A DNA stretch of 32,000 nt from Candidatus Thorarchaeota archaeon. GTDB taxonomy: Archaea; Asgardarchaeota; Heimdallarchaeia; Hodarchaeales; Hodarchaeaceae. The notes beneath the pieces are model-generated. The model did no database searches. It had not been told where the DNA came from and was given only the letters and a program-made list of their open reading frames with translations. Where the stretch lies: NCBI GenBank assembly GCA_048882505.1, contig JBHLRO010000002.1, positions 240,001-272,000 on the forward strand, in the 5' to 3' direction. The position numbers and the translations under genes were made by a program. Shown here piece by piece: positions 1-32,000 of the stretch. Numbering within the stretch: position 1 is the stretch's first letter; the number at the start of each line of letters is the position of its first letter.

Positions 1-1561
1 GAAGTAATAATTCTCCTGTTCCTTTTCCAAATTGAAAATCAGTGATTGTTCTGAGGAATAAGAGACGGCTGGAGGATGTTTCCTTCACAGTAATCCCTCC
101 AAAAGCGGCCCTTAAGAGAGAGCTGAACTGTTGAAGACTTTTAGGGGACGTTAGAGTGCCGACATCGGGGTCGGCCAGTTGAATAGTCCGATCTTCTTGT
201 TCACAAGCTTCAGCTAAGATTTCACGATCGGTTCCCCTTACAAAACCGACAAGGGGAAGAGATGGATCAAGTTTCGATAAAAGGTTCCGAATATCTTCGG
301 TTATATGATTTTTCTCTTCAATTGTCCAATAATCGGTCACAGGTATGTCATAATGTCCCGCGGGATATGTATATTCTAGTTCTCGGGGCACCACTCCTAA
401 AGGACTGGTCAAAATTATTTGTTGGATCAAATGGCGTCTGCGTTTTAGGGCCCGTTTTATTATGCCCTTAAATTTGGCATGCGATTTTGATAAAGAATAT
501 GGCTTTTTGGCGGAACACGGGAGAAATATTATTCCCTCTGTCATAGGCGAGGGAAAATAACGTGAACGTATCCGTTCCCGAAAGGAGGAGACTTCGGGTC
601 TAGTGAAGTCTGTTTCATCGGTACACAATAGTCGTTGGTTTCGATATAATGGTGTTCCCTCTAACGGGATATCCTGGTCAATTCGACGCAGAATAGCTTT
701 AAGAGGTGGATAAGAATTTGCAAAAACCCTTACCAAATCCCGTAAGGTTCCTTCCATGAGTGCTTTTTTTGTCTGGTCTAGAGTATCAATGAATTTGATG
801 AAAGAAAGATTATGCTCAAATGTTACACTAGATTGATAGGATTTGGCGGCTGAAATCAATTCCAACTGCAAAAAGTCGAAAATATCAACTCCGAGGTACA
901 CCAATATGGGGATGTATGTGATTGGAATACCAGGAGCATACAATAATCGTCGTGGAGATATCCATGACCTAATTCGATGAACATATTTGATAAATAATTT
1001 GGGATCTGAGACAACAGCTGAAAGATCCCCTAAGCTGATCCCCACAATCGATTTGGCCGTCAATTTTGGAAGGTCATTCTCAAGAATTTCTTTTCTAAGT
1101 GGCACATTTAGGAATAATTGCAAGTTATTGGAAGGATTTTGCTCTTCAAGACTGTTAAGAACTGTAACATATTCACTAAATCGATCGAGATAGATAGTAG
1201 GTAAATCCCAGGGGATTAAATGAAAGGACTGATAGGAAGTGGATTTTTGGACAGTATTTTCAGGAAAAAGATCCGTAATCTGTCTGATATCATGTAATGA
1301 CTTTCCCTGAACCTGCAGCGAGGGATATACATAACAATCTGGAAACTTAGGATAATCTATTGCGTTTTGTAAGTTTGTATTGTCCGAATGATAGGATTCG
1401 CTTGTATTGAGGGTCGGAATTCGTGTGAATCCAAGAAAATCGGGTTGTGATGTTGGAAATACTGATGGACAGAGATTAACGAAGGTTGGTGTTACTAGGT
1501 TCCATTCTTTCCAAATGCCTGTTCTTCCCTGACCATCACATCTGTTGATTTCAAAGTTCAT
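1..1561 (-). CDS. arcS: Archaeosine synthase ArcS (TgtA2 family), 3'-truncated by the window edge (PUA domain expected beyond base 1)
   Basis: Not in the ORF track. I translated it by hand from ATG at 1561; it is open for about 520 codons to the window edge. TGT-like N-terminus MNFEINRCDGQGRTG..TPT, LLYAPG..LVYLGVDIFD, RPEV..F..R, and the ArcS signatures LPCSAKKPYSLSKSH, TSPLGVVPRELEYTYPAGHYDIPVT, and DFQFGKG just before the expected PUA domain. Confidence 0.9.
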   Translation of the reverse strand, partial: MNFEINRCDGQGRTGIWKEWNLVTPTFVNLCPSVFPTSQPDFLGFTRIPTLNTSESYHSDNTNLQNAIDYPKFPDCYVYPSLQVQGKSLHDIRQITDLFPENTVQKSTSYQSFHLIPWDLPTIYLDRFSEYVTVLNSLEEQNPSNNLQLFLNVPLRKEILENDLPKLTAKSIVGISLGDLSAVVSDPKLFIKYVHRIRSWISPRRLLYAPGIPITYIPILVYLGVDIFDFLQLELISAAKSYQSSVTFEHNLSFIKFIDTLDQTKKALMEGTLRDLVRVFANSYPPLKAILRRIDQDIPLEGTPLYRNQRLLCTDETDFTRPEVSSFRERIRSRYFPSPMTEGIIFLPCSAKKPYSLSKSHAKFKGIIKRALKRRRHLIQQIILTSPLGVVPRELEYTYPAGHYDIPVTDYWTIEEKNHITEDIRNLLSKLDPSLPLVGFVRGTDREILAEACEQEDRTIQLADPDVGTLTSPKSLQQFSSLLRAAFGGITVKETSSSRLLFLRTITDFQFGKGTGELLL

Positions 1562-1820
1562 TGAAAGTTCGTTCTCTTTGGTGTAATTTCATTCAATAGA
1601 ATTCGACTTACGATGGATTTTTTATTTTCGCCTCATATTTTTCGGAAAACTAGTTAATCTGGATGAACTGAGAAGTAACTAGGATCTGATAACTCCAACA
1701 TGATATGGCGGTTAATGAGGTAAACTCCCCCGCTTTTAATCCAATCCTTGTTGTCACCCAATTCTATCAAAACAAAAGCTGAATAGAAAACTAGGTTACC
1801 ATAGAAGAAGAGAAATAGCT

Positions 1821-3224
1821 TTGAACACGATTATTGACGATAACGCCCTATTAGGGTATTTTCGACCTCGTGGAAAAATAGTTTGCATCGGAGATATCCC
1901 CTCTGCTATGGATATCATCCGAGAGTACTTGGATGTAAGAGAAGAGGCACGCTTGCCGCTATTACACCTAACCTCTCATCCTGTCTCGGATGACTTATGT
2001 GATCAAATCATTGTTTTCAATTCTGAAACCGTTTTGTCTCAAGTACATAATCTTTTAAACGCCTATTTCCTACTTTTTATTTTTGATTCCTCCGATACAT
2101 ATACACTTCCAATTCTGATGGGAGTTCTTGACTCAATTCGAAATAACGGGGCGATCCCTCTTCTGATCGATATCGGGACGGGTTTCGAAAAAGAAGGTCA
2201 AAAATTAATTCCAGGAAGCTATTTCCACCTGGATTCCAAAGAAGAGCAATCCCGTTGGGAATTTCTTGTACTCTTAGATTCTATTATCTCAGTTTTTCAA
2301 TCTCCAAAGGGACTAGGTGTAACTTTTTCTGATCTCATTCAGATTTTTGGAAAAACAGAACAGTTATTCTACGGATTTTCATCATCTCCTGCTCTTGAAA
2401 CTTGCACGATGGATGCAATAGATAAAATTGGACAAATGTTGGCGATCGGTCATCCTGAAGACCTTAAAAGCCTCGAAATTCTCTTCGTCACAGTCCATTC
2501 GCAGGATCCTTTAAGTTTGAAAGAAATGAATAGAATTGTTGAGCGATTCTCAGCTGCATTTGGAAAAGATCTCCAAAATCATTTTTCGAATGTGGTAGGA
2601 TCTTGTTTTCCCGAATATACAATGGCTCTCATGCTGACAGATAACCATCCGATCGAAACAGTATTGCCACCCCTTCTCCAAGAGATAGATGCCTTGATAA
2701 CCTCGTTGGATACTTCGCAAGGCGCTAATGTTGTCGATACTAGCGATTCCGATATTGAAAATTCTCCTGAGGAAGATGTACGATATAAAGTACTTGGACA
2801 AATTTTTACGGAGTCCGAAGTTTATATCTTTGAAGATGGAGGGTTACCTCTTTTTGCAAGCCATCGTCCAGCTGGACAAGAAGTTTGTTTGTACACGGGG
2901 TTGTTTTCGGCAATTCAATCAATGAGTTCCGATCTAATTGGACATACTCCAGATCATTTGACCGCAGGCGACAAACAATGTGTTTTTACATCCCAAATCG
3001 GCCCTGATAACGCACAACTTAGAGGAGTAGCCATATACGCAGAAGGTAACGAACGTCATGCGCGTAAAGATCTGGAATTTACGATGAACATAGTTAAGAC
3101 TCTCCTAGGACAAGGAGAACCTGCATATGCCGTTAATGATCTGGTTCAACAATTTTTGATCCAAGAATTCCAAAAAGGATCAATTAACACCCTATTACAG
3201 AGAGGAAACTACCACGCAAGTTGA
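1821..3224 (+). CDS. Degenerate FtsZ/tubulin-fold protein (aa ~18-275) fused to a C-terminal longin-like domain (aa ~330-455)
   Basis: FtsZ-like motifs in the correct order: KIVCIG, GFEKEGQK (cf. PFxxEGxxR), PKGLGVTFSDL (cf. T7 loop PGLINLDFADV), LFYGFSSS, LFVTVHSQDPLSLKEMNRIV (cf. LIxITGxxDLTLxE), terminal TMALMLTD (cf. RVTVIATG). The GGGTGTG loop is absent. The C-terminal VYIFEDGGLPLF...LYTGLFSAIQSMSSDL matches the Asgard longin-like pattern. TTG start. Confidence 0.7.
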   Translation: MNTIIDDNALLGYFRPRGKIVCIGDIPSAMDIIREYLDVREEARLPLLHLTSHPVSDDLCDQIIVFNSETVLSQVHNLLNAYFLLFIFDSSDTYTLPILMGVLDSIRNNGAIPLLIDIGTGFEKEGQKLIPGSYFHLDSKEEQSRWEFLVLLDSIISVFQSPKGLGVTFSDLIQIFGKTEQLFYGFSSSPALETCTMDAIDKIGQMLAIGHPEDLKSLEILFVTVHSQDPLSLKEMNRIVERFSAAFGKDLQNHFSNVVGSCFPEYTMALMLTDNHPIETVLPPLLQEIDALITSLDTSQGANVVDTSDSDIENSPEEDVRYKVLGQIFTESEVYIFEDGGLPLFASHRPAGQEVCLYTGLFSAIQSMSSDLIGHTPDHLTAGDKQCVFTSQIGPDNAQLRGVAIYAEGNERHARKDLEFTMNIVKTLLGQGEPAYAVNDLVQQFLIQEFQKGSINTLLQRGNYHAS

Positions 3225-3229
3225 ATTCT

Positions 3230-3862
3230 TCAGCGTGATTTTGGTAAAGAATCATAAGATTGGCGATAGATCTTCTCAACGTGTGTAAACTCTTCAATTA
3301 GCTCGACGATCTTGTTTGGTTCGATATAGATTTCAGAAGACCATAAAACTAAGTAAGCCGTGATGTGAGCCGGCTGTAAGGCTATCATGTCCTGGATTTC
3401 AGTAATGATTGCTTGACGAAGAGATAATTCCGTTTCGTACATATCTACAATCTTTTGGATAGTCCGCTCAGCCTGCTCAATAACCTCTAGGTCATGTTCT
3501 CCTCCCACAGGGTTTTCGCCTAAAACCTTTTTCTTGGCAAGCTCCGAAAAATCAAGCCGGAATTGTGTTTCGATTTTCCGCATCTCTTTTAATACGTCAG
3601 AAAATTGAGAGAGATAGCGATTCAAATCAGCGAGGTTTTTATTGATGATTTCGGCCAGTCGATATGCAAGTCGATCTGGTATATCCTCAAATTTCTTTAA
3701 CAATGATTCAGAAAAGACTTCGGGTCTCGCTTGAACCATATTCAGTCGTGAAAGCACTGTCAAGATCGAATTGACCGTCCGTAATGAGTGGTTTTGGATT
3801 TGGTTCCACTTTTTTTGACTTAATTGAAGCCTTTTTTTGACAATTCGAACCGAAGAGTGCAC
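3230..3862 (-). CDS. All-helical hypothetical protein, possible C1orf109/AIRIM (CA109-like) family
   Basis: 210-aa ORF with heptad helices, convergent with the previous gene (5-nt gap). The pattern W..IQ...L....SI...L.RL..VQ ... MYETELSLRQAII ... W resembles plant and animal C1orf109-like proteins as I recall them. Confidence 0.6.
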   Translation of the reverse strand: MHSSVRIVKKRLQLSQKKWNQIQNHSLRTVNSILTVLSRLNMVQARPEVFSESLLKKFEDIPDRLAYRLAEIINKNLADLNRYLSQFSDVLKEMRKIETQFRLDFSELAKKKVLGENPVGGEHDLEVIEQAERTIQKIVDMYETELSLRQAIITEIQDMIALQPAHITAYLVLWSSEIYIEPNKIVELIEEFTHVEKIYRQSYDSLPKSR

Positions 3863-4088
3863 ATTTATCGCCAGATTTGGCTGTTATGGTTTTTATGTTT
3901 ACCAAACTGTGGTTTCGATCAGAGTGGAATGAAATTGCTTTTTAAGTTGAGAAGTTGAGTATCAATTATTACTCGGTAGGATCCTGTCCCCCGAGTTTTT
4001 AAAACATTGTTATTGTTCTCTCGTTATTATAACTTTTATTGAGAAATCCTGATCCATAGAACCTATAGGAGAACCAATTGGATAAAAA

Positions 4089-6281
4089 GTGTCTGCAACG
4101 ATGAAAAACCTTATTTCTTCACCCATTGGCCGTTTTTCACCATTTTTTTCAGGAAATCGCTCTTCTAAACCAGTTCTAACGCTTTTGTGGATAGTTTTGA
4201 TTCTCCTTATCACCCAAATAGACGGGGTTCCTATCCATGCAGAAAATAAATCGAACGGGTTTCCCAATCAAATCATCTTGACTCACGGTGTTCCCCAAAT
4301 CGGAACGTTTTCGAATACAACAATGTCTCATAACTGGAAAATTGAAAATGTTGATACAGGTCAGGAAGTTTATCTTTCTGTAACTCCTCATCCTCCATAT
4401 TTGAAATCTGAATTCAGTGTAGGACTTTATAGACCCGAAGGACAGCTATATACTTCCCTTCTGTCTGAAATTCCTAATCCTTCCTCCTATCTAGTATTCT
4501 TCACAGCCCCTAGTGCAGGGGACTGGATATTCCAAATTAACGATACGCGGATCCTCCGAGACACAAATGCTACCTATGAGGTAATAGTGTCCATACCCAC
4601 ATCAGGATATAATGAGAATACAGCGGTTGAGGTTAGGCAGACCATTAAAACAAAAAATTTTACCACTCCCCATGAAATTCATTATTGGAAGGTTGACTTA
4701 GAGGAAAATCAGAATGGAACCTTGTTCTTGAAGGAAGTTGATTTGAACGTCCTTTTTGAAGCTTGGCTATTCATTTTTCCAAGTAGTAGCCCTTTTAATC
4801 CGATTCTCTCTGAAACTCAAATCCAAGGATCACATAACTTCTCCTGGAATGCTGGGTCTCAGGATACCTACATCATACGACTCACACACAATCCCCAAGA
4901 AATTACTCCTATTGGGCAGTATAACATCTCTTTTGAGGCTGAGCAGGATCTTTATAGCTTTCAGACTGCGGGAGAGTTGCAGGATAACCATACTACTATT
5001 GTAAGAATCACACAGGGATTTCCACGAAAAATTTACTACTTCTCGTTTCGAGTAAACCATAGCAGAGCGGAAATATTCATTCGGATATTTGAAGACAATC
5101 GTACAACATCGAAGGTTCTCGACTTCGCCAAAATCGAAATATATGACGAAGGGGGGCAAAATAGAATTATTAGTGTGGATGAAGTAGACCAGGATCGAGA
5201 TGGCGAAATAAATATTACAGTACTTATACTCGAGATCGGTAGGTATTATGTTGTTGTCATCCCCGAATCCAATAATGTGGGAGTTTTTAAGATTCATTTG
5301 GAAATTCGGCCGCCTCAACCTTTCCTCTGGGATATATCTGGACTTTTTTTGATAGTCAGTACTCTAATAGGCCTTCCTGGTTACTTGATCTATCTGGATA
5401 CGAAAGGAAAATGGTTTCGGGTCAGTCAATGGGTCGTTCCAGCAGACCGAAAGGAAACCTATAGACTGCTAAAGGATAGTTTTAGAGGAATATTTAATCT
5501 AGAAGAGGTTCCTGAAGATTCTATCCTAATCCGAGTCGCGAGTATTCCTGTGTCTACCTATGCTCTAATTAGTTGTGTTGAATCAACTGAAGAGGAGACC
5601 TTGGTATTTTCCAAACGGTTACGCAGAAAGCCCGAATGGATAATCTATTTTTTTATAGGCGCAATCCTTTATGCAAGTCTAAATATTCTAAGTTATCTGT
5701 TTCTCTTCCAGCATTTTCTCCCCTTCTATATAGACGGAATTACAAATCTTCTGCTTGTCCTGATTCTCCCTCTGACCGTTCTGGGAATTCCTGTACTATT
5801 CGTGAATGTGTCTCCAATTTTTGCATATAATCAGCTCAATAACCGCCTCTCTTATGTTATGCAAAACTACCAAAGGGCTTCCGATTCCGGAATAGAACCT
5901 GTTCAGCAATTAGATCTCGATCAAATAATCAAGAATATCAATTATGTCAGGGTGTTATGGAATCAAGCTAAGCGAGCTTTCAAGGAAAAGAACTACGAGC
6001 TCTTTGTAATAAAAGCCGACACCGCTGTCAAAAACCTCCTCTTTGTGCGCTACCAACAGATCGTCTCGCTGAGTCTTCTATCTAAGCCAGATTTTACAAT
6101 GCAGGTTGAAGAACTCAGAACGCATGGGTATGATCTACCTAGTAGCAAAAAGATTATACATTACCGAAATATAAGGAACCGTATTGTGCATTCTTCTGTG
6201 ACACTTGGAGAAAAAGAGTCGATTGATTGCTACGCGTACTACAGCACATTTATTACGCGACTTGGATTGCGACCAACATAG
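4089..6281 (+). CDS. Membrane protein: signal peptide, ~3 extracellular PPC/beta-sandwich repeats, 3 TM helices, C-terminal HEPN-like domain
   Basis: Hydrophobic N-terminal segment (VLTLLWIVLILLI), beta-rich repeats (VGLYRPEG, AGDWIFQI, YIIRL, GRYYVVV), TM segments at aa ~415-437, ~518-540 and ~552-580. The C-terminal helical domain (AKRAFKEKNYELFVIKADTAVKNLL...RNIRNRIVHS...) carries an R-x4-H motif at nt 6174-6191. Confidence 0.7.
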   Translation: MSATMKNLISSPIGRFSPFFSGNRSSKPVLTLLWIVLILLITQIDGVPIHAENKSNGFPNQIILTHGVPQIGTFSNTTMSHNWKIENVDTGQEVYLSVTPHPPYLKSEFSVGLYRPEGQLYTSLLSEIPNPSSYLVFFTAPSAGDWIFQINDTRILRDTNATYEVIVSIPTSGYNENTAVEVRQTIKTKNFTTPHEIHYWKVDLEENQNGTLFLKEVDLNVLFEAWLFIFPSSSPFNPILSETQIQGSHNFSWNAGSQDTYIIRLTHNPQEITPIGQYNISFEAEQDLYSFQTAGELQDNHTTIVRITQGFPRKIYYFSFRVNHSRAEIFIRIFEDNRTTSKVLDFAKIEIYDEGGQNRIISVDEVDQDRDGEINITVLILEIGRYYVVVIPESNNVGVFKIHLEIRPPQPFLWDISGLFLIVSTLIGLPGYLIYLDTKGKWFRVSQWVVPADRKETYRLLKDSFRGIFNLEEVPEDSILIRVASIPVSTYALISCVESTEEETLVFSKRLRRKPEWIIYFFIGAILYASLNILSYLFLFQHFLPFYIDGITNLLLVLILPLTVLGIPVLFVNVSPIFAYNQLNNRLSYVMQNYQRASDSGIEPVQQLDLDQIIKNINYVRVLWNQAKRAFKEKNYELFVIKADTAVKNLLFVRYQQIVSLSLLSKPDFTMQVEELRTHGYDLPSSKKIIHYRNIRNRIVHSSVTLGEKESIDCYAYYSTFITRLGLRPT

Positions 6282-6408
6282 AAGTCAATTTTTAATCCAT
6301 AGGCTCTCGAGTTCTAATTCCTTATGATTGCACTAAAGGACAACTTTATTTAAAAGAATGAGCATTTTACCGTTAAAGAAACCATTGAAGCTCTAGGATG
6401 GTTATCTA

Positions 6409-6693
6409 GTGTCGGAGACGGTTTTAGCTAATTTACCTAGATCGGCCAAAGAAGTCTATAGTATTATCATTAACGAGGGTCCTTTGAGCTCAAAAGAAAT
6501 CGTCAAAAAAGTCTCGTGTTCAACTCGGTCGGTCAGGTATGCTTTAAAATTGCTGCTTGACCAGGAATATGTCAGAAAATATCCCTGTTTAAATGATATG
6601 AGACAGACGCTCTATTCTGTCACTCCCCACCTCCCGAGGGCTACGATAGAGCGTTTGAAGTGGGAATTAATGATTATGACACGGGTTAAGTAA
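6409..6693 (+). CDS. Winged helix-turn-helix transcriptional regulator (archaeal MarR-like)
   Basis: LPRSAKEVY..I.NEGPLSSKEIV......RSVRYALKLL.....V......DMRQTLY matches the common archaeal small wHTH family. GTG start. Confidence 0.85.
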   Translation: MSETVLANLPRSAKEVYSIIINEGPLSSKEIVKKVSCSTRSVRYALKLLLDQEYVRKYPCLNDMRQTLYSVTPHLPRATIERLKWELMIMTRVK

Positions 6694-6741
6694 TATCCTC
6701 TGCCTGTTCTGTTCTCTGAGTACATAAAAACGTTTTTATCA

Positions 6742-8010
6742 TCAACGACCGCCAATCTTCAGAGAACATTTGGCTAAACGTTTATTCTGGACGTACCCCG
6801 CTGCTTTAACGATGTGTCCATCGAAATGGGTGAGCTCCAGTGAGAACTGAATTTTTAATTCATAGGAAAAGACTTCTCCTTGCCCTAAGACACCAATCGT
6901 CTTCTGCCCTGTACCTAAATCCAGTTCAACTCCATCTGGGATTTCCATAATAATTTTCAGATCCTGTAAACTAGTTTTGCCTATATTTTCCGCACTGATA
7001 GTAATCATATATTCATGATCCTCTTCTATGGTTTCAGATACCATAGAGAGCTGTAATGCAGGGGGTGCTTCTTTGATAGAGGCAGTTACGGTTTTTGATA
7101 TCACTGAATATTCCTGGGTCGTATTATGGTCAGCGGGAATTCGATAAACGACTGTTAACGGGCCTATAATCCATTCACCTGGTAAATTAGGAATCAATGA
7201 GTAATGAACAGTTTGACTTGTGCCTTCTGTTAAGGTAATGGGTAGTTGTGGTAGGATTGACGACACTATTCTTCCGTGTGAGCCGATTCTCAAGCTGATG
7301 GATGCGATCGCTAGTTCAGCATATACCGTGAAAGATCCAGAAACCGAAAAAGGTGAGCCTTTCTCAAGAGATTTTGAGCTATCATGTGTAAGGGATGTTA
7401 CCTGACACAGGGAAAGGCGTTGCATAAAATGCTCTGCTTCCTGTTTCACAGGTAAAAACTCCCTAGGCAAATCTATATCAGGCAAGGGTTTTTTTTGAAC
7501 ATATGTATCTTGTGCATGAATCAACTCCCATGTGGTGTCGATAGCTTCTTTATATTCATCATTTACCTCATGATCTAGCTTTTCATAAAGCGGTATTAGC
7601 TTGTCAAGGTCATTCTCCCCCAAAAATATCAAGAATTTCATAAACAAAAACTTGGAAACCGGAATGATGGGCTTAGGGCTAGATTTGGCCACCGCTATGG
7701 CGCGGTTAACGTCTGTCATAACCAATCTAGATGGTTTTGTATTCTTATTGGATAATTTTAGAAGAATTAATTGATAATATAGTTCTGTGGCCTTCTCAAA
7801 CAAGAAAGCTTTTTCTGCACAAAGAGCAGCGTTGTCCAGTGCCATTATTTGCATATCAACGTTACTTAACTTTTTGAAGGCCTTTTCAAACGATTTGAGG
7901 GCTGATTTGAAATTTCGCTGGTCAAAGGCTTTTTGTCCTTTTTTCAGCTCAACACGTGGATCAACACGAAATATGCGACGAATAAGGTACATCGGATCAT
8001 CTTCCGTCAA
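6742..8010 (-). CDS. TPR/alpha-solenoid N-terminus plus two C-terminal Ig-like beta-sandwich domains; probably cytosolic
   Basis: TPR pattern (KGQKAFDQRNFKSALKSFEKA; NAALCAEKAFLFEKATELY), then beta-sandwich motifs (YSLIPNLPGEWIIGPLTVVY; ITISAENIGKTSLQDLKIIMEIPDGV; IGVLGQGE). No signal peptide. ATG at 7992 is an alternative start. Confidence 0.65.
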   Translation of the reverse strand: MTEDDPMYLIRRIFRVDPRVELKKGQKAFDQRNFKSALKSFEKAFKKLSNVDMQIMALDNAALCAEKAFLFEKATELYYQLILLKLSNKNTKPSRLVMTDVNRAIAVAKSSPKPIIPVSKFLFMKFLIFLGENDLDKLIPLYEKLDHEVNDEYKEAIDTTWELIHAQDTYVQKKPLPDIDLPREFLPVKQEAEHFMQRLSLCQVTSLTHDSSKSLEKGSPFSVSGSFTVYAELAIASISLRIGSHGRIVSSILPQLPITLTEGTSQTVHYSLIPNLPGEWIIGPLTVVYRIPADHNTTQEYSVISKTVTASIKEAPPALQLSMVSETIEEDHEYMITISAENIGKTSLQDLKIIMEIPDGVELDLGTGQKTIGVLGQGEVFSYELKIQFSLELTHFDGHIVKAAGYVQNKRLAKCSLKIGGR

Positions 8011-8061
8011 CTAAATGAGATTAAAGTCGCTTGATAGCCAAGATTCTTGATATCCGTCCCC

Positions 8062-8484
8062 TCATCTTCGAACAGATCTCTCCAATACCATCCTGAGCTC
8101 CTTCTCGCGCTCTTTAAGCGTTTCAATCACTTTTTTCTTTAATTCTCGTGGATTTTTTTCATGTTTTCCAATTTCCCACACTCTTCGTGATAGCTCGTCA
8201 TCTCCCAGAACGTAATTTATCCACAATGCGATGTCAGACCTCACGACCGGACCGTTCAACTGCTCATCAAACAATCCCGACATTGTTTCCCGGAAAACGT
8301 GAAACTGTAAAATTGTAGGTGGGATATCGTGTAGTGTAGAGATTAGCTCAGAGAGATTTGATACTGTAGCAAGTACGCTCCCTTTACTTCCACGGATTTT
8401 GAACATCAAGGAGGTGGGGCATTTTTTGAAGGCATCTTGGGCGATGGTCTGGGCCAATTCACCTGTACTTGACACTAGAATCAC
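8062..8484 (-). CDS. DUF5752-like small helical protein
   Basis: SNLSELISTLHDIPPTILQFH....SDIALWINYVLGDDELSRRV resembles the DUF5752 / GH57 C-terminal module (A.SL.EL...L.......H...DF..W....LGD.ELA). Confidence 0.55.
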   Translation of the reverse strand: MILVSSTGELAQTIAQDAFKKCPTSLMFKIRGSKGSVLATVSNLSELISTLHDIPPTILQFHVFRETMSGLFDEQLNGPVVRSDIALWINYVLGDDELSRRVWEIGKHEKNPRELKKKVIETLKEREKELRMVLERSVRR

Positions 8485-8793
8485 TAAAAGCTTTTTTTGG
8501 GGCTTCGCTCTTAAAGGTTTTCTTTTATAACCTAGCTTGATCGAGTAATAGGCACTATTATAAATATCATCGAAACCATCAAGACGTTAAAGGGGTTTAA
8601 ATCGGAAAAGATCCTCTCTAATTATGAATTTGGCTTTAGAACGTCTTTTCTCCACCAATAGCACCTGATTTGATTTGAAAAACTCCAAGATTTATAGGAG
8701 AAAATCGACTAATTGCCGGAGTTCCTTGTTTTTTGGTCTACGTTACTCGATCAATTTTTACAAAAGAATATTTCAATACATCGAATTATTAAA

Positions 8794-9531
8794 CTAAATT
8801 ACCTCTTCTTGACTCTTACGACGGATAGAGATTTCCGGCCTGTATAACTCTTTTACAACTCTGATCAACAACACCATGGCAAGAGATATGGTGATGCCAA
8901 GTGTTCCAAAATCAAAACCCAGCTCAATAAAATAGTGGCTGGCCAAGTAGATTATCGTCCAGCTTAAAGCCAAAGCAGTCCATGATAGTATCGCAAATGA
9001 GGTGAATTGTGACCGGAAGAGTTTATGTAACTTTGTCACCTCAGGACTCTTTTCGGAATAGTAGGTCTCATATTCATGGATAACTTGATGAAAACGCGCT
9101 GTAATATACCAAATTTCATACAGGAACCAAGAAAGAACCACGCTAAACGAAATCACATATGGATCATTAAAAATGGATATGATACCAACCGTCAGGATGC
9201 GATTAAGTTCATTTGATCCGTAAGTGGAAAGTATTCCAACTGCGAGAATAATGAACACTGGAAATCCAAAGGTTATTCCGCGTAGTTGAGGCAGTAAAGC
9301 AAATATCCCATATCCTACTAGGAGGCCTGTCAGTAATAGAATGAATACAACAGTGAGCTGTACGATGATATCATGGGGAGAAAAGTATAGGACAGAAACC
9401 AGACAAACAGATGCAAGCGGTAGATAAAATGATCCAAAAAAGGTAATAAAAATGACTGTTTTTATTAGATAAATAATTCTTAATAATTGTCGAAAACTCC
9501 GTGCTTGAACTTGAGCATCCATTTTAGTCAC
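8794..9531 (-). CDS. Multi-pass membrane protein, last gene of the MoxR operon
   Basis: About 6-7 hydrophobic helices; its start overlaps the DUF58 gene stop by 4 nt. Confidence 0.75.
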   Translation of the reverse strand: MTKMDAQVQARSFRQLLRIIYLIKTVIFITFFGSFYLPLASVCLVSVLYFSPHDIIVQLTVVFILLLTGLLVGYGIFALLPQLRGITFGFPVFIILAVGILSTYGSNELNRILTVGIISIFNDPYVISFSVVLSWFLYEIWYITARFHQVIHEYETYYSEKSPEVTKLHKLFRSQFTSFAILSWTALALSWTIIYLASHYFIELGFDFGTLGITISLAMVLLIRVVKELYRPEISIRRKSQEEVI

Positions 9532-10787
9532 GTCCGAATATAAGGTGGATGAGCCGTCTGGGGCTTTAATCCTGAATCAGGGTACCAATAAAGTAATGGT
9601 ATCCTTAAATTTGCTAATTTAGTAAAAACATGCATTCTGTCAAACCTAAGAAGAGCATCAGCGATTTTGGTAACATTAGGAGGGTAATTATTCTTGATTT
9701 CCCTTAGAAGTCCGTTTTCATCTAAGGGCATTATTACCACAAGAGGATAATCGCGTGTGACCAGTTCAATCAAAAAATCGAGAATAAGCCTATTATATAG
9801 TGGGCTCACAAATACAATCTGTGAGACTCGAGAGAGGCTTGGGAGAAGTTTTTTATTAAGCCGCTGTTGGAAAATAGCTTCGACTTGGGGGTAGCTTGGA
9901 GAAACATCGATCAGGTACTCACTAATCTGCAGTAACTGCCTTTTTCCAATAGCAGGGGGAATTTCTTCAATAAATTCACCAATACCAATGAAACCTATCT
10001 TGTTTCTCAGAGAAATGAGGTATTCAGAGGAACTTAAGGCAGCCTTAACCCCCTCCTCAATAACCCGGGTGCTAGAGATAGTATGATCAAGACAGATGTA
10101 GATGCTAGCGCTTTGATCAAGTGCATATTCATTAGTTGCTAATCGTTGATATTTCGCTGTGACTCTCCAATTTATTGTCCGCATCTCATCATTGGGTTGA
10201 TAATTTCTTACACCTTGAAAATCAAAGTCTCTGCCCTTGAAGATGATTGATGGAATATGACCTGAATTAGGGAGTAGCTGACGATAGAGTGGAATTCGTT
10301 TAGTTTTGATCAATGAGGGAACTACAGATATTGTGCTGTAAACGGGGATCTCTTTTATTTCAGTATGAAAATGGAATATGTCAGAGGCTTTCAAATCGAC
10401 TGGGCCAAGCAAATGTCTTCCTCTTTCATGACATCTAATAGAATATGTAAGCACTACTTCTTCTCCCTGATCAAGCTCTAATAACCAGTGATTCGATCCT
10501 TGGAAGACAGTAAAAGAGGGGGAGATATTATCCATAATTTCTAACACGGGGATTCGATTTCCCGAATTATGTATCAGGAGCGTTACAATAATAGGATCAC
10601 CTTCCTCTTCTGTTTTTAATCGTGAAATCGAGCGATTCACCCGAATATTATCAATCATAACCACTGGAGAAGCAAGGGAATAGAAAAAAAATATGGTAAG
10701 GGGTAAGATTATCCCGATATATTGCCATATTCCATATATAACGGTTAAAACAAGAAAGAAAAGTGCGATCGTGAACATATTTACCAA
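9528..10787 (-). CDS. DUF58 family protein (MoxR partner, vWA-like) with N-terminal TM helices
   Basis: GRDFDFQGVRNYQPNDEMRTINWRVTAK matches the DUF58 signature; Ig-like domain with RGRHLLGP; adjacent to moxR. Confidence 0.9.
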   Translation of the reverse strand: MVNMFTIALFFLVLTVIYGIWQYIGIILPLTIFFFYSLASPVVMIDNIRVNRSISRLKTEEEGDPIIVTLLIHNSGNRIPVLEIMDNISPSFTVFQGSNHWLLELDQGEEVVLTYSIRCHERGRHLLGPVDLKASDIFHFHTEIKEIPVYSTISVVPSLIKTKRIPLYRQLLPNSGHIPSIIFKGRDFDFQGVRNYQPNDEMRTINWRVTAKYQRLATNEYALDQSASIYICLDHTISSTRVIEEGVKAALSSSEYLISLRNKIGFIGIGEFIEEIPPAIGKRQLLQISEYLIDVSPSYPQVEAIFQQRLNKKLLPSLSRVSQIVFVSPLYNRLILDFLIELVTRDYPLVVIMPLDENGLLREIKNNYPPNVTKIADALLRFDRMHVFTKLANLRIPLLYWYPDSGLKPQTAHPPYIRT

Positions 10788-10811
10788 ACGAAATGTTTTA
10801 GCCAGAGCATT

Positions 10812-11774
10812 CTACTCCTTTCGTGGGGCCCTAACTTTTGATAAAATTTTTTCAATCATGATATCAGCGGAGGTTCCAGATAACCAAGTACCTATCTCCA
10901 AAATGATTCTGTGACTTAGTGTTATTACGGCGAGGTCTTTCACATCCTGAGGAATGACGTAGTCTCGGTTATTAAGCATTGCATTTGCTCGAGAAAGGGC
11001 CATCAGATCTAGAGAACCTCGTGGGCTGGCACCGACCTTTATGCGTGGAAGTTCACGTGTTTGATGAACGATTTCAACAATGTACTCTTTAATTTCATCA
11101 GAAACATGAACTAGCTCCAAACTTCTTTGCATTTTCCAAAAAGTAGTGCGGTCTGTTATACGTTCAACTTCAAAGGATTTTGTCTTCCTCTTGATTCGAT
11201 TTGTCAATATAATGCGTTCTGCCCCTTTCGGAGGATAGCCAACCTTGATTTTTGCTAGAAATCTATCTATCTGTGCCTCTGGCAGAGCGAAGGTTCCCTC
11301 TAACTCGAGGGGATTTTGGGTTGCGATCACCAAAAATGGTTTGTTTTCTGCAACTAGGGGATAGGTGATTCCTCCTACTGAGATCTGATATTCGGCCATG
11401 GCCTCTAGCAACGCGCTCTGAGTTTTGGGTGTTGCTCTGTTCACTTCATCTGCGAGAATAATATCAGTAAATAGAGGGCCTTTACTGAACTCAAACTCAT
11501 TGGTCTTTTGGTTATATATTTCCGCGCCGGTAAGATCCTGGGGCAATAAATCTGGAGTAAACTGTATTCGCCTAAAATCACAACCAAGTGCGTTTGCGAA
11601 TGAGCGACATATCATTGTTTTCCCTAGTCCTGGATAGTCTTCAAACAAAATGTGTCCATCCGCAAGCAGAGCAAGCATAACTTGACGTAAGACCTCATCT
11701 TTTCCAATAATATGTTTTTTTATTGCATTTAGTATGTTTTCACATTGGCTCGCTGTCTCTTCGATTTTTAACAT
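10812..11774 (-). CDS. moxR: MoxR family AAA+ ATPase
   Basis: Walker A EDYPGLGKT, RIQFTPDLLPQD, Walker B ILADEVNRATPKTQSALLEAM, IATQNPLELEGTFALPEAQIDRF, GASPRG. Confidence 0.95.
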   Translation of the reverse strand: MLKIEETASQCENILNAIKKHIIGKDEVLRQVMLALLADGHILFEDYPGLGKTMICRSFANALGCDFRRIQFTPDLLPQDLTGAEIYNQKTNEFEFSKGPLFTDIILADEVNRATPKTQSALLEAMAEYQISVGGITYPLVAENKPFLVIATQNPLELEGTFALPEAQIDRFLAKIKVGYPPKGAERIILTNRIKRKTKSFEVERITDRTTFWKMQRSLELVHVSDEIKEYIVEIVHQTRELPRIKVGASPRGSLDLMALSRANAMLNNRDYVIPQDVKDLAVITLSHRIILEIGTWLSGTSADIMIEKILSKVRAPRKE

Positions 11775-11805
11775 GTTAGACCATTCTCCATTTACTTTTG
11801 TTAAG

Positions 11806-12273
11806 TCATAAAAGCTGTTCTAGCTCATTTAGAATCTGTATAAACTCCCTATGGAAATGATCACGGACTAGTTGTCCTCGCTGCTTGATAGATGAACTTG
11901 AAGGTGCGATGGTCGAATAATTATGAATTAACCAATTATGGGGATTTGTCATCAAGAGATTGAGGCTTGGGCTCAGTTGGGATTTTTGCTCAGAAAGATA
12001 CTCATTTGCGATTTTTGAGACGATTAAACTGAGCGTTTCGACCTTGTTCTCAGAACTACAATGTGCTAAATGCAAAAAATTGTCATAGGTTTCACTTGTT
12101 GGCCGAGATGACCGAAAATATTCCACATCCCCTCTCTGAAAATCACGAGTGACGGGGGTAAGTTCCTTGATCCAATATGAGTTAAGTGCTCTCCATAAAA
12201 GGAAAAAAACTATTATTAATATAAATGGTAGAGATAATTCAATCTGCTTTTGAAGATCAGTGAAGTTATCCAT
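11806..12273 (-). CDS. Hypothetical protein with a single N-terminal TM helix (MoxR operon)
   Basis: 155-aa ORF; hydrophobic LPFILIIVFFLLW; overlaps the upstream gene by 8 nt. Confidence 0.7.
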   Translation of the reverse strand: MDNFTDLQKQIELSLPFILIIVFFLLWRALNSYWIKELTPVTRDFQRGDVEYFRSSRPTSETYDNFLHLAHCSSENKVETLSLIVSKIANEYLSEQKSQLSPSLNLLMTNPHNWLIHNYSTIAPSSSSIKQRGQLVRDHFHREFIQILNELEQLL

Positions 12274-13237
12274 TTTTTCTCCCCGTTTTGGTTTCAGTTG
12301 GCTTATCCATTTGTGTAGATTCAGAACTCTCTGTCATAAACGAAGGAAAAATGATAGAATTCGACAAATCTTTTGCTTGTTGTTCATGCCCCTGCCCCAT
12401 CGAATGTTGGGAGAATTTTGCTTCCTCAAATAGAGATGTTAGGTTTGAAATGACAGGAGGAAGGGATAATTTCTTCCTTATTACGTCATTAGTAAATTCA
12501 GAAGGAGTTAATGTAACGGAATCATCGGCGCCTCGTTTTTCAAGTGTATTTGAAGCCCTATAGTAATAATCTAAGATTGACTGTGCAAGATGTTCTGTTG
12601 TTCTATAAGCAGGATATGTTTCTTCCTCAGGTTCAGACAGTTGGTCCTCGGATTCTTGGCCTCTTGCCAAGAATAGAATAAGAAGTGGAAGGAGAAGAAC
12701 ACCCCAAAAGATCACTTTTACGAGATCAAAAATCAAATTAGAAATGCTTACAAAATCTCCGGAAGCGTTATCCAGAGAAGGATTCTGTTCTGGCAGGTCA
12801 ACAGTAATAGGTTCATTAAATTCTGTATCATCGGGTGTTGTCGCGTTAGATTCGCCGGAAATATCATCGAAATCACTGAAAAGACTAGGATTGGGGAACA
12901 GAACTATCATTAGTAATAAAATTCCTCCAATTAGGCCCCAATTGATCCAGGGGATCCATGATTGCGAATAAGACTTTTTATGCTGGAAAAAAAGAAAAAC
13001 GACAGTAAAAAGCGGCAAAAATACCCCTATTGTTTCTAGAGGGCCATTCTCAATTATCAGGACAGGTTGAACAGAACTGGGATTTCTCGTTAGAGAAAAA
13101 GCTAATTGAAAGTAAGCCAAGGTAACCAATGCGAAACAAAAGAGGAAGAACTCTTTTCGTCTTAGAAAAGAAAAATCTTTCAAAAATACCATACCATATA
13201 TCCACGTTTTAAGAACCGTGAGCGGATCCTTGCCCAA
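12266..13237 (-). CDS. DUF4129 domain membrane protein, first gene of the MoxR operon
   Basis: Four TM helices and a C-terminal YYYRASNTLEKRG...TLTPSEF...LTSLFEEAKFSQH that matches DUF4129. ATG at 13192 is an alternative start. Confidence 0.85.
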   Translation of the reverse strand: MGKDPLTVLKTWIYGMVFLKDFSFLRRKEFFLFCFALVTLAYFQLAFSLTRNPSSVQPVLIIENGPLETIGVFLPLFTVVFLFFQHKKSYSQSWIPWINWGLIGGILLLMIVLFPNPSLFSDFDDISGESNATTPDDTEFNEPITVDLPEQNPSLDNASGDFVSISNLIFDLVKVIFWGVLLLPLLILFLARGQESEDQLSEPEEETYPAYRTTEHLAQSILDYYYRASNTLEKRGADDSVTLTPSEFTNDVIRKKLSLPPVISNLTSLFEEAKFSQHSMGQGHEQQAKDLSNSIIFPSFMTESSESTQMDKPTETKTGRKNG

Positions 13238-13270
13238 TTCGGTTTTTTTTAAATAGGATAGTAAAAGGAG

Positions 13271-13282
13271 AGTGCGCGCACT
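13271..13282. promoter_or_regulatory. Perfect 12-bp palindrome AGTGCGCGCACT, candidate operator upstream of the MoxR operon
   Basis: Seen directly. It is GC-rich within an AT-rich intergenic region and lies ~17 nt upstream of a minus-strand TATA-like TATTTAAA (about 13247-13254). Confidence 0.3.
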
Positions 13283-13425
13283 TAAGATGTTTTTCCTCTA
13301 TGCAAGTTGGCATTAAAAACGTTTAATCGAACTCGTGCCTCTGATTACCGTAGTAGAATTGTGATTCCAAGATTTTTCCGATCGTTTCAAGCTTAAACCT
13401 TGGAAGATTAACAATTAAGACGTTT

Positions 13426-14622
13426 TCAGTTTGATTGAATCCCAGCAGCCGAATGTTGAGAGTTGGGTTCCAAAATTCGTGTCATCTTCAATAAAGATTG
13501 CATTCTATGCTCTTTCGCTTCAAAATGCGATGTTTTTGAACCCGATATTACACATATGGGATATTCGGGGTGTGATAATACTCCTGCGAGATTTCTCTGA
13601 TTAGAAATCTCTTCTGGAAGGAAGGGAACTTGCAATGGATGCCTAGAATGGATTGGGATTCGATAAGCATAATCTAAGGTTAACTGAGCTCGGTCCAATG
13701 TTTTCAGTGATGTTGTCATGAATTTGATCACTAAGCGGGGGTTTTTTCTTGCCCATAAACCAAAATTCTCATCAGGCAATGGATTACAGGAAATGGGTAC
13801 GGGTTGACGCGATGAATTATAAAAATAAAGGGTGATTATTCCGGTTAAATCAAGTTTTTGAATTATATTCTCGCCAGCTTGCTTGATGGCTAAAATGGAT
13901 GGCCCTTTTAATCCCGAATAGGGGATTAGACTGTTCTGTTCTAGAAAATCAGGAAATAAAGCGTGTTGATGAGGGGATTTGAGGGTTTGAACTCCCATAA
14001 ACTGGATCTTGGATCCTGAAACCAAAAAGCAAGCACTTTGAATCTGAGACGTTGTTAGATAAAATCCTTTCAGATTTCGGGGATATATTTCTGCTAATGC
14101 AGTCTTTTCGTTAACGAAAAAACTGCCGACCTTCGTGATGAAAACACCAGGGAAACTGTCATGTGATATTTCTGAGGCAGAGATTTCCTTATCCAAAGAA
14201 CGAAAAAAAGTTGGACAACAAACGCTAAGATTGTTTATAAATTTGAAGGCATCACTCGTCTGTTCTAATGTAGATCTCTCTGGCATGAAGACTTCGATTT
14301 GGTTCGAAAAACGCTCCAAATAATGCAATTTAGTTTGAAGTGGAGAAGACGGAATCACTAAGTCAAAGGAAATCTCTTCCAACATGACCTGAGTAAGTTC
14401 ATAGAGGTATTCCTCGAGACTTCGGTGTTTGAGTCGCCATAAGGATTTATTGATCACTTGTTTCTCAACCGAAAAGGCCCAGTCAACATATCGTCGTGTG
14501 TCTGCATTTCCAAGAACATCTATCGCGCCAATTTGGAGGTTGGGCATGGTTTTTTTAAGGAGATACACTATTGGTCCAACTTCACGCCCAACGCACAGGA
14601 CTCGTTTTAGATCCGACACCAT
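13426..14622 (-). CDS. COG2232-type ATP-grasp family protein, catalytic motifs appear degenerate
   Basis: N-terminus RVLCVGREVGPI....AIDVLGNADT (cf. LVVG.N.R.IA...AVD.FGD.D), C-terminal YPICVI (cf. GEPICTV). The KP/GG loop, the QE motif and the ExNPR glutamate are not recognisable (ISCNPLP). Confidence 0.6.
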   Translation of the reverse strand: MVSDLKRVLCVGREVGPIVYLLKKTMPNLQIGAIDVLGNADTRRYVDWAFSVEKQVINKSLWRLKHRSLEEYLYELTQVMLEEISFDLVIPSSPLQTKLHYLERFSNQIEVFMPERSTLEQTSDAFKFINNLSVCCPTFFRSLDKEISASEISHDSFPGVFITKVGSFFVNEKTALAEIYPRNLKGFYLTTSQIQSACFLVSGSKIQFMGVQTLKSPHQHALFPDFLEQNSLIPYSGLKGPSILAIKQAGENIIQKLDLTGIITLYFYNSSRQPVPISCNPLPDENFGLWARKNPRLVIKFMTTSLKTLDRAQLTLDYAYRIPIHSRHPLQVPFLPEEISNQRNLAGVLSHPEYPICVISGSKTSHFEAKEHRMQSLLKMTRILEPNSQHSAAGIQSN

Positions 14623-14707
14623 TATTCGCCCGAATTTAACTCGAAACGCAAACCAATATTAATATGAAACCAATTAATCATATTGATGTTTCCTAAAGGT
14701 ACAGAAG

Positions 14708-15424
14708 GTGGCGAAAAGGATGGCTGGTTCCCAAATTTCACCAGAAGATCACAAGCGTTTCTTGTATCTACGTATTATAATTGATTGGTTGAAATCTAAT
14801 GGACATAGAATCGCACATCACGTGCTATCACGGACTTCTGGACCTTTGGCTGGTCGAGGTGATATAAAACCATTATTATCCCTCATTGACGGAGTTATAG
14901 CTGATATTTTGACCCTGGACTCCAATAGTACGCTGACTCTGGTAAAATCAGTCGAATCTGACGAGTTAATAGCCCATTTTCCTGAAGACAAGTCCTTACG
15001 GGAAAGTTTAGATGGGATCCGAGCTGCAGAGCTGGAGAATATACATTTCATTTTTGTTTCAACGGGAATCTTAGCTCCAACTTTACTTCAAGAAAACTTT
15101 GAAGTCCAATATCCTGAGATAACAAAAATAACCTTTTTGGAGACTAGATTTGAAACTGAACCATTACACCGTATTGGGAATCCTACGATTTACATGCGGA
15201 AAGCCATTGGTCAAATACGACAGATGGATACTAGATTTACAGAGAATCCGGAAATCCAATGTGATTGTGGTGGTAATTATTGGCAAGGGACCTACAAAAT
15301 CTCTTTCTGGGGAAAATCGACTACCGTGGATTATTTAGTTTGTCCTAATTGCGCCACTCAAATCGAACCACCTGAAAATGCAGATACGATAATGAATTTT
15401 GTCCAAGGGTTTTCCGCTACATAA
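14708..15424 (+). CDS. Hypothetical protein with a C-terminal YgiT/MqsA-type zinc ribbon; N-terminal domain possibly DUF4258-like
   Basis: CDCGG-x22-CPNC followed by a short helix; the N-terminal domain has weak DUF4258-like motifs. Confidence 0.55.
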   Translation: MAKRMAGSQISPEDHKRFLYLRIIIDWLKSNGHRIAHHVLSRTSGPLAGRGDIKPLLSLIDGVIADILTLDSNSTLTLVKSVESDELIAHFPEDKSLRESLDGIRAAELENIHFIFVSTGILAPTLLQENFEVQYPEITKITFLETRFETEPLHRIGNPTIYMRKAIGQIRQMDTRFTENPEIQCDCGGNYWQGTYKISFWGKSTTVDYLVCPNCATQIEPPENADTIMNFVQGFSAT

Positions 15425-16048
15425 TGCTATAAAAGAATGACCAATTTATCTTCCCACGTTGTGCTTTAATTGGGTGATTCATAATATCTTCATGCCTTTA
15501 TGACAGATTAATCCCCTATGAAGTATAGAATGGTTAAGTTTTGATGTTTAGGCAAGAATATGTCCTATGTTCTAGATCTAATTCTAGCGGTGTTCCCATA
15601 TTCAATGGCCCTTTATAGGCCATCCGTAAACTTCGGGAGCGAAAGCTATATGAATGTAAATGGTGATATTAAATCCTTTCACTCCTTATTGGCCTATACC
15701 GCCTCACTCGTCCCCTTTTCCGATGAAAAATGGAGAAAAGGTGAAAGAAAAGGCGGGTGCAGTAATCATAATAGATTCCAGGCAGTAAGCCTTTCCTTTC
15801 CGTGTATAGATTTATTCACCAGAATTATATAAGCCTTTAGATATAAAACATCCGGTTTTTTGCGAAAATAGAGCCGTACATACTGTTCTGTTCATTGATT
15901 TCCCACTTACATATGACCGCGTCAGCTTGGTTGAGACGAGTTGATGAAGTGTTGTGTTCCTCGATATGTAAATAGTTGACTTCCCAAGACATTCGAATGG
16001 TCTAGAAGTGAATCAAAAAGTGGCTTTCAAAACACAGGACTTATAATA

Positions 16049-16072
16049 AAAATCGTGTGATTCACAGATTTT
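16049..16072 (-). terminator. Imperfect inverted repeat just 3' of the Roadblock gene, possible terminator
   Basis: AAAATC(G)TGTGA-T-TCACA-GATTTT, followed on the minus strand by a T-rich tract; 35 nt past the stop at 16107. Confidence 0.3.
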
Positions 16073-16106
16073 TCCGTTTTTTTATTCGAATTCATGCTTT
16101 TGAAGA

Positions 16107-16817
16107 TCATTCGGGCATTAATCGTTTTTTCCAATCGTTAATAGCCATCTTAATAGCCTGTTTAATATTTAAGACACTTTCGGGGTCAATTTGTTTGTCG
16201 CGAACTAATTTTTCTAATTTTAGGGCGAATCTGTTCATTTCATAAGAAACTGTTCCGGAATTCACTAATGTGAACAAGTTTTCCTTCTGAGCCCGAATAA
16301 TACCTGCTAGAACGGCTGGTTGATCCGCCTGTTCGATCTTCTCGGTAAAGGATTCAAAAAAGGCATTGATTTTCCTCTCATCAGGACGTTGGAACTTTTC
16401 CCTTTCCTTGATTTCGATGGCAATTCCTTCAATCGCATTGGAGATGATTGGATGAAGACGTTGCATTTCGTGAATAATGGTGGTCTCAAGATTCTCATCG
16501 ACTATGGCTGTCAACATTACTTTTGGGTCTGCATCAATAACGCTAGACAGTAAAAGGCCACCAGATGTTCTTACAGTCATATTAACAAAACTTCCATCCA
16601 ATTCTCGAGCTATAGTATCACCTGTTGAGACCACGAGGCTGCTCAACGCGCTGAGAGCGATTTCCGCATCTTCAGTCTCAATACGTGAGCGAGTAACGAT
16701 TGGTAATCCGTTTATATCTGAAAGAACACAAATTTTCGCGCCGAGTTCAACTAGAGAGGAGATGAGAACAGATAACGATGCGACATCTGTTGCTGCCAAA
16801 CTATACACCTGTTTCAA
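16107..16817 (-). CDS. Roadblock/LC7 (MglB/LAMTOR-like) domain protein with a C-terminal helical extension
   Basis: GAKICVLSDINGLPIVT...ALSALSSLVVSTGDTIARELDG...MTVRTSGG.LL......MLTAIV is a typical Roadblock pattern; followed by ~110 aa of helical sequence. Confidence 0.8.
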   Translation of the reverse strand: MKQVYSLAATDVASLSVLISSLVELGAKICVLSDINGLPIVTRSRIETEDAEIALSALSSLVVSTGDTIARELDGSFVNMTVRTSGGLLLSSVIDADPKVMLTAIVDENLETTIIHEMQRLHPIISNAIEGIAIEIKEREKFQRPDERKINAFFESFTEKIEQADQPAVLAGIIRAQKENLFTLVNSGTVSYEMNRFALKLEKLVRDKQIDPESVLNIKQAIKMAINDWKKRLMPE

Positions 16818-17009
16818 AAAGAATAGACATTTCTATGATTTCCTAGGCTCTCCTAAAAATTGTTTTGTATTTATAGTTAAAAAAACCGGCAATGCTGCCA
16901 AAGTTGATTTATCTATTTAGACTAAATTTTTAAGAAAGAAGACTAAATTTTCAGAACGAGAACGTACGACGTATTCTTTCCTTAATAACCAATACAGGAA
17001 GATCTTTTC

Positions 17010-18191
17010 TTGAAACTCTCACCTAATGCTTCCAATATTAAATATGCGATTCGGGATATTGTGATTTCTGCTAAACAGGTTGAGAGACAATCAGGCATAA
17101 AGTTATACTATTTCAATATTGGCGATCCGAATAAATTTGACTTTGACACTCCTGATTTCTTGAAAGAGGCTCTAGTTCGCGCAGTTAAGGAAGATAATGC
17201 AAATTACTATAGCGACTCCGCGGGAGATCCTAGATTAAGACAGGAAATCGTCTTGCGACAAAAACGACTCTGGGGGACGTCATTAGACTCTGATCATGTG
17301 TTAGTAACCACCGGAGTGTCTGAAGCGATTTCATTTGTTGCCGCCAGTTTGGCACCTGGAACAGAAGTATTGGTCCCTTCCCCCCTATATCCGTCATACT
17401 TGTCCTATTTTCGTTTCCACAATGTTGTACCAATCCAATATTATACACGAGAAATTGAAGGATGGCAACCCGATGTGGATGATATTGCGAAGAAAATCAA
17501 TGAAAAAACCCAGGCGATTCTTATTATAAATCCAAATAACCCTACTGGTGCGGTCTATTCCTCCAAGGTCATAAAACAGATAACTGATTTAGCCGGAGAA
17601 CATAACTTATTAGTTATATCGGACGAGATTTACGATCTTCTCACCTTTGAGGGCTCGTTTCGCTCTGTAGCGTCATTAACCGAGATTCCCGTCCTTGAAT
17701 TGAATGGTATTTCAAAAACCCTTCTATCACCAGGATGGCGGCTGGGTTGGGTGACCCTACGGGATGATCAAGCTCAATTCGAGGAATTTTGGGAATTGCT
17801 GGCAAAACAATCAAGAATTAGGCTGTGTGCAAGCACACCGATGCAAGTAGCTGTTAGTAAGGTTCTAAATCGGGAAATGAGCCATGTTCCAGAGTTTATC
17901 AAAAAAATTAAACAGAGATCAGATTATTTCACAAAACGGATTAATGACATTGACGGACTTTCTGTATCTCCCCCTAAGGGCGCATTTTATGCATTTCCAA
18001 GAATTGAAAAAGATATTGATGATCAAAAGTTTGCCCTGGAACTTCTTCGTACTACTGGGGTTCTTTTTGTCTTTGGGAGTGGTTTCGGAGAGTTAGGTGT
18101 AAAGCATTTCCGATCAGTCGTACTCCCTCGTATTGAAATAATGGAAGAAGCGTTGGATCATGTCGAAGCCTTTGTTCAGAAAATTAGATGA
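17010..18191 (+). CDS. PLP-dependent aminotransferase class I/II (AlaA/aspartate aminotransferase-like)
   Basis: FNIGDP, VLVTTGVSEAI, IINPNNPTGAVY, ISDEIYD, ISKTLLSPGWRLGW (PLP lysine), PKGAFY, GSGFG. Confidence 0.95.
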   Translation: MKLSPNASNIKYAIRDIVISAKQVERQSGIKLYYFNIGDPNKFDFDTPDFLKEALVRAVKEDNANYYSDSAGDPRLRQEIVLRQKRLWGTSLDSDHVLVTTGVSEAISFVAASLAPGTEVLVPSPLYPSYLSYFRFHNVVPIQYYTREIEGWQPDVDDIAKKINEKTQAILIINPNNPTGAVYSSKVIKQITDLAGEHNLLVISDEIYDLLTFEGSFRSVASLTEIPVLELNGISKTLLSPGWRLGWVTLRDDQAQFEEFWELLAKQSRIRLCASTPMQVAVSKVLNREMSHVPEFIKKIKQRSDYFTKRINDIDGLSVSPPKGAFYAFPRIEKDIDDQKFALELLRTTGVLFVFGSGFGELGVKHFRSVVLPRIEIMEEALDHVEAFVQKIR

Positions 18192-18206
18192 TAGTGGAGG
18201 TCTTAG

Positions 18207-18698
18207 ATGACTCAAATCGACGAAGTAAAGAAGATCGAAATTTATCCAATAATAGAACCAAATGAAAGTCATCTGAACGTGAAGGGCCTCAAAGACGATG
18301 ATGGTGGACGGGATCGGACTGGTTTCTTTATCACGGGGATGAAATTCATCAGTATAGAACAGCCTGAACCACGCCGGATTCGAGCTCGAATTTCGTGGCA
18401 TTCTGATAACAAGCAAATTGAGGTTGAAGAGAACGTTTCTTCTATGATGCGAAGGGGAATCGCCTTATCCGTCTTTTACCTCAGAATCAAAAAAGGGGAA
18501 AGTGGTTTACTTGAATTTCAAAATCCCGTAACAATGAGGGGTAACCCGGAATTTTCAGACCGTTCTTTTGAAGGGGCCTCCATTCGTTGTTCCTGGTCTA
18601 ATAACCCGCTGATGCTGGAGCTATCCTCTGCGGAAGGTCGATTTCTCTCTTCTAGAATCCGTACAAAACAGCAAACAGTAGAGATCCGTATTGGGTAA
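18207..18698 (+). CDS. Hypothetical beta-rich protein
   Basis: 163-aa ORF starting 15 nt after the aminotransferase on the same strand; GGAGG SD-like motif upstream; no recognised motif. Confidence 0.65.
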   Translation: MTQIDEVKKIEIYPIIEPNESHLNVKGLKDDDGGRDRTGFFITGMKFISIEQPEPRRIRARISWHSDNKQIEVEENVSSMMRRGIALSVFYLRIKKGESGLLEFQNPVTMRGNPEFSDRSFEGASIRCSWSNNPLMLELSSAEGRFLSSRIRTKQQTVEIRIG

Positions 18699-18825
18699 TA
18701 ATGGAGTTTAACTGATGAAGTAACTTCCCTGGTTTTTTTAGCCTAAATTTACGTCAAGGTAAGGATGAAAATATCTTATCTAATTAGACAAAAATTCCTC
18801 AGGTTACAAAAGAGAACATAGCGAC

Positions 18826-20085
18826 GTGGTTAAGATAATGAGTCCAGATGAAGATGGAACAATGGATCCTGCCTTGCGCAGAATAATGCAGATCCCCGAT
18901 GATCAGGAACTACCAGATGATGCACTTTGTGATGTGATGCTTAGAGCATTGGAGAGTCAACAACTCCTGATACGGTCATCTGCAATACATCAACTCATAG
19001 CTCTTGGAAAAAGCAATCCACAGATGGCTATCCCTAAAATTCTCAACGCGCTTGATCCTTCGATAGATTTTTGGACAGTGAGATTTGGCGCGGTCGAAGC
19101 TCTTGGAGAAATTGCTAATCCTAGCTCGGTTAGACAATTAATCAAATATCTTAGAAGTGACCAAGATCCCGATTTTCGTGCCATGGTTGCAAAGCAGCTG
19201 GGAGTAATGGGTGCTGCGGCCTCCGAAGCGGGGTCCGATTTGATAAATGCATTACAAGATCAAGAAACGTCAGAGATTCGTGAAAATGCCGCCCGAACAA
19301 TAGGTATTCTTCAAGTGAAACAAGCGGTAGATCCCCTTATAAGCGCGTTAAATAACGAAAAGGATGAATACGCAAAGCGCGCCATGGTTTGGAGCCTTGG
19401 AGAACTTAAAAACTCTCAGGCCACTCCAATATTGATTTCACGGTTACGAGACCCGGACAAAGAAACTCGTGCTAATGCCGCAGAAGCGCTCGGTAAAATA
19501 CAAGATGGTGACAGCGTACTCCCTCTTCTAAGTGCATCTAAAGATAGTGATGTAGATGTCCAAAGTAAGGTTATTGCCTCACTGGTAAAACTGCCTGTCA
19601 ACCTTATCGTGTCTGAGGTGGCGAAAGCAGCGAAAGATGACAAGCCCTTGCTAATCCAGTATCTGCAAGATTATTTGTTTAATGTAGATAATGAACTCAT
19701 AGCAAAGAGGGTGATGGAGATTAAGGCTCCTATTCTCGCTAACTGTAAGGAGGAATTGGCCAAAATCAAGACGAACCTCCTCGCATGTAAAGTATTTATC
19801 GAGGAGGCTTTTCAACAGCTTCAATCGATTTCCAAGAAGAAACTCGCTGATATAGTGCAGCGGCAGATCCCATCAGTTGAGTCCCAAATTGCAGGTATCT
19901 CGTTGTACGAATTCCGAAAACATAAATGGCTCGCTGATGATCTGTTTTTCGATTTGGAAGATGTTAATGTCCTATATCGTGAGGCAGGAATCATGGCTTC
20001 AGAACTACGGGACAACGCAACCGCCTTGCTTCAAAAGAAAAAAGTCAAACTGAAGCAAATGCCACCTGATTCACAAAAATCCTAA
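18826..20085 (+). CDS. HEAT (PBS-lyase-like) repeat protein with a C-terminal helical/coiled-coil region
   Basis: About 6-7 repeats of type VRFGAVEALGEI, FRAMVAKQLGVM, IRENAARTIGIL, TRANAAEALGKI. Confidence 0.85.
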   Translation: MVKIMSPDEDGTMDPALRRIMQIPDDQELPDDALCDVMLRALESQQLLIRSSAIHQLIALGKSNPQMAIPKILNALDPSIDFWTVRFGAVEALGEIANPSSVRQLIKYLRSDQDPDFRAMVAKQLGVMGAAASEAGSDLINALQDQETSEIRENAARTIGILQVKQAVDPLISALNNEKDEYAKRAMVWSLGELKNSQATPILISRLRDPDKETRANAAEALGKIQDGDSVLPLLSASKDSDVDVQSKVIASLVKLPVNLIVSEVAKAAKDDKPLLIQYLQDYLFNVDNELIAKRVMEIKAPILANCKEELAKIKTNLLACKVFIEEAFQQLQSISKKKLADIVQRQIPSVESQIAGISLYEFRKHKWLADDLFFDLEDVNVLYREAGIMASELRDNATALLQKKKVKLKQMPPDSQKS

Positions 20086-20116
20086 TCAGACACTGATTCA
20101 TCTCAGTAAAAAGACC

Positions 20117-20326
20117 TCAATCTTCTGATCCGCGTTTTCTAGTAATGGGATCCATTCTAATTATTTTTACACGGCACCCAATCCAATGGGGAGGTAAATA
20201 AACACGTCCACTATTCCCGCTCTTCTTTACAACTTTTTCCAACATTTCTTCCCCGAATACTTCAAATTTGCTCTGTCGTGGGTTGAATTCTTCCATGTTC
20301 GTTTCTTTCCTAGCTAGTTTATCCAA
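20117..20326 (-). CDS. DUF2080 family small protein (AbrB-like swapped hairpin)
   Basis: KFEVFGEEMLEKVVKKSGNSGRVYLPPHWIGCRVKIIR matches DUF2080. The true start is probably ATG at 20296. Confidence 0.8.
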   Translation of the reverse strand: MDKLARKETNMEEFNPRQSKFEVFGEEMLEKVVKKSGNSGRVYLPPHWIGCRVKIIRMDPITRKRGSED

Positions 20327-20780
20327 TGTTCAGCTCTAAGGTAAGATAATCTGATAGTTTAAACCCAACAGAATTAAAGAACTCCACCAAATCTCCCCAG
20401 CTCCAATATGCGATTGTTCTGATCTTTTTGACTCCTTTCTGAATAAAATATTCTATCATTCTTCGGGTTAAAGTCGTTCCTATTCCATGATCCTGGTAGT
20501 CGGGATCTACCCCTAAAAGAGTGATCCAAGCACTAAGATCGTCAGATCCATAGATATATACCTTTGTTTCCGCCAGAATGTAACCAATGAGCCGGTTACC
20601 TTTAAACGCGCCCATTGATTCATCACCGTACTTAGAAATCTGTTCCTCTAACTTTTCTCGAAAGAGTGACGATCGCGTTCTTTGGACGATTTTTTCATCA
20701 ACCTCGATCATGGCATCAATATCTGCTGTGGTTAGAGGGCGAAATGTGATTTGATCATCTTTTTCCTTTGATGCATTCAT
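20319..20780 (-). CDS. GNAT family N-acetyltransferase
   Basis: FRPLTTADIDAM, WITLLGVDPDYQDHGIGTTL (acetyl-CoA motif A), FFNSVGF. Confidence 0.9.
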   Translation of the reverse strand: MNASKEKDDQITFRPLTTADIDAMIEVDEKIVQRTRSSLFREKLEEQISKYGDESMGAFKGNRLIGYILAETKVYIYGSDDLSAWITLLGVDPDYQDHGIGTTLTRRMIEYFIQKGVKKIRTIAYWSWGDLVEFFNSVGFKLSDYLTLELNIG

Positions 20781-21031
20781 ATTTTAACCTTCATTAAGTG
20801 AATATCTAGCACGCTACATTGTCTATCAGAGATTATACTGCTTTTCATCGGTGTTTTAGGTGAAATGTCGTCATTTCCACTATTCTTCTTTAATGCAGAA
20901 AAAATTGTGTTTCTGATAAATACTTAATGGCTATTATCTATTTAACTAGTGTCAAAAAAGACTTCTATTCCTTCTGCATTAGGAATGGTTCTCATCCCTT
21001 ATGTACAGTTGGGCCCTAAATTCCTCCCAGT

Positions 21032-21676
21032 TTAAATGTTCTTTTTGATATTAACTGGCGGCGTTGGACTAGATGATGCCACGATCTTGGTTTCTTCCAT
21101 ACAAATTGGCTTCTCCGTTCGTATAGAATCGAAAATCAATGGAAAAAGGTTCAAAATGCGGTTTGAGTTGTTTGAAAATATAATGGACACGAATTCAGAT
21201 GCAAGGGCATAATCCTCCTTTGAGATATAGTTTTTCCTGAGATTTATTTGGTGTTGAAGCTGAAATATTTGAGCGAAACACTCGGTAAATTTCCGGAGTT
21301 TTTTCCTAACGAATGGATTATCCCTTGTTGTGATAAGGACGGTCAAGAACTGTTGCTGCTGGTTTTCTTCAATTATGACTTTTTTTGTAAAGAAGTCAAT
21401 ATATCTTAGGTGGCCTTTGCTATCGACCACTTCACGAAGCATTCGGGTTATGGCAGTGAATCCCATGCCGATTAGCTGTGGTTCGTGTAGCTGTGCAATT
21501 CGGGCAAGCTGAAAATGATGAGCAAAGAGACACAGTCCATCGTGGATACGGATACAATACAACGAGATTAAGTCGTTCTCGCATACTTCCTTACCTGGCA
21601 ATTGTTGCTGCTTATTCTGGGATTTTTGATTCTTCTTTTGCAGAAGGGTGTCCAGATGAGATTTCATGATTTTCAT
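21032..21676 (-). CDS. Longin-like domain protein (Asgard type) with a Q/K-rich N-terminal tail
   Basis: LYCIRIHDGLCLFAHHF...PQLIGMGFTAITRMLREV...LRYIDF...LTVLIT....VRKKLRKFTECFAQIF matches the longin pattern. Confidence 0.7.
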   Translation of the reverse strand: MKIMKSHLDTLLQKKNQKSQNKQQQLPGKEVCENDLISLYCIRIHDGLCLFAHHFQLARIAQLHEPQLIGMGFTAITRMLREVVDSKGHLRYIDFFTKKVIIEENQQQQFLTVLITTRDNPFVRKKLRKFTECFAQIFQLQHQINLRKNYISKEDYALASEFVSIIFSNNSNRILNLFPLIFDSIRTEKPICMEETKIVASSSPTPPVNIKKNI

Positions 21677-21880
21677 CGTCTAGTATTTTTTGAATAATTC
21701 ATTTTTAAACTCCAAATTTATGGAATTCTTCATCAGGAATATTTTGTGTGTGTTTTTTCCTTTGAAAAGGGAATGAGGACTTTTTTCATGGACATTTAGA
21801 CCCCATTTTATTAAAAAATGATAAAATAAACTTTTTGGTATGAATGGAAATTATATAGGGAAAAAGAATCTTTTTAGAAG

Positions 21881-23023
21881 TTATTCTTCATCAGATTTCT
21901 TACCTCTTCGAAGACCGAGTAGGGTAACAAGTATGGATATTTCTAGCAAAATGTCGCCACCGAATGTTAGAAAAGGTGAATGGTAAGTAAACCTTGTCCC
22001 ATTAAGATTTTGGACTAATACCGCTTCCAAGGTCCGGCCAACAACACCAAGGGTCACAGGGCTTATTTGAGACAAATCATCCGATGTTGTGTGCCACGAT
22101 TTATAGCGGACCGAGAAATCATCAATAATATCTATTACGGGAATTCCCTTGTTCAAAAATGGAATGTGGTCGTCCTTGATTGATCGTCCAGTGACATTAA
22201 GAAAATAATTAGAATATCCTAACGTAGATGCGGTGCTCCACACGGTTTCAACCAAATCCTTTGAATGTGTATCAGAGTATATTTCTCGCGAGAAAGTTGC
22301 TCCCTTGGCTCCAACCATGTCAAGGAGGATACCAAACGAGAAATCATATCGTCTGAACTCCTCAGATTCTACAAAGTGGGCGCTTCCTAGTATCCAATCC
22401 CATCCTCCAATGTTACCCTGGTCTTCCGCATCAACGAACAATAGCATAAAGTTAGTAATGTTGTATTTAACGAGGACACGACCGATCTCCAAGCTTACAG
22501 CTACACCAGAGGCCCCATCATTAGCACCTGGAACTGGTTGTGTTCGTTTTTGAGGATCAGGATCTGCATCAGCCCATAATCTCGTGTCATAATGAGCTAA
22601 TAAGATGAAAGTCTCCTCAGAATCATTGAAATCCTTTGGGAGGCATATCACATTAACAATTGTAATATTTTGGCCATCAATCCAAATTTTCGAAAAATTT
22701 TGGTAAATCACGCTCCATTCCTGTTGATTGAGGAGTTCCGTCCAAATTAATCTTCGAACTTTCTCAATCCCGGTTGACCCAGGATAACGAGGTCCCAGAT
22801 CTACTTGCTTTTTGACAAGTTCAAATGCATAAGATTGATTAAACTTGAAATCATTGGGGAGATTGCCCTGTAGTCTTGACTTATTATGATAAGGCGGATC
22901 ATTCGCTCTTAATTGAACAGTCAATCCACTTACAATGCAAATGACAAGAATTGTACTATATAGGATCTTTTTCAGTCTCTTCGGTTGTCGATTCCCAATC
23001 TGCCACAATGTCACGAGCCTCAC
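21881..23023 (-). CDS. M28 family zinc peptidase / glutaminyl cyclase-like, secreted with a C-terminal membrane anchor
   Basis: LLAHYDTR, PGANDGASGVA, FVDAEDQG, LLDMVG, DDHIPFL, WHTTSD; N-terminal hydrophobic helix; C-terminal TM plus RRGKK. The start is uncertain because it overlaps the upstream gene by 68 nt. Confidence 0.9.
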   Translation of the reverse strand: MRLVTLWQIGNRQPKRLKKILYSTILVICIVSGLTVQLRANDPPYHNKSRLQGNLPNDFKFNQSYAFELVKKQVDLGPRYPGSTGIEKVRRLIWTELLNQQEWSVIYQNFSKIWIDGQNITIVNVICLPKDFNDSEETFILLAHYDTRLWADADPDPQKRTQPVPGANDGASGVAVSLEIGRVLVKYNITNFMLLFVDAEDQGNIGGWDWILGSAHFVESEEFRRYDFSFGILLDMVGAKGATFSREIYSDTHSKDLVETVWSTASTLGYSNYFLNVTGRSIKDDHIPFLNKGIPVIDIIDDFSVRYKSWHTTSDDLSQISPVTLGVVGRTLEAVLVQNLNGTRFTYHSPFLTFGGDILLEISILVTLLGLRRGKKSDEE

Positions 23024-23915
23024 TAGCGTATTTCAGAGCTTTTTCGTCCAAATGCGGATTAAACTTCTCCGTAGCTTCAACCGAGTCAAGCTCTTTCAAG
23101 TTCTCCTCGACTAGTTCTGTGTATTCATTTAGTTCAGCACTCTCGGCAGCGTCCCGTGCAATCTTAAGGGCATTTCTTGCCTCTTTATACCGCTGATCTT
23201 TGGCGGATAGCAATGCCTTAGCCATAAGCCCCGATATTATGGCATCGAGTTTACCTGATGATAAAGATCGTTTTAGAATCTCATCAATTTCGGAAAGATC
23301 AAGATTGATTGTATCTTTACCGCTCCATTCTGATTCACTATCCAATAGATTTGCCGCTTGGGTTGATTCCTTGATGAATTGTGCTGTTGCCTGAGTAAGT
23401 TGCGTTAGTTCGCGAGATGTTGATTCTAGTACTGCCCCTACTTCTCGTACAATCTTTTGTCCTTCCTTTCCGATTTTTTCTATTAGCGTACCCACAATCC
23501 CTGGGAGTGAATTTTTCCTGATATCTTCTTGATGCTGATTTATTTCTTGGAGGAGGTATTCGGGTGTGATATCAATTGGTTCGAGGAATACGGCTACCTT
23601 TGCACTTTTCTTGGCGAATTGGAGCACAGCAACTTTTTTTCGTCTTAATCCGTCACGAACTGAACCGATTTGACCATCGATCAAGTCCCCAAATTGATAC
23701 ACACGCTCTTTTAAGGGATCCATAGAACTAGGACTAAATAATAGATTCTTCTTCTGAAAATATAACATCCCCTCTTCATTATGTATGTCAGTTTCCGGAT
23801 TTTCCTTTTTTAAGATAGCTCGGTATCTTTTGGGATCGTTAGTGTCCACAATAAGACCTCCTTGTAAGTCCGTGTTACTTGGTTCGCTTTTTAAATATGC
23901 TCGGATCCTAAACAA
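22956..23915 (-). CDS. Hypothetical protein with an alpha/beta N-terminus and long amphipathic/coiled-coil helices
   Basis: 319-aa ORF in the same orientation as the downstream M28 gene; no recognised family. Confidence 0.7.
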   Translation of the reverse strand: MFRIRAYLKSEPSNTDLQGGLIVDTNDPKRYRAILKKENPETDIHNEEGMLYFQKKNLLFSPSSMDPLKERVYQFGDLIDGQIGSVRDGLRRKKVAVLQFAKKSAKVAVFLEPIDITPEYLLQEINQHQEDIRKNSLPGIVGTLIEKIGKEGQKIVREVGAVLESTSRELTQLTQATAQFIKESTQAANLLDSESEWSGKDTINLDLSEIDEILKRSLSSGKLDAIISGLMAKALLSAKDQRYKEARNALKIARDAAESAELNEYTELVEENLKELDSVEATEKFNPHLDEKALKYASEARDIVADWESTTEETEKDPI

Positions 23916-23926
23916 TTGGGTTTAAT

Positions 23927-24415
23927 ATGACTACCATAGCGGATTCCTCGTCTGCGTTTGATGAAATTTCCTGTGGAGGGGTTCCTTTTTACCTTAAAAA
24001 GGATGGAGAACCGTTATACTTATTAGTTTTGCACAATGGTCCACATCCCTATTGGGCTTTCCCTAAGGGACGTCAAATCGAAGGTGAATCTTACGAACAG
24101 ACAGCAATCCGGGAAATTCGGGAAGAGACCGGACAATCGCAATTTCAAATTGTCAAACGGCTCATTGGTGATTCTATTTACTTTCCTCAACGTGGAAAGA
24201 AGACTATTGTTAAGAAAGTGGTCTTTTTTCTTGTCCATTTTAATTCTAAAGACGTTGTACTCTCTTCGGAACATTCAGATTTGCATTGGGCAACCTATAA
24301 CGAGGCCCAAGCCCTGCTAAAATTTGATGGGTACTTACGTGTTCTAAACGAATCTCATGAAATTCTCATGAATCAAAAAGAGCACCCTAACGATTCCCAG
24401 CTCAAAAACCTTTAA
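23927..24415 (+). CDS. Nudix hydrolase (Ap4A hydrolase/NUDT2-like)
   Basis: Nudix box WAFPKGRQIEGESYEQTAIREIREETG; KKVVFFL...LS.EH....W as in Ap4A hydrolases. Confidence 0.9.
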   Translation: MTTIADSSSAFDEISCGGVPFYLKKDGEPLYLLVLHNGPHPYWAFPKGRQIEGESYEQTAIREIREETGQSQFQIVKRLIGDSIYFPQRGKKTIVKKVVFFLVHFNSKDVVLSSEHSDLHWATYNEAQALLKFDGYLRVLNESHEILMNQKEHPNDSQLKNL

Positions 24416-24442
24416 AAAATGGAAAAAAGGAGTAGAATCGAG

Positions 24443-25870
24443 TTACGCGACTCTACTGGAGACAAATCGAACTTTTGCATCCTTTTGCTGTTGTTTACGA
24501 ACTACTACTACGCGTGCCCACTTTTGAGTGGCTCTTTGCTCAAGATCGGGGATTTGATCCTTATCCTTGACAAACCAACCCAGAATAACATCTATGGGCA
24601 AAAAGAAGGCTTTTCCTAACGCAGATAGAGCGATTTGACCAGGAGTCGGCCGCTGACCTGTTTCTTCAGCAACCACTTCCAAGTTGACTATCATTTTACC
24701 GAGGGTCTGACCGTAGTAAGTTTCCATAAACAAAAAATACAGAAACATGAATATTGATGTTGGGGTAAAAGAAACGAAGAGGGGTCCAGAAGACCATAAG
24801 GACCAATCTCTAATTCCGAAGAAGAAAAGAAAGGTCAAGGTATTTGCGACGGCACCAACGATAAAGAGATCGATTAACCAGGCCCAAAACCGAGACCATC
24901 CATCGGCTACAACGAGCTTCTCACCCGTGGGCTCAAATACTTCAATTTTCTTTTCTGTGATCATTTTGTCTACAGTTGTCCGATCCTCCGAGAGCAGAAT
25001 TTCACCGCATTGCGAACAAAAGGCACTATCAGGTTCGTTTAGCGATCCGCAATTGCTACATTGAAGTTGATACTTTGGTTCCACCCTAGCTATCGGTTCC
25101 ACCCTCTGTGCAGGGGCTCCGTAATAGTAGCGAACCCGTTGAGGGTGAGTTTTCTTGCTGCGGATTCCACTCCATAGAACTATAACCGCAAGTAATGTGA
25201 ATAGCCCTCCTATTATCACTAAGATCCATCCTATGGCTCCAACAATAGGTACTCGGGCGCCAATACTGAAAGAGATCTGCACATGACTAGCTAATTGGCT
25301 ATCGAAGGTATTATAATTGGCATGCATAATAATGACTGCAAGAGATCCGCCTGAAAGGGCTTCTAATGTAGGCGCCCACTCAAATGTTTGATCCGTATCC
25401 TTTAGCAGCCAATTAACCGAATCGGGGTCAGGAGCAGCCCAAGTTGTGGTATTTGATACTGTATTCATTTCTATCGTTGCAGTAGGCCTCGATCCAAATT
25501 CGAAATCTTCAAGGAATCTTAGATTTGTAATTTGAATGTAATTTACACTCGCCAGTAGATCATTGGCTTCAGATGCGGGTAGTATCCCCGCAAATACATC
25601 ATTGCCGTTTACGTCCCGAGCATTCATCTTTAGCGTAAGGAAGTTTGATGGATCAATACCGACTCCTACTTGAACATTATCTAATGGTATATCAACACGA
25701 ACAGCGGCATACCCGTCAAATGGACCAACGTCTATTGATGAAGTCATAAAGTAGCCTTGACTATCAGTGAAGATGGGAACAACTAAAAGGATGGCACTTC
25801 CCGCGAGGACGATCGGGAGGCCAATAATCAATATGAATAATCCAGCAACTATTTTGATTGCACTTGCCAT
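24443..25870 (-). CDS. Membrane protein: TM, extracellular domain, TM, double zinc ribbon, RDD domain
   Basis: Likely start is ATG at 25870 (MASAIKIVAG); the ORF track extends to 25957. CSNC..N..DSAFCSQCG zinc ribbon; RDD motifs SRFWAWLID, YFLFMETYYGQTLGKMIVNLEVV, QRATQKWARVVVV. Confidence 0.8.
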   Translation of the reverse strand: MASAIKIVAGLFILIIGLPIVLAGSAILLVVPIFTDSQGYFMTSSIDVGPFDGYAAVRVDIPLDNVQVGVGIDPSNFLTLKMNARDVNGNDVFAGILPASEANDLLASVNYIQITNLRFLEDFEFGSRPTATIEMNTVSNTTTWAAPDPDSVNWLLKDTDQTFEWAPTLEALSGGSLAVIIMHANYNTFDSQLASHVQISFSIGARVPIVGAIGWILVIIGGLFTLLAVIVLWSGIRSKKTHPQRVRYYYGAPAQRVEPIARVEPKYQLQCSNCGSLNEPDSAFCSQCGEILLSEDRTTVDKMITEKKIEVFEPTGEKLVVADGWSRFWAWLIDLFIVGAVANTLTFLFFFGIRDWSLWSSGPLFVSFTPTSIFMFLYFLFMETYYGQTLGKMIVNLEVVAEETGQRPTPGQIALSALGKAFFLPIDVILGWFVKDKDQIPDLEQRATQKWARVVVVRKQQQKDAKVRFVSSRVA

Positions 25871-26002
25871 TTTTTCATCCTTCCAAGATGTCGATGATGA
25901 ACTCCGAGTTGTTCTATAAAATAATAAAGATTTCGGCAGATCTTCTCTCCAGACCACGGGTTCCCTTTTCTGTTGAAGGTAATTGTCCGACTTTTTAGTA
26001 TC

Positions 26003-26329
26003 TTAAGGACCAACACGGGTGGAATATTTTTCTAACGATTTAAGGAGCTCGTCCTCTAAGCTAATCCCAAGTGAATTCGTGAGACATAATAGTGCGAATA
26101 AAAGGTCTCCACATTCTTCTGCCACTTCCAGGAGAGCGCCCTTCGTATGCCGCGTTTTTTGATTAGCGAGGGGGTCAGGAGTTACTCGCAGGCCTCCGTA
26201 AGCTTGAACTGCTCGTGAAAGTTCTCCTAATTCTTCTGTCAGGGCTGCCAGCATCCATGGAAGATTCCAATAACCTCCATGATGCATAATGAACTCATCT
26301 ACTCGTTTAGATAACTCTTTCAGGTGCAT
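26003..26329 (-). CDS. MazG-like nucleotide pyrophosphohydrolase (YpjD type)
   Basis: GGYW....LAALTEELGELSRAV...EECGDLLFALLCLTNSLGISL. Confidence 0.9.
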   Translation of the reverse strand: MHLKELSKRVDEFIMHHGGYWNLPWMLAALTEELGELSRAVQAYGGLRVTPDPLANQKTRHTKGALLEVAEECGDLLFALLCLTNSLGISLEDELLKSLEKYSTRVGP

Positions 26330-26467
26330 GGCTATCCTCTTTTACATGGTGATCTGTTCTTCTTCCTCCCCCAAGATATTTTTAAGGCTTAAAAACTCCC
26401 CCCCTAAACGTTTATGGGCATTCCGAAATGATAATTCCATCACGATAAGTACAACAATCCCGTTTAT

Positions 26468-27826
26468 TTGGAGGAAAACAGTGTGAGCTATGTAGAAAAA
26501 GCCTTTTGGGACTATTTAAAATCAACCATCTTCGGTGGAATCCGTATTCTCTTATCACGTAGATTAATCTTATTTTCAATTGTACTATTCATCACTTCCC
26601 TGATTACAACGGGAGTCATTATGTTCCAAGACCAAGATTCCACAATTTTAACCCCCGAAGTACTAGAATTCATTGTTTCTTTTCAGATTAGTATCGTCAT
26701 TGGGTTCCTTCTGGCAGGATTGTTCTCAAAGAAACTCAGTACCTCAATCAGGTTTGCTTTATTAATAGTCGTCGTAATTATTGCTCAGGCCCTTTTTTTC
26801 CTGACAGAACAGATGAATGAGCTGCAACCAATTTCAAATGCGTTCCTACAATTCATTCCATTGATAACCTTTTTCAGTTGGACTCTTCTGATTCCATTGG
26901 CGTCTTTTGCATTTGCTAAGGGATTATTTGCCAATAAAATCACTGGCAGCATCCTATTCCTTGGTAAACCAAGTTCAGATCGTAAATCCATTTTTTCTGG
27001 AATAATGACTCTTATAGCGGTTCTTTCTATCTTTTGGAATGTAATCATGCTAGGGATTGGGATTGACCAGGCGCGGCTTAGCTACATCGGTTTAGGAATT
27101 ATTGGGCTTGGATTAGCAGTTTTGGTTATCCTGGTTGTCCAAGGATTTATTACCGGGGATGATGTTTTCAATACGTCCCTCGGGTTCTTTTTCCTGGTGA
27201 GCCTACCTAATCAAATTATGATCTTTCTTACCTCCGTTAGTGGGTCAGAAAACATTGTAACCAGTTTCGATTATTTCATGGTAATTTTTTCCTTGGTTTA
27301 CAGTGCCCAGAACATCTCTAGACGTATCAAAATGAAAGGGAGCGAGACAACGGATCCAAAAACCGAGGATCCATTTCGTATTGGACGATTCATTGGATTT
27401 GTAGGCGGCGAAGGTGTTGTCTTAATCTATTTGGGATTAGCCCTCGGATTTCAACTTGTCCAGCTTCAAGTTTTGAGTGGAATGGCAACTGCATGGACCG
27501 ACCTTTTCGGAGGTCTCGCTAGCTTTTCTGAAATCTATCACGATCTAACAATGGCTAGCATGGTATTTATCCTCCTTATTGTGATCCTTATCTACAAGAT
27601 TCAACGTGGTAAAGGTTATTGGGAGGTCGATATATATCGTTTTGACTTTTTACCCCCCTACGAAGATCTTGTGAGCTACATGGAGAAAATCAAATCAGGA
27701 GAAATCTCTAAAACAGATATTGCCGTAAGTGTGGGAAGAAAAGCAGTTGAGGGAATTGGTGTCTTATCCGCTGCTAGGAAATTTCGTGATACGGTATTTG
27801 GCAGGAAGAAAGACTCTGGCCGCTAA
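26468..27826 (+). CDS. Multi-pass membrane protein (~10-11 TM), function unknown
   Basis: Repeated hydrophobic helices, hydrophilic C-terminal tail; TTG start. Confidence 0.8.
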   Translation: MEENSVSYVEKAFWDYLKSTIFGGIRILLSRRLILFSIVLFITSLITTGVIMFQDQDSTILTPEVLEFIVSFQISIVIGFLLAGLFSKKLSTSIRFALLIVVVIIAQALFFLTEQMNELQPISNAFLQFIPLITFFSWTLLIPLASFAFAKGLFANKITGSILFLGKPSSDRKSIFSGIMTLIAVLSIFWNVIMLGIGIDQARLSYIGLGIIGLGLAVLVILVVQGFITGDDVFNTSLGFFFLVSLPNQIMIFLTSVSGSENIVTSFDYFMVIFSLVYSAQNISRRIKMKGSETTDPKTEDPFRIGRFIGFVGGEGVVLIYLGLALGFQLVQLQVLSGMATAWTDLFGGLASFSEIYHDLTMASMVFILLIVILIYKIQRGKGYWEVDIYRFDFLPPYEDLVSYMEKIKSGEISKTDIAVSVGRKAVEGIGVLSAARKFRDTVFGRKKDSGR

Positions 27827-27851
27827 TTTCATAGGAATGAATCCTCTTTCA

Positions 27852-28655
27852 CTAGTTGGTTTTACAGCTGCCTTTTGATAGAACGTTATGTTTATGAATT
27901 GATTCCTGTGAGACGGTTTTTGCTCTAATTTCGAGAGCTCTATCCGCAAATTGGGTAGAAACAAGTTCCAACAGGTTACGAGTAACATCCTCGACAAACA
28001 AGGGATTTTTCCACATCTCATTCACAACCCATTGTTCATCTTCTGCCTTGAGGAGGGAATAGGTTGGCGCCGAAAAACTTTGGTCCAGTAATTTAGACAG
28101 ATCTTCCATATCTGGAATATCTGCTGTCTTACCTCGTAGTTGAACTTCGGCATACGCCCGCTGAATATGAGTGTGGTGGGTTGTACTCTGAGACAAGGCA
28201 TGCGGACAGAGAGTACTTCCATACGTCCCAAGGGTCAATTCATGCCATATATTACCTTGATTCCACCAAGTTGTCAAAGTAGCGTTATAATGCTCAATGG
28301 ATTCTAGTTTTGAAACAGGTGTTATACGAGTAGAGAAGAAAACAAACTCAAGACGGATTGATCCATTTTCAAACGGATGTCGTTTGTTCAATCTTTCAAG
28401 TACTTGTACGGACATTTTTTCTAAGGAATAGTATGTTTGAGTCTCACTCGCCAAAATTTCAGAGATACTTTCGACAATGCGTGACATATGTGCACCTTTA
28501 CGGTGAGGGGGAAGATCAATGACTACACTGGCAGTAACAGTGTAGTGATAGACTTTGGTTCCCCTCGTAATCGAAATTTGCGTCTGAAAATCCGTAATTC
28601 CTACCTCGTCTAACGAAAGCTGGATAGCAGGGAGTTGATCTTGAGTTTCCGTCAT
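27852..28655 (-). CDS. folE2: GTP cyclohydrolase I, FolE2/MptA family (T-fold)
   Basis: LDEVGI, DLPPHRKGAHMSRIVE, STLCPHA, HIQRA, LLKAEDE..V..NPLFVEDVTR, ESIHKHN. FolE2 versus MptA cannot be resolved by eye. Confidence 0.9.
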   Translation of the reverse strand: MTETQDQLPAIQLSLDEVGITDFQTQISITRGTKVYHYTVTASVVIDLPPHRKGAHMSRIVESISEILASETQTYYSLEKMSVQVLERLNKRHPFENGSIRLEFVFFSTRITPVSKLESIEHYNATLTTWWNQGNIWHELTLGTYGSTLCPHALSQSTTHHTHIQRAYAEVQLRGKTADIPDMEDLSKLLDQSFSAPTYSLLKAEDEQWVVNEMWKNPLFVEDVTRNLLELVSTQFADRALEIRAKTVSQESIHKHNVLSKGSCKTN

Positions 28656-29159
28656 TTGAATCCGATCATTGCATGTTAATTATCTTAAGTCACATAAGGG
28701 GGCAGCCATAAGGTTGTCACGCGATCTTATTTAGTGAACCTACTCGAAAAGAAAATATCCTGTATTAGGAGGAAAGAATATAGCTGTCCCCACTGACGCC
28801 AAAATTGAGAGCACTAACCAGTAAACATTGGAATCTACTGGTTGGAATAGAATCTGAAATAATTGTGAAAGAACTTTGCCAATTTAGGTGACATTATTTG
28901 GAGGGAGTTTCAATACATTTATGAATTCAACTAGTTGCCAAACAAAAAAGATAGGCGAATCCCTCCCCCAACCTCGATTCCTAATTGATGTGTGGTTTAG
29001 ACCAAATCGAATCGCACCGATGAGCTTCTGAGCATAACCTAGATGTTTTTGCATTATTCTTAGAAGTAAAACGGGACGATGCAATATTTATCCACAATTC
29101 AAATAGAGGGTTTCTTTGAAATCCTAAAATGGTCCTTCAATCGGAATTTAATCAGATCA

Positions 29160-30875
29160 ATGGATAAGAAAATGTCTCCCCCACGAGTAATCACGGTTTA
29201 TTCCCGAACTCCCAGATGTGGGAAAAAAACAATCGCCATAAACACATTCTTGGCTTATACCAAGCTGAAACCGGGACTTAGGGTTCTTATTGTTGATTTT
29301 TCTGCCACAGAGGAACTTCAATATAGCCTGCAGAGTTATGGCAAATCACCATTTACTAGCAGTGACTTTATTTCTGAGATCCCAGAAGATACCCTTGTAA
29401 GAGAGGCCCTCGTTGTAAGTGAAGATCCAGACAGGGATAGTTTCGTTCGCGTTCTCCCGTCTTTCGGATGCCCAACTCCTGCAAAATCACTTCTTGAACA
29501 GGTAAAATACCGGATCAACGCTTTGTTTTTCAAAGATACTATCGATATGCTTGTATTTATTGTCCCAGTAGATTTGGAAGAAAGCAGTATCACTATGGCC
29601 ACCATTCTTCAGAGTGATGTGGTGTGGATTATTTCTACAGAAAAAAGCCCTAGCCTGAAAATGACCCGATCAACTATTCAGAACTTTTTGGCATTCTTAA
29701 CGGTTCCTACTTTCCTTATTGTAAATATGGCCAACCCTCCCGTTGTTCTAGGACAATATGAGAAGAAAATAGAGGAATTGCGGGGAAAACTTCGACATCC
29801 TATATTTTATTATATTCCTTGGCTACCAGATCTCAATATGTTCTCTGATGATGGCATTTTTAGCATTGAAAAACCCCACTCCCCCGTTAATTCCATTTTT
29901 CATGACTTTGCTAGGCTGTTCCATAATTTTGCTGAAACTGAACGATATGAACCGGTCTCCTTTGAAGATCAGACAGAAGCACCTCCCAACGCAATATTTG
30001 TTACAGATCGCAGATCAGGCGAATCCATGTTTTATTACTTCTTTGGAAAACCTGCAGACGAAATGAAGCAACCTGCACTAATTACGGCTGCCTTGAACAG
30101 CATTGCACTGATGGTATCAGAAACAGCTGGGCGTCGTGGTGAATGGGATTTACGAAGCATTGATAATGGTAGTACGAAGATTATTTTGCGGAAAGGAAAT
30201 CGGGTGGTTGGAATTCTTTACAGTCCAGTTGAAACAGAGACCCTAAGTAATCTCTTGAGCCAATTTGTCTACCAGTTTGAGGATCAATTTGAAAGCGCAA
30301 TAAACGACTTCTCTAAGACGGGCCGAATTGGAGGGTTTGCTCAGGCAAAAGAACTGGTGAAGAAGGTCTTTAAACCGTACATTTTCGATATAGATACAGT
30401 AAAAGACGACTTACGCCAAAAATTGTTAGCGTACGCGACAGAGACAAATCGATTAAACGAAAATCCGGAGGAAATTTTTCGCCAATATGCAAAAGAGAAC
30501 ATTTCAGATCCAAAAACAAAGGAACTTTTATTATACGAGTTCACTACACCCCACAATCCTCGTCATAAATTTCTCTTAGATCTTAACATTAATCCCCGTT
30601 CTTTGGCCAAACAACTGGAAGAAGAGACTGGTAAACCTTTATGTGAGTGTACGCTCCCCCCTCGTTATGTTCAAATACAGCGATTTGATGCATTGGGGAT
30701 ACTCGATCTTCCTGAGGAATTGCGACCCACTGCCCGAGCGCTTTTCATTTCCGATGTTCTTTCTCCAGAGACTGCAGCTAAAATTACGAAGAGAGAACAG
30801 GAATTTGAACATCAATCTTTAGAAGCGTTACGAAAACTGGGGTACGTGAAACGAATCTCGCCAACTCAGTCTTAA
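29160..30875 (+). CDS. Degenerate MinD/ParA-fold ATPase fused to a longin-like domain and a C-terminal wHTH-like region
   Basis: Likely start is ATG at 29160 (the ORF track starts at 29079). MinD pattern: VITVYSRTPRCGKKTIAIN, RVLIVDFS, SDVVWII, LIVNM, YIPW...PHSPVNSIFHDFARL. Then longin-like AIFVTDRRSGESMFYYFF...LITAALNSI...LRSIDNG..KIIL...FVYQFEDQF. C-terminal SLEALRKLGYVKR. Confidence 0.75.
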   Translation: MDKKMSPPRVITVYSRTPRCGKKTIAINTFLAYTKLKPGLRVLIVDFSATEELQYSLQSYGKSPFTSSDFISEIPEDTLVREALVVSEDPDRDSFVRVLPSFGCPTPAKSLLEQVKYRINALFFKDTIDMLVFIVPVDLEESSITMATILQSDVVWIISTEKSPSLKMTRSTIQNFLAFLTVPTFLIVNMANPPVVLGQYEKKIEELRGKLRHPIFYYIPWLPDLNMFSDDGIFSIEKPHSPVNSIFHDFARLFHNFAETERYEPVSFEDQTEAPPNAIFVTDRRSGESMFYYFFGKPADEMKQPALITAALNSIALMVSETAGRRGEWDLRSIDNGSTKIILRKGNRVVGILYSPVETETLSNLLSQFVYQFEDQFESAINDFSKTGRIGGFAQAKELVKKVFKPYIFDIDTVKDDLRQKLLAYATETNRLNENPEEIFRQYAKENISDPKTKELLLYEFTTPHNPRHKFLLDLNINPRSLAKQLEEETGKPLCECTLPPRYVQIQRFDALGILDLPEELRPTARALFISDVLSPETAAKITKREQEFEHQSLEALRKLGYVKRISPTQS

Positions 30876-31197
30876 AAAGCTAGAAATATGATCCGCTAAA
30901 GCCAAAGAACCATGTATTCCGCCCCTAGGCCGTAATTCCAAGAATTTCCACCAAATCTGCAAAATATTATAAATCTACTAGATAATTTGCTATAAAGCCC
31001 AAAATGAAAGGAAAACAGACTCTACTTGGGCATTCCGCCATTTGAGAAGAAAAAAACTCCTAAAAATCACCTCTCTTTGATATACGGTGTGCAGTTGAGT
31101 GGAACGTACTTTTGGTAACACGTTATCAATTTTTCCAAGAATTCATGCCGAAAAATCGGTATTATAATTAAAAGGATAAACAAGCAGGTATAAGAAA

Positions 31198-31737
31198 ATG
31201 AGCGATGATAGACGATTATGGAAAATAGTGCTCGTGGGAGACGGAGCAGTTGGTAAAACCTCACTCCGAAAACGCTATTTAGGAGAAGGTTTCGAATCGG
31301 ATTACCTCTCGACCATGGGCGCCGATTTTGCTCTCTATGACACGACAATCGGGGCTACAGAAATTCGTTGGCAAATCTGGGACTTAGCAGGTCAGCCGGT
31401 CTTTGCTGATGTCGTCAAGGCCTATTATACTAAGATTTTCGGTGGAGTCTTAGTTTACGATGTCACCCGACGCCACACGTTCAAGAACAGCGAAAATTGG
31501 TTGAATGACCTCTGGACGAATTCCGGACGTGAACGAAAAGTCCCCGTGGTTCTCCTCGGGAACAAGATCGATCTCCGTGATGAAGAGGGTGCAGAAGCTA
31601 CATCCACTGATGAAGGGCAAGTCCTTGCAGATCGATTAGGTGTTCCCTTGATCGAAACTTCTGCAAAATCGGGAGCGGGCGTTCAGGCCGCCTTTGAAGA
31701 ATTAGGAAAGGCCATATTGAAGTATACTTCCGAATAG
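31198..31737 (+). CDS. Rab-like small GTPase (Ras superfamily)
   Basis: G1 GDGAVGKT, G2 YLSTMGADF, G3 WDLAGQ, VYDVT, G4 NKID, G5 ETSAK; no C-terminal cysteine motif. Confidence 0.93.
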   Translation: MSDDRRLWKIVLVGDGAVGKTSLRKRYLGEGFESDYLSTMGADFALYDTTIGATEIRWQIWDLAGQPVFADVVKAYYTKIFGGVLVYDVTRRHTFKNSENWLNDLWTNSGRERKVPVVLLGNKIDLRDEEGAEATSTDEGQVLADRLGVPLIETSAKSGAGVQAAFEELGKAILKYTSE

Positions 31738-31799
31738 ACGTTCCGCACATCAAGTCTCCACCTGCCTCTTTCCAACAAACATTATTGATTTAGGAAGAA

Positions 31800-32000
31800 T
31801 CATTCACGGCTGTAAAGATCTTTCAATTCTTTTGGAGTATAGAGAACTTCTTTTGCTTGCCGAGATTTTTCGACCAGGTCTCTTTTAAATAACTGATTTA
31901 AATGATCACTGATTGTACTCCGCTTTCTCCCCCGTAGATTCGCCAATTGATTGGCCGTCATCGCCTGGTTAGAGTCGACTAGTGTCTGATAGGTTTCCTT
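31800..32000 (-). CDS. C-terminal fragment of a winged-helix (ArsR-like HTH) protein, 5'-truncated by the window edge
   Basis: Not in the ORF track. Hand translation: KETYQTLVDSNQAMTANQLANLRGRKRSTISDHLNQLFKRDLVEKSRQAKEVLYTPKELKDLYSRE*, with stop TGA at 31800-31802. Confidence 0.75.
   Translation of the reverse strand, partial: KETYQTLVDSNQAMTANQLANLRGRKRSTISDHLNQLFKRDLVEKSRQAKEVLYTPKELKDLYSRE

Follow-up and report, generated by a model that had tools for sequence, protein, structure and literature searches.

The open reading frame at 4089..6281 on the forward strand of the 32-kb stretch of DNA analysed here (the window), from a Candidatus Thorarchaeota archaeon of the order Hodarchaeales, encodes a receptor-like membrane glycoprotein whose C-terminal domain is assigned, from its modelled fold and its conserved residues, to the HEPN superfamily, with an intact Rx4H motif and predicted catalytic competence. 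The chances that this protein is a stimulus-regulated membrane RNase, with the HEPN domain on the cytoplasmic face, are judged to be about even. From N- to C-terminus, the protein comprises a signal or anchor helix, three beta-sandwiches, a first transmembrane helix (TM1), a small alpha/beta domain, a TM2–TM3 hairpin, a long helix and a four-helix domain. Mean identity of homologues to the window's protein (P0001) is 65% in the C-terminal domain, which is the best-conserved part, versus 37% in the ectodomain, and this pairing of a fast-evolving ectodomain with a constrained tail favours a receptor-like build. The family amounts to approximately 60 clusters at 90% identity. Profile scans of the whole receptor against Pfam, NCBIfam and PADLOC gave no match at E-values up to 1–10, no eukaryotic homologues were present among 1.84 billion database representatives, and the literature searched on HEPN domains in Asgard archaea or Hodarchaeales, on membrane-anchored HEPN variants and on KA1 domains in archaea contained nothing on this receptor family.

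Membrane layout and ectodomain

The reading frame is open for 730 codons from a GTG codon at 4089. The ATG at 4101 is the likelier start, given that an identical database protein comprises 726 amino acids and that homologues align from that methionine; the encoded protein is thus 726 to 730 residues long, depending on the start. The start and the ensuing signal peptide or signal anchor span 4101..4241 (+). Hydropathy analysis revealed a hydrophobic segment at aa 24–51, with a core at approximately aa 29–47, which bears out the signal peptide proposed in an earlier, sequence-only reading of this DNA while leaving an anchor as the other option. The N-terminus is unconserved among homologues and has low pLDDT in the model.

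The AF2 full-length model places three beta-sandwiches in an all-beta ectodomain of about 350 aa, in good agreement with the PPC/CUB-like beta-sandwich ectodomain of about 370 aa that had been proposed previously, and with both Foldseek and VIA structure searches in accord. The first sandwich (D1, aa 59–170, 4263..4598 (+), pLDDT ∼90) is rich in sequons and matches a PliG-like/PPC-like fold in the VIA search (Z 10.0, rmsd 2.8, 97 aa). The second (D2, aa 184–286, 4638..4946 (+)) is a GOLD-like jelly roll according to structure searches, with matches to p24 GOLD (Z 11.6, rmsd 2.2), SPF/Sec14L GOLD (Z 11.3) and TMED1 (Z 11.1); the likeness of the modelled D2 to GOLD is one of fold resemblance only. 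The third (D3, aa 287–408, 4947..5312 (+)) resembles PPC and collagenase collagen-binding domains. Residues 285–408 superimpose on ColH s3 (3jqw; Z 14.3, rmsd 2.1 over 110 aa, 20% identity) and on ColG s3b (2o8o; Z 13.9, rmsd 1.8), with identities of 19–20%, and the best Foldseek match is ColG s3a–s3b (E 1.6e-10). As judged from the model, D3 is clearly PPC/collagen-binding-domain-like and has the ColG/ColH s3 jelly-roll fold, although the Pfam PPC profile (PF04151) found no match in the receptor and the PPC assignment of D3 is accordingly one at fold level only. A resemblance to the dsRNA transporter SIDT1/SID-1, which ranked highly in the Foldseek search with the full-length model, was set aside as generic ectodomain likeness, the TM-score being 0.14–0.17 and the rmsd >30 Å, with the VIA match confined to two beta-sandwiches (Z ∼10, rmsd 5.5).

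Three membrane passes are predicted to follow the ectodomain. Hydropathy, a model helix and the alignment together define TM1 (aa 416–438, 5334..5402 (+)), which runs from outside to inside and is succeeded by a conserved basic K-G-K-W-x-R segment. The TM2–TM3 hairpin (aa 514–539 and 550–575, 5628..5813 (+)) has a short outside loop, is apparent from hydropathy and from model helices at 514–539 and 550–598, and carries conserved residues at N532, L544-P545, P561 and N573. This arrangement, with an alpha/beta domain at aa 446–511 between TM1 and the hairpin, is the one that had been proposed from the sequence. The orientation of the protein was examined by way of sequon and charge distributions. 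The ectodomain has 3.10 N-x-S/T sequons per 100 aa, where shuffled sequence would give 1.23, and the HEPN domain has 0.20, where 0.75 would be expected. K+R residues make up a fraction of 0.15–0.17 of both parts predicted to be cytoplasmic, 0.03 of the loop at 540–549 and 0.07 of the ectodomain. Since sequons are enriched outside and depleted inside, and since the charges obey the positive-inside rule, the HEPN domain is predicted to be cytoplasmic, as the count of membrane crossings had implied.

The juxtamembrane and HEPN domains

The region between TM1 and the HEPN domain yielded a feature new to the present analysis. As modelled, the small alpha/beta domain (beta-alpha-beta4; aa 444–513, 5418..5627 (+)) and the cytoplasmic extension of the TM3 helix (aa 576–599, 5814..5885 (+)), which serves also as the linker to the HEPN domain, together form a KA1-like fold (beta-alpha-beta4-alpha) that is split by the transmembrane hairpin. 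TM3 runs on into the cytoplasm as one unbroken helix (550–598) in the model. Structure searches with aa 444–513 plus 576–599 matched the Chk1 KA1 domain (Z 12.4, rmsd 2.5 Å, 91 of 93 aa), and further KA1-like matches over model residues 444..599 were to the AMPK alpha C-terminal domain (Z 12.3) and Kcc4 KA1 (Z 10.6); an Atlas structure search with the alpha/beta domain also returned CIPK-type kinases. The assignment derives from one predicted model, in which structural alignments share 5–10% identity; the Pfam KA1 profile (PF02149) found no match in the receptor, the protein contains no kinase, and scores in an Atlas language-model-feature search with aa 438–516 were all below 0.8. The linker helix (aa 576–599, or 576–609 as also delimited) is the least conserved segment of the protein at 28% identity, which is unusual for a signalling helix and counts against a reading in which the RNase is gated through it.

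The C-terminal domain (aa 610–730, 5916..6278 (+); AF2 model pLDDT 84.8) was modelled as a four-helix up-down bundle, with helices at 610–632, 636–659, 686–702 and 708–724, an insert at 669–678 between core helices 2 and 3, and an invariant RLGLR tail. When this model was compared with 48,161 chains by VIA, the best 24 matches were all members of the HEPN superfamily (Z 7.4–11.8), the first being 2hsb (Z 11.8, rmsd 2.8, 117 aa) and the second the sacsin HEPN domain (Z 10.3). At Z-scores of 8–12, as obtained for this helical domain, a shared arrangement of helices can suffice for a match between bundles, so the HEPN call draws on the motif together with the fold. Moreover, every E-value in a Foldseek search with the HEPN model was above 0.09, and the fold call therefore depends on the Z-scores from VIA and on the fact that its best matches are HEPN proteins throughout. 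Sequence searches against all PDB sequences, by phmmer and with a 26-sequence profile of the HEPN part, gave chance matches only (desaturases, E 0.04 or worse). Weak signals from Pfam were obtained for HEPN_RiboL-PSP (PF18735) in 21 of the 26 members (best E 8e-4; 18.4 bits versus a gathering cut-off of 28.4) and for DUF4145 (PF13643) in 10 of the 26 (best E 0.022, below the gathering threshold), and the window's own protein had no match to HEPN-clan Pfam models at E-values up to 10.

In the HEPN superfamily an Rx4-6H motif closes core helix 3 or opens the loop after it, an insert separates helices 2 and 3, and in many catalytic families helix 2 contributes a conserved acidic residue close to the motif (PMC3710099). 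[quoted passage not shown] R696, N697, V700, H701 and D644 do not vary among 38 homologues, whose identity falls as low as 23%, the motif thus being conserved as RNxxxH. The whole HEPN surface is extremely conserved. The domain contains seven invariant or near-invariant arginines, which would fit RNA binding. On each of the three points at which the sequence-only reading had exposed itself, namely the fold of the C-terminal domain, the conservation of its motif and its side of the membrane, the finding was in its favour: the fold is HEPN by structure searches, the motif is constant and the domain is predicted to lie inside. The gene surroundings of the distant relatives P0089 and P0085, which have the HEPN part only, were uninformative, and a further candidate relative, P0086 (1190 aa, eight short stretches), was discarded as a repeat-driven false match.

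Catalytic HEPN proteins are characterised by metal-independent RNase activity and by a dimer whose two Rx4-6H faces make up one composite site. The HEPN domain of the receptor is also predicted to form a homodimer. The ipSAE was 0.66 versus 0.19 for the best control. Among proteins of solved structure, this mark is attained by 20 of 30 that pair with a copy of the same chain and by 1 of 23 that are single chains. At least 72% of contacts recurred between runs, with a partner pLDDT of 81 or more. Since HEPN dimers have already been solved, part of this result may reflect memory on the part of the predictor. Confident contacts involve aa 610–617, 657–658, 678–682 and 723–728, i.e. the pole bearing the N- and C-termini and the conserved RLGLR. 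The dimer envisaged in the sequence-only reading is therefore predicted, whereas R696 and H701, which had been expected to meet at its interface, are not among the confident contacts named above; this is not evidence against their touching but leaves the catalytic-face switch proposed below conditional. Alternative inactive and active HEPN dimers have a precedent in RnlA (PMC8266594).

Distribution, gene setting and alternative readings

The receptor gene is present, as one full copy each, in 22 of 23 genomes of Hodarchaeales, and none was found in 59 genomes from sister orders, which represent other families within the class. Its syntenic position, amid housekeeping and eukaryote-like genes, is constant; indeed, the same flanking genes (DnaJ, TGT-like, CA109-like and DUF5752) surround receptors that are only 45–51% identical. 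A MarR-type winged-helix (wHTH) gene of 94 aa follows at 6409..6693 (+) (Pfam MarR, E 8.5e-6), as noted from the sequence; this neighbourhood is borne out in the window but does not extend to a conserved partnership, the wHTH gene adjoining the receptor gene in 13 of the 22 genomes, being replaced by a convergent next gene in at least six, and being absent downstream in the deeper branches. A role for the wHTH protein as obligate partner or antitoxin is rejected on the same count. The 127-nt gap between the two genes contains a TATA-like TTTATTTAAAA, which suggests that the wHTH gene may have its own promoter.

A near-universal, syntenic, single-copy gene argues against a mobile defence gene, and the defence or abortive-infection option of the sequence-only reading is consequently disfavoured. 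In that option, the ectodomain would be a decoy for, or the actual receptor of, archaeal viruses or other invaders, and its engagement would unleash indiscriminate RNA cleavage by the HEPN domain, leading to dormancy or death. We regard such an outside-in antiviral sensor as unlikely, albeit with a good deal to recommend it. The majority of HEPN families in prokaryotes belong to conflict systems (PMC3710099), and modules that combine HEPN with TM segments on PICIs protect bacteria (PMC12948488). The nearest structural neighbours of the HEPN domain include AbiV, the AbiA HEPN, HepS and Csm6, its distant relatives also occur as LRR-HEPN proteins, a typical sensor-effector layout, and the far faster divergence of the ectodomain than of the tail would fit an arms race. 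However, besides the single copy in 22 of 23 genomes at a fixed place among housekeeping genes, PADLOC families gave no match to the whole receptor or to the HEPN part at E-values up to 10, no mobile-element or defence genes were seen in the open reading frames examined across the window, and no antitoxin-like partner was conserved beside the receptor gene across the loci compared. The single-copy, order-wide and syntenic occurrence is read instead as a sign of core signalling or stress physiology in the Hodarchaeales.

The same core, vertical, single-copy distribution would suit a constitutive membrane-tethered RNase with a housekeeping role in RNA processing or decay at the membrane, comparable to the bacterial RNase E and RNase Y, which are membrane-bound; the ectodomain would then have a separate purpose, as surface structure or in adhesion, and there would be no gating. 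The extreme conservation of the HEPN surface, suggesting fixed cellular partners or substrates, the constitutive look of the predicted dimer and the poorly conserved linker are all consistent with this. Nevertheless, we consider it improbable, given that an unregulated HEPN RNase is usually toxic, as established for HEPN toxins (PMC3710099), that a glycosylated ectodomain of 350 aa, a three-helix core with conserved polar residues and a KA1-like domain far exceed what an anchor needs, and that a family confined to one order is no general archaeal decay enzyme. Finally, it is very doubtful that the HEPN domain is a non-catalytic nucleotide-, RNA- or protein-binding module of an adhesion or scaffold receptor, for although many HEPN domains are not nucleases, such as those of sacsin (the second-best structural match) and the nucleotidyltransferase-associated HEPNs (PMC3710099), and although the motif histidine is lost in the distant relatives P0085 and P0091, the constancy of R696, N697, H701 and D644 in 38 receptors while the rest drifts to 23% identity is the pattern to be expected of a working active site.

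Proposed working and comparison with known systems

In the preferred reading, that of a stimulus-regulated membrane RNase, three beta-sandwich domains are predicted to face outward, with three predicted membrane passes besides the preceding signal or anchor helix. The KA1-like domain, judging by the model, would be pressed against the inner leaflet, its last helix continuous with TM3. At rest the protein would be a constitutive dimer that keeps its two catalytic sites away from each other. A change in the ectodomain, whether caused by a ligand, surface contact or envelope stress, could be relayed via TM1, the TM hairpin and the KA1-like domain, whereupon the HEPN domains would be re-packed or clustered such that their Rx4H faces pair. 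The paired domains might then cleave RNA close to the membrane, such as tRNA, rRNA or the mRNAs carried by translocating ribosomes.

Most of what is known of HEPN RNases concerns soluble toxins and CRISPR or Abi effectors, and eukaryotic IRE1 is the one well-understood transmembrane receptor that drives a HEPN-type RNase. Both IRE1 and RNase L combine a sensor domain, a kinase or pseudokinase and a KEN-type HEPN RNase that needs back-to-back or face-to-face oligomerisation. The receptor described here shares with IRE1 the placing of a sensor on one side of the membrane and a HEPN-superfamily RNase on the other within one polypeptide. In contrast to IRE1 and RNase L, it has no kinase (there was no Pkinase or other Pfam match at E-values up to 1), and it differs from IRE1 in being three-pass with a KA1-like fold and a TM hairpin before the HEPN domain. 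Furthermore, KEN is circularly permuted (PMC3710099), whereas the helix order in the receptor HEPN model is canonical. KEN (PF06479) had no Pfam match in the 26 members at E-values up to 10 and was absent from the best 50 VIA matches. The same holds for Las1 and C6orf70/DUF4209, none of which appeared in that Pfam scan or among the best 50 matches of either VIA search; a specific link to these eukaryotic families was dropped on these searches, though more distant kinship may exist. The earlier likening to IRE1 thus stands as an analogy of layout, and falls as regards the kinase and any KEN-specific signal in sequence or fold. Even as an analogy, the idea is not new: membrane HEPN proteins acting like Ire1 had been put forward for bacteria in 2013 (PMC3710099).

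In that work, Anantharaman, Makarova, Burroughs, Koonin and Aravind predicted bacterial membrane HEPN proteins of the types DUF4145-type WP-TM-HEPN, alpha-domain-TM-HEPN and HEPN-2TM-Zn-ribbon, and hypothesised that external stimuli change both the conformation of HEPN and the stability of RNA, 'similar to Ire1' (PMC3710099). Like those proteins, the receptor has a cytoplasmic HEPN domain with an intact Rx4-6H motif tethered to TM helices, and its only Pfam signals point to the DUF4145/RiboL-PSP branch. However, the bacterial proteins lack a large ectodomain and contain just one or two TM helices, whereas the Hodarchaeales receptor is archaeal and found in one order, fails to reach the gathering cut-off in any Pfam HEPN model, and has three glycosylated beta-sandwiches, three TM helices and a KA1-like domain. 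The PICI HEPN-TM anti-phage module (PMC12948488) likewise joins a HEPN domain to a transmembrane segment, but is bacterial, small and carried on a mobile island; the receptor gene, conversely, is chromosomal, syntenic and order-wide, with no PADLOC match.

In terms of structure, the HEPN domain is closest to AF_0298-type and MNT-associated minimal HEPNs (2hsb, 5yep, 7bxo and 7ae8), which are its best matches over 110–117 residues (Z 11.8 for 2hsb and 9.2–9.8 for the minimal HEPN toxins) and share its four-helix core with insert and Rx4H motif. These are, however, soluble proteins of 120–150 aa, usually paired with a nucleotidyltransferase antitoxin, and no minimal nucleotidyltransferase neighbour was present in the window or at receptor loci L001–L004, L006 and L007. 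The KA1-like domain has the beta-alpha-beta4-alpha fold, beside the membrane, of the KA1 and AMPK-alpha C-terminal domains of Chk1, MARK, Kcc4, AMPK and CIPK, but differs from eukaryotic KA1 in having no sequence similarity or kinase and in that its last helix is parted from the sheet by the TM hairpin. KA1 domains are known to attach to acidic lipids at the membrane and to act as autoinhibitors of the enzymes that carry them. A stronger version of the IRE1 comparison, which is a long shot, would make the receptor a Hodarchaeales functional counterpart of IRE1, sensing surface or secretory stress and cleaving membrane-bound RNAs at specific sites, with the KA1-like domain, facing the lipids, in the kinase's regulatory role. 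Were this so, membrane-to-RNA signalling would predate the eukaryotic endomembrane system in the eukaryotes' archaeal sister lineage, whether or not KEN descends from the receptor family. In this regard, Hodarchaeales were reportedly placed closest to eukaryotes by Eme et al. in 2023.

The literature searched contained no experimental study of a membrane-tethered prokaryotic HEPN protein with a true sensor ectodomain. The receptor family provides a compact, strongly conserved single-gene example, with the catalytic residues and the predicted dimer interface as clear points at which to test it, and its KA1-like fold, split by a membrane hairpin, would be a structural oddity in its own right. 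If the RNase is gated from outside, the family would represent a new archaeal route of membrane-to-RNA signalling and an independent model of how HEPN nucleases are silenced. For the Hodarchaeales, the finding is that a near-universal gene encodes a glycosylated surface protein with an intact inner HEPN-type RNA-cutting domain, its catalysis predicted, which may be an archaeal counterpart of IRE1-style membrane-to-RNA signalling, as an analogue rather than a relative, and which is open to testing.

Architecture of the receptor and its C-terminal HEPN domain

The receptor gene (4089-6281, + strand) comprises 730 codons open from a GTG, the numbering used here; ATG 4101 is the likely start, judging from an identical 726-residue database protein and from where homologues align. 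The whole protein had no match in Pfam, NCBIfam or PADLOC. Its layout was derived from hydropathy and a full-length AlphaFold2 model, built with 38 homologues as input and confident overall (mean pLDDT 84.6). The chain opens with a hydrophobic helix, either a signal peptide or an anchor, followed by an all-beta region (aa 59-408), TM1 (416-438), a beta-alpha-beta4 unit (446-511), TM2 (514-539), a 10-residue loop, a single long helix (550-598), the first half of which is TM3, and a C-terminal domain of five helices (610-724).

The proposal, made in the sequence-only reading, that this last domain is HEPN-like is upheld by both fold and residue conservation. Residues 585-730 were modelled separately (pLDDT 84.8), and three comparisons were made with the PDB. 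The top Foldseek matches were nearly all HEPN proteins, albeit with weak E-values, and the best 24 of 48,161 representative chains in an exhaustive VIA comparison were all HEPN-superfamily members. VIA re-alignment gave Z 11.8 against AF_0298 (rmsd 2.8 A, 117 aa), 10.3 against sacsin HEPN, 9-10 against Csm6 and MNT-associated HEPN toxins and 8.8 against AbiV; since unrelated helical bundles can reach Z values of this size, sequence features matter for the assignment. The motif R696-N-R-I-V-H701 (nt 6174-6191) lies where core helix 3 ends, an additional helix separates core helices 2 and 3, and D644, an invariant Asp, lies within helix 2, an arrangement that exactly matches the HEPN superfamily as described by Anantharaman et al. 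(PMC3710099). R696, N697, V700, H701 and D644 are invariant in the 38 homologues, at overall identities down to 23%. The C-terminal domain is, on these grounds, a HEPN domain. When 26 receptor-family members were scanned singly, 21 gave sub-threshold matches to Pfam HEPN_RiboL-PSP (best E 8e-4), 10 matched DUF4145 and a few matched other HEPN models; because these matches are only sub-threshold, the domain is placed in the superfamily as a member of no curated family, nearest the DUF4145/RiboL-PSP branch.

Topology, ectodomain and a KA1-like juxtamembrane unit

Among the 38 homologues, N-x-S/T sequons occur in the beta region at 3.10 per 100 aa against 1.23 expected by shuffling, and in the C-terminal domain at 0.20 against 0.75. 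The K+R share is 15-17% in both predicted cytoplasmic parts, 7% in the ectodomain and 3% in the 540-549 loop. Both distributions agree with the orientation previously deduced by counting membrane crossings, with the ectodomain outside and the alpha/beta and C-terminal domains inside. The sequon-like N-V-S at the predicted cytoplasmic end of TM3 (aa 573-575, window 5805-5813), kept in 32 of the 38 homologues, is probably not a glycosylation site, serving instead as a polar structural motif within the membrane core; N532 of TM2 is likewise conserved.

Three ectodomain sandwiches were resolved by VIA on the full-length model. The third (285-408) resembles the collagen-binding (PPC) domains of clostridial collagenases (Z 13.9-14.3, rmsd 1.8-2.1 A), the second (184-286) is GOLD-domain-like (Z about 11), and the first (59-170) is similar to PliG/PPC-type sandwiches (Z 10). 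Since CUB proteins are also prominent among the Foldseek matches of the full-length model, the original description of the ectodomain as PPC/CUB-like stands.

Unexpectedly, VIA matched KA1 domains to the alpha/beta unit plus the part of the TM3 helix that extends into the cytoplasm, passing over the TM2-TM3 hairpin (model range 444..599). Here Chk1 KA1 aligned with Z 12.4 (rmsd 2.5 A, 91/93 residues), the AMPK alpha C-terminal domain with Z 12.3 and Kcc4 KA1 with Z 10.6, a likeness seen in the predicted model; the receptor lacks a kinase and does not match KA1 in sequence. CIPK-type kinases also came up, among miscellaneous matches, in an independent Atlas structure search with aa 438-516. We read this region as a putative KA1-like fold with a membrane hairpin inserted ahead of its last helix, an insertion by which the domain would be held flat against the inner leaflet. 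A literature search found no description of KA1-like domains in archaea.

Genomic setting and distribution

Gene order is common to loci whose receptors are just 45-51% identical. The order begins with DnaJ, a radical-SAM-like gene, a TGT/PUA gene and a gene of 467-470 aa, which in the window (1821-3224, +; 467 aa) has no Pfam or NCBIfam match and which is also upstream in the homologous loci L001 and L002. A divergently oriented CA109-like gene follows (3230-3862, -; a 210-aa helical protein, Pfam E 2.4e-9, above the family cut-off), presumably encoding a C1orf109-like ribosome-biogenesis protein; it is divergent from the receptor gene in the window, L001 and L002, and two genes off in the distant locus L003. 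Beyond the receptor, a gene of about 412-422 aa runs convergently, its place in L001 being taken by two shorter called genes, and a DUF5752 gene comes next (8062-8484, -; 140 aa, Pfam E 3.7e-10), with L001 and L002 having it at the corresponding position. The window's convergent gene (6742-8010, -; 422 aa, weak TPR and BatD-like matches) converges on the receptor and a MarR-type wHTH gene.

That wHTH gene does follow the receptor immediately, as the sequence-only reading had noted. Among 22 genomes of the order, 13 have it there; six others lack it, and their convergent gene sits right next to the receptor gene. Altogether different neighbours flank the receptor in the order's second family and in the 28%-identical branch. 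Thus the receptor is a stand-alone gene, and the wHTH gene at most a lineage-specific neighbour. A TATA-like TTTATTTAAAA in the 127-nt gap between the two (window 6340-6400) and a short inverted repeat, CTAG-N9-CTAG, just 5' of the wHTH start codon hint that this gene has a promoter or operator of its own. Elsewhere, about 4 kb downstream of the homologue P0060 (28% identical) is a gene for a small GTPase of the Arf/Ras/Roc type (L003 12350-12994, +; L004 7399-8043, +), and a 975-979 aa protein without Pfam matches directly follows the homologue at both loci. Two genes from the second-family homologue, a protein of 246 aa combines a double zinc ribbon with a RING finger (zf-RING_2, E 1.7e-5; L006 5559-6299, -).

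A word-indexed search yielded about 60 clusters, every named one from Heimdallarchaeota/Hodarchaeales metagenome-assembled genomes, and exhaustive HMMER with aa 440-730 against 1.84 billion representatives found 31 proteins only. The HEPN profile matched 20 of 21 other genomes of the window's family and both genomes of the order's second family, each with one full-length ORF of about 720-800 aa, and none of 59 genomes in five other families of the class; the window's own genome has one copy. A 201-genome phylum sample added a single family, with short, distant HEPN-only relatives. Outside the receptor family, a few distant metagenomic relatives share this HEPN subtype. It follows LRR repeats in P0088, a single TM helix in P0089 (DUF4145 E 1.9e-4), and a zinc ribbon with several TM helices in P0091 from Lokiarchaeota; P0088 and P0089 have an intact motif, and the motif His is lost in P0085 and, by replacement, in P0091. 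The family history of HEPN and the fast evolution of the ectodomain would suit an outside-in antiviral suicide sensor, but a core, syntenic, single-copy gene with no defence signature, and no defence or mobile genes seen in its gene context, makes such a role unlikely.

Predicted dimer, precedents and proposed mechanism

Modelled as a homodimer, the HEPN part had a median score of 0.66 over three runs, compared with 0.19 for the best control; HEPN dimers already solved in the PDB may account for part of this score. Contact agreement between runs was at least 72%, and partner pLDDT at least 81. Of proteins solved as one-chain pairs, 20 of 30 attain the dimer mark, as does 1 of 23 proteins solved as single chains. 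Confident contacts lie at the pole where both termini are found: residues 610-617, Q657-I658, the H/R-G-F/Y-D-L loop (678-682) and the T-R-L-G-L-R tail (723-728), which is invariant. At the far end of helix 3, R696 and H701 fall outside the named contacts, unnamed residues counting as uncertain, and we lean towards the catalytic motifs not meeting in this predicted arrangement. RnlA, a HEPN RNase, is reported to form two kinds of dimer, one inactive and one canonical and active, and to change from one to the other (PMC8266594), so that a comparable switch would be a reasonable but unproven model for the receptor.

The membrane-HEPN concept has been put forward before: a 2013 paper (PMC3710099) set out three groups of TM-HEPN proteins from bacteria and already drew the comparison with Ire1, and a HEPN-TM anti-phage module is known on PICIs (PMC12948488). 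In contrast to these, the receptor has its own large three-domain, predictedly glycosylated ectodomain, a three-helix membrane core, a predicted split KA1-like domain and the status of an order-wide core gene; a literature search found no description of this family or of HEPN in Hodarchaeales. With IRE1 the relationship is one of analogy, given that the receptor has no kinase, a canonical rather than permuted HEPN and no KEN signal.

A constitutive membrane-tethered RNase, to which the ectodomain is unrelated, appears somewhat less likely even than an antiviral sensor. That the HEPN domain is non-catalytic is improbable, every catalytic residue being invariant. From sequence, predicted structures and genome distribution together, about even chances are given to the receptor being a stimulus-gated membrane RNase of core physiology. 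In such an RNase, a resting dimer would be held by the RLGLR pole, and events at the ectodomain would be relayed via TM1, the hairpin and the KA1-like domain; the relayed signal would cause the HEPN domains to cluster or to pack differently, whereupon RNA close to the membrane would be cut.

Follow-up and report, generated by a model that had tools for sequence, protein, structure and literature searches.

The locus examined here raises the question of whether a protein that joins a degenerate MinD/ParA fold to a longin domain is functionally linked to the Rab-like GTPase encoded beside it. Few known archaea are as closely related to eukaryotes as the order Hodarchaeales. Control of its many Rab- and Arf-like GTPases is an open question, since genomic linkage between these GTPases and candidate regulators is rare (Tran et al. 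2024, PMC10933270). The window (the whole 32,000-nt stretch of DNA that was analysed) and its related loci point to a defined set of soluble proteins: the degenerate MinD-longin-winged-helix protein (hereafter the target), a 244-aa protein termed U244, the Rab-like GTPase and a pair of Roadblock proteins. Gene order links this set across deep divergence. The target is an undescribed, well conserved Hodarchaeales protein that combines a degenerate MinD/ParA fold with a longin domain and a winged helix. Its position beside the GTPase makes it a good candidate for a regulator or scaffold of that protein, and the link between the two is plausible.

The open reading frame that holds the target (29079..30875, + strand) contains two further in-frame ATGs, at 29160 and 29079, as alternative starts. 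The original prediction started the protein at 29160, which is in frame; however, the alignment of 32 homologues, most of which begin MxxPKV, sets the conserved start at 29172 instead (MSPPRV; Table 1). A total of 64 homologues of approximately 562 aa were found, with 52-96% identity; apart from one relative from a Thorarchaeota MAG, full-length members occur only in the order Hodarchaeales. The window's own family is designated f1, with P0067, P0068, P0069, P0072 and P0082 as distant relatives; P0072, which is 25% identical, is a singleton in the protein collection. A search for remoter relatives with the 32-homologue alignment returned only the already known f1 genomes. Direct sequence searches with the window's target protein gave no match in Pfam, NCBIfam or the PDB, and PDB profile searches with the family alignments gave only chance-level matches, apart from a weak match between the target P-loop and the S-x-x-P-G-x-G-K-S-T loop of the CapA/CapB BY-kinase. 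The protein comprises four parts, namely a MinD/ParA fold, a longin domain, a helical region with an H-x3-H...C-x-C motif, and a C-terminal winged helix; this division had been proposed in the original prediction and was upheld by Foldseek, hhalign, VIA-align and the homologue alignments.

Table 1. Coordinates of the target gene, its domains and motifs, and the features next to it (window positions; residue numbers are counted from 29160).
Feature	Position	Strand	Basis or remark
MinD*-longin-HHCC-winged-helix CDS	29172..30875	+	ORF list, 32-homologue alignment; 567 aa from conserved start
MinD/ParA-fold (SIMIBI) domain, degenerate motifs	29181..29939	+	aa 8-260 of P0001; Foldseek, hhalign, homologue Pfam matches
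P-loop SRTPRCGKKT, aa 15-24	29202..29231	+	Homologue alignment and hhalign
Walker B-equivalent strand MLVFIVPVD, aa 130-138	29547..29573	+	hhalign onto ParA 'DVLIFDTSPG' and family alignment
Longin-fold domain, aa 275-410	29982..30389	+	Predicted structure, VIA-align, Foldseek, invariant columns
Helical region with H465-x3-H469 (30552-30566) and C495-x-C497 (30642-30650)	30390..30683	+	Alignments, model helices
C-terminal winged helix, aa 509-571	30684..30872	+	VIA-align, faint homologue match, AFDB cluster
322-nt spacer	30876..31197		A/T-rich TATA-like boxes and motif at 30961-30976 (DNA alignment)
Rab-like small GTPase, 179 aa	31198..31737	+	Pfam Ras 1.1e-42; G1-G5 intact; 322 nt downstream of target
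TrmB-type wHTH gene	31800..32000, on to 32258 past window	-	Pfam TrmB 2.7e-8

Foldseek and hhalign both place the N-terminus in the MinD/ParA alpha/beta fold. The best Foldseek matches of the AlphaFold model in the PDB were ParA 3ea0 (E 1.8e-8) and MinD 1hyq (4.5e-8), followed by FlhG, Soj and NifH, and hhalign aligned the N-terminal family profile with canonical archaeal ParA over 238 columns (probability 98.5%, E 2.8e-15). Among the 32 homologues, CbiA was matched in eight (best 5.4e-6) and AAA_31 in seven, most family members scoring under the Pfam threshold. Compared to MinD, ParA, Soj and FlhG, the fold is shared over approximately 250 residues, and the P-loop Lys (K22), the first switch-I Asp (D46) and the Asn after strand 7 (N189) are retained, as is T24; however, other residues stand in place of the signature Lys, the P-loop glycines, the Mg-binding Ser/Thr and the Walker B Asp, fusion has joined the domain to longin, HHCC and winged-helix modules, and a C-terminal amphipathic membrane helix is absent. 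The hhalign mapping onto canonical archaeal ParA agrees with the earlier reading of RTPRCGKK and IVPVD as the altered Walker motifs: the signature Lys corresponds to T17, the GG to P18/x19, the Mg-binding Thr to K23 and the second switch-I Asp to S48. Throughout f1, R-T-P-x-C-G-K-K stands in place of xKGGxGK[ST], with K, Q or R at the [ST] position. The Walker B Asp has become I134, a position held by a hydrophobic residue throughout the family, even in relatives at 22-29% identity, and P136 of the same strand is invariant. From the loss of the Walker B Asp and the Mg ligands we infer that the N-terminal domain is a pseudo-ATPase, and nucleotide binding may survive because K22, D46 and N189 are retained.

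The middle domain, previously described as longin-like, has a true longin fold in the predicted structure. Its topology is beta-beta-alpha-beta-beta-beta-alpha-alpha (DSSP; pLDDT 81), and it contains the beta2-alpha1-beta3-alpha2-alpha3 arrangement, with C-terminal helices packed on the sheet, by which longins are recognised. The best VIA-align match was the VAMP7 longin domain (Z 12.7 and rmsd 2.8 over 117 aligned residues). Sec22, Fuzzy, AP sigma/mu and TRAPP came next, down to Z 11.5, and the longin matches, which also took in Mon1/Ccz1 and the Lokiarchaeota longin 8yqg, reached down to Z 10, while Roadblock matches were weaker and shorter (model residues 1-108, compared to 1-138 for longins). 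Foldseek matched this part to AP sigma, TRAPP and Fuzzy. The longin is also the most densely conserved part of the target, containing the densest run of invariant residues in the homologue alignment, and two of its conserved loops (aa 297-307 and 320-331) are flexible in the model (pLDDT <50), a combination typical of binding surfaces. In TRAPP, Mon1-Ccz1, Fuzzy-Inturned, SRX-SRbeta and the FLCN/GATOR1 GAPs, it is the longin domains that bind the GTPase, and each of these systems was represented among the structural matches. Compared to eukaryotic longin regulators of GTPases (TRAPP Bet5/Trs23, Mon1-Ccz1, Fuzzy-Inturned, BLOC-3), the target longin has the same topology (Z 10-12), and its association with a Rab-like GTPase is genomic; however, identity is only 7-14%, a single longin is present rather than a tri-longin or multi-subunit core, and the longin is attached to a P-loop fold. 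Longin-type GAPs (FLCN, NPRL2, SMCR8/C9orf72) carry a GP motif just before strand 2 and an arginine finger (PMC12290439). An identity of this type was rejected for the target longin, where the corresponding loop (S286-G287-E/x) has the Gly without the Pro and the Arg loop is poorly kept, R325/R326 being present only in f1 and P0068 and missing from P0069, P0072 and P0082. The same genome also encodes an FtsZ-longin protein, which combines a longin with a degenerate NTPase fold, and an Arf-like-longin fusion; close paralogy of the target longin with that of the FtsZ-longin protein (1821..3224) was undetectable by BLASTP (E 1.1).

In the helical region that follows, H465, H469, C495 and C497 are invariant in 30/30 sequences, down to 23% identity, and likewise in a second family alignment, and by their pattern would form a probable structural Zn site. 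The C-terminal stretch of approximately 63 aa folds as a winged helix in the model (helices 248-259, 265-272 and 276-288 and strands 231-234 and 292-295, model numbering), and VIA-align matched it modestly to the TFE-alpha winged helix (6pln; Z 7.8, rmsd 2.5, 63 aligned). The homologue P0069 shows faint HTH_69/TrmB matches. It is conceivable, although distinctly improbable, that the target is a winged-helix transcription regulator of neighbouring genes, with the longin and MinD-like parts as sensor or oligomerisation modules. Consistent with such a role, the C-terminal half finds its best AFDB-cluster match in a 413-aa protein of longin-helical-winged-helix layout named 'ArsR family transcriptional regulator' (E 5.1e-10), the relative P0074 consists of a longin and two regions that faintly resemble a wHTH (Pfam E 0.01-0.07, none reaching the curated cut-offs), and the C-terminal LExLRKLGYV helix pattern is typical of ArsR/TrmB recognition helices. 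However, AFDB names are automatic annotation, winged helices within longin complexes (NPRL2/3, ESCRT-II) mediate protein contacts, the cluster already contains a separate TrmB-type regulator, and no operator-like palindromes were found at the locus.

The gene on the same strand downstream of the target encodes, as predicted, a Rab-like GTPase, whose best PDB sequence matches are a Thorarchaeota Rab (1e-34), Ypt7, Rab11, Sec4 and Rab1. Its orthologues are 75-97% identical, and it has no C-terminal Cys for prenylation; as far as the evidence goes, the product would be assigned as Rab-like and to no narrower class. Within the spacer, the motif at 30961-30976 has a counterpart, AAATGATATTTATGT, that is conserved in other loci without U244 (DNA alignment and motif counts), and Rfam and repeat-array scans of the locus gave no match and no array. 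Because the target and GTPase genes in the window are 322 nt apart with promoter-like boxes between them, they are probably not co-transcribed. Beyond the TrmB-type gene, the genome continues with two Roadblock/LC7 genes (Robl_LC7 1.8e-11 and 2e-16) and a gene for a Zn-ribbon-Yip1 membrane protein (Yip1 3.7e-11), and these four genes are present in all f1 loci.

The target adjoins the GTPase in 18/18 informative f1 loci, with the U244 gene between them in about half. This adjacency says little, because gene order is collinear across all 12 genes of the neighbourhood, among them metabolic genes that are unrelated (GCHY, RibD_C). Such collinearity is what would be expected if the two genes had kept an inherited order that carries no functional meaning and the target acted in an unrelated process, an explanation that we consider unlikely. 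Chance proximity to a small GTPase gene is common because Asgard genomes hold dozens of them (9-18 matches per genome examined, and two more in L030), several distant relatives have no GTPase neighbour (among them P0069/G070 and P0067; two distant relatives have neither a GTPase nor a ParA/MinD gene beside them), and in Asgard archaea a GTPase does not as a rule share an operon with its regulators (Tran et al. 2024, PMC10933270). Against inherited order stands the locus L028, where the target-U244-GTPase triad persists at 25% target identity while all other neighbours have changed: P0072, a U244 homologue (blastp 3e-29) and a Rab-like GTPase follow one another in the same order, separated by just 66 and 4 nt, in a proteasome/exosome neighbourhood. 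L028 is the sole independent lineage backing the linkage; conservation of the pair, on which the original prediction depended, extends to the 18 informative Hodarchaeales f1 loci and this one relative. In the related genome G069, the GTPase lineage of the L028 type is the one closest to P0002 (53%, compared to 42-52% for the other GTPases of G069); against the linkage, however, the sequence upstream of the U196-GTPase pair in this genome is unrelated, and a target homologue was not found there (85% completeness). The co-loss in G049 is uninformative because the whole region is missing, TM452 and Robl2 along with the target and the GTPase orthologue, and in G057 one rearrangement removed the target, the GTPase, TrmB and upstream genes.

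U244 is the gene tightly coupled to the GTPase, only 4-14 nt separating the two; the target stands 66-240 nt upstream. U244 has the same narrow range as the target, both occurring within the class only in Hodarchaeales. Searches for its identity gave no Pfam match even at E 5, no PDB or Atlas match and no DENN, and 0 of 17 places with other U244 paralogues were adjacent to a GTPase. A remnant of U244 in the window's spacer was sought and rejected, the gene having relocated to G000:C5:151736-152476.

Gene order among the distant relatives also suggests another potential partner. P0068 and P0082 lie directly behind a canonical ParA/MinD gene: in L030, a ParA with KGGTGK[TS] overlaps the target relative by one base (5093-5902, 5902-7632), and in L026/L032 the gap between such a gene and the target relative is 16 nt. 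The target may accordingly be viewed as an adaptor of ParA/MinD positioning, in which the degenerate domain would pair with or regulate a canonical ATPase, the Zn/winged-helix end would bind DNA or cargo in a ParB/SegB-like manner, and GTPase adjacency would be secondary or an added regulatory input. The immediate proximity of ParA to two deeply diverged relatives, the end-to-end alignment of the N-terminal profile with the ParAs of the L030 and L026/L032 types, the C-terminal wHTH of the target and the canonical ParA-like genes elsewhere in G000 all speak for this adaptor role, which we nevertheless judge unlikely: no ParA gene adjoins the target in any f1 locus, no centromere-like repeat arrays surround the gene, and the longin, the best conserved part, is left without a role.

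Our tentative preference, held at somewhat less than even odds, is for a non-catalytic, at most nucleotide-binding, MinD/ParA-fold scaffold whose longin serves as a docking platform in a module with the GTPase and U244. In such a scaffold, the longin domain would touch either the GTPase, for which it could be a GEF platform, an effector or an anchor, or the Roadblock pair nearby; the dead ATPase domain could mediate dimerisation or bind a partner, which may be a canonical ParA/MinD; and the HHCC and winged-helix end may make further protein or DNA contacts. Prediction of the target-GTPase complex gave an ipSAE of 0.04 (mark 0.32), which counts neither for nor against binding. The target longin need not bind this GTPase, because this class of longin also occurs in fusions with many membrane proteins and wHTH regulators, and a GEF role of the target for the GTPase is speculation. 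If the longin does bind the GTPase, an archaeal longin-GTPase pair could be assigned from genome layout, and a positioning-ATPase fold would have been recruited as a pseudo-enzyme scaffold; if it does not, the target is still a well conserved lineage-specific architecture. In a bolder version, which we consider very improbable, the target would act together with U244 as a prokaryotic exchange factor or receptor, based on a longin, for the Rab-like GTPase, with the dead MinD/ParA fold pairing with a live ParA/MinD. Were this true, a small-GTPase switch would be coupled directly to a ParA-type positioning machine in the close archaeal relatives of eukaryotes, with a logic shared with SRalpha-SRbeta or Rag-Ragulator.

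In the SRP receptor, the SRX longin is joined to a SIMIBI NG domain and binds the Arf-like SRbeta. The target resembles the SRP receptor alpha/beta pair in having a SIMIBI P-loop domain and a longin in one chain with a small GTPase beside it (SRX Z 8.3-10.9); however, the domain order is reversed and the P-loop is of a degenerate MinD type rather than that of an NG GTPase. This likeness would be an analogy only, evidence of homology being confined to the fold and a link to SRP being absent. In Asgard archaea, lineage-specific longin shuffling and occasional GTPase-roadblock operons have been described (Liu et al. 2021, preprint, 10.1101/2020.10.19.343400; Tran et al. 2024, PMC10933270), and neither the MinD/ParA-longin architecture nor the U244 family is mentioned in the text of either study. 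Compared to the operon described there (LAMTOR1-like, Rab-like and DENN), no DENN was detected at the target locus. Relative to Rag GTPases and Ragulator, the P-loop domain of the target is a SIMIBI ATPase fold rather than a TRAFAC GTPase, its longin does not have roadblock topology, and TM-scores are very low (0.13-0.26, rmsd approximately 21); both nevertheless place a domain of roadblock/longin type after a P-loop domain (Foldseek RagC/Gtr2, approximately 360 columns, E approximately 1e-6), and the two Roadblock genes in the target's cluster are LAMTOR5-like.

The gene encoding the MinD/ParA-fold, longin and winged-helix protein (the target) is real, conserved and lineage-specific. Its product is most likely 567 aa long, because nearly all of the 32 aligned homologues begin at the Met at 29172 (MSPPRV); the start at 29160 given in the original prediction is in frame, but the alignment favors 29172. 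When 5.8 billion proteins were searched with a word index, 64 homologues (~562 aa, 52-96% identity) turned up, all from Hodarchaeales or 'Heimdallarchaeota' MAGs. An exhaustive HMMER search added a few deep relatives of similar length, namely P0067 (44% identity) and P0068, P0069 and P0072 (25-29%), as well as P0073, which is P0082 (576 aa) called in truncated form. Searched genome by genome, f1, the window's family-level group within Hodarchaeales, has the full-length target in 19 of its 21 other genomes; outside f1, one sister-family genome (G070) has it. In the remaining Asgard genomes (400 searched in all), the longin part alone produced matches, within other architectures.

By sequence, the window's target protein had no match in Pfam, NCBIfam or the PDB. 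Its N-terminal domain is a MinD/ParA fold, as originally predicted, according to three lines of evidence: Foldseek matches of the AlphaFold model (pLDDT 71.7) to ParA (3ea0), MinD (1hyq), FlhG, Soj, FleN and NifH (E 1e-8 to 1e-6); Pfam matches of homologues to CbiA (8 of 32, best 5.4e-6) and AAA_31 (7 of 32); and an hhalign comparison of the N-terminal family profile with canonical archaeal ParA/MinD (probability 98.5%, E 2.8e-15, 238 columns). The motif equivalences taken from this last alignment bear out the predicted alteration of Walker A and Walker B: the signature Lys of KGGxGK[ST] corresponds to T17, its two Gly to P18 and a variable residue, the Mg-binding Ser/Thr to K23 (Gln or Arg in some family members), the second switch-I Asp to S48 and the Walker B Asp to I134. 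The residues kept are K22 (the P-loop Lys), T24, D46 (the first Asp of switch I) and N189 (the Asn that follows strand 7). All family members, including the deepest relatives, lack the Walker B Asp, and the P-loop differs among deep relatives (GKT in P0082, GRS in P0068, GKR in P0072). The P-loop of the target seems akin to the CapA/CapB BY-kinase subtype, judging from a weak profile match to its loop S-x-x-P-G-x-G-K-S-T. It is sound to infer that hydrolysis has been lost, while nucleotide binding may survive.

A second model covering aa 272-571, built from a more diverse alignment (pLDDT 81), gave the middle domain a beta-beta-alpha-beta-beta-beta-alpha-alpha topology. When it was compared with 48,161 PDB representatives using VIA-align, longin domains ranked at the top (VAMP7, Z 12.7, rmsd 2.8, 117 residues aligned), with further matches to SYBL1, Fuzzy, Sec22, AP mu/sigma, delta/zeta-COP, TRAPP Bet5/Trs23, Mon1/Ccz1, SRX and a Lokiarchaeota longin. 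Roadblock proteins (MglB, LAMTOR, Asgard roadblocks) reached Z of about 8-10, spanning the first ~108 residues only. Foldseek agrees, and the longin-like character proposed for this domain is thus confirmed. Nowhere in the target are invariant residues packed more densely than in the longin domain; two conserved loops of this domain were modelled at low confidence, which would fit an interaction surface. The domain has no GP motif, the hallmark of GAP-type longins (PMC12290439), and deep relatives do not keep its RR loop.

Longin domains of this class are common across archaea, in fusions with wHTH regulators, transporters, CBS domains and histidine-kinase modules; in the window's own genome, two otherwise unrelated membrane proteins have one as their cytoplasmic C-terminal domain. 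The longin part of the window's FtsZ-like protein has the same beta2-loop-alpha1 pattern as the target longin. Pairwise similarity between the two was not significant (E 1.1), and at the sequence level they are not detectably close paralogues. Longin domains on NTPase folds are suggested to be a local theme.

The C-terminal features also held up. H465-x3-H469 and C495-x-C497 are invariant in 30 of 30 aligned sequences, down to 23% identity, which points to a candidate structural metal site, and the last ~63 residues align to the TFE-alpha winged helix (Z 7.8, rmsd 2.5, VIA-align), with faint HTH_69/TrmB matches in P0069. The winged helix, together with the annotation of longin-winged-helix relatives as ArsR regulators, keeps alive the explanation that the target is a transcription factor.

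The next gene encodes an intact Rab-like GTPase, as predicted, whose closest solved relatives are a Thorarchaeota Rab, Ypt7, Rab11, Sec4 and Rab1. Across its orthologues (75-97% identity) the switch regions do not vary, and the GTPase lacks a C-terminal Cys. Among 24 loci examined by tblastn, the target precedes the GTPase in all 18 f1 loci with enough flank. However, the entire 12-gene neighborhood is collinear across f1 loci; adjacency alone is therefore weak evidence within f1. In about half of the f1 loci, U244, a 244-aa family without matches in Pfam, PDB or Atlas, lies between the two genes, at a distance of 164-240 nt from the target and 10-35 nt from the GTPase. Within the class, U244 is found only in Hodarchaeales, the same phyletic range as the target, with up to five matches per genome; none of the other copies adjoin GTPases. 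In the window's lineage U244 has relocated to another contig, and the resulting 322-nt spacer contains TATA-like boxes. It also has one conserved A/T-rich motif, AAATGATATTTATGT (in the window AAAATATTATAAATCT), which lies ~200 nt before the start of the GTPase gene. The motif occurs in loci without U244, is absent where U244 is present, and may be a promoter element or have been left over from the rearrangement.

An independent case is provided by P0072 (25% identity), which sits in a proteasome-SBDS-exosome neighborhood. The next gene there, 66 nt on, is a U244 homologue (blastp 3e-29), and a Rab-like GTPase gene begins 4 nt beyond it; within the related genome G069, the counterpart of this GTPase is the best match to the window GTPase (53%). 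The target-U244-GTPase triad therefore probably dates to the common ancestor of the order, and it has outlasted a full replacement of its neighbors. Several loci speak against an obligate link: G069 has its U196-GTPase pair with unrelated sequence upstream, G070/P0069/P0081 are flanked by glutamate dehydrogenase and a radical-SAM gene, P0067 faces a helicase, and a canonical ParA/MinD gene directly precedes P0068 (in a Thorarchaeota MAG) and P0082 (in a Hodarchaeales MAG). Both of these ParA/MinD genes encode KGGTGK[TS] and the Walker B Asp, and the one at L030 overlaps the target homologue by one base. Such an arrangement in two deep lineages lends support to reading the target, alternatively or in addition, as an adaptor of a ParA/MinD system.

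Taken together, the domain layout and the single independent instance of synteny make participation in a small-GTPase module the best single reading of the target, albeit a tentative one; the synteny may also be due to chance. The longin domain would serve as the module's docking surface and the dead MinD fold as a scaffold or partner-binding module; GEF function is speculative. Longin-domain shuffling and GTPase/roadblock neighborhoods are known in Asgard archaea (preprint 10.1101/2020.10.19.343400; PMC10933270), and the texts of these two studies mention neither the MinD/ParA-longin-winged-helix architecture nor U244. The target and its neighbors offer a concrete, testable protein set.

Locations of the target, its neighbors and related features
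Feature	Location	Strand	Remark
Target ORF	29079..30875	+	ORF list
Small GTPase (P0002)	31198..31737	+	Pfam Ras 1.1e-42
U244 copies	L002:6362-7096; L003:7914-8648; L028:9774-10364 (P0072 locus)		
U244, window's own genome	G000:C5:151736-152476 = L029:6734-7462	-	62-68% identity
Spacer motif	window 30961-30976; L001:7827-7841; L008, L010, L012, L014, L016, L018		
Canonical ParA/MinD genes just upstream of diverged target homologues	L026:6176-6976; L030:5093-5902		
609-aa multi-pass membrane protein	L071:2813-4642 = G000:C1	-	longin tail
486-aa protein, large N-terminal part, one membrane-spanning segment	L072:1082-2542 = G000:C25	-	longin tail
370-aa membrane protein	L028:5311-6423	-	longin tail; upstream of L028 triad
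FtsZ-like protein	window 1821-3224	+	C-terminal longin-type domain
Tandem Roadblock/LC7 pair + Zn-ribbon-Yip1 protein	L004:5067-5813, 5928-6818 (window locus)		window coordinates about 33066-34817, beyond window
452-aa multi-pass membrane protein	window 26468-27826	+	no Pfam family

Upstream of the target lie genes for the GTP cyclohydrolase FolE2, the 452-aa membrane protein and MazG; the membrane protein (54-94% identity) is found two genes 5' of the target, past FolE2, in all f1 loci reaching that far. Downstream of the GTPase are a TrmB-type wHTH gene (- strand), two Roadblock/LC7 genes (LAMTOR5-like; Robl1 and Robl2), a Zn-ribbon-Yip1 membrane protein gene and RibD_C. All f1 loci keep the Roadblock pair and the Zn-ribbon-Yip1 gene on the downstream side of the GTPase, but the P0072 triad lacks them. 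The 1.4-Mb single-contig relative G057 retains Robl2-Yip1-RibD_C, with the target, GTPase orthologue, TrmB and upstream genes absent; at L051:9374-9763 (G057:C1) it carries a 129-aa ORF that starts with a GTPase-like P-loop region and continues as the C-terminal portion of Robl1.
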